Source: a virus (Duplodnaviria; Caudoviricetes). Taken from it: a stretch of 43,286 nucleotides of DNA. Below the pieces are notes generated by a model. That model saw only the letters and a program-made list of their open reading frames with translations, made no database searches and was not told where the DNA came from. Positions 1-43,286 of this stretch are shown here, piece after piece (the stretch's first letter is position 1; each line of letters starts with the position of its first letter). The stretch spans positions 1-43,286 of the IMG/VR virus record IMGVR_UViG_3300036982_000428; one strand, written 5' to 3'. A program made the position numbers and the translations under genes.

Positions 1-320
1 AAATGGTTCAAGAATCAGCGGTGGTTTAACTGCTCCTGACTTCACTACTAAGAAACGTGGTAGTTGTGGACAGGAAGAGATTGTTAAGCAATCAAGAACT
101 GTTACTTTGACTGATGCTGAAAATGATGCTGATTTCTCTGTTGATGAAATGTATAATTTCTTAGCTGTTCCTGCAAAGTATTCCGGTTATGAGTTTGGTT
201 TTGTAACTTGTGATGGTCGCTTTCTTGGATGGTATGAGAATGTAGCTGTAAGAGCATTCTATCAGATTGCTGAAACAGATGAAGATGATTCATACTGGAC
301 TGCAGAATTTAGATTTAATG
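1..320. repeat. Left copy of 320-bp terminal overlap (circular/terminally redundant contig)
   Basis: Identical to 42967-43286 except at positions 67, 124, 136 and 193. Confidence 0.97.
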
Positions 321-649
321 AGACTATTGGTAACTTCACACAACAGCAGTTATCATTCTTGTTAGATCTTCCTGCTAATGTTTGTTGGGTACAGAGTATT
401 ACTTGTAAAGGATTTGGTAATGCAACTACTGTTCCTAATGGTGGTACATTGCAAATTGTTTCTACTGTTAATCCTACAAATGCTACTAATCCAATTCTGA
501 ATTATAGTGTTGTTGCTGGTACAGGTACTGCTACAATCAATGCACTTACAGGATTGTTAACCGGTACAGGTGTTGGTACAGTTACAGTAATTGTTTCTGC
601 TACAGATGCAAGTGGTGTTACTTGTAGTCTTGAAATTGAAGTTGTCTAA
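2..649 (+). CDS. Major tail (tube) protein with C-terminal Ig-like (Big_2-type) domain; 3' part of a gene that spans the origin (true start 42740, about 291 aa)
   Basis: Frame is open from position 2 and continues the ORF starting at ATG 42740; C-terminus TVNPTNATNPILNYSV...GTATINALTGLLTGTGVGTVTVIVSATDASG is Ig-like; followed by a terminator. Confidence 0.7.
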   Translation, partial: NGSRISGGLTAPDFTTKKRGSCGQEEIVKQSRTVTLTDAENDADFSVDEMYNFLAVPAKYSGYEFGFVTCDGRFLGWYENVAVRAFYQIAETDEDDSYWTAEFRFNETIGNFTQQQLSFLLDLPANVCWVQSITCKGFGNATTVPNGGTLQIVSTVNPTNATNPILNYSVVAGTGTATINALTGLLTGTGVGTVTVIVSATDASGVTCSLEIEVV

Positions 650-669
650 GTGTTTAATAATTTTGTTAG

Positions 670-698
670 CAGGGTAGTATAAAAGCTACCCTGTTTTT
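670..698 (+). terminator. Intrinsic terminator after tail tube gene
   Basis: CAGGGTAG/CTACCCTG 8-bp stem followed by T5. Confidence 0.8.
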
Positions 699-711
699 AA
701 ATTAAATAAAG

Positions 712-2499
712 ATGAATATAGAACAATATTTGGCATTCATGGATGAAATTGCGGTGGGTTTATTATCTCCACCTATACATCCATTTAAGGAAGAATGGAA
801 GCGTATTTATGAAGAGATGAAGCCACACTTTTATGGTCAGGTTCCACCTGTATTAGAAGTTGCGTTTCCGAATGAAGAACCAAATATTTTAAATTATAGA
901 AAGGCTACATACCAGGCTAAAACAGAAAGTCCATTGGTAAAAGCTATAACAGAATTAAATAGGTTGTTAAGTTCTGCAAAGCATTCCATCAAGTTTGAAA
1001 ACATGGAGATGCAGAATTATTTGAATGATAAAATGTTTGGAGATAATGACCTGGTTAGGTATTTCTTCAACATATTTATTCCAAATAGAATACTGGACCC
1101 TAATGCAGTTCTATTAGTTAATCCGGTAAACATAGTTGACGAAACACAAAAGGTAGATATAGAATTAAGTATTATTCCATCAGACAGAATTATATTTAAT
1201 GACCCTGACTATAAGTTATTGATATATAAAGGAATTAACAAGAAAAAATATAGCACTTTTGCGTTACAACAGCCATTATGGTATCATGTAGTGACTGATG
1301 AATTTTATGCTGAAATAAAAAGCATTGATGGTAAGTCTGAATTGACTGTGTTGTATCAGCACAATACTGGTTACATGCCTTGGATAACTTTAGGTGGTAG
1401 AGCAGTACCTATGTATGATATTTACGGTAACAGTTTTACTATTTATAAATCAGATTTCAGTCCGGCTATTCCTTATCTGAATGATGCTGCAATCTTTGAC
1501 AATCAGCACAAATCAGTAATGTTATCTACATGCTTTCCTATCAAGTTTGTAGAGGGAGTAGACTGCCATTCATGTCATGGTGTTGGTTACGTTATGGATA
1601 AGAATGACCATGACCACACAATAGGCTGTAATACCTGTCATGGACATGGTAAGATTTTAAGTATAAGTCCTTTGGCTGCTTATAATATCAATCCGACTAC
1701 AAATAGATTTCCTGATGCTAATGCAAATACTCCAGTAGATCCTATCAGATTCTATTCTCCTGACACTTCTACCATTGAGTTGACAAAGACTGTTGCCAAT
1801 GAAAGTTTGTTGAAAGCAGAAAATGTTTTGAACCTAAACAGGACCATAAATTCTGTTCAATCCGGTGTTGCAAAAGAATTGGATAGAGAATCTGAATATA
1901 TTGAGATAGGCAAAATAAGTGATGATGTTTATTCTAAGTTAGAAGATCTACTTTATATCATCCAGGGATTAGTTTTCATGGACAATGACAGTCAGATTAC
2001 TGTTAATAAGCCTATCAGTTTTGACCTTAAATCTGAAACAGAATTATTAGCAGAGTTCACAGCATCACAGAAAGGTCAGCCTGCTGCAATCAGATATGAA
2101 TCTTACAGAAACTACATGGATAGAAGATTCAGTTCTGATGCTGTTGCAAGACAGATTGCTGATATTTGTGCAATGTATACTTCTATTTATCTTTATACTC
2201 CGGAAGAAATTCAGGTCATGATTGGTACTGGAAGCATAACACAAGAAGATGCAGTAAAAGCTACATTTGTTTTTGATGCTGTTACTACTTTGTACTATTC
2301 AGAAAACTATGACATCATGACAAATGATTTCAATGCTATCAATCAGGAATTAGACCGTATTTTAGCCCCAAGATTAGAATCAGCACAAAGTGTAGTTATA
2401 CCTGAACAGATTGATTTTAATGACACTTTGATTGTGAATGATGACAGTAATGATGACAGTAATGATGACAGTAATGATAATGATGAAGATAATATTTAA
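712..2499 (+). CDS. Portal protein with inserted DnaJ-like CxxCxGxG zinc finger and acidic tail
   Basis: 595 aa; precedes minor head and scaffold genes; portal-like QSGVAKELDR motif; CHSCHGVG...CNTCHGHG. Confidence 0.75.
   Translation: MNIEQYLAFMDEIAVGLLSPPIHPFKEEWKRIYEEMKPHFYGQVPPVLEVAFPNEEPNILNYRKATYQAKTESPLVKAITELNRLLSSAKHSIKFENMEMQNYLNDKMFGDNDLVRYFFNIFIPNRILDPNAVLLVNPVNIVDETQKVDIELSIIPSDRIIFNDPDYKLLIYKGINKKKYSTFALQQPLWYHVVTDEFYAEIKSIDGKSELTVLYQHNTGYMPWITLGGRAVPMYDIYGNSFTIYKSDFSPAIPYLNDAAIFDNQHKSVMLSTCFPIKFVEGVDCHSCHGVGYVMDKNDHDHTIGCNTCHGHGKILSISPLAAYNINPTTNRFPDANANTPVDPIRFYSPDTSTIELTKTVANESLLKAENVLNLNRTINSVQSGVAKELDRESEYIEIGKISDDVYSKLEDLLYIIQGLVFMDNDSQITVNKPISFDLKSETELLAEFTASQKGQPAAIRYESYRNYMDRRFSSDAVARQIADICAMYTSIYLYTPEEIQVMIGTGSITQEDAVKATFVFDAVTTLYYSENYDIMTNDFNAINQELDRILAPRLESAQSVVIPEQIDFNDTLIVNDDSNDDSNDDSNDNDEDNI
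2437..2472 (+). repeat. Coding tandem repeat (AATGATGACAGT)x3 = NDDS x3
   Basis: Seen directly in the portal C-terminus. Confidence 0.9.
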
Positions 2500-3353
2500 T
2501 GGCTGATCTGAATAAACCATACAAGATAACTGAAAAGGTCAACGGTATTTTAGAAAAAAAACTAAGTATAGTTGAACCTAAATTTGTTAAGCAGGTTGTT
2601 GAGTGGATAAATAAATTCCAAACAACATCAGGAAATATTATTAGAACAAAATCGAATAGAGATAGGATTGCTACATTTAAAACTGCTATTGAAAGATTTC
2701 TTGAACGTGCCGGATATTATGACATGGTTAGTCAGTTTCTAACTGGATTTGACCAAATGGCAGCAGCACAGACAGAGATTCAGAAAGATTTGAATGCAAT
2801 TACTTTGACTAAAAGTTTTTTAAATACCTACAAGAGAATAGCAATAAATCAGGTTGTAACTAACATGGTTAAGCAAGGATTATTAACTACTCTAATCAAT
2901 CCAATCCGAAATGAATTGAACATTGCAGTCAATCAAGGTTCAAGTTTATCAGATGTAGTTGAATCAATCAGAGGTCAGTTAAGCACTAATGAAAAGAGAC
3001 AAGGTATTTTAAAGAAACTTTCTTTGCAGTCCACCAGGGATGCTTTAGGTCAGTATGATGGTACAGTTAATGAAGCTGTAAGAAAGACTTACAAGATGGA
3101 TGGCATTTTATATGTTGGTAGCTTAGTAAAAGATTCAAGACCACAATGTGAAAGATGGACAAAATATGATTTAAACGGTAAAAGAGGTTTAATTAAGTTT
3201 GAAGATTTAGAAAATGAAATATTATGGGCAGATAACAATGGAACTGGTATGATACCAAATACTACTCCTGAAAACTTCTGTCAGAATAGAGGTGGATATA
3301 ATTGCAGACATGTAGCTTATCCAGTTAGGCTACCAAAAACAGAAAACAAATGA
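2499..3353 (+). CDS. Minor capsid / head morphogenesis protein (MuF/SPP1 gp7-like)
   Basis: Follows portal; SRPQC...GGYNCRH C-terminal motif. Confidence 0.75.
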   Translation: MADLNKPYKITEKVNGILEKKLSIVEPKFVKQVVEWINKFQTTSGNIIRTKSNRDRIATFKTAIERFLERAGYYDMVSQFLTGFDQMAAAQTEIQKDLNAITLTKSFLNTYKRIAINQVVTNMVKQGLLTTLINPIRNELNIAVNQGSSLSDVVESIRGQLSTNEKRQGILKKLSLQSTRDALGQYDGTVNEAVRKTYKMDGILYVGSLVKDSRPQCERWTKYDLNGKRGLIKFEDLENEILWADNNGTGMIPNTTPENFCQNRGGYNCRHVAYPVRLPKTENK

Positions 3354-3541
3354 TAATTATTAGAGCAATCAACAAAGCAACACAAGCAACACATGAGTTC
3401 ACTCCTACTGAATGGTATGAAGAACAAAAGACAAATAAATATCTTTATTCCGGTACTGTATTCAAGGAATCACAGAACATTACTCCAATACAGCCTAAAG
3501 TAGTACAAAAATCAGGTCGTGGATGTGGCTGCAGAAAATAG
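3350..3541 (+). CDS. Hypothetical protein, C-terminal GCGC motif
   Basis: ATGA overlap with the upstream gene. Confidence 0.6.
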   Translation: MIIIRAINKATQATHEFTPTEWYEEQKTNKYLYSGTVFKESQNITPIQPKVVQKSGRGCGCRK

Positions 3542-3783
3542 ATATGTTTATAGAACTGATGGTAAAACAATATGTCAAAGATGAAGATGATATATCAATT
3601 GATGATATTGAATCTTGTGACATTAGACATGTAAAGTGTTGTATAAATAAACAGCATGTAAGCAGTTTTGAACAGTCAAGTTTTGACCTGGAAGAAACAA
3701 TTATTATGATGAGTAACGGAGAGCAGATAACTGCATTGGTTAGTTATAAGATTTTTAAAGCATTATTTTTAAAACTAAATTAA
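3523..3783 (+). CDS. Hypothetical protein (start may be 3544)
   Basis: Fills the gap within the operon. Confidence 0.55.
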   Translation: MWLQKIDMFIELMVKQYVKDEDDISIDDIESCDIRHVKCCINKQHVSSFEQSSFDLEETIIMMSNGEQITALVSYKIFKALFLKLN

Positions 3784-3788
3784 GACAA

Positions 3789-4622
3789 ATGGAATTTTTA
3801 AAAACAGTTGTAGAAAAGTTAGGGTTTGACCCTGAAACATTGGATAAGCTATCCAAAAATGAATTACCCATTGATGATGCTGTTAATGGTTATGTAAGCA
3901 GGATTGAAAAATCTGTTACTGAAAGATTATCAAGACAGATTGAAGAACAGAAGAAAACAGAATTGTTTGGTGCTGCCTATGCTAAGACAGAAAAGCAGTT
4001 AGCTGATGAATTTCAACTGGACTTGACTAAATATGATTCTGTTGATAAACGTGACCGGTATAAGACTATTCTGAAAGATTTAAAGCAATCTCAATATGAG
4101 ATGGTAGAAAAGCTGAAACAAGAATATACAACAGCAGATCAACAGAAACTTCAACAACTTACACAGCAGTTAGAATTAGCCAATGCAAAGCTGAATGAAG
4201 AAAAAAGAACAGCACAGGAACTGGTAATGGCTGAACAGAATAAGTTCAAAGACTATTTAAGAAATCAGCAGATTGATGGAATCAGAAACAAACTGGTAGA
4301 ATCAATCAAAAATCCGAGACTTACTCCTAAAGAAATGAGAGCAGTTTTTGAAGCTGATGTAAGAGAAAATGGCTATACTTTTGAACTTGACCAGGACAAT
4401 AATGTTTGGGTAAATAAGGATGGCAACAGAGTTAAGCATCCAATGAAACCAACAGAGAATCTGAAATATGAAACATTGTTTGAGATTGTTTCACTTGAAA
4501 ATAATTTCATTAAGCAAAGCAATGCAACAGATAACACTACTAAGTTTGTGTTTGAAGAAAAGTCTAAGGATGGCATTCATCCGGCAAGATTGAAATATCT
4601 TCAAGAACGTGGTTTAATATAA
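3789..4622 (+). CDS. Putative capsid scaffolding protein
   Basis: Charged, coiled-coil-rich 277 aa in head module ahead of the capsid gene. Confidence 0.6.
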   Translation: MEFLKTVVEKLGFDPETLDKLSKNELPIDDAVNGYVSRIEKSVTERLSRQIEEQKKTELFGAAYAKTEKQLADEFQLDLTKYDSVDKRDRYKTILKDLKQSQYEMVEKLKQEYTTADQQKLQQLTQQLELANAKLNEEKRTAQELVMAEQNKFKDYLRNQQIDGIRNKLVESIKNPRLTPKEMRAVFEADVRENGYTFELDQDNNVWVNKDGNRVKHPMKPTENLKYETLFEIVSLENNFIKQSNATDNTTKFVFEEKSKDGIHPARLKYLQERGLI

Positions 4623-4638
4623 TCCTAACTATCTAAAT

Positions 4639-4670
4639 AAAAAGAGCCTGGTATTATCCAGGCTTTTTTT
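4639..4670. terminator. Bidirectional intrinsic terminator
   Basis: A-run, AGCCTGG/CCAGGCT stem, T-run; lies between convergent genes. Confidence 0.85.
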
Positions 4671-4671
4671 A

Positions 4672-5508
4672 TTACATCAGATTGTTAAGTTTCATTGACC
4701 GAATTAAACGTGTTATTCCAATACCACCTCCCCAACGTGGAATAAAATCATGTCTTAGAAATTCATTTAGTTCATCCAATACTCTGTTATATCCAAAGGT
4801 TGAAAATAGTTTTTCAGAATATTTACCATTTTCGATTGTAAAAAATGTTTCTCTCATTTGTTCCTTATCACATGAACGTTCTGCAGATCCTATTGTTTCC
4901 TGACCACTTAGAATTACATCAATCTTATTTGCTGTTCCGGTATTGTTTCTGCTCATGTTCCAAAATGGATTTGTATATTCCGGAAATTGATTTATGAAAA
5001 CTATTGGACCAAAATCTTTTTCCATTGCATTTTCTTCAATAGATGTAAGTTCTTTCATGTCATAGTGATTAGCCAATTGTTTATAGCTATAATTATGAAA
5101 TTCACGTTTGAATCCAAGATAATCTAATAGGTCAATTTCAAATTGATACAGGTCAGCAATTCCACCATGTGATTCAAATTCAAACATAGGAAATATCTTA
5201 CAATGTCTACCCTCAATTGCATTCGGTTCATTCCGGTAAGATGTAGACAAACAGAAACATCCTGCAATAGTTGGGGTTTTTAATAAACTTCCCTCCAGGT
5301 GCATCTGACCTGTTTGTGGCAATGGATAAACTTGTGAATCATACACAAATGTGCTGATGTTGTGTGGATCTTCACAGGCTGCAAGAATAGACAATCTGTT
5401 TTGTGTATGGACTTCAAGAAATCCTTTTTCAAAACAAAATTCCCTTAATTTTTTTGTTACAAAAGTAAAATCCGCATCGTTAATATGCGGATAGAAAGAA
5501 TTGTTCAT
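4672..5508 (-). CDS. Class IIb aminoacyl-tRNA synthetase catalytic-domain-only protein (AsnRS/AspRS-like; possibly archaeal-type asparagine synthetase)
   Basis: Motif 1 region LREFCFEKGFLEVHT; LPQTGQMHLE; motif 2 YRNEPNAIEGRHCKIFPMFEFE; ETIGSAER; motif 3 GGGIGITRL; no N-terminal OB anticodon domain; start ATG 5508 preferred over 5553 because a small ORF ends at 5513. Confidence 0.85.
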   Translation of the reverse strand: MNNSFYPHINDADFTFVTKKLREFCFEKGFLEVHTQNRLSILAACEDPHNISTFVYDSQVYPLPQTGQMHLEGSLLKTPTIAGCFCLSTSYRNEPNAIEGRHCKIFPMFEFESHGGIADLYQFEIDLLDYLGFKREFHNYSYKQLANHYDMKELTSIEENAMEKDFGPIVFINQFPEYTNPFWNMSRNNTGTANKIDVILSGQETIGSAERSCDKEQMRETFFTIENGKYSEKLFSTFGYNRVLDELNEFLRHDFIPRWGGGIGITRLIRSMKLNNLM

Positions 5509-5512
5509 GTAG

Positions 5513-5620
5513 TTAATTATTTTTATCTTCAAAATATTGGTCTTGATGTTCATCTTTTGCCATCACTAAACCTATCAGAATCAAAAATATCGCAATTGTT
5601 AATATTATTATAGCAGTCAT
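5513..5620 (-). CDS. Small single-TM protein (35 aa), not in ORF track
   Basis: Hand translation MTAIIILTIAIFLILIGLVMAKDEHQDQYFEDKNN; fits the gap between neighbouring genes. Confidence 0.65.
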   Translation of the reverse strand: MTAIIILTIAIFLILIGLVMAKDEHQDQYFEDKNN

Positions 5621-5630
5621 AGTATTTTTT

Positions 5631-5969
5631 TTATTTAGTTTCAAATAAAGGAAACATTTTACTAATCTGATCCTGATTGCGAGTTACTCTGATGGCATCT
5701 TTCCATTGATGCTTCCAGTTATGCAAAGCAGAATCCTGTTCTTCAATTGATTCATAAATAAAAATAATTCTATAATACTCACGTTCTTTAACAATTGCTT
5801 TTTCAATCATTGCTCTGTCATCCATTGCCATGAACATAAGCGGTTGTAATAGTTGTGGATTTTCTGTTGAAACTACCTGAACACAGTAGAATAGTTTTTG
5901 AGCAGGTTTAGTTTGGGCAGTTGCAGAAATGCTAAGTAATAATCCGAGTGCAAATAATAATGTTTTCAT
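5631..5969 (-). CDS. Secreted SPOR-like domain protein
   Basis: Bacteroidota-style signal peptide (ATA|Q); YCVQVVS...YYRIIF.YESIEE...WKDAIRV resembles the SPOR fold. Confidence 0.55.
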   Translation of the reverse strand: MKTLLFALGLLLSISATAQTKPAQKLFYCVQVVSTENPQLLQPLMFMAMDDRAMIEKAIVKEREYYRIIFIYESIEEQDSALHNWKHQWKDAIRVTRNQDQISKMFPLFETK

Positions 5970-5992
5970 TGTGATTAAGATTTAAAGAGTTG

Positions 5993-6256
5993 TTAAATAA
6001 AATTGTAAGATGATTCCCAGTCTAATTTGTCTTGTGTATTTAGATTTATCTCTAAAAGTTTGTGTAAATCTTTTTCAGATATAGCTAATAAATTTGCTAA
6101 GTATTCAGGTTCAATACATTCTCCATCTAAAATTATATCTGTTATTTGCCAGTAAGCAGGAATATGTTCATGATGGAATCCATCACCATAAGCATCAATA
6201 AAAGTTCCGGTAACTTCAATTGTGTAATCTTTGATTTTAATTGTTGTTGTTGTCAT
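5993..6256 (-). CDS. Hypothetical protein
   Basis: ORF in the inverted cassette. Confidence 0.7.
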   Translation of the reverse strand: MTTTTIKIKDYTIEVTGTFIDAYGDGFHHEHIPAYWQITDIILDGECIEPEYLANLLAISEKDLHKLLEINLNTQDKLDWESSYNFI

Positions 6257-6428
6257 GGTTTAAAAATTTTTCAGATAAATAAATGTTTTTGCCTTGTAGT
6301 TTGTAAACATATAAAGTATTACTATCCATCATCATGTAAGATTTAATGTGAATAATTGTACTTGTAAAAGGTTTTGTCATTCCATCATTGTAAGTGACTG
6401 TATCACCTATTTTGAATTTGCTTTGCAT
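6237..6428 (-). CDS. Hypothetical small beta protein (KFKIGDTV start)
   Basis: First ORF downstream of the - strand promoter. Confidence 0.65.
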   Translation of the reverse strand: MQSKFKIGDTVTYNDGMTKPFTSTIIHIKSYMMMDSNTLYVYKLQGKNIYLSEKFLNHDNNNN

Positions 6429-6476
6429 GATCTTAAAATTTAGTGGTTAATAATTCCGTATTCGTTAATGATGAAT

Positions 6477-6507
6477 CAAAGATACAACTGTTTTTTATAC
6501 TTGCAAA
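6477..6507 (-). promoter_or_regulatory. Bacteroidota sigma-70-type promoter for the inverted cassette
   Basis: TTTG (6507-6504) - 19 nt - TATCTTTG (6484-6477), matching the TTTG-N19-21-TAnnTTTG consensus. Confidence 0.8.
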
Positions 6508-6551
6508 TATTTTTATAAAAAAATTATTTTTTTTTCTGCATTATTTAAAAT

Positions 6552-6559
6552 TATCTTTG
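6552..6559 (+). promoter_or_regulatory. TAnnTTTG -7 element upstream of major capsid gene
   Basis: TATCTTTG; no clear -33 TTTG. Confidence 0.55.
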
Positions 6560-6671
6560 TTTTTGTAAGTCCTCTCACACTTATACGATGCTCAAAGCAT
6601 AGATTTTGTCGCTTTTTGGTAGCGAATTTATACCAACACAATTTTTTCCAATTTTTAAATTTACTTAAATA

Positions 6672-8384
6672 ATGAGTATCAAATTAGCTGATGCGTGGAA
6701 AATTATAGACCTCACGCTGAACAATAACAACGGCATGCGTTCCATGCCATCTCCGAACATTGGACTTTTACAACTTCTTACATCTGCTGCTAACAGAGCT
6801 GCTTCCAGGGTTAAACTTGGTAACGTACAGGCTATTGATCGTGGTGATGGAAAAGTTTACAAAGTTTCACGTTCTTTCTTCCCTCGTTTAGGTCAGGTAA
6901 ACAATGCTTCTGTAGAATATTGCCCTACAGATGGTGATGTTATCAAACCTTTGTATGATGAAGTAGAAATCAAGAATCAGACTGTTTCAAGAAAAATCAA
7001 AATTGACGATGAGTTAATGAGATGTATCAAAGAAAACAGAGCAGATTATCAGAATGCTTACATCAATGAAGTATTAAGAAATCACATTAACCTATTAGGT
7101 CAGCAAGTTTCTACAATTGTAGGTACTAATGGTTATATCGGTGGCTTTCCTAAATGTGATTGTGATAGCACTCCTGCTGCATGTCTTGACCTGCCATTGT
7201 TTATTTCTACTGGTTTAGGTATCAATCCGGTTGGTGAATCAATCCTTGATTCTATCCGCAAACAAGCTGAAATTGACCAACAATTAGTTTTAGTTGGTGG
7301 TACTTTGCTTGACCAATACAGAAAAGCAAGAGCAATTGCATCCGGTAATGATAACGGTTTTGATGCTTCTTTGTTGGACATCACACGTTCTATCTACTAC
7401 GATACACATATTCCTGCTGCAATGGGTGGTAATAACAAAATCATTGCAATGGCACCTGGTGCTCTTCAATTGATCACTTATGCTAAGAATCAAGGTCAAT
7501 TCTCTTATGAGTTTGAAGACCAAATGAGAACAACTGTCGTTGACCCTTGGTTAGGTCTTACACATGATGTTTACATGTCTTACAGCAAGTGTAATGCTGA
7601 AATTGAACTTTATATCCAGTTCGTTACTAATTGGGCTGTAGTTGGTATGCCAAAATGTTGGTCTGCTGATGATTGCTTACTTGAAAACGTTCTTGATGTA
7701 TTCTGTTTTGATGTTGTTTGTGCTGATACTGGATATTGCGATATTGAAGCTGCTTGTGGCAAAACATCTGTTTCTGCTCCAACAACTGCTGTATTCTGCG
7801 ATAGTGCTGAATTGTGTGTATCTCCATGTGATGCAGGATTTGTTTCTGAATGTGGTGGTGTTTACAATGTATTCAACTATGTTGGTTCAACTTATGAAGA
7901 AGTAAGTGCTGTTGTGATCAATGGTATTCCAATTTCTTTGGGTGCTGCTTATGACCTTACTACATCTTCCGGTGGAAATGCTTTCATGGTTGCTCTACAG
8001 GCTGCTCTTGCTAACATTCCAAGTATCTTATCTGTTTCAGGTGGATGGGATGGTACAGATACAGTTGTAAACATTGTAACTAATAACACTATCCTTACTA
8101 TCAGCTTATTTGATAATGCTGCAGGTTATGTTGCACTTAATCTTGAAGTATCTGAACTTTGTCATATTGTTAGCACATCTGTAGCTTCTACCGGTGCAAC
8201 TTTGACAAATCTTGACTGGACTGTTCCAGGTCCTGTAACTTTTGATGGTGCTCCTGGTGCAAGTATCTTTACTGCTGGATTTGTAGGTACTTATAGTAAC
8301 TTCTTCACTGATACAACTGGTGCTTATCAGTTAGTAATCACTGATTCAGTTGCTTGTACTGATACATTCAATGCTACAGTTTAG
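6672..8384 (+). CDS. Major capsid protein with Cys-rich linker and C-terminal beta-rich extension
   Basis: 570 aa; position after scaffold; own promoter and terminator; codon usage typical of high expression. Confidence 0.7.
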   Translation: MSIKLADAWKIIDLTLNNNNGMRSMPSPNIGLLQLLTSAANRAASRVKLGNVQAIDRGDGKVYKVSRSFFPRLGQVNNASVEYCPTDGDVIKPLYDEVEIKNQTVSRKIKIDDELMRCIKENRADYQNAYINEVLRNHINLLGQQVSTIVGTNGYIGGFPKCDCDSTPAACLDLPLFISTGLGINPVGESILDSIRKQAEIDQQLVLVGGTLLDQYRKARAIASGNDNGFDASLLDITRSIYYDTHIPAAMGGNNKIIAMAPGALQLITYAKNQGQFSYEFEDQMRTTVVDPWLGLTHDVYMSYSKCNAEIELYIQFVTNWAVVGMPKCWSADDCLLENVLDVFCFDVVCADTGYCDIEAACGKTSVSAPTTAVFCDSAELCVSPCDAGFVSECGGVYNVFNYVGSTYEEVSAVVINGIPISLGAAYDLTTSSGGNAFMVALQAALANIPSILSVSGGWDGTDTVVNIVTNNTILTISLFDNAAGYVALNLEVSELCHIVSTSVASTGATLTNLDWTVPGPVTFDGAPGASIFTAGFVGTYSNFFTDTTGAYQLVITDSVACTDTFNATV

Positions 8385-8407
8385 TAATAATTTTTGAATG
8401 ATGATAT

Positions 8408-8435
8408 GGGGTAGAGTAAAATCTGCCCCTATTTT
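8408..8435 (+). terminator. Intrinsic terminator after capsid gene
   Basis: GGGGTAGA/TCTGCCCC stem followed by TATTTT. Confidence 0.7.
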
Positions 8436-8449
8436 AAAAAAAAATATAT

Positions 8450-8866
8450 ATGAATAAGATTCAGGAAGCAATAAATATCATAAAGAAATTTCATCCATCT
8501 TTCAATGTTCAGAAAACTGATGTTGAAGAAATTGTATTTCTGTTCGATTATAAAATGAATAAGAAAACAGTTGGATCAGAAAAGATTACACAGGCAGTTG
8601 AGAAAGCTGTTAAACAACAAGACTATCCTAAATCGGTTAAATACCAGGATGGAATGTTGTTCATCCTTAAACCTGAAACGATTGCAGACCCGGTTAAGGA
8701 ACAAACGAAAGAGATTAAGGAACAAACAAAAGAAACTGTAAATGAAGAAGTTACAGTAGAAGAAGCACCAAAAAAACGTACAAGGAAGAAAAAAGAAGAT
8801 GTGGACACTTCAAGCAATAATGTGGACACTTCAGAATCAAATGTGGACACTTCAGAAACTGAATAA
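8450..8866 (+). CDS. Hypothetical protein with low-complexity acidic/basic tail
   Basis: 138 aa; PKKRTRKKK and VDTS repeats. Confidence 0.7.
   Translation: MNKIQEAINIIKKFHPSFNVQKTDVEEIVFLFDYKMNKKTVGSEKITQAVEKAVKQQDYPKSVKYQDGMLFILKPETIADPVKEQTKEIKEQTKETVNEEVTVEEAPKKRTRKKKEDVDTSSNNVDTSESNVDTSETE
8799..8854 (+). repeat. Three copies of ATGTGGACACTTCA at 21-nt period (coding VDTS)
   Basis: Copies start at 8799, 8820 and 8841. Confidence 0.9.
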
Positions 8867-8868
8867 TT

Positions 8869-9852
8869 ATGCTTACTAATTCTCCATCTTGTTTAGATAA
8901 CTATATTGTTTTTTATAATGGCTGTTACGGTGATGATACTCCGGTACCAACATCCGGATATTACATTGAAAATTTAGAGGGATTGACCATTGAGAATGTA
9001 GCAATGATCAGTCCTGAATTGCTTATATCTGCAACACAGACAATTAAAGAAAAGATGTTGTTTGCTGCAAGTATTGTAGAAAACAGATTAAAGGCTATTC
9101 TAAACAGCAGAGGGATTAAGCTCAACACATTAGGTAAATTATATAGTGCTTGTGCTGTTACAAACGTAGCTGATTTGCCTGCTCCTTTTGATCGTGGTAT
9201 AAGAATATCTAAGAAGTGGTTAAATAGTCCACAGAGCAGAATTTTTATTGATGCTGTACGTTTTAAAAGTAAGACATCCGGACCATCTGTAATAAAAGTA
9301 AAAGATTTATTAGGTAATGTCTTGTGGCAACAGAATACAGTTTTGATTGCAGAAACTGAACATACTGTATTTATAAAAAAACATTTTAATCCGGATATTA
9401 TCCTGGTTACAATTGATACTACATCAATACAGCCATACATCTATACATGTGATAAAACAACTAACTGCACTCCATGTGATGCAAATATAAATTTGGCTAT
9501 TGATGGATGGAATGGTACCGGTGTTGGTCCTAATGGATATGTTTCTGTTTGTGTTAGACTTGATTGTACTGATAAGGATATTATATGTCAGTTTTTGGAC
9601 AGACTTGGATTAGCTATCTTGTATCAGACTGGAGCACAGATTGCTAAAGAATGGTTAGCACCAAACAATAGATTGAACATTATTAAAACACATGGTCTTG
9701 AATGGGCATCACAGATGGCTACAATGTGGGAAAGTTTATCTAATGAGTATTTGAATAATGAGATTGACAATATAATTCAGATTCTTGAAACAGATAAGTT
9801 CTGTTACAGATGTGAAACAAGATTGAGAATGTATGCAATGTTACCTGGATAA
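8869..9852 (+). CDS. Putative head-tail adaptor / head completion protein, Cys-rich
   Basis: 327 aa; position after capsid gene. Confidence 0.5.
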   Translation: MLTNSPSCLDNYIVFYNGCYGDDTPVPTSGYYIENLEGLTIENVAMISPELLISATQTIKEKMLFAASIVENRLKAILNSRGIKLNTLGKLYSACAVTNVADLPAPFDRGIRISKKWLNSPQSRIFIDAVRFKSKTSGPSVIKVKDLLGNVLWQQNTVLIAETEHTVFIKKHFNPDIILVTIDTTSIQPYIYTCDKTTNCTPCDANINLAIDGWNGTGVGPNGYVSVCVRLDCTDKDIICQFLDRLGLAILYQTGAQIAKEWLAPNNRLNIIKTHGLEWASQMATMWESLSNEYLNNEIDNIIQILETDKFCYRCETRLRMYAMLPG

Positions 9853-9854
9853 TA

Positions 9855-10436
9855 ATGGCATTAGAAAGTATTGCAGAAAGATTATTAGCTTTAAAAACCA
9901 TAGCAGGTGATACTAATACTCAAAAACGTATTAGCCAGGCTGCTGCATTTTCTGTAATAGCTGAATATAAAACAAGAATATTTGTTGATGGATTAGATAA
10001 GGATTTACAGCCAATAGGACAATATAGTTTTAGTAGTTTTTATATCAATCCGAACAGTCCACAATTATTTGGTGTTAGTTCTGCTGCAATAAAGCCTGCA
10101 GGTAAGTATGGAGATACAAAATTTAAAAATGGAAATCCACATAAGACAAAATACTTAGCTGATGGATATTCTGAATTAAGAAACTTGACTGGTAGACAGA
10201 ATGCTTTTGTTGATCTAAACTTTTCCGGTAGTTTGTTTAATTCGGTTAAGGTAATTGAAGAGGGTAATAATAGTGTTGTAGCTTATACAGTTGCATCAGA
10301 AGCAGAAAAGATGGTATGGAATGAAATCAGATTTGGCAAAGATATTTCTACTGTATCAGACAATGAGCAAAAGATAGGAACAGAAGCAGCGCAATTGGAA
10401 TTTTTAGCAATTTTAGAAGAATTTGACTTACAATGA
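9855..10436 (+). CDS. Putative neck / tail completion protein
   Basis: VDLNFSGSLFNS motif resembling virion morphogenesis proteins; position. Confidence 0.5.
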   Translation: MALESIAERLLALKTIAGDTNTQKRISQAAAFSVIAEYKTRIFVDGLDKDLQPIGQYSFSSFYINPNSPQLFGVSSAAIKPAGKYGDTKFKNGNPHKTKYLADGYSELRNLTGRQNAFVDLNFSGSLFNSVKVIEEGNNSVVAYTVASEAEKMVWNEIRFGKDISTVSDNEQKIGTEAAQLEFLAILEEFDLQ

Positions 10437-11008
10437 TTATAGCACAAACAATAATAGATTATCTTATAAAGAGCATTGAAACTGAAATGAATGCTGTTAC
10501 CGGTGCAAATGTTACCGGTAAAGGTATTGCTATTAAGGATGTTTTAGGTCAGGTTGTGAGTTTAGAAACATCAGGTTCAGGTGAAAGACAATATTTAGGT
10601 CTTAATGATACGCTAAGAACATATTTCTATATCAGATTGAATGGCAACTATACAGAAACAAGAAAAGCAGCAAATGTAAAACGTGGTTCATGTGGCTTGG
10701 AATCGGAAGTAAGAGTTCCGTTAAAAGCAGTTATGCAGCATCCATGTGCAGATCCAAGAATGTTATTAGATGCTTTCAAATATGGTCTATTTAATACTAA
10801 TTTTAAAGGTGTTATTTGGGGTTATGATATAGTAAATATTAGAATATTCCCTGGAATAAGTTCTGTTGTATCATGGGAGATTTATGCTTTAGAAACAGGC
10901 AAAGATGCAAAGACAATGAATAGTCTGATGCAGATTGTTAGCCATGACTTTGAACTTAGATTTGATTTAACTTATTCTGATAAATGTAAAAAATTTAAAA
11001 TCTGCTAA
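10433..11008 (+). CDS. Putative tail terminator-like structural protein
   Basis: Position and size; ATGA overlap. Confidence 0.4.
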   Translation: MIIAQTIIDYLIKSIETEMNAVTGANVTGKGIAIKDVLGQVVSLETSGSGERQYLGLNDTLRTYFYIRLNGNYTETRKAANVKRGSCGLESEVRVPLKAVMQHPCADPRMLLDAFKYGLFNTNFKGVIWGYDIVNIRIFPGISSVVSWEIYALETGKDAKTMNSLMQIVSHDFELRFDLTYSDKCKKFKIC

Positions 11009-11009
11009 T

Positions 11010-11348
11010 ATGAATTGCTGTCCTTGCTGTGAAAAGACTTTATACTTAGGCTGTTATAATCCATGTGGAATGGTCATAGATTTTGATATGATTGTTACAA
11101 TGGGCATGGCAGGTAACTGGACATTGCAATTAACTTTTGGCAGACAGATACAGAATTTTGTTGTAAGTTTGGCAGTTGGTGATGATATAAAATTTAACCT
11201 GTCAAATCTGAATGAATATTACACTTATTCTTTAACTTTGCGTGACCCTAATGGTGATATAGTCTTAGTTGAAGTAAACGGTGAAGAATATGACTGCTTT
11301 GAGTTTAAAACACAGATTGGTGCTATAAATGGAATTGTTATATCTTAA
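11010..11348 (+). CDS. Structural protein, N-terminal MNCCPCC
   Basis: ORF in the structural operon. Confidence 0.6.
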   Translation: MNCCPCCEKTLYLGCYNPCGMVIDFDMIVTMGMAGNWTLQLTFGRQIQNFVVSLAVGDDIKFNLSNLNEYYTYSLTLRDPNGDIVLVEVNGEEYDCFEFKTQIGAINGIVIS

Positions 11349-11359
11349 AATAATAAATT

Positions 11360-12613
11360 ATGTACGCTTCTTTTAAATTTCCAATAAAAATCGTTAAACA
11401 GACAAACGGTAACGTTTTTATTTTTAATGCTAACACAGGTGATTATGTAAAATCTTTAACTGCAGAATATGTTGAACTAATCTGTAATGATAACGGAATA
11501 GTTAAATTAGTACAGGAAGCAGGTGCAGAATATTTTGATCCTGCATTAGTTATAAGTACACAAGTTGAACCTGCTGCTCCTATTGCATTTACTGGTACAT
11601 GTTTAGATCTTAGTCAGCTTTTAGCTACTGATTTTTTTTTTGAATTAGCCGGTTCAGGTGGTTGTTGTGATTTAGATGCTACACTAACAGTTGGTAATAG
11701 TGCAGGTGCTAATAATATTGACCTAAATAATAATGATTTATTGAATGTAGATAAAGCTACATTTAACTTAGGTACTTCTGATACTGCAGGTGTTGGTCAA
11801 ATGGCGTGGAATAATACCGATGGTACAATTGACCTTGGTATGCAAGGCGGTTTAAAAAATAAATTAGGACATCAACTTTTTGTTAAGGCAAGAAATAACA
11901 GCGGTTCTTTAATTACTAAGGGAAGTGTTGTTAAGGTAGTTGGTGTTGCAGGTGGTTTTGTAGGTATAAATTTAGCACAAGCAAATAGTGTAGCAAATAG
12001 TGAAACTGCATTTGGTATTGTAGCTGAAGATATTGCAGATGCTTCTAATGGTTTTGTAGGCATAAACGGAATTATTCATGGTTTAAATACTAATGCCTTT
12101 ACAGAGGGCGATATTTTATATTTAAGTACAGCTACACCAGGCGCAATAACAAATGTTAAGCCTGCCACACCAAATTACATTGTAGTAATTGGCTATGTAG
12201 CTAAAAAAAGCGCAACTGATGGACATATCTTATTGCATGTTCAAAATGATACAAGACAAGCTGTAGAAATTCAGTTAGCCGCAAGCGATGAAACTACAGC
12301 ACTAACAACAGGAACGGCAAAGGTTACATTTAGAATGCCTCATGCTATGACCTTAACGGCTGTTCGTGCTTCGCTTACAACTGCTCAGGCTTCAGGTTCA
12401 ATATTTACGGTTGACATAAATCAAAGCGGTTCATCTGTTTTAGGTACTAAGCTGACCATTGACAATACAGAAAAAACAAGTACAACGGCTGCAACGGCTG
12501 AAACTATTACGACATCGGCACTTACTGATGATGCAGAAATAACAATAGACATTGACCAAATCGGGAATGGTACTGCAACAGGTTTAAAAATCACTTTAAT
12601 CGGAACAAGATGA
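11360..12613 (+). CDS. Modular fibre/decoration protein (N-terminal anchor, capsid-cement-like beta domain, C-terminal domain)
   Basis: NNSGSLITKGSVV...FGIVAEDIA...GIIHGLNT...GDILYLS.TPG pattern; Gly/Thr-rich. Confidence 0.6.
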   Translation: MYASFKFPIKIVKQTNGNVFIFNANTGDYVKSLTAEYVELICNDNGIVKLVQEAGAEYFDPALVISTQVEPAAPIAFTGTCLDLSQLLATDFFFELAGSGGCCDLDATLTVGNSAGANNIDLNNNDLLNVDKATFNLGTSDTAGVGQMAWNNTDGTIDLGMQGGLKNKLGHQLFVKARNNSGSLITKGSVVKVVGVAGGFVGINLAQANSVANSETAFGIVAEDIADASNGFVGINGIIHGLNTNAFTEGDILYLSTATPGAITNVKPATPNYIVVIGYVAKKSATDGHILLHVQNDTRQAVEIQLAASDETTALTTGTAKVTFRMPHAMTLTAVRASLTTAQASGSIFTVDINQSGSSVLGTKLTIDNTEKTSTTAATAETITTSALTDDAEITIDIDQIGNGTATGLKITLIGTR

Positions 12614-13365
12614 TAATAAATCCTTATGTTTATGCAGGTTTAGATCCTGATGCATTAGCATTTTTGACTGCTGCAAGTATAACAGATTCTACTATTACAT
12701 CTGCTATAAATACACTTACATTAAGTCTAAAAGCTAATAATTTGTGGACCAAATCTTTTGCTATATATCCATTGGTAGGTGGTACTGCTTCTACTCACAA
12801 ATGGAACTTGAAAGATCCACAAGATACAGATGCTGCATTTAGATTAGTTTTTAATGGTGGATGGACACATACAAGTAATGGTATAACAGGAAATGCAGTT
12901 AATGCTTTTGCTAATACTTTTTTAAATGCTTCTATTACTATTTTGAATCAAGGTTCAATTGGTATTTATAGCAGAACAAATATCGGTGAAACAGGTTATG
13001 ATTTCACAAATATAGTAGGTGGTACAGAACAATCTGTTATATCAAGATGGTCAACTAACTTAATGTATGTAAATTCAGGTTCTGCTACTTATCCAAATAC
13101 AGCTAATACTGATTCAAGAGGGTTATTTTCTATGACTTATAATAGCAGAGTAACCGGTTATAAAAATACATCATCTGTTATTACAGAATTAAAAGCATCA
13201 TCAGGAGCAAATAATACTTTTAAGATTGGTGGTACTGGTTTCAGTAATTATTCATCTAAAAATTATGCTTTTGCTTATATTGCAGATTTATTTGATGCAA
13301 CAGAAATAATAAATATTTATAATATTATCCAAACTTTCCAAACAACTTTATCCAGGAACGTATGA
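12610..13365 (+). CDS. Fibre-associated protein (lectin/beta-sandwich-like)
   Basis: MIINPY...DPDALAFLTAASI...AIYPLVGGTAS.HKWNLKDP...FQTTLSRNV pattern recalled from Bacteroidota phages. Confidence 0.55.
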   Translation: MIINPYVYAGLDPDALAFLTAASITDSTITSAINTLTLSLKANNLWTKSFAIYPLVGGTASTHKWNLKDPQDTDAAFRLVFNGGWTHTSNGITGNAVNAFANTFLNASITILNQGSIGIYSRTNIGETGYDFTNIVGGTEQSVISRWSTNLMYVNSGSATYPNTANTDSRGLFSMTYNSRVTGYKNTSSVITELKASSGANNTFKIGGTGFSNYSSKNYAFAYIADLFDATEIINIYNIIQTFQTTLSRNV

Positions 13366-13574
13366 TTTTAGTAGGATTATTAACTTTAGATCAGAAAAAT
13401 GATATTTTTGAAATGCTATTTGATGAAGATAGTTTTTTCAATCCAGTTCAAGATGCTGATGATAATTGGATAATTTCAACACAAGAAATTGAATTTTGTA
13501 CTGTTGATCAGTTTCAATGGGTAAAACAATTACCTTTGATTGAATTTAAACCTAAAGATGTTTCTTTAACATGA
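13362..13574 (+). CDS. Small fibre-associated hypothetical protein
   Basis: FNPVQDADDNWIIS motif; overlapping operon arrangement. Confidence 0.6.
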   Translation: MILVGLLTLDQKNDIFEMLFDEDSFFNPVQDADDNWIISTQEIEFCTVDQFQWVKQLPLIEFKPKDVSLT

Positions 13575-14056
13575 TGATAATTATTTATATTTTTGTTGTT
13601 GCCTGTTGTATAAACTTTCTACATTACTGTATTGGTTCTCCTATCCAGGGTGAATTTTTTACTGGTAGAATATTGTCAGTTTATGGAAGATGGATTTCAG
13701 AAAAATATAATGTCTTTGAAGAAAAAGAAAAGAAACGTGTTTATAGCGTTTTTGATGCGTGGAAACAAGGAATGGACATAAAACTACAGAATGACTTAAA
13801 AAGTGCTGCTAAAACTGAAACAGAGGGTATTTACAAGCATTTTATTGACAAAGTAGATAAAGAATATAAAAGAATAGAACATAAGATGAAACCTAATCCA
13901 TTTTCAATGCTCGGTGCATGTCCAATTTGTTTTGGTACCTGGATTGGTTTATTTTTATGGACAGCAATATGTCTATTGAATCCGCTTCCATTATGGTGGG
14001 TTTTGATAGGTTCCCCCACATCAGTTGTTTTTTCACGTTATATCAAAATCAAATGA
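13571..14056 (+). CDS. Membrane protein with CxxC (DUF1360-like)
   Basis: TM segments; LGACPICFGTWIG. Confidence 0.55.
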   Translation: MMIIIYIFVVACCINFLHYCIGSPIQGEFFTGRILSVYGRWISEKYNVFEEKEKKRVYSVFDAWKQGMDIKLQNDLKSAAKTETEGIYKHFIDKVDKEYKRIEHKMKPNPFSMLGACPICFGTWIGLFLWTAICLLNPLPLWWVLIGSPTSVVFSRYIKIK

Positions 14057-14496
14057 AACACATTTTATTATTTACCGGAATTGGATTGACTACAGAATTA
14101 TGTAAGCAGGTTGATATTATGAAACCTTTGATTGCAGGTTTATTTATTCTGTTAGCTTTAGATTTGATTACAGGAATTAGAAAAGCAGCATTAAATAAAC
14201 AAGCTATAACATCAGGTGGATTAAGAAAATCAATCAGCAAATTCTTAGAATATTCTATTGCCATACTTGCTTCACAAGTGTTTACATTTGTTTTTAAATT
14301 GGATATAACTTTATCTTATTATGTAGCTTTATTTATTGCTACAATCGAATTAAAAAGCATATTTGAAAATATATCTGAAACAACAGGTGTTGATTTATGG
14401 AAAGGAATAAGAAAACTGATTCCATCCTTATCACAACTGGAAGAAGAAAAGAAGAAGAAAAAAGAATCTGATAATAAACCTGAAAGCAATGGCTGA
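14053..14496 (+). CDS. Holin (phage holin 4_1-like)
   Basis: LALDLITGIRKA...ITSGGLRKSISK...IELKSIFEN; ATGA overlap supports start 14053 rather than 13918. Confidence 0.85.
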   Translation: MKHILLFTGIGLTTELCKQVDIMKPLIAGLFILLALDLITGIRKAALNKQAITSGGLRKSISKFLEYSIAILASQVFTFVFKLDITLSYYVALFIATIELKSIFENISETTGVDLWKGIRKLIPSLSQLEEEKKKKKESDNKPESNG

Positions 14497-14800
14497 TAGT
14501 TACACAGATTATCCACAAGCAGCAAGAGATAATGCTAAAGCTGCACTAAGATATGCAGAAGAATATGGATGGGGTACTTGCGGAACTCCTGTGGGCAAAA
14601 AACGTGCAAACGATTTGTCAGATGGTAGACCTTTAAGCAGAGAAACCATACAAAGGATGGCACTCTTTGAAAGACATAGACAAAATTCAACAAGAAGATT
14701 AGGTGAGGGTTGTGGTAGATTGATGTGGTTAGCCTGGGGAGGTGATGAAGGTATTGCCTGGGCGCAACGTAAAATAGAACAGTTAGACAAAGAAATATAA
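14489..14800 (+). CDS. Conserved phage hypothetical protein
   Basis: SYTDYPQAA...CGTPVGK.RA...GCGRLMWLAWGGD motif. Confidence 0.75.
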   Translation: MADSYTDYPQAARDNAKAALRYAEEYGWGTCGTPVGKKRANDLSDGRPLSRETIQRMALFERHRQNSTRRLGEGCGRLMWLAWGGDEGIAWAQRKIEQLDKEI

Positions 14801-14833
14801 ATAATCTCTGTTTCTTGCGTTCCTTTGTCTGCG

Positions 14834-14865
14834 ACAGGGCTGATGTATTTCAGTCCTGTTTTTTT
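14834..14865 (+). terminator. Terminator ending the + strand structural/lysis block
   Basis: ACAGGGCTGA/TCAGTCCTGT stem followed by a T-run. Confidence 0.75.
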
Positions 14866-15251
14866 ATTAGTAGTTGTGACTTATCACTAAATCTTATTAC
14901 GGTTGCTATTTCATAGATTAAGTGAGATTCAAAATAAGTTTTAGCTGCCATCTGTGTATTGTTTTCTTTATCATAAATAATCGCTTCATACGGATTAAAA
15001 TACACAAGTGAACAATGACTATGACTAAACATAAATAATGGCAGCAGAACGTTATTTTGTGGCAATACAGAGCATCTATTGAGGTCATGCCATGTTAAAT
15101 GTTTATATCCTACCAAAACCGGATAGACTGTGTATTCTTCCGGTAACATTCGCTGAATATCACCCATTGTGTAACCTGTTTCATTATCTTGAAACTGATT
15201 ATAATCATTATCCGGAAATAATGTCTGTACTGATTTAACTACACAATTCAT
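14850..15251 (-). CDS. Hypothetical protein (possible Cys-peptidase-like fold)
   Basis: N-terminal NCVV and later HC; weak. Confidence 0.55.
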   Translation of the reverse strand: MNCVVKSVQTLFPDNDYNQFQDNETGYTMGDIQRMLPEEYTVYPVLVGYKHLTWHDLNRCSVLPQNNVLLPLFMFSHSHCSLVYFNPYEAIIYDKENNTQMAAKTYFESHLIYEIATVIRFSDKSQLLIKKQD

Positions 15252-15874
15252 ATTTCTATTAGTGTAAAGTTTGTAAGCTGATTAGCTTTAAATATTTTAA
15301 TCGCTTCAAACCATCTTGAATCAAGTACTATTAAACATCCTGCAGACCAGTCATCTACAATAGAACCAATTCCACCTCTGTGAAAGTTTATTCCAAATAA
15401 TCCTTTAGTCTTAATGTTTTTATCAATAGTAGTATTTTTGTTGCCATCTCTATAAATTTCAATTACTCCTGATTGGTAGAAGTAAGGAGCACCTAACCAA
15501 AGACTTGACCAGGTACCGGATGTGATAAATTTATGTGAGTTTAGAACCTGTTGTTCTGTTGCTACTGCAGTTCCAGTTATTCCACCTGATGTGATAGGAT
15601 TATAAACATAGAAATTACCTGCTTTAGTGCTACATGGTAAAATCATATCAGCAATGGTACGATTAAAACGTACACATACATCAGAAAATTTATTGTCAAA
15701 GTTCTGTGTAAGTCTTAACCAAACAAATTCTGTTTGTGGTTGCTGCCATTTACGGTTACTGATTAGATCGGTAATAAATTGTTTTGTAGCATTAAGTGTT
15801 AATGGTCCTACAATGCCATCTACATTACCGGAATAATATCCTTTATCTTTTAGAATTGTTTGCAAGTTTTTCAT
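15248..15874 (-). CDS. Endolysin-like protein: PG-binding domain plus L,D-transpeptidase-like catalytic domain
   Basis: LQTILKDKGYYSGNVDGIVGPLT (PG_binding_1); GINFHR...WSAGCLIV His/Cys motif. Confidence 0.75.
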   Translation of the reverse strand: MKNLQTILKDKGYYSGNVDGIVGPLTLNATKQFITDLISNRKWQQPQTEFVWLRLTQNFDNKFSDVCVRFNRTIADMILPCSTKAGNFYVYNPITSGGITGTAVATEQQVLNSHKFITSGTWSSLWLGAPYFYQSGVIEIYRDGNKNTTIDKNIKTKGLFGINFHRGGIGSIVDDWSAGCLIVLDSRWFEAIKIFKANQLTNFTLIEI

Positions 15875-16281
15875 ATCGTATCAAATCTATCTAATTTGTT
15901 AGTAACTATTATTTCACCAAGAATTTTCCAATAATCTGAATGTGCTGCATAACCTCTGCAATTAGCTATCCAATGCTTCCAATTCTTTCCTACCATAGAT
16001 TTATAGTGATAAGCTAAGAATTTAGCATGATCAACATAAGAATCATAAACTGATAAATATTTTCTGAATGCTACATCTTTATTTACCCGGTAGACATCAC
16101 CTTTCCAATTAGAGAATGCCATTATTCCAAAGCAATTATTAGATTTCTTTGCAAGATTAGAATAACCATATCCGGATTCTAACATTGCCTGTGCTAACTG
16201 AATTGAAGCAGGTATTTTGTATTCCTGCTGACAATTGAAAGCAAATACATAATGAAAGTAAATTATAATTGTTTTAAGCAT
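15871..16281 (-). CDS. GH73 glucosaminidase (short)
   Basis: IPASIQLAQAMLESGYG...NNCFGI...FRKY.S..DS..DH...GYA. Confidence 0.85.
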   Translation of the reverse strand: MLKTIIIYFHYVFAFNCQQEYKIPASIQLAQAMLESGYGYSNLAKKSNNCFGIMAFSNWKGDVYRVNKDVAFRKYLSVYDSYVDHAKFLAYHYKSMVGKNWKHWIANCRGYAAHSDYWKILGEIIVTNKLDRFDTI

Positions 16282-16465
16282 CTTGATATGTTTTTACAAA
16301 GTCATCAAAATTTTTAAATGTCTTATAAGACTTGTAAAGTATTTTTTGTATCAGAGCATCATGCTGATGAAGATAAACATATTTTATTTTATCTATTGTA
16401 ATACTACCATACAGATTAGCAACTATTGAATAATTAGTGTTTTTAACGTTCAGTATTATTTTCAT
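16274..16465 (-). CDS. Hypothetical protein
   Basis: Likely start at ATG 16465 inside the tracked ORF. Confidence 0.5.
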   Translation of the reverse strand: MKIILNVKNTNYSIVANLYGSITIDKIKYVYLHQHDALIQKILYKSYKTFKNFDDFVKTYQDA

Positions 16466-16745
16466 CTTTGATAAATATTCCATTAACTGTTTTACCAGTT
16501 CTGTTTTTAATTGTTTCATAAGCTGATTCAAGACATTTATCAGAATCAAGATTATATAATTCAGATAAGATTATCAAAACTACCTGGACATCTCCAATGC
16601 TGTCTATAATCTGAACAATGTCATTTTTAGCAATTCCTTGTGCTAATTCTCCTACTTCTTCAATCAGCTTTATAAACTGCTTCTGTCTATTTAATGGATC
16701 TAATAGGTTCCGCTGCTTCGCCCAATTCAAAATCTGTTCTTTCAT
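16443..16745 (-). CDS. MazG-like all-alpha NTP pyrophosphatase
   Basis: KLIEEVGELA...DSIGDVQVVL...AYETIKNRTG. Confidence 0.85.
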   Translation of the reverse strand: MKEQILNWAKQRNLLDPLNRQKQFIKLIEEVGELAQGIAKNDIVQIIDSIGDVQVVLIILSELYNLDSDKCLESAYETIKNRTGKTVNGIFIKDENNTER

Positions 16746-16899
16746 AACTACTAAATATTGGTATTACTGAATAAAATTTTTTATCATTTGGAATATTCTT
16801 TCTTGCTTCGGTTGATGTATCATACATTGCTAATAACATAAGATTGCATGTTTCAGAATCAACTACAAATAATCCATATTTTATCATTGGTTGTTCCAT
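16687..16899 (-). CDS. Hypothetical protein
   Basis: ORF in the - strand operon. Confidence 0.5.
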   Translation of the reverse strand: MEQPMIKYGLFVVDSETCNLMLLAMYDTSTEARKNIPNDKKFYSVIPIFSSYERTDFELGEAAEPIRSIK

Positions 16900-17352
16900 C
16901 TACATTTTGTCATAATAGCATTTGTTAAATAAAAACATCATTTGCTGATATAAATGCTCATTTTCATCAGGACTTATCAAATTATATTTTATAATTTCTC
17001 CATTTTCAAGAAGATAATTATGAGCAATTGATTCTTCTTCTGACCAAGATAACAAAGATATTTGAACTGTATTATGTTTTACTGATAGCATCTTAAAAAC
17101 ATTCAAAGGATAACCATCATGTGTTTCAAAATATACTGTGTTATCCGCTTCTAAAATCTGATGTAGAGCATTACTTGTGCATCCCCAGTTTTTTTCTCTC
17201 CAATCAGGAATATTTTTAAGTTTAGATGGCTGATTCATGATTCTATCAAAAGCTACTTTCTTTCCATAGTTTTTGTAGTATCTAAACATACTGTGAAAAC
17301 ATTCTTCTGTCGGATTATAAATCTTCACCCTGTTTATAAACTGGTTGTCCAT
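16900..17352 (-). CDS. YubB/DUF1281-like ferredoxin-fold protein
   Basis: WREKNWGCTSNA...VYFET motif. Confidence 0.55.
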   Translation of the reverse strand: MDNQFINRVKIYNPTEECFHSMFRYYKNYGKKVAFDRIMNQPSKLKNIPDWREKNWGCTSNALHQILEADNTVYFETHDGYPLNVFKMLSVKHNTVQISLLSWSEEESIAHNYLLENGEIIKYNLISPDENEHLYQQMMFLFNKCYYDKM

Positions 17353-17557
17353 AGGTCTTAATATGTCTTTTAATATACCAAATAGCTTTCTCTAAATCTT
17401 CAATTATTTTCTGATCATCTTTCTTTCCTGCTCTTGAAATATATTTTACAGCATTGCCAAGATGGAAGTTAAGGTTCCAGGCTTCAATAACTTTAATTGC
17501 TTCGTATTGATTTTCTTCACCACCATAATGTGCCGGATGATTTACTGATTCTTTCAT
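17315..17557 (-). CDS. DUF3310 (SaV-like) protein
   Basis: VNHPAHYG...EAIKVI...GNAVKYISRAGKK...EDLEKAIWY. Confidence 0.9.
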   Translation of the reverse strand: MKESVNHPAHYGGEENQYEAIKVIEAWNLNFHLGNAVKYISRAGKKDDQKIIEDLEKAIWYIKRHIKTYGQPVYKQGEDL

Positions 17558-18195
17558 ACCTGTATCGCCTTTAAAGTATGTTCAAATGGATTATTTTCTA
17601 TTTCTGATACTAACCTTAGCATTTCAGCTGCAATCTCTCTAATCTCAAGCTGTGCATGTTCAGAATTACGAAGTTTCAGAAAGTTAGCAAAGCTACGAAT
17701 ATTAAACATAACATCAGATTGAATCTGACTATTATAGGTCTTAAAATATCTTGCTGATTCTTTTGCACGTTTTCTACCAAGAATAGGACTTAAATCTGTT
17801 AATGCTCTGTGGTATAATTCATTGGATTCTTTAGTAAATTTTTCTAATGTTTCTAACCAAGATTCTTGTGTAGCATTATCTCTAATTCCTTTCCAGTCTT
17901 CCGGTAAATAATACTTATCTTCTTTTAGTTCCTTATACCTTGCTGATTCTGCATTCAGACTGCTTATTCTGTGCTTTAGCAGGTGAATGTGTGATGCAAT
18001 ATCACAATTAACCAGGAAGTGTAACTGACCTTTCTCAAATGGGGTTTCATGACCATTAGACCACAATTCAGATATAAGTTTTGGTATTCGATTCCGTTTA
18101 TCTTCTGTCAAATCTCTACTGGTAGATGTCCAGGCAGAGCAGGCTATTATTTCATCAGATCCGTAATAGCCTAATAATGTTACTGTGTTTTTCAT
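17554..18195 (-). CDS. thyX: Flavin-dependent thymidylate synthase
   Basis: GHETPFE; HLLKHRISSLNAESARY (RHRx7S variant); FLKLRNSEHAQLEIR. Confidence 0.9.
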   Translation of the reverse strand: MKNTVTLLGYYGSDEIIACSAWTSTSRDLTEDKRNRIPKLISELWSNGHETPFEKGQLHFLVNCDIASHIHLLKHRISSLNAESARYKELKEDKYYLPEDWKGIRDNATQESWLETLEKFTKESNELYHRALTDLSPILGRKRAKESARYFKTYNSQIQSDVMFNIRSFANFLKLRNSEHAQLEIREIAAEMLRLVSEIENNPFEHTLKAIQV

Positions 18196-18446
18196 TCAAT
18201 AAGTTTATCTATGTTAATATCATATTTTTCAAGTTCATCATAAAGAGATTCAAAGACTAATTTAACTATATCGTAACTATCCAATTTAATTCCTTTTGCT
18301 TCGTTAGATTCTATTCGCCATTCAATGTTTTTTTTGGACTGATAAAAGCACCATAATGCTAAAGCCATGTCCTGTGATTTAACACATCTCGTGTGTGCTA
18401 ATTGGTCTGAAAAATCATCTAAATTAAATTCTAATATTGCTTTCAT
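18192..18446 (-). CDS. Conserved phage hypothetical protein (MKAILEFNL family)
   Basis: Recognisable N-terminus; operon overlap. Confidence 0.7.
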   Translation of the reverse strand: MKAILEFNLDDFSDQLAHTRCVKSQDMALALWCFYQSKKNIEWRIESNEAKGIKLDSYDIVKLVFESLYDELEKYDINIDKLIE

Positions 18447-18450
18447 ATCG

Positions 18451-18491
18451 TTTCGTTGATGTTACCATTTCGTTGATGTTACCGAAATGGT
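18451..18491. repeat. Intergenic tandem duplication plus hairpin
   Basis: TTTCGTTGATGTTACC at 18451 and 18468; ACCATTTCG/CGAAATGGT 9-bp stem. Confidence 0.85.
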
Positions 18492-18728
18492 TTATAAATC
18501 TTTATTCAATTCATTGTAAACTTCAAACCACCAGTCAAATGTACTGTTAAGTTCTGTGTTAAATGGATTTGAATGCGGATTACCGGATAATATATGCCTA
18601 ACTGTTAACCTTGCTGCTTTTATTGCAATCAAAGTACATAGTATTTCATTACCACATTCGGTGTCTTCATCCTGGAGCAGGTTTTTAAATTCTGCTATTA
18701 ACTGCTCTGCTTTTTCTTTCGGTGTCAT
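18492..18728 (-). CDS. Hypothetical protein (MTPKEKA family)
   Basis: Start likely ATG 18728, adjacent to the stop of the upstream gene. Confidence 0.7.
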   Translation of the reverse strand: MTPKEKAEQLIAEFKNLLQDEDTECGNEILCTLIAIKAARLTVRHILSGNPHSNPFNTELNSTFDWWFEVYNELNKDL

Positions 18729-18729
18729 T

Positions 18730-18915
18730 TTAATATTTTTTATAAGTTTCATTGTAATATTTTTCAGGCTCGTAAACATCAACATCATCGTAGCCTTTGT
18801 CATAGGCTTTAATTATTTGCTCTTTTTCCATGAGTAAAGATTGCTGGATTTCTTCTTTCCATGCTTCGGTATGTTCGCCACATATCTGCTGGATTAACCA
18901 TTCTACTGCTGTCAT
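18730..18915 (-). CDS. Hypothetical protein (MTAVEWL family)
   Basis: MTAVEWL...EKEQIIKAY...YYNETY pattern. Confidence 0.7.
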   Translation of the reverse strand: MTAVEWLIQQICGEHTEAWKEEIQQSLLMEKEQIIKAYDKGYDDVDVYEPEKYYNETYKKY

Positions 18916-18926
18916 AATTGTGTTTT

Positions 18927-19181
18927 TTAATTTATAAGGTTTACTAAGTAAGCACCAATAGCATATCCTAATCCGTAACAGAATGCCAGTTGTACTCGTT
19001 GATAATTGTTTTTTGCTTCAATCTGATATGCCAAAAATGGAAGTCCTAAAAATGGTCCTACAAATGCCCAAAAAACCATTGCTATCATATTTTTATCTGA
19101 TACAGCTGTAATATAAAATGTAGATGCAATTTCAATTATTACTGCTGCAAAAAATAAAAATACATATTTATATTTTATCAT
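18927..19181 (-). CDS. Small 3-TM membrane protein (DUF5698-like)
   Basis: Three hydrophobic segments; YGLGYAIG. Confidence 0.6.
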   Translation of the reverse strand: MIKYKYVFLFFAAVIIEIASTFYITAVSDKNMIAMVFWAFVGPFLGLPFLAYQIEAKNNYQRVQLAFCYGLGYAIGAYLVNLIN

Positions 19182-19199
19182 AATTTTGTTTTAAGTTAT

Positions 19200-19430
19200 C
19201 AGAGTGACATTGATGTCCCTCTGTGAAAAATACCGTTCCTGCCTACTTTATGTACATACGGTAAAAGATGCATCCTCATAACCTTCGGGCAGGTAAGTTA
19301 TAATAAAAAAAGGCTGATGTCGTAATTACAGATGCTATCCATAAACACAGCGAATTAAAGAAACATCATTTTCGCCACACCTTTTATAAGACCACAAAGC
19401 TGTTCTGATGGGAAGCTGTTATGGTACGGT
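19200..19430 (-). ncRNA. Candidate structured ncRNA / cis-regulatory leader (strand inferred from flanking genes)
   Basis: No ORF; GC-richer than its flanks; several 5-6 bp helices, two crossing sets. Confidence 0.45.
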
Positions 19431-19436
19431 TATTTA

Positions 19437-20339
19437 TCAAAATAAAAATCCGTTTTTGATAGTAAATAATAATTGTTCTTTACTTATTAAACTACAAAAT
19501 AAAAATTTATCTAATTCTTTAAACCATATTTTTTTGCTTTTTTCATCGCAATTATTTCTATCAACTATTTCATCTGAATAAACATTAACATCTTTATTAT
19601 CAAATTTTATTTGTTTTTGCATATTAGTTTTTAAAAAACTAAATTTAAAATTTACATCTATTGTTGTTTTATATCCATGATATGTTAATATATAATTATA
19701 ATCAGAACCTTTTCTTTGTAATTTTAATAAATTTCCATCATTCATATCAATATAAACATTTTTACATTTTGATATTTTAAAAAAACTATTTATAGAATTA
19801 TATATTGAATATTTTGATTTAGCAAATATAAAATCTTGAATTTCAAGTGTTTCTTTTTCAAATAATATTTTAAATAATTCAGAAAACTTTATTTCATATT
19901 TTTTTTTATTATTTTTTTCTGAATTTAATTCTAATTTAAAAGTATCAGAGTTTAAAATCCATAATAATTTATCTCCATAAAATTCTTCACGTTGTAATAT
20001 TTCTTTTGATGATATTGGAGAATTTTGAAATTCAATTATATGTCCATGTTTAGTTTTTACATCTGCAATATGTTTTCCTAATTTACCATGATGAATTATT
20101 TCTCTAAATTCTTTATCAAATTCATTTTGCCAATTCTTATGCCATTCAGACATTGGTTTATGCCATTCAGAACATGAATTTTTTGATTCATGAGAAAAAT
20201 GCCATATTTTAATATCTCCTTGTTTTGCAATAACATTTGTATTACAACATCTGCATTTTAATTCATCAAAAAAAGTTTTAGAACTTTTGTCATAATCTTC
20301 AGCAGATATTTTCACTCCATTCCAATTTGCATATCTCAT
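19437..20339 (-). CDS. CoiA-like PD-(D/E)xK nuclease
   Basis: CxxC...KQGDIKIWHFSH...MSEWHKNWQ...HIADV...IEFQNSPIS...REEFYG. Confidence 0.8.
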   Translation of the reverse strand: MRYANWNGVKISAEDYDKSSKTFFDELKCRCCNTNVIAKQGDIKIWHFSHESKNSCSEWHKPMSEWHKNWQNEFDKEFREIIHHGKLGKHIADVKTKHGHIIEFQNSPISSKEILQREEFYGDKLLWILNSDTFKLELNSEKNNKKKYEIKFSELFKILFEKETLEIQDFIFAKSKYSIYNSINSFFKISKCKNVYIDMNDGNLLKLQRKGSDYNYILTYHGYKTTIDVNFKFSFLKTNMQKQIKFDNKDVNVYSDEIVDRNNCDEKSKKIWFKELDKFLFCSLISKEQLLFTIKNGFLF

Positions 20340-20340
20340 A

Positions 20341-20973
20341 TTATCTATCGTATTTGTCTAACTTATACTTTTCAATAATATTTATCAGATTCTTAGCATA
20401 TCTCTTACTGGTAGCATATCCACAACGTTGAAGTTCTTTTGCCCAATGCTTGTAAGATTTTGACTTAAAGCATGATTTGTATCGGTCATTTAGTAATATC
20501 TTGCTATGCTCTCTGTAACTTTCCCATGCTGTTTCAAATATTCTGAACATGTCATAGATGTCATCATCAGAATAATTAGCACATCTGCAGCCTAAACACT
20601 TATTAGTGCATTTTATTCCGAAGTGATTATTGTCCTTGATCGCCATTGTAGATTGTCCTGCAGCAGATTCCAATAAACCTTGTGCTAATGTAATACTTGC
20701 CGGAATGCCATACTTTGTCTGCTCCTGGATGGCAATGTGTGAGAATCGCTTAATGTAGCGTTCAAAAGCTAATTCTGTCAATGATTTTTTTACAGATGTC
20801 TCATACAACTTGACAGAATCTTTCTGTTTTGTTGTATCAATAATTACAGAATCTTCCAGGATAGTTTTTTCTATTTCTTCCGGTTGCTTTTCTGATGTGA
20901 TATTTCCATCATACTGGATGAAGAACAAAAAGCATATCATAAAAATTAGTAATAAATAAATGATGTTTTTCAT
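20341..20973 (-). CDS. GH73 glucosaminidase with N-terminal membrane anchor
   Basis: TM at N-terminus; YGIPASITLAQGLLES...NNHFGIKC...GYATSKRYA. Confidence 0.9.
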   Translation of the reverse strand: MKNIIYLLLIFMICFLFFIQYDGNITSEKQPEEIEKTILEDSVIIDTTKQKDSVKLYETSVKKSLTELAFERYIKRFSHIAIQEQTKYGIPASITLAQGLLESAAGQSTMAIKDNNHFGIKCTNKCLGCRCANYSDDDIYDMFRIFETAWESYREHSKILLNDRYKSCFKSKSYKHWAKELQRCGYATSKRYAKNLINIIEKYKLDKYDR

Positions 20974-20985
20974 AATGATCGGTTT

Positions 20986-21462
20986 TTAAATTAAATAAAA
21001 TCTTACGTTCTCTGTTTTTATATCCGGAGATATATCAAATCTTCTTGTTTCATGAATCGGAACTTCTATGAATGTTTTATTCCGGAATGATTTTGTTATT
21101 TTTCTTGAATCAATATTGAAGAATCTGTGAGCATTGTTTATGCTATCAAATATTATTTGTGTACCATCAAGAAAAACAGCTTTTAATTTGGTTGATTTCT
21201 TAGGAATTACACCATAAAGTTTTTTAGCCTGCTTACGAATTTCAATATAGTGCTTTACTGAATTTTCTGTAACTAACCTTGAGATGATTATATTTTCATA
21301 TTTAACTAAATTGCCATCATCATGCTTTAGATATATTTCCGGTTTAGCTTCTTGTAATTCTCCATCTTTGATTAGCATTCTGATTCTTGTTTCAGCATAC
21401 ATTGTATTCTTTGGTTTCTTATCTTTAATCTTGCTTAATGCCTGTTCAAATGTTAGATACAT
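20986..21462 (-). CDS. Putative DNA-binding protein (C-terminal NUMOD1-like HTH)
   Basis: IFDSINNAHRFFNIDSRKI pattern. Confidence 0.45.
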   Translation of the reverse strand: MYLTFEQALSKIKDKKPKNTMYAETRIRMLIKDGELQEAKPEIYLKHDDGNLVKYENIIISRLVTENSVKHYIEIRKQAKKLYGVIPKKSTKLKAVFLDGTQIIFDSINNAHRFFNIDSRKITKSFRNKTFIEVPIHETRRFDISPDIKTENVRFYLI

Positions 21463-21475
21463 AGTTTATTTGTTT

Positions 21476-21538
21476 AAAAAATGCTCTGCTTTTTACACAG
21501 AGCAATGACCACTAAATGAAAACACATACATATGAACA
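21476..21538 (-). ncRNA. Candidate ~60-nt small RNA bounded by promoter and terminator
   Basis: TATATTTG at 21546-21539; TGCTCTG/CAGAGCA stem plus U6 at 21504-21476; antisense matches to gene starts. Confidence 0.55.
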
Positions 21539-21546
21539 CAAATATA
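21539..21546 (-). promoter_or_regulatory. TAnnTTTG -7 element
   Basis: TATATTTG on - strand in an AT-rich intergenic region. Confidence 0.7.
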
Positions 21547-21585
21547 AAATAATTATTTTATTTTTATCATTATTTTGTAAAAATA

Positions 21586-21951
21586 TTACAAAGTTTCTTT
21601 TTCTGCATTTGTTGTTGCTCTGTTTACTGCTGCAAAACTAAGTTTATTAACTTCACCCATAAACCAGTCAACTTGTGTTGGTGGAAGTAGTGCAATGGTT
21701 GCCATCATCTCTGTCATGGCTCCTACATTCTCAAAATTGTAACTATGCAGTTCTGCTACCTGCTCTTTTGTTACTTTACGTTCAAGACCTTTCAAAAAGT
21801 TCTGCATGAAACTTCTTAGGTTCTTGTAAGTCACCTTATCCTGACTATTCATGCCATCCGGATTAAGTTGCGTAATTGAATAAATACCTGCATTTAAACA
21901 TGAGATAAGTAAATACATGTCTGCTGCTCTGTTTGCTCTGTCGTTTGTCAT
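21586..21951 (-). CDS. Hypothetical protein
   Basis: 121-aa ORF. Confidence 0.7.
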   Translation of the reverse strand: MTNDRANRAADMYLLISCLNAGIYSITQLNPDGMNSQDKVTYKNLRSFMQNFLKGLERKVTKEQVAELHSYNFENVGAMTEMMATIALLPPTQVDWFMGEVNKLSFAAVNRATTNAEKETL

Positions 21952-21971
21952 AATGAAAAAATTTTGATTGT

Positions 21972-23381
21972 TTATAAAGATAAATTTTTTAATATTTTGT
22001 AAAGTACGTTTACAACTATTGAATTACCTGCCTGTTTATATGCCTGTGAATCACTTACGGGCCATGTAAAGGTATCAGGGAAATCCATTAATCTAAAACA
22101 TTCACGAGGGGTAAGTCTGCGGATTTGATGTGTATTTATAATATTACCACCCCAAGTTTGTTGACCAGCATTTAGAGCTGGATTTATGCCATTAATATTA
22201 TAAACTCTATTTTGTTGATATGGCTGCTTATTTCCGCTTTCTTTGCTTTGATTAAGTTGTATTACTTCTGTTGCAATCAATCCCTCTTTTTTAGGATTTG
22301 AATTAGCTAAAATAGTATCAGAATAATCTTGTTCTTTTATTATAAGTTCTTTGTCTTTAAAACTTCCTGAATCTTTACCAGTTTTTTTATAGGTTTCTTT
22401 TCTTCTTTTTTTCTCTTCTTCAGATCTACCATTTTTAACTATCATCACACCCTGATTACATCCTGTGTCTAAAGTCTGAGCAACTCCTTTTCCTACTCTT
22501 CCTCGCCTTGTTTTACTTTCGGGAAATTCTAAGTTTATAGAATCGCCATCGGTTGCTTCCTCATAACCTTTGGATGTAGCAGAGTTGATTTTGATGTAAT
22601 TATCCTGTCTGCCCATTTTTGCCATTTCAGTTCTTAATGACCTTGCTAAATCAGTATTATTAATCATTTCAGTATTTACTTGAAATTTGTCAGATTCATA
22701 ATTTTGTAAACAATTAACCATCTTTTCACTCAAAAAATACTTATCATCAACCTTACTTTCTAAAACATCTTTAAGCCTTTTTGTCAAATGTTCCTCAGCA
22801 GGAAACCTAAAATTATTATCTGCATCGTCACGAATACCGATTAAAAAAACTCTTTCTCTGTTTTGTGGTACTCCATGATTCTTTGCGTTTAAAACCTGCC
22901 AGTATAAGTGATAAGGAACAGAATCAGCATAAGGAAATAATATAGGATTTCCGTTGACCGTCTTACCACCTAACAAATTAACCCACTCTGAAAAAGTTTT
23001 ACCGCCATCATCTGATAGCAATCCTTTTACATTCTCAAAAATAAAATATCTCGGTTTGTTTACTTGAATAAATTCTAAACTATTAAAAAATAATATTCCT
23101 CTTTTATCCTCTTTGCCTAATCGTTTACCTGCTAAACTGAAAGCCTGACATGGTGGAGAAGTCATATAAATATCCAAACTATCTTTTGGTATCTCACGAT
23201 CATAGACATTTGTTGGATAATATTCAGGTTGTCCGTAATTGTGAATGAATGTCTGTCTTGCGTATTTATCCATATCACAGGCGAATATTTCTTTATATTC
23301 TATGCCGAGCCTATTTAGTGCTTGATTGAATGCACCCACTCCGCTAAAATCTGAGCCTACTTTTATCATATTATTTTTCAT
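21972..23381 (-). CDS. DNA (cytosine-5) methyltransferase with long variable region
   Basis: FSGVG (motif I), SPPCQAFS (IV), ENVKG (VI), QNRERVF (VIII), RRLTPRECFRLM (IX), YKQAGNS (X). Confidence 0.95.
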   Translation of the reverse strand: MKNNMIKVGSDFSGVGAFNQALNRLGIEYKEIFACDMDKYARQTFIHNYGQPEYYPTNVYDREIPKDSLDIYMTSPPCQAFSLAGKRLGKEDKRGILFFNSLEFIQVNKPRYFIFENVKGLLSDDGGKTFSEWVNLLGGKTVNGNPILFPYADSVPYHLYWQVLNAKNHGVPQNRERVFLIGIRDDADNNFRFPAEEHLTKRLKDVLESKVDDKYFLSEKMVNCLQNYESDKFQVNTEMINNTDLARSLRTEMAKMGRQDNYIKINSATSKGYEEATDGDSINLEFPESKTRRGRVGKGVAQTLDTGCNQGVMIVKNGRSEEEKKRRKETYKKTGKDSGSFKDKELIIKEQDYSDTILANSNPKKEGLIATEVIQLNQSKESGNKQPYQQNRVYNINGINPALNAGQQTWGGNIINTHQIRRLTPRECFRLMDFPDTFTWPVSDSQAYKQAGNSIVVNVLYKILKNLSL

Positions 23382-26013
23382 GTTCTAATATCGGTTTAAA
23401 CGGTATCTTAACTGCTTTTGCATAAATACCTGTGCTGTAATAAGTTCGTTTAACTTTTTCTGCATCTTTTATCCTGGATAGAATCTGTCCGTAATTCTTT
23501 GTCCAGGAAGTATTTTTTAAATACCCTTGCAATACTGATGAATCAGGGTTAATAAATATAAAATCATCTTCTAACTTTATTCCATTACGTTTTAATACTT
23601 TTTCTGCAGTTCTACTACTTACCGGAGCAGAATCACCATAAACACATTCATCTTGAATCTCTAACAATTCTCCAACAGTCCTGGTATGTTGTCCGGTATG
23701 GTCTGTATCAACTCTAATCTGAATACTTAATATGTGCTGCAGACATTTTATTTCATCAGTAACTGCATTCAATCCTTGTTCTTCACTAAAATCAATATCA
23801 TTTATCAATGAAAGAACATCATCAATAGTAGCTATTTCATCATTGCTTAAATGCCAACATCCACCTAACAATGCACCTAATTGATCCCCCATTGCTCTAT
23901 TTGCTAACTTTTCTGTAATTACATTAGTGAAAACTTCAATAGTCTTTAAAATCTGTGGTATCAGGTTTATTATCCTGGACTGAAATCTTTTTACAAAATC
24001 ATCAGTAGCAAATTTTCTAAACTCTTTTTCAAGTTCAATAAAATTTTCATTGTTTAGCTTTCCTTTCTTTAATTCCAGGATAGTTATTCTTCTTAAATCT
24101 GAATTATGTATTGCCTGTGGTACAATACTACAAAAAGCAAAACAGGACTTAATCTGATAAGTCTTTGCACCACTACCGGTACCTTTTGCAATTACACCAC
24201 CATCAGATGAAGATGCTGATCTCATAAGCTGCAATACTTTCTGAATCTGAATCTGTGCATGCTCATTCTCACCCTCTGCTTCATCGAATAGCACATTTAT
24301 TGCATCATTACCAATAAATTCTCTTAGACCTGCTTCTGATGTGTTACCCTGTACTGATATGCTTATATCTTTTGTAAATTTCTGTAATATTTCTCTATTC
24401 ACCCATGACTTACCGGAACCTGCTCCACCAGTTATCCAAATGTGAGGTCTCCAGTTTAATACTCCGCAAATAGGTGCTAATGCTACCCATCCACCCAACA
24501 AAATACAGTCTACATCTCTTACCCATGAAAGTTTTTGTATTGTTTCTAATATCTTATGTGATTCATCCTTTGTTAATGGATTGGCAGTTGTTAGATTCAA
24601 TGGATGTTGCAATTCATACCAGTATTCAGTATCAATATCTCCTAATGCAAACTGATTGTTATCTACCAACAGATGACTGCCACAATGAATAACAATTCTA
24701 CCTTTATCTATCCAGGCTCCTCTTCCTCTGATTTTGTTAGGATTGAAATAACCAATTCTATTACTGTTTTCAATAATATGATTAACAGCAGCGTCAATAT
24801 CGAATCCATTTTTTTTAGGATAGTTTGTTTGCCAATAATTTATAGGTGCTAATGTATATAAATTTGATTTATTCAGCTTTGATGCAGGTAAACTTAGTAT
24901 TGTCTTACTTCCGAAAACATAAAAATTGAATAGCTGAACATTATCTGACTGCTTTGTGAATCCGAGATAGCGAAAATAAATATTCTCTAATGTTTCAGAT
25001 TTGCGTTCTGTTGCACTATTTGTTCCTGATTCAGATATTGGTCTTGGTTTTGGTTTAAATACTCCAAAATCGTTTCTGTATGATTTATAAGGAAATTCAA
25101 CACAGTTAGTTTTAACTTCTACTTTAAGTTTTTCTTCAACAAATTTCTTAGCATCCTTTTCAGGTATTCCCATTCTATTTGTAATAACACAGAAATAAAA
25201 CACATAATTGTGTATATTTCCTGATACACATTTACCAACTTTGTTTTCAGCGTATTTAACAGCAATTTTAAATAGATCATCTTCTTCTGCAAATTCATTA
25301 TTTATTTCTTCTTCCATGTTTTTTGTTGGTAGAATCTTTAGCCAGGTCTCCAACATTTTTAAATCAAGATATTTTGCTTCATAGTTAATGAAAATATCTG
25401 AATCATGTGACAAATATCTTAATCTCTTTACTTCTTTTGTATTTCCTGCAACAATTTTTAATTCTTTATATAATAAATCTGAAAAAAATTCATAATAAGT
25501 TGTGTGAATCTTACTAATATAATTATCTTCTTTTAGTTTTAATTTATCTATTATGTATTCAGTCAGTTCATTATAAGATTTAGGTAATTCTATTAACACA
25601 TTTATCCACATAGATCCATTAAACTTACCGGATACAGATTTACCACATGCTTCAATGAATGGAATCCTACCGGATAAAACAACTTTATTAAATTCATCCA
25701 ATTCAATCCGGTTATTCATGTCAATATCCATGTTCATTCTTCCTGAATGCTGAACAGCTGTCTGTTCTTCTATGCTCTTATATCTGTCATAGCATCCGGA
25801 GAAAACAACACATGGAAGCATATTTTTCTTATCATCCTGGTATTCTGTTTTTTGATTATTATCAAATCCAAACTGCAATTCCTGTTCCCATTTGTTTTGG
25901 ATAAAATCTGTTTGCTTTTGAAATGTTCCTTGAGATATGTCTATGTAAATATCAAAGATGTCTTTTTTAGTGGCAGTCTTTGATGTAAGACTGTCGTAGT
26001 AATTACAATTCAT
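23371..26013 (-). CDS. Primase-helicase (BT4734/VirE_N-like N-terminus plus P-loop ATPase)
   Basis: KKNMLPCVVFSG...DID...SVSG; Walker A GGAGSGKS; Walker B VLFDEAE. Confidence 0.8.
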   Translation of the reverse strand: MNCNYYDSLTSKTATKKDIFDIYIDISQGTFQKQTDFIQNKWEQELQFGFDNNQKTEYQDDKKNMLPCVVFSGCYDRYKSIEEQTAVQHSGRMNMDIDMNNRIELDEFNKVVLSGRIPFIEACGKSVSGKFNGSMWINVLIELPKSYNELTEYIIDKLKLKEDNYISKIHTTYYEFFSDLLYKELKIVAGNTKEVKRLRYLSHDSDIFINYEAKYLDLKMLETWLKILPTKNMEEEINNEFAEEDDLFKIAVKYAENKVGKCVSGNIHNYVFYFCVITNRMGIPEKDAKKFVEEKLKVEVKTNCVEFPYKSYRNDFGVFKPKPRPISESGTNSATERKSETLENIYFRYLGFTKQSDNVQLFNFYVFGSKTILSLPASKLNKSNLYTLAPINYWQTNYPKKNGFDIDAAVNHIIENSNRIGYFNPNKIRGRGAWIDKGRIVIHCGSHLLVDNNQFALGDIDTEYWYELQHPLNLTTANPLTKDESHKILETIQKLSWVRDVDCILLGGWVALAPICGVLNWRPHIWITGGAGSGKSWVNREILQKFTKDISISVQGNTSEAGLREFIGNDAINVLFDEAEGENEHAQIQIQKVLQLMRSASSSDGGVIAKGTGSGAKTYQIKSCFAFCSIVPQAIHNSDLRRITILELKKGKLNNENFIELEKEFRKFATDDFVKRFQSRIINLIPQILKTIEVFTNVITEKLANRAMGDQLGALLGGCWHLSNDEIATIDDVLSLINDIDFSEEQGLNAVTDEIKCLQHILSIQIRVDTDHTGQHTRTVGELLEIQDECVYGDSAPVSSRTAEKVLKRNGIKLEDDFIFINPDSSVLQGYLKNTSWTKNYGQILSRIKDAEKVKRTYYSTGIYAKAVKIPFKPILEHEK

Positions 26014-26030
26014 TATGTATTATTTAGTGG

Positions 26031-26360
26031 TTACAAATTAAAATCTAAATCTTCAAGTTTTCGGCAAATTTTAGCAATTCCACCCGAATTTTTTACATTT
26101 TCTAAAAATATCTTTTGGTCATCAGATATTTTACCTGTTTCTGTCTTTACTTCCAATGCTGTAAAAATAGCTATTTTCTTTCCAATCATATCAGCTGTGA
26201 TTTCTGTACTGGTCCATCCAATCAAATCAGACGAACCAGGACAAAGACCATAAACAATAGTAGTGTGTTCTGTCTTACATACTCCAACATTATTCCGAAA
26301 TAGTCTAACGTTTTTTGGAAGATTTAATCTTAGTAAATTTTGCAGATTCTTTTCTTTCAT
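26031..26360 (-). CDS. VRR-NUC nuclease
   Basis: LFRNNVG...GSSDLIG...LEVKTETGKISDDQ; likely start MKEK at 26360. Confidence 0.9.
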   Translation of the reverse strand: MKEKNLQNLLRLNLPKNVRLFRNNVGVCKTEHTTIVYGLCPGSSDLIGWTSTEITADMIGKKIAIFTALEVKTETGKISDDQKIFLENVKNSGGIAKICRKLEDLDFNL

Positions 26361-26661
26361 ACTTTTCAAGTATAGCATTAATTAAAGCTGTATGTGTATC
26401 AGATGCAGAAGAATAAAAAGCATTTCCAATCCTGCTATCAAATAACAAACTGTCTTTGTGTTCTACATGAAAATACCATCTGTTGTCTGCTAATTTTACT
26501 ATCTCAATTAAAAATGTTTTAGTACCTAAACTTGCTTTATTTATATAGGCTATGTTACCCTCTGTACTGGTATGATAGTGAACATACTCTATATTTCTTA
26601 TTCTAAGTTTAGGTTTTACAGTATTTAATTTCTTAAACTCAAGCATCTTTTGGCATTTCAA
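26305..26661 (-). CDS. Hypothetical protein
   Basis: ORF in the operon. Confidence 0.55.
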   Translation of the reverse strand: MKCQKMLEFKKLNTVKPKLRIRNIEYVHYHTSTEGNIAYINKASLGTKTFLIEIVKLADNRWYFHVEHKDSLLFDSRIGNAFYSSASDTHTALINAILEKYERKESAKFTKIKSSKKR

Positions 26662-26872
26662 GTGGAATGAATCCGGTACCTAATCCTGCATCATAACCTG
26701 ATGCTTTGAAGAAGTCTACTTCTACTTTTGCTGATAACACAATTACCTGTGCTAACTTACAAATAACTTCTGCTTTTTCTTTCTCTGATTGAAGATCACA
26801 ATCCGGATCCATCATTTTTTCAATCTGTTCAAAAAGCAAATTTCTTAAATCGTTAATCTTGTTCCTTGGCAT
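26639..26872 (-). CDS. Conserved phage protein typically next to HNH genes
   Basis: NKINDLRNLLFEQIE...SAKVEV. Confidence 0.7.
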   Translation of the reverse strand: MPRNKINDLRNLLFEQIEKMMDPDCDLQSEKEKAEVICKLAQVIVLSAKVEVDFFKASGYDAGLGTGFIPLEMPKDA

Positions 26873-27617
26873 TTTTAATCAATTTTTTAAGTTTATAAAT
26901 CATTCTCTGTGCATCTATTATTTCAGGTGGATATTTGCCATGTCTGTTATAAAATAATAAATCTCTCCTATGTACTAATGCTAAATTCTCTAATTCAAAA
27001 TTTCTTTTATTACCATCAACAAATATTACTGCATGCTTTTCCGGTATCTCTCCAAAAATATTTTTCCAAACTAATCTGTGCTTCAATTCCCATGTACTCG
27101 GTTCATCTATCTTGACTAATGTGTAACCATCTTTATCTGTCCTTTCAGAACCTACTGTTACATAATTTGGTGGTTTATTACCTTTCTTAAAACTGGTTAC
27201 ATTTGCACCCATGTAACCTTTTACTCCTTTATTCCATGCTTCCTGATTTTTTACAAATCTATGTGTTTTACCATGTTTTAAAAGATTATCAATATAGGCA
27301 GTTTTCAAAGCACTTAAGTATTCTTTTGACTTATGAATACCTAACAGATTAGCTTTATTATAAATCTTTGAAATTGGGCAATCAAAATACTTAATTAAAA
27401 ATTCATTATTACTATTTGGATAGTATTTTTTTAAATCTTCTACTTGTTCTTCTGTCCAATTCTTTTTTCTTACTAATTTTTTTATCTTTAGCCTGTTAGC
27501 CTTATCTTTTATCCTGTTACGATTTAATCCGAAAATTTCAACTAATTCTCTATCATTTGTTGTTGGATAAAGTTCAATCAGCTTTTCGGTCATTTCTTTA
27601 GTCCATACTCGTTTCAT
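26853..27617 (-). CDS. HNH endonuclease with N-terminal repeated helical units
   Basis: WT.E...L...YP x2; FKKGNKP; HRLVW...GEIP...IFVDGNKRN...ENL. Confidence 0.85.
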   Translation of the reverse strand: MKRVWTKEMTEKLIELYPTTNDRELVEIFGLNRNRIKDKANRLKIKKLVRKKNWTEEQVEDLKKYYPNSNNEFLIKYFDCPISKIYNKANLLGIHKSKEYLSALKTAYIDNLLKHGKTHRFVKNQEAWNKGVKGYMGANVTSFKKGNKPPNYVTVGSERTDKDGYTLVKIDEPSTWELKHRLVWKNIFGEIPEKHAVIFVDGNKRNFELENLALVHRRDLLFYNRHGKYPPEIIDAQRMIYKLKKLIKNAKEQD

Positions 27618-28966
27618 ATCTTATTTTTTATAGCGTTCCATCTATGCCATGCCCATCCATTTTTATAACCCATCTTTTTTTCTACTAACTTCAATTCTTC
27701 ATAGGTTCTTGCCTGTCTGATTATATCTTTCTTTTCTATCTTTTCCATCTCTACCAATAAACCATCTAACTTTGTCAACTTACGGACCTTTGTTTCAACT
27801 TCTACACCACAAGCAGGACATTTAGTATCATTAAAAACAAAGTAACATTTCTTACATACTTTAAATTTTATATCAGGTTCAGAATCTTTTTTCTTTTTCT
27901 TTTTATCCTTACCGGATAAGGACCAATCTCTATCAGCTAATGGATGTCCATGCTTTAAAACATTACCAACATGATCCAGGATAACACAGCTATCTTTACC
28001 GGCACATGTTCTTAATGCTCTCCCTACCTGTTGCAAATACAATGATTCAGACTGTGTTGGTCTTAACAAAATAGCACATCCAATAGCAGGAATATCTGTT
28101 CCCTCACTAATAAGGTCACAACTGGTTACAATCTGTAACCTGCTTGAACTTAATCCGGATAAGATTCTATCAATTTCAGACTGTTGCATGCTTCCATCAA
28201 TACTTTCAGCTGAATAGCCTGCAGACTTAAATTCATTAGCTACATCAATACTATGCTTAACAGAAACACAGAATACAACTGCAGGTACACCATCACACAA
28301 CATTCTGTAATGTTCAACTGCATTACCGGTGATGGTAGATTTATTCATTTCCTGCTCCAGTTCCTTTTTATTATAGTCACCTGCAGTAACTTTTACTCTA
28401 CCTAATTGCAGATTGTTTGGTGGAATAAAAATACGAGGTCTAACCAGGTAACCTAAATCTGTTAATTCTTGAATAGAGCTTCCAACTATTAGATCATCAA
28501 ATACGTCATCTAATCCTTGACCATTTGTTCTTACCGGTGTAGCTGTTACTCCTAATACTAAAGAATTACTATAATTATCAATTATCTTTTTATAAGTAGG
28601 TGAAACAGCATGATGTGCTTCATCTACTATAATAAGATCAGGATTAAAATACTGCATTCTGTTAATCAGACTTCCAATCTTAGCTACCTGACATGTATAG
28701 TTATAATTAGCACTATATCCGGCTCCAATCAAACCATGCTGAACATTAAATGTCTGCAATGTTTTACTGGTCTGCTTAAATAAGCTATCTCTGTGTACTA
28801 AAATCAATACTTTTTTATTCTTATCTATTGCAGCTTTACATATATATGAAAATACAATAGTTTTACCACCACCTGTTGGAAGAACTAACAATGGTGTTTT
28901 CTTTCCATTCCGGTATGAATCTCTAATTAGATTGACTGCACTATCCTGATATGGTCTTAAATTCAT
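27614..28966 (-). CDS. SF2 (DEAH) DNA helicase with C-terminal Zn ribbon
   Basis: LRPYQ; PTGGGKT; DEAHH; TATP; QQVGRALR; CxxC...CxxC. Confidence 0.95.
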   Translation of the reverse strand: MNLRPYQDSAVNLIRDSYRNGKKTPLLVLPTGGGKTIVFSYICKAAIDKNKKVLILVHRDSLFKQTSKTLQTFNVQHGLIGAGYSANYNYTCQVAKIGSLINRMQYFNPDLIIVDEAHHAVSPTYKKIIDNYSNSLVLGVTATPVRTNGQGLDDVFDDLIVGSSIQELTDLGYLVRPRIFIPPNNLQLGRVKVTAGDYNKKELEQEMNKSTITGNAVEHYRMLCDGVPAVVFCVSVKHSIDVANEFKSAGYSAESIDGSMQQSEIDRILSGLSSSRLQIVTSCDLISEGTDIPAIGCAILLRPTQSESLYLQQVGRALRTCAGKDSCVILDHVGNVLKHGHPLADRDWSLSGKDKKKKKKDSEPDIKFKVCKKCYFVFNDTKCPACGVEVETKVRKLTKLDGLLVEMEKIEKKDIIRQARTYEELKLVEKKMGYKNGWAWHRWNAIKNKI

Positions 28967-28997
28967 TTTTTTTTAAATTATTTTAATAAGTATAGTG

Positions 28998-29025
28998 CAA
29001 AAATAATATTTTTATTTTATTTTTG
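28998..29025. promoter_or_regulatory. Back-to-back divergent TAnnTTTG elements
   Basis: TATTTTTG on - strand (29005-28998) and on + strand (29018-29025), between divergent genes. Confidence 0.7.
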
Positions 29026-29071
29026 TCATATCAAATGAAATTTATTTAAAAATCTTTAAAATTATCACAAA

Positions 29072-29542
29072 ATGAAAACACATTGGAGAAAGTTGAAAGA
29101 CACAAATTATCTCGGTTCATGGGATGTTGTGGACAATGAATTGATTCTTACAATCAATGACATTGAAACTAAAAAGGTTCAGTCACCTGATGGCAAAACA
29201 GAAGAACTGCCAGTAATGACATTCAAAGAAGATTACAAACCTATGATTCTGAATGCTACAAATTTTAAAGCAATACAGAAAGCACACAATTCTCCTTTCC
29301 TGGAAGATTGGATAGGCAAAAAGATTGCAATCTATGTTACATCAGTAAAAGCATTCGGTTCTGTTGTTGATGCTCTTAGAATTAAACCATCAGCACCAAA
29401 AACAACAAAAACTGTACTGACTGTTGACAATCCTAAATTCAAATCTATCAAAGAAAAACTTGCTTCCGGTGAAACAACTATTGATACTGTTAAGCAATAC
29501 TTTGAACTTTCTGATGATATTATTAACCAATTAAAATCTTAA
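29072..29542 (+). CDS. Putative ssDNA annealing / recombination protein
   Basis: THWRK...YLGSWD...KPMILNATN...EDWIGKKI family; paired with an exonuclease. Confidence 0.55.
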   Translation: MKTHWRKLKDTNYLGSWDVVDNELILTINDIETKKVQSPDGKTEELPVMTFKEDYKPMILNATNFKAIQKAHNSPFLEDWIGKKIAIYVTSVKAFGSVVDALRIKPSAPKTTKTVLTVDNPKFKSIKEKLASGETTIDTVKQYFELSDDIINQLKS

Positions 29543-29544
29543 TC

Positions 29545-30141
29545 ATGCTTAGACCATCTCAATTCTCAAAAATTATGACCACTTCAAGAGGTGGCAAAGG
29601 TTTTGGACAAACAGCACTTACTTACGCTGATGAAGTTATTCTTGACATCTTAGATGTTGAACGTTATGAAGTTACTGCTAAATCATTACAGCATGGGACT
29701 GAAAACGAATCTTTAGCCAAACAAGCCTATACTGAAAACACTATGAATACTATTGTAGATGTGGACAAACCATTGGTTCATCCTGCTTACAATTTTATTC
29801 AAGGCACTCCGGATGGATTGATTGGATTAAATAAGATAATCGAAATCAAATGTCCTTGGAATCCAACAAACCATCTTAATAACTTACTTGAAAACAATAA
29901 ATTTGTTCATGAAGATCCTGGAACATACATGTCTGATTATTGGTGGCAAATACAAGGTTACATGTGGATAACAGAACGTGAAAATTGTGATTTTGTAACT
30001 TATGATCCACGTTTTCCGGAACATCTTCAACTTTGTATCACTCACGTTTTAAGAAATGATGAAGATATAAAACGACTTGATGAAAGATGCCAGGAGTTTT
30101 GGTATGAGATAGTTCAGAATAAACTAACATTCTTCATATAA
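29545..30141 (+). CDS. YqaJ / lambda-exonuclease-like nuclease
   Basis: HGTENE; TPDGL; IEIKCP; YWWQIQGYM; FVTYDPR. Confidence 0.9.
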   Translation: MLRPSQFSKIMTTSRGGKGFGQTALTYADEVILDILDVERYEVTAKSLQHGTENESLAKQAYTENTMNTIVDVDKPLVHPAYNFIQGTPDGLIGLNKIIEIKCPWNPTNHLNNLLENNKFVHEDPGTYMSDYWWQIQGYMWITERENCDFVTYDPRFPEHLQLCITHVLRNDEDIKRLDERCQEFWYEIVQNKLTFFI

Positions 30142-30175
30142 AAAAGATGGTCCTGGGGTAACAACTTCCAGGACC
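30140..30175. terminator. Hairpin between convergent genes
   Basis: GGTCCTGG/CCAGGACC stem; A-run on the left gives a U-tract on the - strand. Confidence 0.7.
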
Positions 30176-30194
30176 TTCAAAATTATGGCAAGAT

Positions 30195-30458
30195 TCAAAA
30201 CGTATCAAATTTATAACATTCCAATGAATTATAAAATTTTTCATTATATTCTTTTCCTCGAATGTTAAAATGAACTTCAATTCTGCTACCGGTTGATAAA
30301 CTTTTTAACAGATCTGTTTTGTCTCCTAACAGGTCAAATTTTACCTTTTGCGGATACTTATCTTCTGTTTCAATTACAAATTCTGCTGTCTTAAATTTCT
30401 TATCTCCTCTCTCTGTAATGGAAGATTTTTGAATTACTTTGCCTGCAACTTTAAACAT
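30195..30458 (-). CDS. DUF3127 OB-fold ssDNA-binding protein
   Basis: EFVIETEDKYPQKVKF...VHFNIRGKEYN.KFYNSL. Confidence 0.85.
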   Translation of the reverse strand: MFKVAGKVIQKSSITERGDKKFKTAEFVIETEDKYPQKVKFDLLGDKTDLLKSLSTGSRIEVHFNIRGKEYNEKFYNSLECYKFDTF

Positions 30459-30489
30459 TTTTTAATAATTTTTAGTGTTAAATAATGCT

Positions 30490-30560
30490 CAAATATAAGA
30501 CTAATTTTCATAAAAAAAATAAAACATTTTGTTTGATATTAGTTACTGTCTTTACATTTG
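30490..30560. promoter_or_regulatory. Divergent promoter elements
   Basis: TATATTTG on - strand (30497-30490); TTTG-N21-TACATTTG on + strand (30528-30560). Confidence 0.65.
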
Positions 30561-31121
30561 TTATTATTACAATAAATACAACAACAATAATTATCAAAAA
30601 CAATAAATGTATAAACACTAAACTATTTTTATAATTATAGTTTTATACACGAAAATATTTTTTCGACTTTTTAGTTAAATTTTAGTTAACAATTAAAAAT
30701 AAATCTTTCTGTATTATGCTTCAATACTATACTTTCAGACGATTTTTCATTATTAGTAAAAAAAAAATAAGGGTTACAGAGAATATGTGAGACTCTGTGT
30801 GAAAGTCTAACACAAAAACAATTCTTATATATATATTTATATTTTTTTATAATAATGAAAATAATAATAAGATATAGTGACACACTACCTTTCAGAAAGA
30901 TTTTTTTTTAATTAGACATTAAATGCGACAAATACGACGTTTTATGCTATTTTTCAACAAATATTTTCTGATTGTTTAACTTTATCCAAAAAAACCATCT
31001 AAAACGAACAAAAACCGACTTAATTTCAATTTTATTTACAAAGTGGTATATTCGTATCACTCACATTGAAAAAGTGTCTTAAAATAGCCTTTAAATAAAT
31101 CTAAAACAATTTGTTTCAATT
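30561..31121. other. Very AT-rich non-coding region (candidate origin / pac region)
   Basis: No credible ORF; lies at the early/late junction ahead of terS. Confidence 0.4.
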
Positions 31122-31397
31122 ATGATAATTTTGAGCCAAGAAAATACAGATATTTGGATAAAAATTGATAAAAAATTTAAACCAGTACTGGAGAAGTACA
31201 AATGGAAAATTAACAGCCTTGGTTATCCTGTTGCATGGATAGAAAACAAACAAATTACCATGTCAAAATTTATCATCCAACTAAATAATATTTCAGTTCC
31301 TGATGGTCATGTGATAAGCTATATAAATTCTGACCGGACAGATAACAGATTAAAAAATTATCAAATAATTCCAAGAAATAAAAATAAAAGAAAATAA
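31122..31397 (+). CDS. Small HNH-like protein (degenerate HNH)
   Basis: VISYINSDRTDNRLKN; catalytic His appears replaced. Confidence 0.6.
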   Translation: MIILSQENTDIWIKIDKKFKPVLEKYKWKINSLGYPVAWIENKQITMSKFIIQLNNISVPDGHVISYINSDRTDNRLKNYQIIPRNKNKRK

Positions 31398-31402
31398 TTT
31401 CA

Positions 31403-31410
31403 TATTTTTG
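31403..31410 (+). promoter_or_regulatory. TAnnTTTG -7 element upstream of the packaging operon
   Basis: TATTTTTG. Confidence 0.6.
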
Positions 31411-31476
31411 TAATGATCGGATGTTTTCATAAAAATATGATTTAGAGTTTGCCCCTGTTACCAGGCAGGGGTTTTT
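31411..31476 (+). ncRNA. Candidate ~60-nt leader / small RNA ending in a terminator before terS
   Basis: CCCCTG/CAGGGG stem plus T5 (31452-31476); body antisense to gene starts. Confidence 0.55.
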
Positions 31477-31487
31477 AAAAAAAAATT

Positions 31488-31895
31488 ATGGGTAGACCAA
31501 AGAAATTTGACAATGTAGAAGATCTACAGCTTTTGATAAATGAATACTTTGCATGGTGTGACGCAAGGATTGAATCTGTCTTAACTAAAGATGGTGAATT
31601 AATTGATAAACCATCTCCAAGACCTTACACAGTTGAGGGTTTAGCAGTTTGGTTAGACATGGACAGACATACACTTCAAGACTATGAAAAACTACCAACA
31701 CATTCACTGTTTCACTCCACAATAAAAAAAGCAAAGGCAAGAGTGCTTCAAAATCTGCAAGAAAGAGCCTTGGATGGCAAAAATAATGCAGCCGTTACCA
31801 TCTTCAATCTGAAAAATAATTTTCAGTTCAGAGAGAAAGATTATGACGATCATGGCAGCAATGACATCAATGTGAAAATAAATTATACAGAATAG
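31488..31895 (+). CDS. terS: Terminase small subunit (P22 gp3-like DNA-packaging family)
   Basis: GRPKKF...INEYF...PYTVEGLAVWL...IFNLKNNF. Confidence 0.85.
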   Translation: MGRPKKFDNVEDLQLLINEYFAWCDARIESVLTKDGELIDKPSPRPYTVEGLAVWLDMDRHTLQDYEKLPTHSLFHSTIKKAKARVLQNLQERALDGKNNAAVTIFNLKNNFQFREKDYDDHGSNDINVKINYTE

Positions 31896-31930
31896 ATTTT
31901 AGGTTTTAGTTTTTAGTGTTAAAAAATCGG

Positions 31931-31958
31931 GCAGCATGTAATAGTGCTGCTTTTTTTT
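31931..31958 (+). terminator. Terminator between terS and terL
   Basis: GCAGCA/TGCTGC stem plus T8, ending 3 nt before the terL ATG. Confidence 0.75.
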
Positions 31959-31961
31959 CAG

Positions 31962-33413
31962 ATGGCAAGAAATGTTGAATTAAAATTATTCAGACCACAT
32001 GCAGGTCAGAAACGTATTCAGGAACAGAGAAGAAGATTTAATTGCATAGTTTGTGCCAGGCGATTTGGCAAAACTGAATTGATTACATCTGTTGCTGATG
32101 CTTTAATATTTCCTGCAGTCTTTGAGGGTAAATATATTGGAATCTTTGTTGATGACTTTAAAGACTTTGCACTATCATGGCAACGTGTTATTGATACTTA
32201 CAAACTATCAGCAGACAATGGGTTGATTCTGCACAAAGATGAAACAGCTAAGATAATTAAATTTGTTACCGGTGGCATTCTTGAAGTTTGGTCCATTGGT
32301 GATGAGGGTAGAAAAGAAAAAGGTCGAGGTCGTAAATATCACAGAGTTATCTATGAAGAAACACAAAAGATTCCATCACACATCCTGGAGTATCATTGGA
32401 AAACTGTTGCAAGACCAACACTAACAGATTACAAAGGAGAAGCATTTTTTATTGGTACTGCAGCCGGTAAAGATAATTACTGGTATCAGCTATGTCAGAA
32501 CGGTGCCAGGAATGGCAATTGTGAATTTAACTACTACAAAGAACTTGATCTTCCACAATCTGATAACACATCAGAAAACTGGATGACATTTAGGATGGTA
32601 ACAACAGACAATCCTAAGATAGACCCATTTGAAGTTAAAGATGCTTCCAGGGATTTGGATAGCTTAACATTTGAGCAGGAATACATGTCTGTCTTTGTTG
32701 ACTATTCCGGTGAAGCTTGGGTATATGTGCTTAAAGATAAGGACCTGCAGAATAAAGTTTTCACTAAATCAAAACCTATCAATTGGCAAACTGAACAGTT
32801 ATACATCAGCTTTGACTTTAATAAGATTCCAATGACTGCAGCAGTAATGAAAAAAGTTACTCTGAATCCAACTGATGTAGCATTGACCAAATACAAGTAT
32901 GGTGTTCACATAGTTAAAGAATTTAAGTTAGGTAGTGAAGAACGTGGTGAAGCATCCATCTATGATACATGTTTTGCAATCAGAGAATGGGTATATCAAG
33001 AAACAGGTAAGAAGATTGGTTTATGGGGGGACAAAATGTACCCATGTAGCGTTCCATTTGTTATTACTGGAGATGCATCCGGTAACAGGTCTGATGGTAG
33101 ACAGAAAGTTCCTGTCACTTATTATGAAATCATCCAGGAAGAACTGCAGATTTCAAAAGATAAGTTTTATATTCCAAAAGCTAATCCATTCCATGCTGAA
33201 AGTTATGTTCAGGTAAATACTTTAATAAGTAAATGTCCTGAATTTAGAATATATGAAGATAAATGTCCAAATTTGCGTATGGATGTGCTAAGAATTAAAT
33301 CTAACAATAGCAGACAGATAATTAAAGGCAAAGGAGAAGAAAGGCAAGCAGACTTATTAGACAATTTGCGTTATTTAATAAACAGTTTTTGCCATGATAT
33401 TAAAATTTCTTAA
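31962..33413 (+). CDS. terL: Terminase large subunit
   Basis: PHAGQ; ARRFGKT (Walker A); GRGRKYHRVIYEE (Walker B); FEQEY; SFDFN; GDASG; DLLDNLRY; ATG 31962 preferred over GTG 31944. Confidence 0.95.
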   Translation: MARNVELKLFRPHAGQKRIQEQRRRFNCIVCARRFGKTELITSVADALIFPAVFEGKYIGIFVDDFKDFALSWQRVIDTYKLSADNGLILHKDETAKIIKFVTGGILEVWSIGDEGRKEKGRGRKYHRVIYEETQKIPSHILEYHWKTVARPTLTDYKGEAFFIGTAAGKDNYWYQLCQNGARNGNCEFNYYKELDLPQSDNTSENWMTFRMVTTDNPKIDPFEVKDASRDLDSLTFEQEYMSVFVDYSGEAWVYVLKDKDLQNKVFTKSKPINWQTEQLYISFDFNKIPMTAAVMKKVTLNPTDVALTKYKYGVHIVKEFKLGSEERGEASIYDTCFAIREWVYQETGKKIGLWGDKMYPCSVPFVITGDASGNRSDGRQKVPVTYYEIIQEELQISKDKFYIPKANPFHAESYVQVNTLISKCPEFRIYEDKCPNLRMDVLRIKSNNSRQIIKGKGEERQADLLDNLRYLINSFCHDIKIS

Positions 33414-33425
33414 TAAATTTGAATT

Positions 33426-33989
33426 ATGAAATGGTTTAACAGAGAAACAAGAGCAGAAAGAAACGAAAAAAACTTTAAAAAATGGCTAAACAGTTACATA
33501 CCAAAAGCGACAAACCAACGCATAGAACTTGTGAGAATTTTTACGGATCGCAGCGACAACAACTGGTACATTTTGAAGAATGCCGGACAGCTGACAAAGG
33601 AGAGATCTCAAAGGATAGAAGAAAGCATGTTGGCAATAGAATACGGAGTAAGCAAACAAGAGATAATGGATAAGATGAATGAGGTCCTGACAAACGTTAA
33701 AGATTTACCCTGGATAAATGCAACTAAGGATAAGCTAAGACAGTTTGTAGAATCATCACAGAATGCCATCAATGATTTGTTATTCCGGATGAAGAATATC
33801 ACTCTTGATGACATGTTGATTCAAGCAGGATTATATTTTTTTTATATTGATGGTGAGAATCCATACATCATAAATGAAGAAACGCAGCAAAGAAAATTAG
33901 AAGCTATCAAGCAGGATGATGAATTGCGTAGTTTTTTTTTGACCAGTATGGAACAAATATTGAGAGGTTTGAACGATACAAAAAAATAA
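33426..33989 (+). CDS. Tail assembly chaperone (gpG-like)
   Basis: Upstream of tape measure; T TTT TTT slippery site near its 3' end. Confidence 0.7.
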   Translation: MKWFNRETRAERNEKNFKKWLNSYIPKATNQRIELVRIFTDRSDNNWYILKNAGQLTKERSQRIEESMLAIEYGVSKQEIMDKMNEVLTNVKDLPWINATKDKLRQFVESSQNAINDLLFRMKNITLDDMLIQAGLYFFYIDGENPYIINEETQQRKLEAIKQDDELRSFFLTSMEQILRGLNDTKK

Positions 33990-34255
33990 ACTTTCCAAAA
34001 CTTAATCAGTCCGGAAAGGAAAAGAAAGATAAAAAGCCGCACTACTATCAGAAAGCATTATTAGATTTAAGGGCAAAGAACAGAGAAAACGATTATATTA
34101 TTTGCAAAGGTGATACTATTGCAATGCAGGATGTAAAATATTGGTGTTTACAAGATTATTACACAGCATTGGAACAGATAATCCGAGATAATGAAAAAGC
34201 CTTACAGGAAGCTAATAAATTAAAAGAAAATGGCGGAAATAAAAGACGTATATAG
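33932..34255 (+). CDS. -1 frameshift extension of tail chaperone (gpGT-like; fusion about 276 aa)
   Basis: -1 frame opens right after TAG 33929-31 at the T9 run and stays open to TAG 34253-55, with no early ATG. Confidence 0.8.
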   Translation, partial: FFFDQYGTNIERFERYKKINFPKLNQSGKEKKDKKPHYYQKALLDLRAKNRENDYIICKGDTIAMQDVKYWCLQDYYTALEQIIRDNEKALQEANKLKENGGNKRRI

Positions 34256-36836
34256 TTTAGAATTTGATGCTGCATCATTTGAAGCACAGGTAGATTCTGC
34301 AATTGCAAAGATTGATGAACTTAATGCTTCACTTGAAGATGGTGCTGATGTTAGTGAGGTATTGACACAGGCACAGGAAGAATTGAATAATGTCCTGCAG
34401 ACCGAAGCTAAGACTACACAGCAACTAACACAAAAACGTGATGTCCTGGTTAAGACTGAAAAGAATCTTAATAAGGAATCACAGACAGGTGTTGCAGTAA
34501 ACAAACAACTTAATCAGACTAATAAGCAATTAGCTGTCAGTACAGGTGAAGTTGCAGCACAGCAAAAGAATCTTGGTGGACAATTAGTTCAAGGTGCCAG
34601 GAACATTAACAGCATGAAACGTGCTGTTGGTTTATTGCGTGGTGCATTTAATCTGTTAGGTGGGTTGAATCCATTTGGTTTAATCGCAACTGCTCTTCCT
34701 ACTGTAATAAGTTCAATAGGTAGTTTTTTTGGTAAGACAGAAGAAGCAACAGTAGCTGTTGATGCACTACAGAAAGAAACAGAATCTATTGTTGGAACAT
34801 ATCAACAAGAAACAGCCGGATTAGATAATTTATTTGGTGCATTAAATGAAGCTAACAAAGGTAGAGGTAATAAGGCTGAAATAATAAAAGAACTTAATAG
34901 ATTGTATGGTAGTTATCTTGGTAATATAAATTTAGAAACTGCTTCACAGGCTGAATTGGAAATTGCATACCGTAGAGTTGCAAGAGCCATTGCGGATCAG
35001 GCAGTTGAAAAAGAAAAAGCTAAATTATCTGCAGAAGTACAAGGTAAGATTCTTGAACGTACAATTAAATTCTATCAGGACATTACTGATCCATTAGCGG
35101 AAGCTACCAGGTTAATTGATGAACAGATTTCACAAGCAAAGTTTTTAGAGGGTGGTCCTGCATTAAGACAAATTTTGTTAGAAAGAAAAGCAATGCTTAA
35201 AACTAAAGAAGAAGCATTTAAAGTTATTGCTGAATTTGGTGCAAAAGGATTTTTAGATACTCCTGAAATTATTGCATTGACAGATAAATTAAAATTGATT
35301 GAAGCTGCTGCATCCGGTATAGGTATTGCATTATCTGAATCTGTTAAAGTAGATAAACTTACTGGAGAATTTAAACAGGCATCAGATAATATTTCAAAAA
35401 TAAATAAGGATAGAATTATTTCCGATAAAGATTATGAATTACAAAAGGAAAGAGAGTTTCTTGAAGAAGAACAAAAATTCAGAGAAGAAAATGACAAGTA
35501 TTTAAGAGATTTAGTAAATAAAAGATTGGAAGCTGAATATTTAAAATCAAAAGAATATAATCAAAAATTATTAGATGATGATGAAAAATATTTAAATGAT
35601 AAATCTCAAATAAGATTAGCTGTAATACAGACTGACTTAAATAATGAATTGATATTTATAGAAAAACAAAGACAGTTAGAATTACAGAATGCTGCAAATA
35701 CTATTACAGATCAAGAAAAGCTAAATCAAGAACTTGAATTTATAAATGAAAGATATGATGCACAACGTAGAAGAAAAGAAGTAGAATCTGCAAAGGAATC
35801 TGCAAAAGTACAATTACAAGTTTTAAAAGAATTATTTAAAGAAGCTATTGCATTAGGTCTTGATACAACTGATTTAAAAAAGAAAATATCTGATATTGAA
35901 TTACAGCTTACTGAATTAGATAAGGTAGATTATAAAATTGATATAAAGACAGGTACTGATACTGAAAAAACAAAGAAAGATATAAAAGAAATAAAAGATC
36001 AGGTATTTAGTTTAGTACAAGAGGGTTCTGATGCTGTATTTTCTGTTTTAAATGCACAGGTACAAGCATACATTGGAGCATTAGATAAAGCTGCAGACCG
36101 TTCACGTTCTACCCTGGATGAAATCAGACAGAATAGTGAGAATTTTAATGCAAGACAGTTAGAACTGGAGAAGCAAAGACTGGAAGAACTTGAACAGCAA
36201 AGGAGAGAAGCTGTTGAACGTGAAAAAGCAATTGCATTGATACAGTTGACAGTTAATGCTACATTAGCCATTGCCAAAGCAGCAGCAGAGGGTGGAGCAG
36301 CAGCACCATTTACTATTGCATCCACTATAATTGCATTGATAGCAGGTTTTGCACAGGCAAGATCAGCAGCAGGTAGTGCATTCTATGAGGGTTCAGAATA
36401 CATAGATAAAGAAAACAGATTTCCTGCAGGTAGAGATACAGTACCGGCAAGATTAAACAAAGGTGAGAGAGTTATTACAACAGATACTAATTCAAAATAT
36501 TGGGATGTCTTGACAGCAGTACACAATAAGAAAATACCTGCTGATGTTCTGAATGGATTTGCAAACAATTACATGAATGGTGGATTAAAAAATTCATTGT
36601 TAGGATTAGGTTCTGATGTAAATCTTAATTCTGAACTTGGTGGTAAGTCATTCTTCATCAATATGAATGCAGATAATAACAGACTTGAAAGCAGATTAGA
36701 AAGTATTGAAAATCTGTTATCTGATTTACCAAAGTATATGCCATCCACAACAGTAATGGCGAATGCAAACGGAATCTTCCAGGTAGTAGAAACAAGACAG
36801 AGAAAAGCTAATTTTAATCGTTCACGTTCAAAATAA
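34230..36836 (+). CDS. Tape measure protein
   Basis: 868 aa; helical/coiled-coil; NPFGLIA; Ala-rich segments; DTVPARLNKGERVI. Confidence 0.85.
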   Translation: MAEIKDVYSLEFDAASFEAQVDSAIAKIDELNASLEDGADVSEVLTQAQEELNNVLQTEAKTTQQLTQKRDVLVKTEKNLNKESQTGVAVNKQLNQTNKQLAVSTGEVAAQQKNLGGQLVQGARNINSMKRAVGLLRGAFNLLGGLNPFGLIATALPTVISSIGSFFGKTEEATVAVDALQKETESIVGTYQQETAGLDNLFGALNEANKGRGNKAEIIKELNRLYGSYLGNINLETASQAELEIAYRRVARAIADQAVEKEKAKLSAEVQGKILERTIKFYQDITDPLAEATRLIDEQISQAKFLEGGPALRQILLERKAMLKTKEEAFKVIAEFGAKGFLDTPEIIALTDKLKLIEAAASGIGIALSESVKVDKLTGEFKQASDNISKINKDRIISDKDYELQKEREFLEEEQKFREENDKYLRDLVNKRLEAEYLKSKEYNQKLLDDDEKYLNDKSQIRLAVIQTDLNNELIFIEKQRQLELQNAANTITDQEKLNQELEFINERYDAQRRRKEVESAKESAKVQLQVLKELFKEAIALGLDTTDLKKKISDIELQLTELDKVDYKIDIKTGTDTEKTKKDIKEIKDQVFSLVQEGSDAVFSVLNAQVQAYIGALDKAADRSRSTLDEIRQNSENFNARQLELEKQRLEELEQQRREAVEREKAIALIQLTVNATLAIAKAAAEGGAAAPFTIASTIIALIAGFAQARSAAGSAFYEGSEYIDKENRFPAGRDTVPARLNKGERVITTDTNSKYWDVLTAVHNKKIPADVLNGFANNYMNGGLKNSLLGLGSDVNLNSELGGKSFFINMNADNNRLESRLESIENLLSDLPKYMPSTTVMANANGIFQVVETRQRKANFNRSRSK

Positions 36837-36842
36837 AATACT

Positions 36843-37010
36843 ATGCCATTAAAGAAATGTTTAACCGGTGATCAGAAATGTATATCTGACAATATCAGAA
36901 TGCTTATTGACGAGGGTAGACCACAAGAACAGGCTGTTGCCATTGCTTTGTCTGATGCTGCAAACAATATGAAAGTAAAAAACAAAATGAAAAAGGATGG
37001 GAAGAAATAA
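36843..37010 (+). CDS. Small conserved phage protein (55 aa), not in ORF track
   Basis: MPLKKC...ISDNIRMLIDEGRPQEQAVAIAL. Confidence 0.75.
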   Translation: MPLKKCLTGDQKCISDNIRMLIDEGRPQEQAVAIALSDAANNMKVKNKMKKDGKK

Positions 37011-37257
37011 CATCTTAATTATCATTGGTGCTGTTTTTATATTGAGTGTTATCTATGTTGTTTGGAAACAGACATCAGTAGTTAATGACATATTTAAGCA
37101 GCATAGAGATCAGCTACAGAATGAAATTAAAGCTATCCAGGAAGAAAGAAAGAATCTGAAGAAGACTATTGACAGTCTTGACATTAGAATAAGCATAGAG
37201 CAGAAAGATTTATTAAATGACATTGATGATATTTTAAAGAAGTATGGTAAGAAATAG
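36997..37257 (+). CDS. N-terminal TM coiled-coil protein (spanin-like candidate)
   Basis: Single TM followed by heptad-rich segment. Confidence 0.5.
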   Translation: MGRNNILIIIGAVFILSVIYVVWKQTSVVNDIFKQHRDQLQNEIKAIQEERKNLKKTIDSLDIRISIEQKDLLNDIDDILKKYGKK

Positions 37258-37579
37258 TCTGATAATTATATTTATTTTTGCTTATTCTATGTTATTTGCA
37301 CAAAATGATTTAGATAAATGCTTAAATTTGTTGCAGCGTTCTGAAAAATTTATTCTGAAACAAGACAGTCTGATAAAAATGCTTAAAGATGATATAAGAC
37401 TTGGAGATATGGAGAATGCTGTAATGAGAAAGAAGTATGAAAATTCTGAAATAACAATGAGATATTTAAACATTGAATTGAAGAAAGAGATTAAGCATAA
37501 AAAGATTTGGCAAATTATTGGAATAACCGGATTGACTGCATTTTTGACTACAACTGTATTATATATTACTAAACCATGA
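37244..37579 (+). CDS. Signal peptide, coiled coil and C-terminal hydrophobic segment (spanin-like candidate)
   Basis: LFA|Q signal; C-terminal WQIIGITGLTAFLTTTVLYI. Confidence 0.5.
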   Translation: MVRNSLIIIFIFAYSMLFAQNDLDKCLNLLQRSEKFILKQDSLIKMLKDDIRLGDMENAVMRKKYENSEITMRYLNIELKKEIKHKKIWQIIGITGLTAFLTTTVLYITKP

Positions 37580-39252
37580 ATAACTTAGAGATATACTTTG
37601 ACGGTATCTTACAGAACATCAATGACTTTGATGGTACTGAAAGTGTATCTTTTGTTTACCGGAAGAAAACTGATGGCGGTGAATCTGCATTCAGCTTTTC
37701 TCCTGAATTAACTGTTCGTGGTGCAGCCTATGATTATTTGGTACAGGAGATCATAAATAAACCTAATCCGAAACTGGAGAATATCAAGGTTCTTGTTTAT
37801 GATTTGTGCTGTTTAGATTTATCCGGTAATCCAAGACAAGTTTTTGATGGATTGATTGAGGGTGCAGATGTTAGATGGTGTTTAATTCCATTCTGTGAAG
37901 CAACAGTAACTGTGATTGATGATACTCCTGATGCACAGTCTGTAAAGTGTTTGAAAAATATATTTCCTGGTCAAAGATTTGCTACAAGACAATTAAGAAC
38001 TGATGGATTTGATGAATTTAGAATTGCACCTGATATTATTTATTGTGATGATATAAAACCAAGGTCAACACATGAAGCATCAATGGTATTAGGTATTGTA
38101 TTTTTTATAATATTAGGACCAATTATAGCTTTAATAAATTTGTTAAGTTTTTTAGGTGGTGATCCATCTAATTACATAAATGATTTAGGTAGGTTAATTA
38201 CTTCATGTGGCAATAGGCACATGGCACCATATATCCATTCACAATTATTCAATATGTGTAAAATATGTGGACTTGGTTTAGAAAGCAGTTTATTTGAACC
38301 AGGTGGATATTATCATGATACTGTTAGATTGGATGCTGCTTATTTTCCAGGTACTTCAATTGCAACAGAATTGATATATACAAATAGGAATCAGCCTAAT
38401 CTTAATGGCATTCAGTTTTTAGATGAATTTAAACAATTCAATATAGATTGGAGAGTTGTGAATGGTGTTCTTCAAGTAGAAAGAAAAGATTTCTTTTCCG
38501 GTGGATTATGGTTTGATGCAACATTACTTCCAACAAATAATGTTTTGTCTTTATGTGTAGAAGCAACAGATTTAAAACCTGCTGCCTATGCTGAATATGA
38601 GTATGGCAAAGATGGACTTGATTTATCCGGTGATGAAGTTTCACCATTATGGACTGATAGAGTTATTGATTGGAATATTCCAACAAATCCGGTACAGGTA
38701 GGATTATTTTCAAAAAAACTTACTTATAGTGCTGCTCAATTTAGATATGATACTAATAGATTTGAAGCATTACCTATTGATATGCCTGGTTATGTATTTT
38801 TCTATCCAGTATTACAAGAATATGAAAATGATTCAGCATTAGTATTATCACAAGGATTAAGTAATTTTCCTAAATTATTAGATGTTGAATATATAATTGT
38901 AAACGGTAACAGAACAAGACAAAACAGAGGTATAGGTGTAGTAAGAAAACAATCTGTATCAGGTTCTAATCTAAGAGCATATAATGTAAGATGGTGGATT
39001 AAGGAACAGCCTTATGTAGATGCTACAAGTGTTAGTCATGATACAGCATATCAAAGATTATTCTGTATTGATGATCCAAGAAACAATTCAATAAAAATCC
39101 GTAAATTTACGCTGTCAGTTACAGCAGATTGTAATTTAGTGCGTGGTATAGCAGTTGATACATTTGTGAGAATGTCAATAGGTGATGGTCAGGTAGAAGA
39201 AATCACATACGATACTTCAAATAATTCTTTAACAATAGTCGGAAAAGTTTAA
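37576..39252 (+). CDS. Tail tip / hub protein
   Basis: 558 aa downstream of tape measure; internal hydrophobic helix. Confidence 0.55.
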   Translation: MNNLEIYFDGILQNINDFDGTESVSFVYRKKTDGGESAFSFSPELTVRGAAYDYLVQEIINKPNPKLENIKVLVYDLCCLDLSGNPRQVFDGLIEGADVRWCLIPFCEATVTVIDDTPDAQSVKCLKNIFPGQRFATRQLRTDGFDEFRIAPDIIYCDDIKPRSTHEASMVLGIVFFIILGPIIALINLLSFLGGDPSNYINDLGRLITSCGNRHMAPYIHSQLFNMCKICGLGLESSLFEPGGYYHDTVRLDAAYFPGTSIATELIYTNRNQPNLNGIQFLDEFKQFNIDWRVVNGVLQVERKDFFSGGLWFDATLLPTNNVLSLCVEATDLKPAAYAEYEYGKDGLDLSGDEVSPLWTDRVIDWNIPTNPVQVGLFSKKLTYSAAQFRYDTNRFEALPIDMPGYVFFYPVLQEYENDSALVLSQGLSNFPKLLDVEYIIVNGNRTRQNRGIGVVRKQSVSGSNLRAYNVRWWIKEQPYVDATSVSHDTAYQRLFCIDDPRNNSIKIRKFTLSVTADCNLVRGIAVDTFVRMSIGDGQVEEITYDTSNNSLTIVGKV

Positions 39253-41723
39253 TGGCATACAATTTTAATAACATAACATTTGAGAGCATAGATAGTACAG
39301 GCAATACTTTAATGACTGCCTTGACTTTCACAGCTACAACTATTCCTGCATTAACACAATACATGGCTATTGGTAACAGAGTTAGATTAACTTTGACTGT
39401 TGATGCTTCCGGTGGAGATAACTTCACTAATAAATGTATGAGAATAAATTTAGGTTTATTTGTTACTAACAATGATGGATTTGCTTTTCAATTTGGATTT
39501 GATTCTACAGTTTTTTTAACTACTACTCCAGTCTTATGTAGTTTTGTTGTTGGTACTGATCCACAGGCACCAACAAGACATAATTTTTTAGCTACAATGG
39601 TAAGAGATGTAGCAAGTACAGAAGCAACAGTTATAATAGAATTTTTTGTTACTACTGATTTATTAAATTATGTTTTAAGTAGTTTTAGTGTAAGCAATGA
39701 AAGAAGATTTTTAGCGAATGAATTGAATACTAATTTTTATCCTTTATTTAATAGGACACCATCAGTTTATAGATTAGGTAGTAACATTGGTGTTGTTGGT
39801 CAGGTATATGATTTTGGCACATTTTTAAGTAATATTTTAAATGGTGCAGCTTCAAGATTTATGATGATACCTGTTCAAAATAGGTGGTATAATTCAAATT
39901 ATACTGGTACTACTGGTTCAATGAGATACATAAAAGAGATTGAAGTAACATGTCCATCACAAGTTGCTTTAAGTTTAGCATCCATCACAGACATTACAGC
40001 TACAGGTCCACAAGGATTTTCAAGTTCAACAGATTCAGCTTTTACAATAATCACTAATCAATTGTCTTTAAATGAAGATAATAGCATAAGAATATTGATG
40101 TCAGGATTAGCAAATGTACCTGGTCCTAATCCACCTGTAACCGGAATAAAAGCAATGCTGATCAGATTAGATAGCATATCCAATACACAGGATATGTTTG
40201 TAGATTTAGAGATGTCTGATGTTGAGATTCCACAGGGTATTGTTGCTCCTGCATTATTAGATGGTAAAATTTATACACCATCAGATTGGTTTGAGAATGT
40301 TCCTAATCCGGATGATGTAGAAGTACAATTTGTTATCAATGGTTCTTTGCTTACACCAAATGGAAGATACAGAGTTATAATAAATGTTTATGACAATGCT
40401 AATCAGGATTATGTTACTGCACATATTACTCCTGAATTAGTTGCTACTTATGTTGAGCCTATTGTACCTACCATTACTGGTTACATGTCTGTTTATAACA
40501 AAGAGTTTTCCGGTAATGAATTAACTGTAAGTCCACATCAGAGAGTAAAGGCTACAATTGAAATAGATAAGACCAGTTACAATGCACAATTGACAGCATT
40601 GGGTATTACCGGTGCTTTTGATGGTTCTTTGTTTAATGTGAACTGTTCTTTGACAGCAAGACCAAACGCTTTCACCCCAACACAAGGGTATTTTGCAAAT
40701 ACACTTACACCACCTTTGAATAATGAAATATTGACTTCAAACATGGTTAAGAAAACTGATAGTGCAACAACATTAAGACTTGAAGCATTATTCAGGATTG
40801 AAGAAGAATATGCAAATACTAATAACATATTTACCTGGACATTAAATTTTAATCAGCCTACATTTGTTATTGGTCAGACTACATTCAACAGAATTATCTT
40901 TGAACAAAAATTAGATGTTACAGATTTTGAAAATGATGTCTTTACACCAAAATTATTAGCTGTTAGGTTCTTTGATGCTGATTTATATCCTGCTTCAAAG
41001 GTACCTGTTTTAAATATCTGCAACAAACGTTATTTAGTTGCAGAAGTAGAGAAAGATCCAACATTAACAGGCACAATTAACCTGGTTGCTACAATCTATC
41101 CGGCTAACAGTTCAGGAGCAACAACAAGTAGTGCAATTGAAGAAGAAGAAGATTGGGTACCATTCCAAATACAGATGGCACAAGAATTTAGCGGTAAATT
41201 AGATTCTGTTGAAACATCATTTGGTTCTGATGACTTTGCATCTTTTGTTATTAACGTGAATCAGTTAACACTTGGGCAGGAATATTGGGTAACTGCAATT
41301 GCATTTCAAACAGATCCTGACTATTGTCCAATAGGTCTGATAAATGATATTAAAATTGACACAATTAACTTTGTTGGTGGTTGGAATATAACAGTTGACT
41401 TAGGATTTTTGATAACTGAAATATTAGCACATCCGGATTATGTTGGTGGTATTAACAAAGCAAGATATAGAGTTATTGATCCACCTACAAATGTATTAGT
41501 AGGAACATCACAAGCAATAGTTGGTAGTGTTTTAAATGTATTAAATATCCGTTCAAGTTTGCCATCAGTTTTATTGCAGGTACAAGTTGATGCTGATTTT
41601 GACCCTGGTACCGGACCACATACAGTTAGGCATGAATTAAATTTGGTAATAAATTTACCTGCTTATGGTCCAGTTACTACTAATTTAGATACAAATAGTT
41701 ATATTTGCATTGACTTAGGCTAA
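39252..41723 (+). CDS. Large beta-rich tail protein
   Basis: 823 aa; Thr/Val/Asn-rich. Confidence 0.55.
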   Translation: MAYNFNNITFESIDSTGNTLMTALTFTATTIPALTQYMAIGNRVRLTLTVDASGGDNFTNKCMRINLGLFVTNNDGFAFQFGFDSTVFLTTTPVLCSFVVGTDPQAPTRHNFLATMVRDVASTEATVIIEFFVTTDLLNYVLSSFSVSNERRFLANELNTNFYPLFNRTPSVYRLGSNIGVVGQVYDFGTFLSNILNGAASRFMMIPVQNRWYNSNYTGTTGSMRYIKEIEVTCPSQVALSLASITDITATGPQGFSSSTDSAFTIITNQLSLNEDNSIRILMSGLANVPGPNPPVTGIKAMLIRLDSISNTQDMFVDLEMSDVEIPQGIVAPALLDGKIYTPSDWFENVPNPDDVEVQFVINGSLLTPNGRYRVIINVYDNANQDYVTAHITPELVATYVEPIVPTITGYMSVYNKEFSGNELTVSPHQRVKATIEIDKTSYNAQLTALGITGAFDGSLFNVNCSLTARPNAFTPTQGYFANTLTPPLNNEILTSNMVKKTDSATTLRLEALFRIEEEYANTNNIFTWTLNFNQPTFVIGQTTFNRIIFEQKLDVTDFENDVFTPKLLAVRFFDADLYPASKVPVLNICNKRYLVAEVEKDPTLTGTINLVATIYPANSSGATTSSAIEEEEDWVPFQIQMAQEFSGKLDSVETSFGSDDFASFVINVNQLTLGQEYWVTAIAFQTDPDYCPIGLINDIKIDTINFVGGWNITVDLGFLITEILAHPDYVGGINKARYRVIDPPTNVLVGTSQAIVGSVLNVLNIRSSLPSVLLQVQVDADFDPGTGPHTVRHELNLVINLPAYGPVTTNLDTNSYICIDLG

Positions 41724-41732
41724 AAAAATATT

Positions 41733-42683
41733 ATGGATATAACTTATAATGTTTCATATACTCCGGAGAATAGTTTAACGTATAGTTTCAGACAGCCTGT
41801 TCCTATACGTTATGTCTGTCCACCATTACCACCTGAATTTATCTTTGAACCAGGTGATGCCTGGAATTGTAATTTGTGTGGTAGTGATGTTGAGTTTTAT
41901 GCACCTTATTTGCGTGGTGACATTATTCCATTCCAGACTGGATTTGTAGATGAATTTAATCAGCCTAATGATATTTTAACTGCAGGATTTTTTAATAGTG
42001 TTGGTAGTGATTATTACATTAAGGTTAGCTTGTTAGATTGCTGTGATGTTTTGATTAGTGATGAAATAGATGTATTTTCTGAATCTTGGTGGGTAGGTCA
42101 TAGTGTTGGAACTGGTAGTCTTCAAACTTGGTTTGTTAATACAGGTTTATTTCCTACTGACTTGACATGTTGGAGATTACAGATAGAGATATTTAAAAGA
42201 GATGAAGAGGGTGATCCGGTAACAGATACAATTGTATATACACAATTCTTTAAAGAGATACCTGAATGTGGTTTTACACAGTCTGCTTTAATTGAATCTA
42301 CTTATGCTGATTTTGATTGTAACGGAAACTATTATGGTACTTTACAAAACTATTTAGGTCCTACAAATACTCCATACTTTAACAGTATGAGAATATGGGG
42401 AGAGCTTGAATGGATAGGCAGTTCAGAATCTGCTACTTTGAATGATAGAAATGTAGTTGTTAATAAGACAATTACTGAAAATTATAAAATTATTTCCGGT
42501 GTATATCCACCATACTTCATCAGAAAACTTGATCAAACGGTGAGAGGTAATCAGGTTACTGTTGATGGTGATGTGTATCAGAATTTTGATTATGACCAAA
42601 AGAGTGATGAATCCAGGATGTTTGCTATTGACTTGACATTTGATAAGAAATGTTTATTAGATAACAATCGCTGCGACATCTAA
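41733..42683 (+). CDS. Tail structural protein, Cys-rich
   Basis: 316 aa between tail tip genes and tail tube gene. Confidence 0.55.
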   Translation: MDITYNVSYTPENSLTYSFRQPVPIRYVCPPLPPEFIFEPGDAWNCNLCGSDVEFYAPYLRGDIIPFQTGFVDEFNQPNDILTAGFFNSVGSDYYIKVSLLDCCDVLISDEIDVFSESWWVGHSVGTGSLQTWFVNTGLFPTDLTCWRLQIEIFKRDEEGDPVTDTIVYTQFFKEIPECGFTQSALIESTYADFDCNGNYYGTLQNYLGPTNTPYFNSMRIWGELEWIGSSESATLNDRNVVVNKTITENYKIISGVYPPYFIRKLDQTVRGNQVTVDGDVYQNFDYDQKSDESRMFAIDLTFDKKCLLDNNRCDI

Positions 42684-42739
42684 AGGTGAGAGGGTTTGCT
42701 GACAGATAGCAAATTTTGTTGATTTTAAATTTATTAAAA

Positions 42740-43286
42740 ATGAATTACGATTTTATTAAAATAATCACAGGTGTATTTGGACAATGCCCACCATGTATTG
42801 ATACGGACAATGTACCAAACTACCTTTGTGATCCATGTGATACTACTGTTTATTCAGGTGGTATTGCAGGATGGGTTGCAAAAAAATGTAAATATACTTT
42901 TGATGACATTACAGATTCTGCTGAATGGTCTGATGCTATTGAAGCTAAAGATGTTTTCGGAAGAATAAATGGTTCAAGAATCAGCGGTGGTTTAACTGCT
43001 CCTGACTTCACTACTAAGAAACGTGGTAGTTGCGGACAGGAAGAGATTGTTAAGCAATCAAGAACTGTTACTTTGACTGATGCTGAAAACGATGCTGATT
43101 TTTCTGTTGATGAAATGTATAATTTCTTAGCTGTTCCTGCAAAGTATTCCGGTTATGAATTTGGTTTTGTAACTTGTGATGGTCGCTTTCTTGGATGGTA
43201 TGAGAATGTAGCTGTAAGAGCATTCTATCAGATTGCTGAAACAGATGAAGATGATTCATACTGGACTGCAGAATTTAGATTTAATG
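42740..43286 (+). CDS. 5' part of major tail protein (continues at window start)
   Basis: ATG 42740 MNYDFIKIITGVFGQCPPC..., open to the window end and in frame with 2..649. Confidence 0.8.
   Translation, partial: MNYDFIKIITGVFGQCPPCIDTDNVPNYLCDPCDTTVYSGGIAGWVAKKCKYTFDDITDSAEWSDAIEAKDVFGRINGSRISGGLTAPDFTTKKRGSCGQEEIVKQSRTVTLTDAENDADFSVDEMYNFLAVPAKYSGYEFGFVTCDGRFLGWYENVAVRAFYQIAETDEDDSYWTAEFRFN
42967..43286. repeat. Right copy of 320-bp terminal overlap
   Basis: Matches 1-320 with 4 substitutions. Confidence 0.97.

Follow-up and report, generated by a model that had tools for sequence, protein, structure and literature searches.

Genomic context of unit A

On the minus strand of the phage genome, a short cassette that we denote unit A is located between the last gene of a helicase-primase-methylase run, which encodes a 121-aa protein, and a gene for a 158-aa protein (Table 1). 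The run would end at the unit A terminator. Given that only 13 nt separate the U6 tract from the next AUG, the unit A promoter probably also feeds the downstream genes via read-through, and this supply is compatible with, and does not exclude, an RNA role. The 158-aa protein is weakly similar to the NUMOD1/I-HmuI DNA-binding domains (Pfam match below the cut-off; fold match with E 0.023); its candidacy as an RNA-binding partner was dropped after a fold search without a match at E 0.001.

The window, that is, the entire stretch of DNA analyzed here, corresponds to a single virus record (43,286 bases, 100% complete) with a 300-nt terminal repeat and a G+C content of 32%. Among its 61 proteins, PHROG matches include terminases, a tail protein, primase, helicase, exonuclease, SSB, methylase and lysis genes and neither an integrase nor a repressor; the majority of the proteins have no match. 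The primase gene (23371-26013) was assigned to PHROG 35358; no relatives of this primase were found in bacterial genomes, and cultured phages match its C-terminal part only, at less than 37%. SD-like 4-mers occur in 1 of the 61 start regions, and adenine shows maxima at -13 to -11 and at -3, the same A-peak pattern as in the start regions of Flavobacterium johnsoniae described in PMC6847099, according to which upstream adenines matter for initiation in Bacteroidota. Given the scarcity of SD-like 4-mers and these A peaks, the host of the phage probably belongs to Bacteroidota. Two long intergenic stretches have no assigned feature (19182-19436 and 30459-31121), the second of which is very A/T-rich and may contain the origin.

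Table 1. Unit A, its predicted targets and associated features in the window
Feature	Position	Strand	Basis or details
Predicted -7 promoter box, TAnnTTTG type	21539..21546	-	sequence TATATTTG at 21546-21539
Conserved A/T-rich upstream promoter region	21547..21570	-	12 aligned units share 10 invariant columns ahead of the box
Unit A small RNA, predicted, 59 nt	21476..21534	-	+1 placed from the box position
Seed 1, anti-AUG	21514..21527	-	14-nt perfect complement to 29070-29083
Seed 2, anti-leader; 4-nt overlap with seed 1	21508..21517	-	10-nt perfect complement to 26022-26031 and 6438-6447
Intrinsic-terminator-like hairpin and U6	21476..21504	-	hairpin 21504-21482 (8 pairs, 4 G-C); U6 21481-21476
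Downstream 158-aa gene, co-travels with unit A	20986..21462	-	41 viral loci
Upstream 121-aa gene, last in helicase-primase-methylase run	21586..21951	-	ORF map, PHROG matches
Predicted target: start of 156-aa OB-fold-like gene 29072-29542	29064..29083	+	19/20 pairs, -21.7 kcal/mol, rank 1/61, p=0.001
Predicted target: leader and AUG of gene 6237-6428	6424..6447	-	21 pairs including G-U, -19.5 kcal/mol, rank 2/61
Predicted target: leader of primase gene 23371-26013	26014..26031	-	18 pairs, -18.3 kcal/mol, rank 3/61, p=0.017
Predicted target: start of gene 5631-5969	5961..5970	-	10-nt perfect complement across AUG; -15.8 kcal/mol
Unit B, second promoter-body-terminator unit, ahead of small terminase gene	31403-31478	+	conserved in L008, G001, G005, L011

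Anatomy of the predicted small RNA

The promoter box, hairpin and U6 tract that a sequence-only reading of this locus had stated are all present. In Flavobacterium psychrophilum, the TAnnTTTG box spans -12 to -5 (PMC9723704), which would place the unit A +1 at 21534 and yield an RNA of 59 nt. In the predicted +1 column of 12 aligned units, read by eye, 10 have a purine, and the preceding base is a pyrimidine in 11; given that the window has C at 21534, its +1 may be 21533. A -33-like triplet can be recognized tentatively 21 nt ahead of the -7 box. The 30-nt body is G/U-rich and nearly unfolded (-0.7 kcal/mol) and is present in a single genomic copy, all other matches being to the promoter region only. 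At the gathering score, Rfam gave no matches in the whole window. With its own predicted promoter and terminator and no coding capacity, as in trans-encoded base-pairing sRNAs, unit A is, judging by its sequence, a conserved small-RNA-like promoter-body-terminator cassette. The one RNA run examined (X1, share 0.10, available as contigs that give neither strand nor ends) contains three contigs near unit A, one of them from 21287 to 21487, and none across the body. A 41-codon ORF that starts at 21516 on the opposite strand was considered as a membrane-peptide toxin with unit A as its antitoxin and rejected, being only 8-10 codons long in the relatives.

Complementarity to translation start regions of the same phage

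Unit A had been proposed, from the sequence alone, to be a multi-target antisense RNA directed at translation start regions, and the underlying matches were readily reproduced: 21514-21527 is identical to 29070-29083 over 14 nt, and 26022-26031 and 6438-6447, both of which read ACCACTAAAT on the mRNA strand, are complementary to the body. Seed 1 faces the AUG, and seed 2 faces the stretch from -18 to -9; the predicted duplex with the 29072 gene spans -8 to +12. The start of gene 5631-5969 is a fourth predicted target that the sequence-only reading had missed. As for the proposed products, the designation of the 29072 gene as a recombination protein agrees with its position, next to the exonuclease gene, and with nothing else: the 156-aa protein has no Pfam match and appears OB-fold-like instead, with PrgE as the best fold match (E 5e-3). 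The leaders of genes 5631-5969 and 29072-29542 (5961-5996 and 29045-29080) are 72% alike over 36 nt, which suggests a shared leader module.

The AsnRS-like gene, also named as a target on account of a match between GUUCAU and its AUGAAC start, could not be retained. The GUU of GUUCAU lies upstream of the predicted +1 at 21534, so that the 6-nt match would be mostly untranscribed; the start ranks 14 of 60 at -12.9 kcal/mol, which is not significant; a 35-codon ORF overlaps the AUG at 5553; and in the G006 homologue, translation begins at the later Met. This ORF (approximately 5514-5621, minus strand) is hydrophobic; the AsnRS-like frame, whose first AUG it overlaps, probably has its true start near 5508.

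The first set of start regions comprised 60 regions, 5 of them a few bases off the ATG, and was rebuilt into a set of 61. Within the 60, the longest perfect complement to the body is 14 nt, a length matched by 1 of 500 dinucleotide shuffles and by none of 300 shuffles constrained to retain TTTCAT; 4 of the 60 have a complement of at least 10 nt, which none of 500 dinucleotide shuffles achieved. Genome-wide, there are eight perfect complements of at least 10 nt, four of which fall in start regions (shuffle mean 0.39; none of 300 shuffles reaches four). In the rebuilt set, such complements are found in 4 of 61 start regions versus 4 of 929 regions around internal ATGs. Thus, in the proposed comparison with dinucleotide-shuffled controls, complement-length counts exceed the shuffles, and the excess is less marked by energy (p=0.076 for the best duplex and p=0.024 for the top five, 60 regions). 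The statistic of the four longest complements and the length cut-offs were picked after the window had been seen; these window statistics are post hoc, and therefore the real test rests on the relatives. A register test, in which CAU on AUG was best on average, is true by construction and was set aside.

The matches could also arise without any RNA pairing, by chance in A/T-rich sequence, as remnants of inverted leader copies, or as double-stranded DNA operators for the NUMOD1-like neighbor. Although the 32% G+C of the genome, a plain motif count that over the whole window does not exceed the shuffles, and the weak likeness of the neighbor to DNA-binding domains all fit this explanation, the shuffle and internal-ATG controls speak against it, as does the strictly antisense orientation of the matches (same-sense identity to start regions is at most 8 nt). 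The first mismatches flanking the perfect matches, which are not independent, comprise 3 of the G-U type, 14 of the A-C type and 40 others, so there is no wobble preference at these positions, as expected without RNA pairing; conversely, no TAnnTTTG box is found near the primase site, and the body follows the coding letters at the AUG (see below). Taken together, these observations make an origin without RNA pairing very unlikely.

Conservation of the cassette in related phages

Three clades of related phages have the unit A cassette at the equivalent position. In G001 and G002, the cassette is kept with the same terminator as in the window; in L045 and L047, it has a different terminator and a different upstream gene; and in G006, it has a third terminator and lies one gene further up. 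In other clades, the unit A hairpin is replaced by different hairpin sequences with U tracts. Within the third clade, 41 viral loci have the downstream gene; 36 were inspected, and a body was extracted in 30 of the 30 cases in which this was tried. The linkage between the 121-aa gene and unit A is lost in L004-L007 and L046, where unit A is absent after the homologues of the upstream gene. Conservation across the 12 aligned units is highest in the promoter region: TA..TTT is invariant, and the promoter is kept in all 12, with the final G of the -7 box lacking in the third clade. All three CAU triplets to which attention had been drawn are present in the window, and just one of them is kept across the relatives; CAU occurs in 15 of 18 bodies versus 3.2 expected, these bodies being related, and one third-clade body variant lacks it.

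In G007 and two of its kin, the slot is occupied by a tmRNA and a tRNA, behind which come a U-rich trailer and a terminator; in this operon (L058, 15653-16065; also L055 and L057), the trailer is complementary to leaders of the same phage. A tRNA-like element, read by eye, is located between the terminator and the homologue of the 158-aa gene in L147, L148 and L156-L158. Beyond approximately 5.5 kb from unit A, the gene content of L066 (G002) resembles that of another phage, and the record may be chimeric.

Matched changes of body and targets

The own-genome signal was measured as the summed length of the four longest complements, expressed as z. The window body reaches 4.4 on its own genome (p=0.001) and 3.6 on the close relative G001, and at most 1.7 on four other records. 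On their own genomes, the bodies of G001 and G006 and the trailer of G007 yield 2.6, 2.6-2.8 and 2.9, respectively, and on other records G006 stays at or below 0.7 and the G007 trailer at or below 1.8; in contrast to these, the window body attains p<0.05 on one third-clade record as well, and the G001 body on two.

The primase start was fixed beforehand as the target from the window and then ranked in the relatives. It ranks 3 of 61 for the window body, 3 of 35 for G001, 1 of 61 for each of G002, L045 and L047, the bodies of which were scored against the start regions of the window, and 1 of 43 for G006 (p=0.017, 0.041, 0.001, 0.003, 0.002 and 0.004, in this order); the L045 and L047 bodies are alike at 29 of 33 positions and count once. 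The G002 body aligns collinearly with the leader and first codons of the primase (-26.0 kcal/mol on G001), in a register unlike that of the window body. In G006, the primase is 54% identical to that of the window, and both its leader and the body are unrelated to those of the window; nevertheless, the G006 body pairs with the G006 primase leader (-15.3 kcal/mol), compared to -4 to -6 kcal/mol crosswise and -11.1 kcal/mol for the window body on the G006 primase. The OB-fold gene of G006 starts with AUGGAA rather than AUGAAA (Met-Glu-Lys vs. Met-Lys), and the G006 body carries the matching change (9 nt); by energy, the pairing of this body with its own OB-fold gene is not significant (p=0.45). 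The primase start is likely the main conserved target of unit A, with predicted pairing that follows the change of the body in the nearer clades.

In the third clade, the primase of which belongs to the same PHROG family as that of the window, the perfect-complement test is null in 7 of 7 own records (z -0.7 to 0.7), three of which are complete or nearly so, and the energy test yields p 0.01-0.06 in 4 of 5 (0.26 in G313). Of 14 tests, 7 place the primase start at ranks 1-3 and the others at 4-21, and 3 give p<0.05; a gene with a DnaB-N domain that adjoins the primase ranks first in G318 and G319. The unit L003/G003 gives no own-record signal (z=0.1; the record is 26% complete). In G003 (L065, minus strand, promoter at 16598), a body without CAU has a 13-nt perfect complement to the leader of a gene of the same phage. 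Imperfect complementarity to distant mRNAs is thus above chance and accompanied by matched change, with little or no such signal in the third clade. Equivalent units with compensatory changes, which the sequence-only reading had suggested looking for in related phages, are accordingly present in the nearer clades, and the antisense interpretation is supported for the start regions of the phage itself, by both shuffles and relatives, and is not supported for the AsnRS-like gene or, in the genomes searched, for host mRNAs (see below).

The constancy of the primase among the targets, together with the position of the body inside a likely operon mRNA, ahead of the terminator, would also be expected under cis action, with the body being the 3' tail of the helicase-primase operon mRNA that folds onto the primase leader, or else part of an attenuated promoter for the downstream genes, which at 13 nt from U6 to the next AUG need read-through. 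We consider cis action unlikely: three of the four window targets are on other transcripts, all 12 aligned units retain the promoter despite the changing upstream gene, and the slot in G007 carries stable RNAs.

Unit B and other RNA-like elements

In a pattern scan for unit B, 7 of 12 loci lacked the unit context and were discarded. Against the start regions of its own phage, unit B shows no match signal (z 0.8 and 0.0). In the bacterial genome collection, 20 exact complements to its conserved 19-nt core were found, 8 of them at the starts of a putative queA gene, 5 in Weeksellaceae, with families assigned from record titles. On the conserved Weeksellaceae leader, the G001 version of unit B would pair over 33 nt (-35 kcal/mol) and the window version at -28.5 kcal/mol. 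With at most one mismatch, the 20-nt queA-leader site is present in 61 of 301 Weeksellaceae genomes, and the 30 loci that were read all show the same gene. As a lead, unit B is therefore a candidate host-directed sRNA and a hint at the host. In these 30 Weeksellaceae-family loci (L090-L119), the 17 nt directly before the queA-like start are nearly invariant, which hints at a host regulatory site.

Two further elements of the window are of this general kind. The region between the terminase genes has a U-rich tail that is followed by a terminator (31893-31961, plus strand) and includes a 14-nt perfect complement to the leader of the SSB gene (30458). Upstream of another terminator, the SSB gene has a short 3' tail (30146-30195, minus strand) with an anti-AUGGCA stretch in the window and in G001.

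Proposed role of unit A

FopS (RF04319) and GibS are sRNAs of Bacteroides thetaiotaomicron, and FopS RNAs, which bind RbpB, repress translation near start codons (PMC11697453). On balance, unit A is probably a FopS-like trans-acting repressor of the replication and early genes of the phage itself. Under this scenario, host RNA polymerase would fire the unit A promoter early, at the same time as the target genes, and the 59-nt RNA would accumulate; seed 1 would cover the AUG and first codons of the targets, and seed 2 the A-rich stretch at -18 to -9 that Bacteroidota ribosomes would use instead of a Shine-Dalgarno site. Initiation would then be blocked, resulting in a delayed brake on the primase, the OB-fold-like protein and two cassette genes. 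The sequences themselves show complementarity above shuffles, a conserved cassette and matched change of body and primase start; the transcription, repression and timing of the unit A RNA are inferred.

Alternatively, unit A could be a FopS-like anti-start RNA acting mainly on host mRNAs, such as those of outer-membrane transporters, with the phage matches reflecting a shared make-up of start regions. The seed is nearly identical to the FopS consensus 5' end; SusC-like transporter mRNAs are repressed by FopS, of which one phage carries a copy (PMC11697453); CAU persists in third-clade bodies that lack strong targets in their own genome; and the sister unit B is predicted to pair with host queA starts. 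Against this reading, the bodies are more complementary to the genome that carries them than to others within the family. The sequence-only reading had allowed for host mRNAs as additional targets, a suggestion that gains nothing from the 251 Weeksellaceae genomes searched, where the 19-nt complement is not in excess (31 matches vs. 28 for a reversed control), or from five genomes searched for a unit A host target, where none was found. A mainly host-directed role is therefore improbable.

Repression of the phage's own starts by unit A could be one part of a broader arrangement, a kit of retargetable anti-start RNAs on one scaffold, which we put forward as a rather doubtful scenario: unit A would be rewritten in each lineage to follow its own primase start and act as a replication timer free of any protein repressor (with release from a tRNA trailer in one lineage), and unit B would silence host queA, so that phage and host translation would both be controlled.

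Comparison with known systems

Phage RNAs that repress genes of the same phage in trans through short complementary boxes are exemplified by the c4 antisense repressor of P1/P7, a processed, structured RNA of temperate-phage immunity. The setting of the window differs, with no Rfam match and no integrase or repressor among the PHROG matches of the 61 proteins. RNAII of plasmid pMV158 is encoded opposite its target. Like unit A as proposed here, RNAII is a small RNA that inhibits translation of an essential replication gene (PMC4485353), whereas the unit A RNA gene is 4.5 kb away from the primase start, pairs imperfectly and has several predicted targets. VpdS (VP882) and PreS/LPR1 (lambda) resemble unit A in being short, phage-encoded, trans-pairing RNAs with a link to the control of replication, and differ in being Hfq-dependent, in having Proteobacteria hosts and, as far as these sources describe them, in having no retargeted anti-AUG seed; PreS acts on host dnaN and enhances its translation (PMC12197685; bioRxiv 10.1101/2024.10.31.621285).

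The closest likeness is to FopS, with which unit A shares a primary-sigma promoter, a single-stranded 5' stretch, a Rho-independent terminator, a length of approximately 60-70 nt and a seed over the start codon (PMC11697453). Seed 1 contains a 10-nt stretch that is one U shorter than the FopS consensus 5' end; this stretch lies 8 nt in from the 5' end of the RNA, and the relatives do not retain it. By the Rfam model, unit A is not a FopS member: RF04319 (cut-off 56 bits) gives no match at 21476-21546 even at E 10, and its best score in the genome is 18.1 bits at 31893-31961. Unit A further differs from FopS in that it is a single copy rather than a paralogue family, has a variable body that follows the starts of its own phage, and has phage replication and early genes as predicted targets instead of host SusC mRNAs (PMC11697453).

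In the literature covered, which included few subscription papers, we found no description of a Bacteroidota phage with an anti-start RNA directed at genes of that phage, nor of a regulatory small RNA from such a phage beyond a passing mention, in PMC11697453, of a FopS sequence carried by a phage, which may bear on novelty. Bacteroidota initiate translation without Shine-Dalgarno pairing, and unit A names a specific conserved target, the primase start, together with natural compensatory pairs; therefore, the proposed repression is directly testable with reporters. If correct, it would amount to protein-free timing of replication by a phage and to a minimal programmable silencing scaffold for Bacteroidota.
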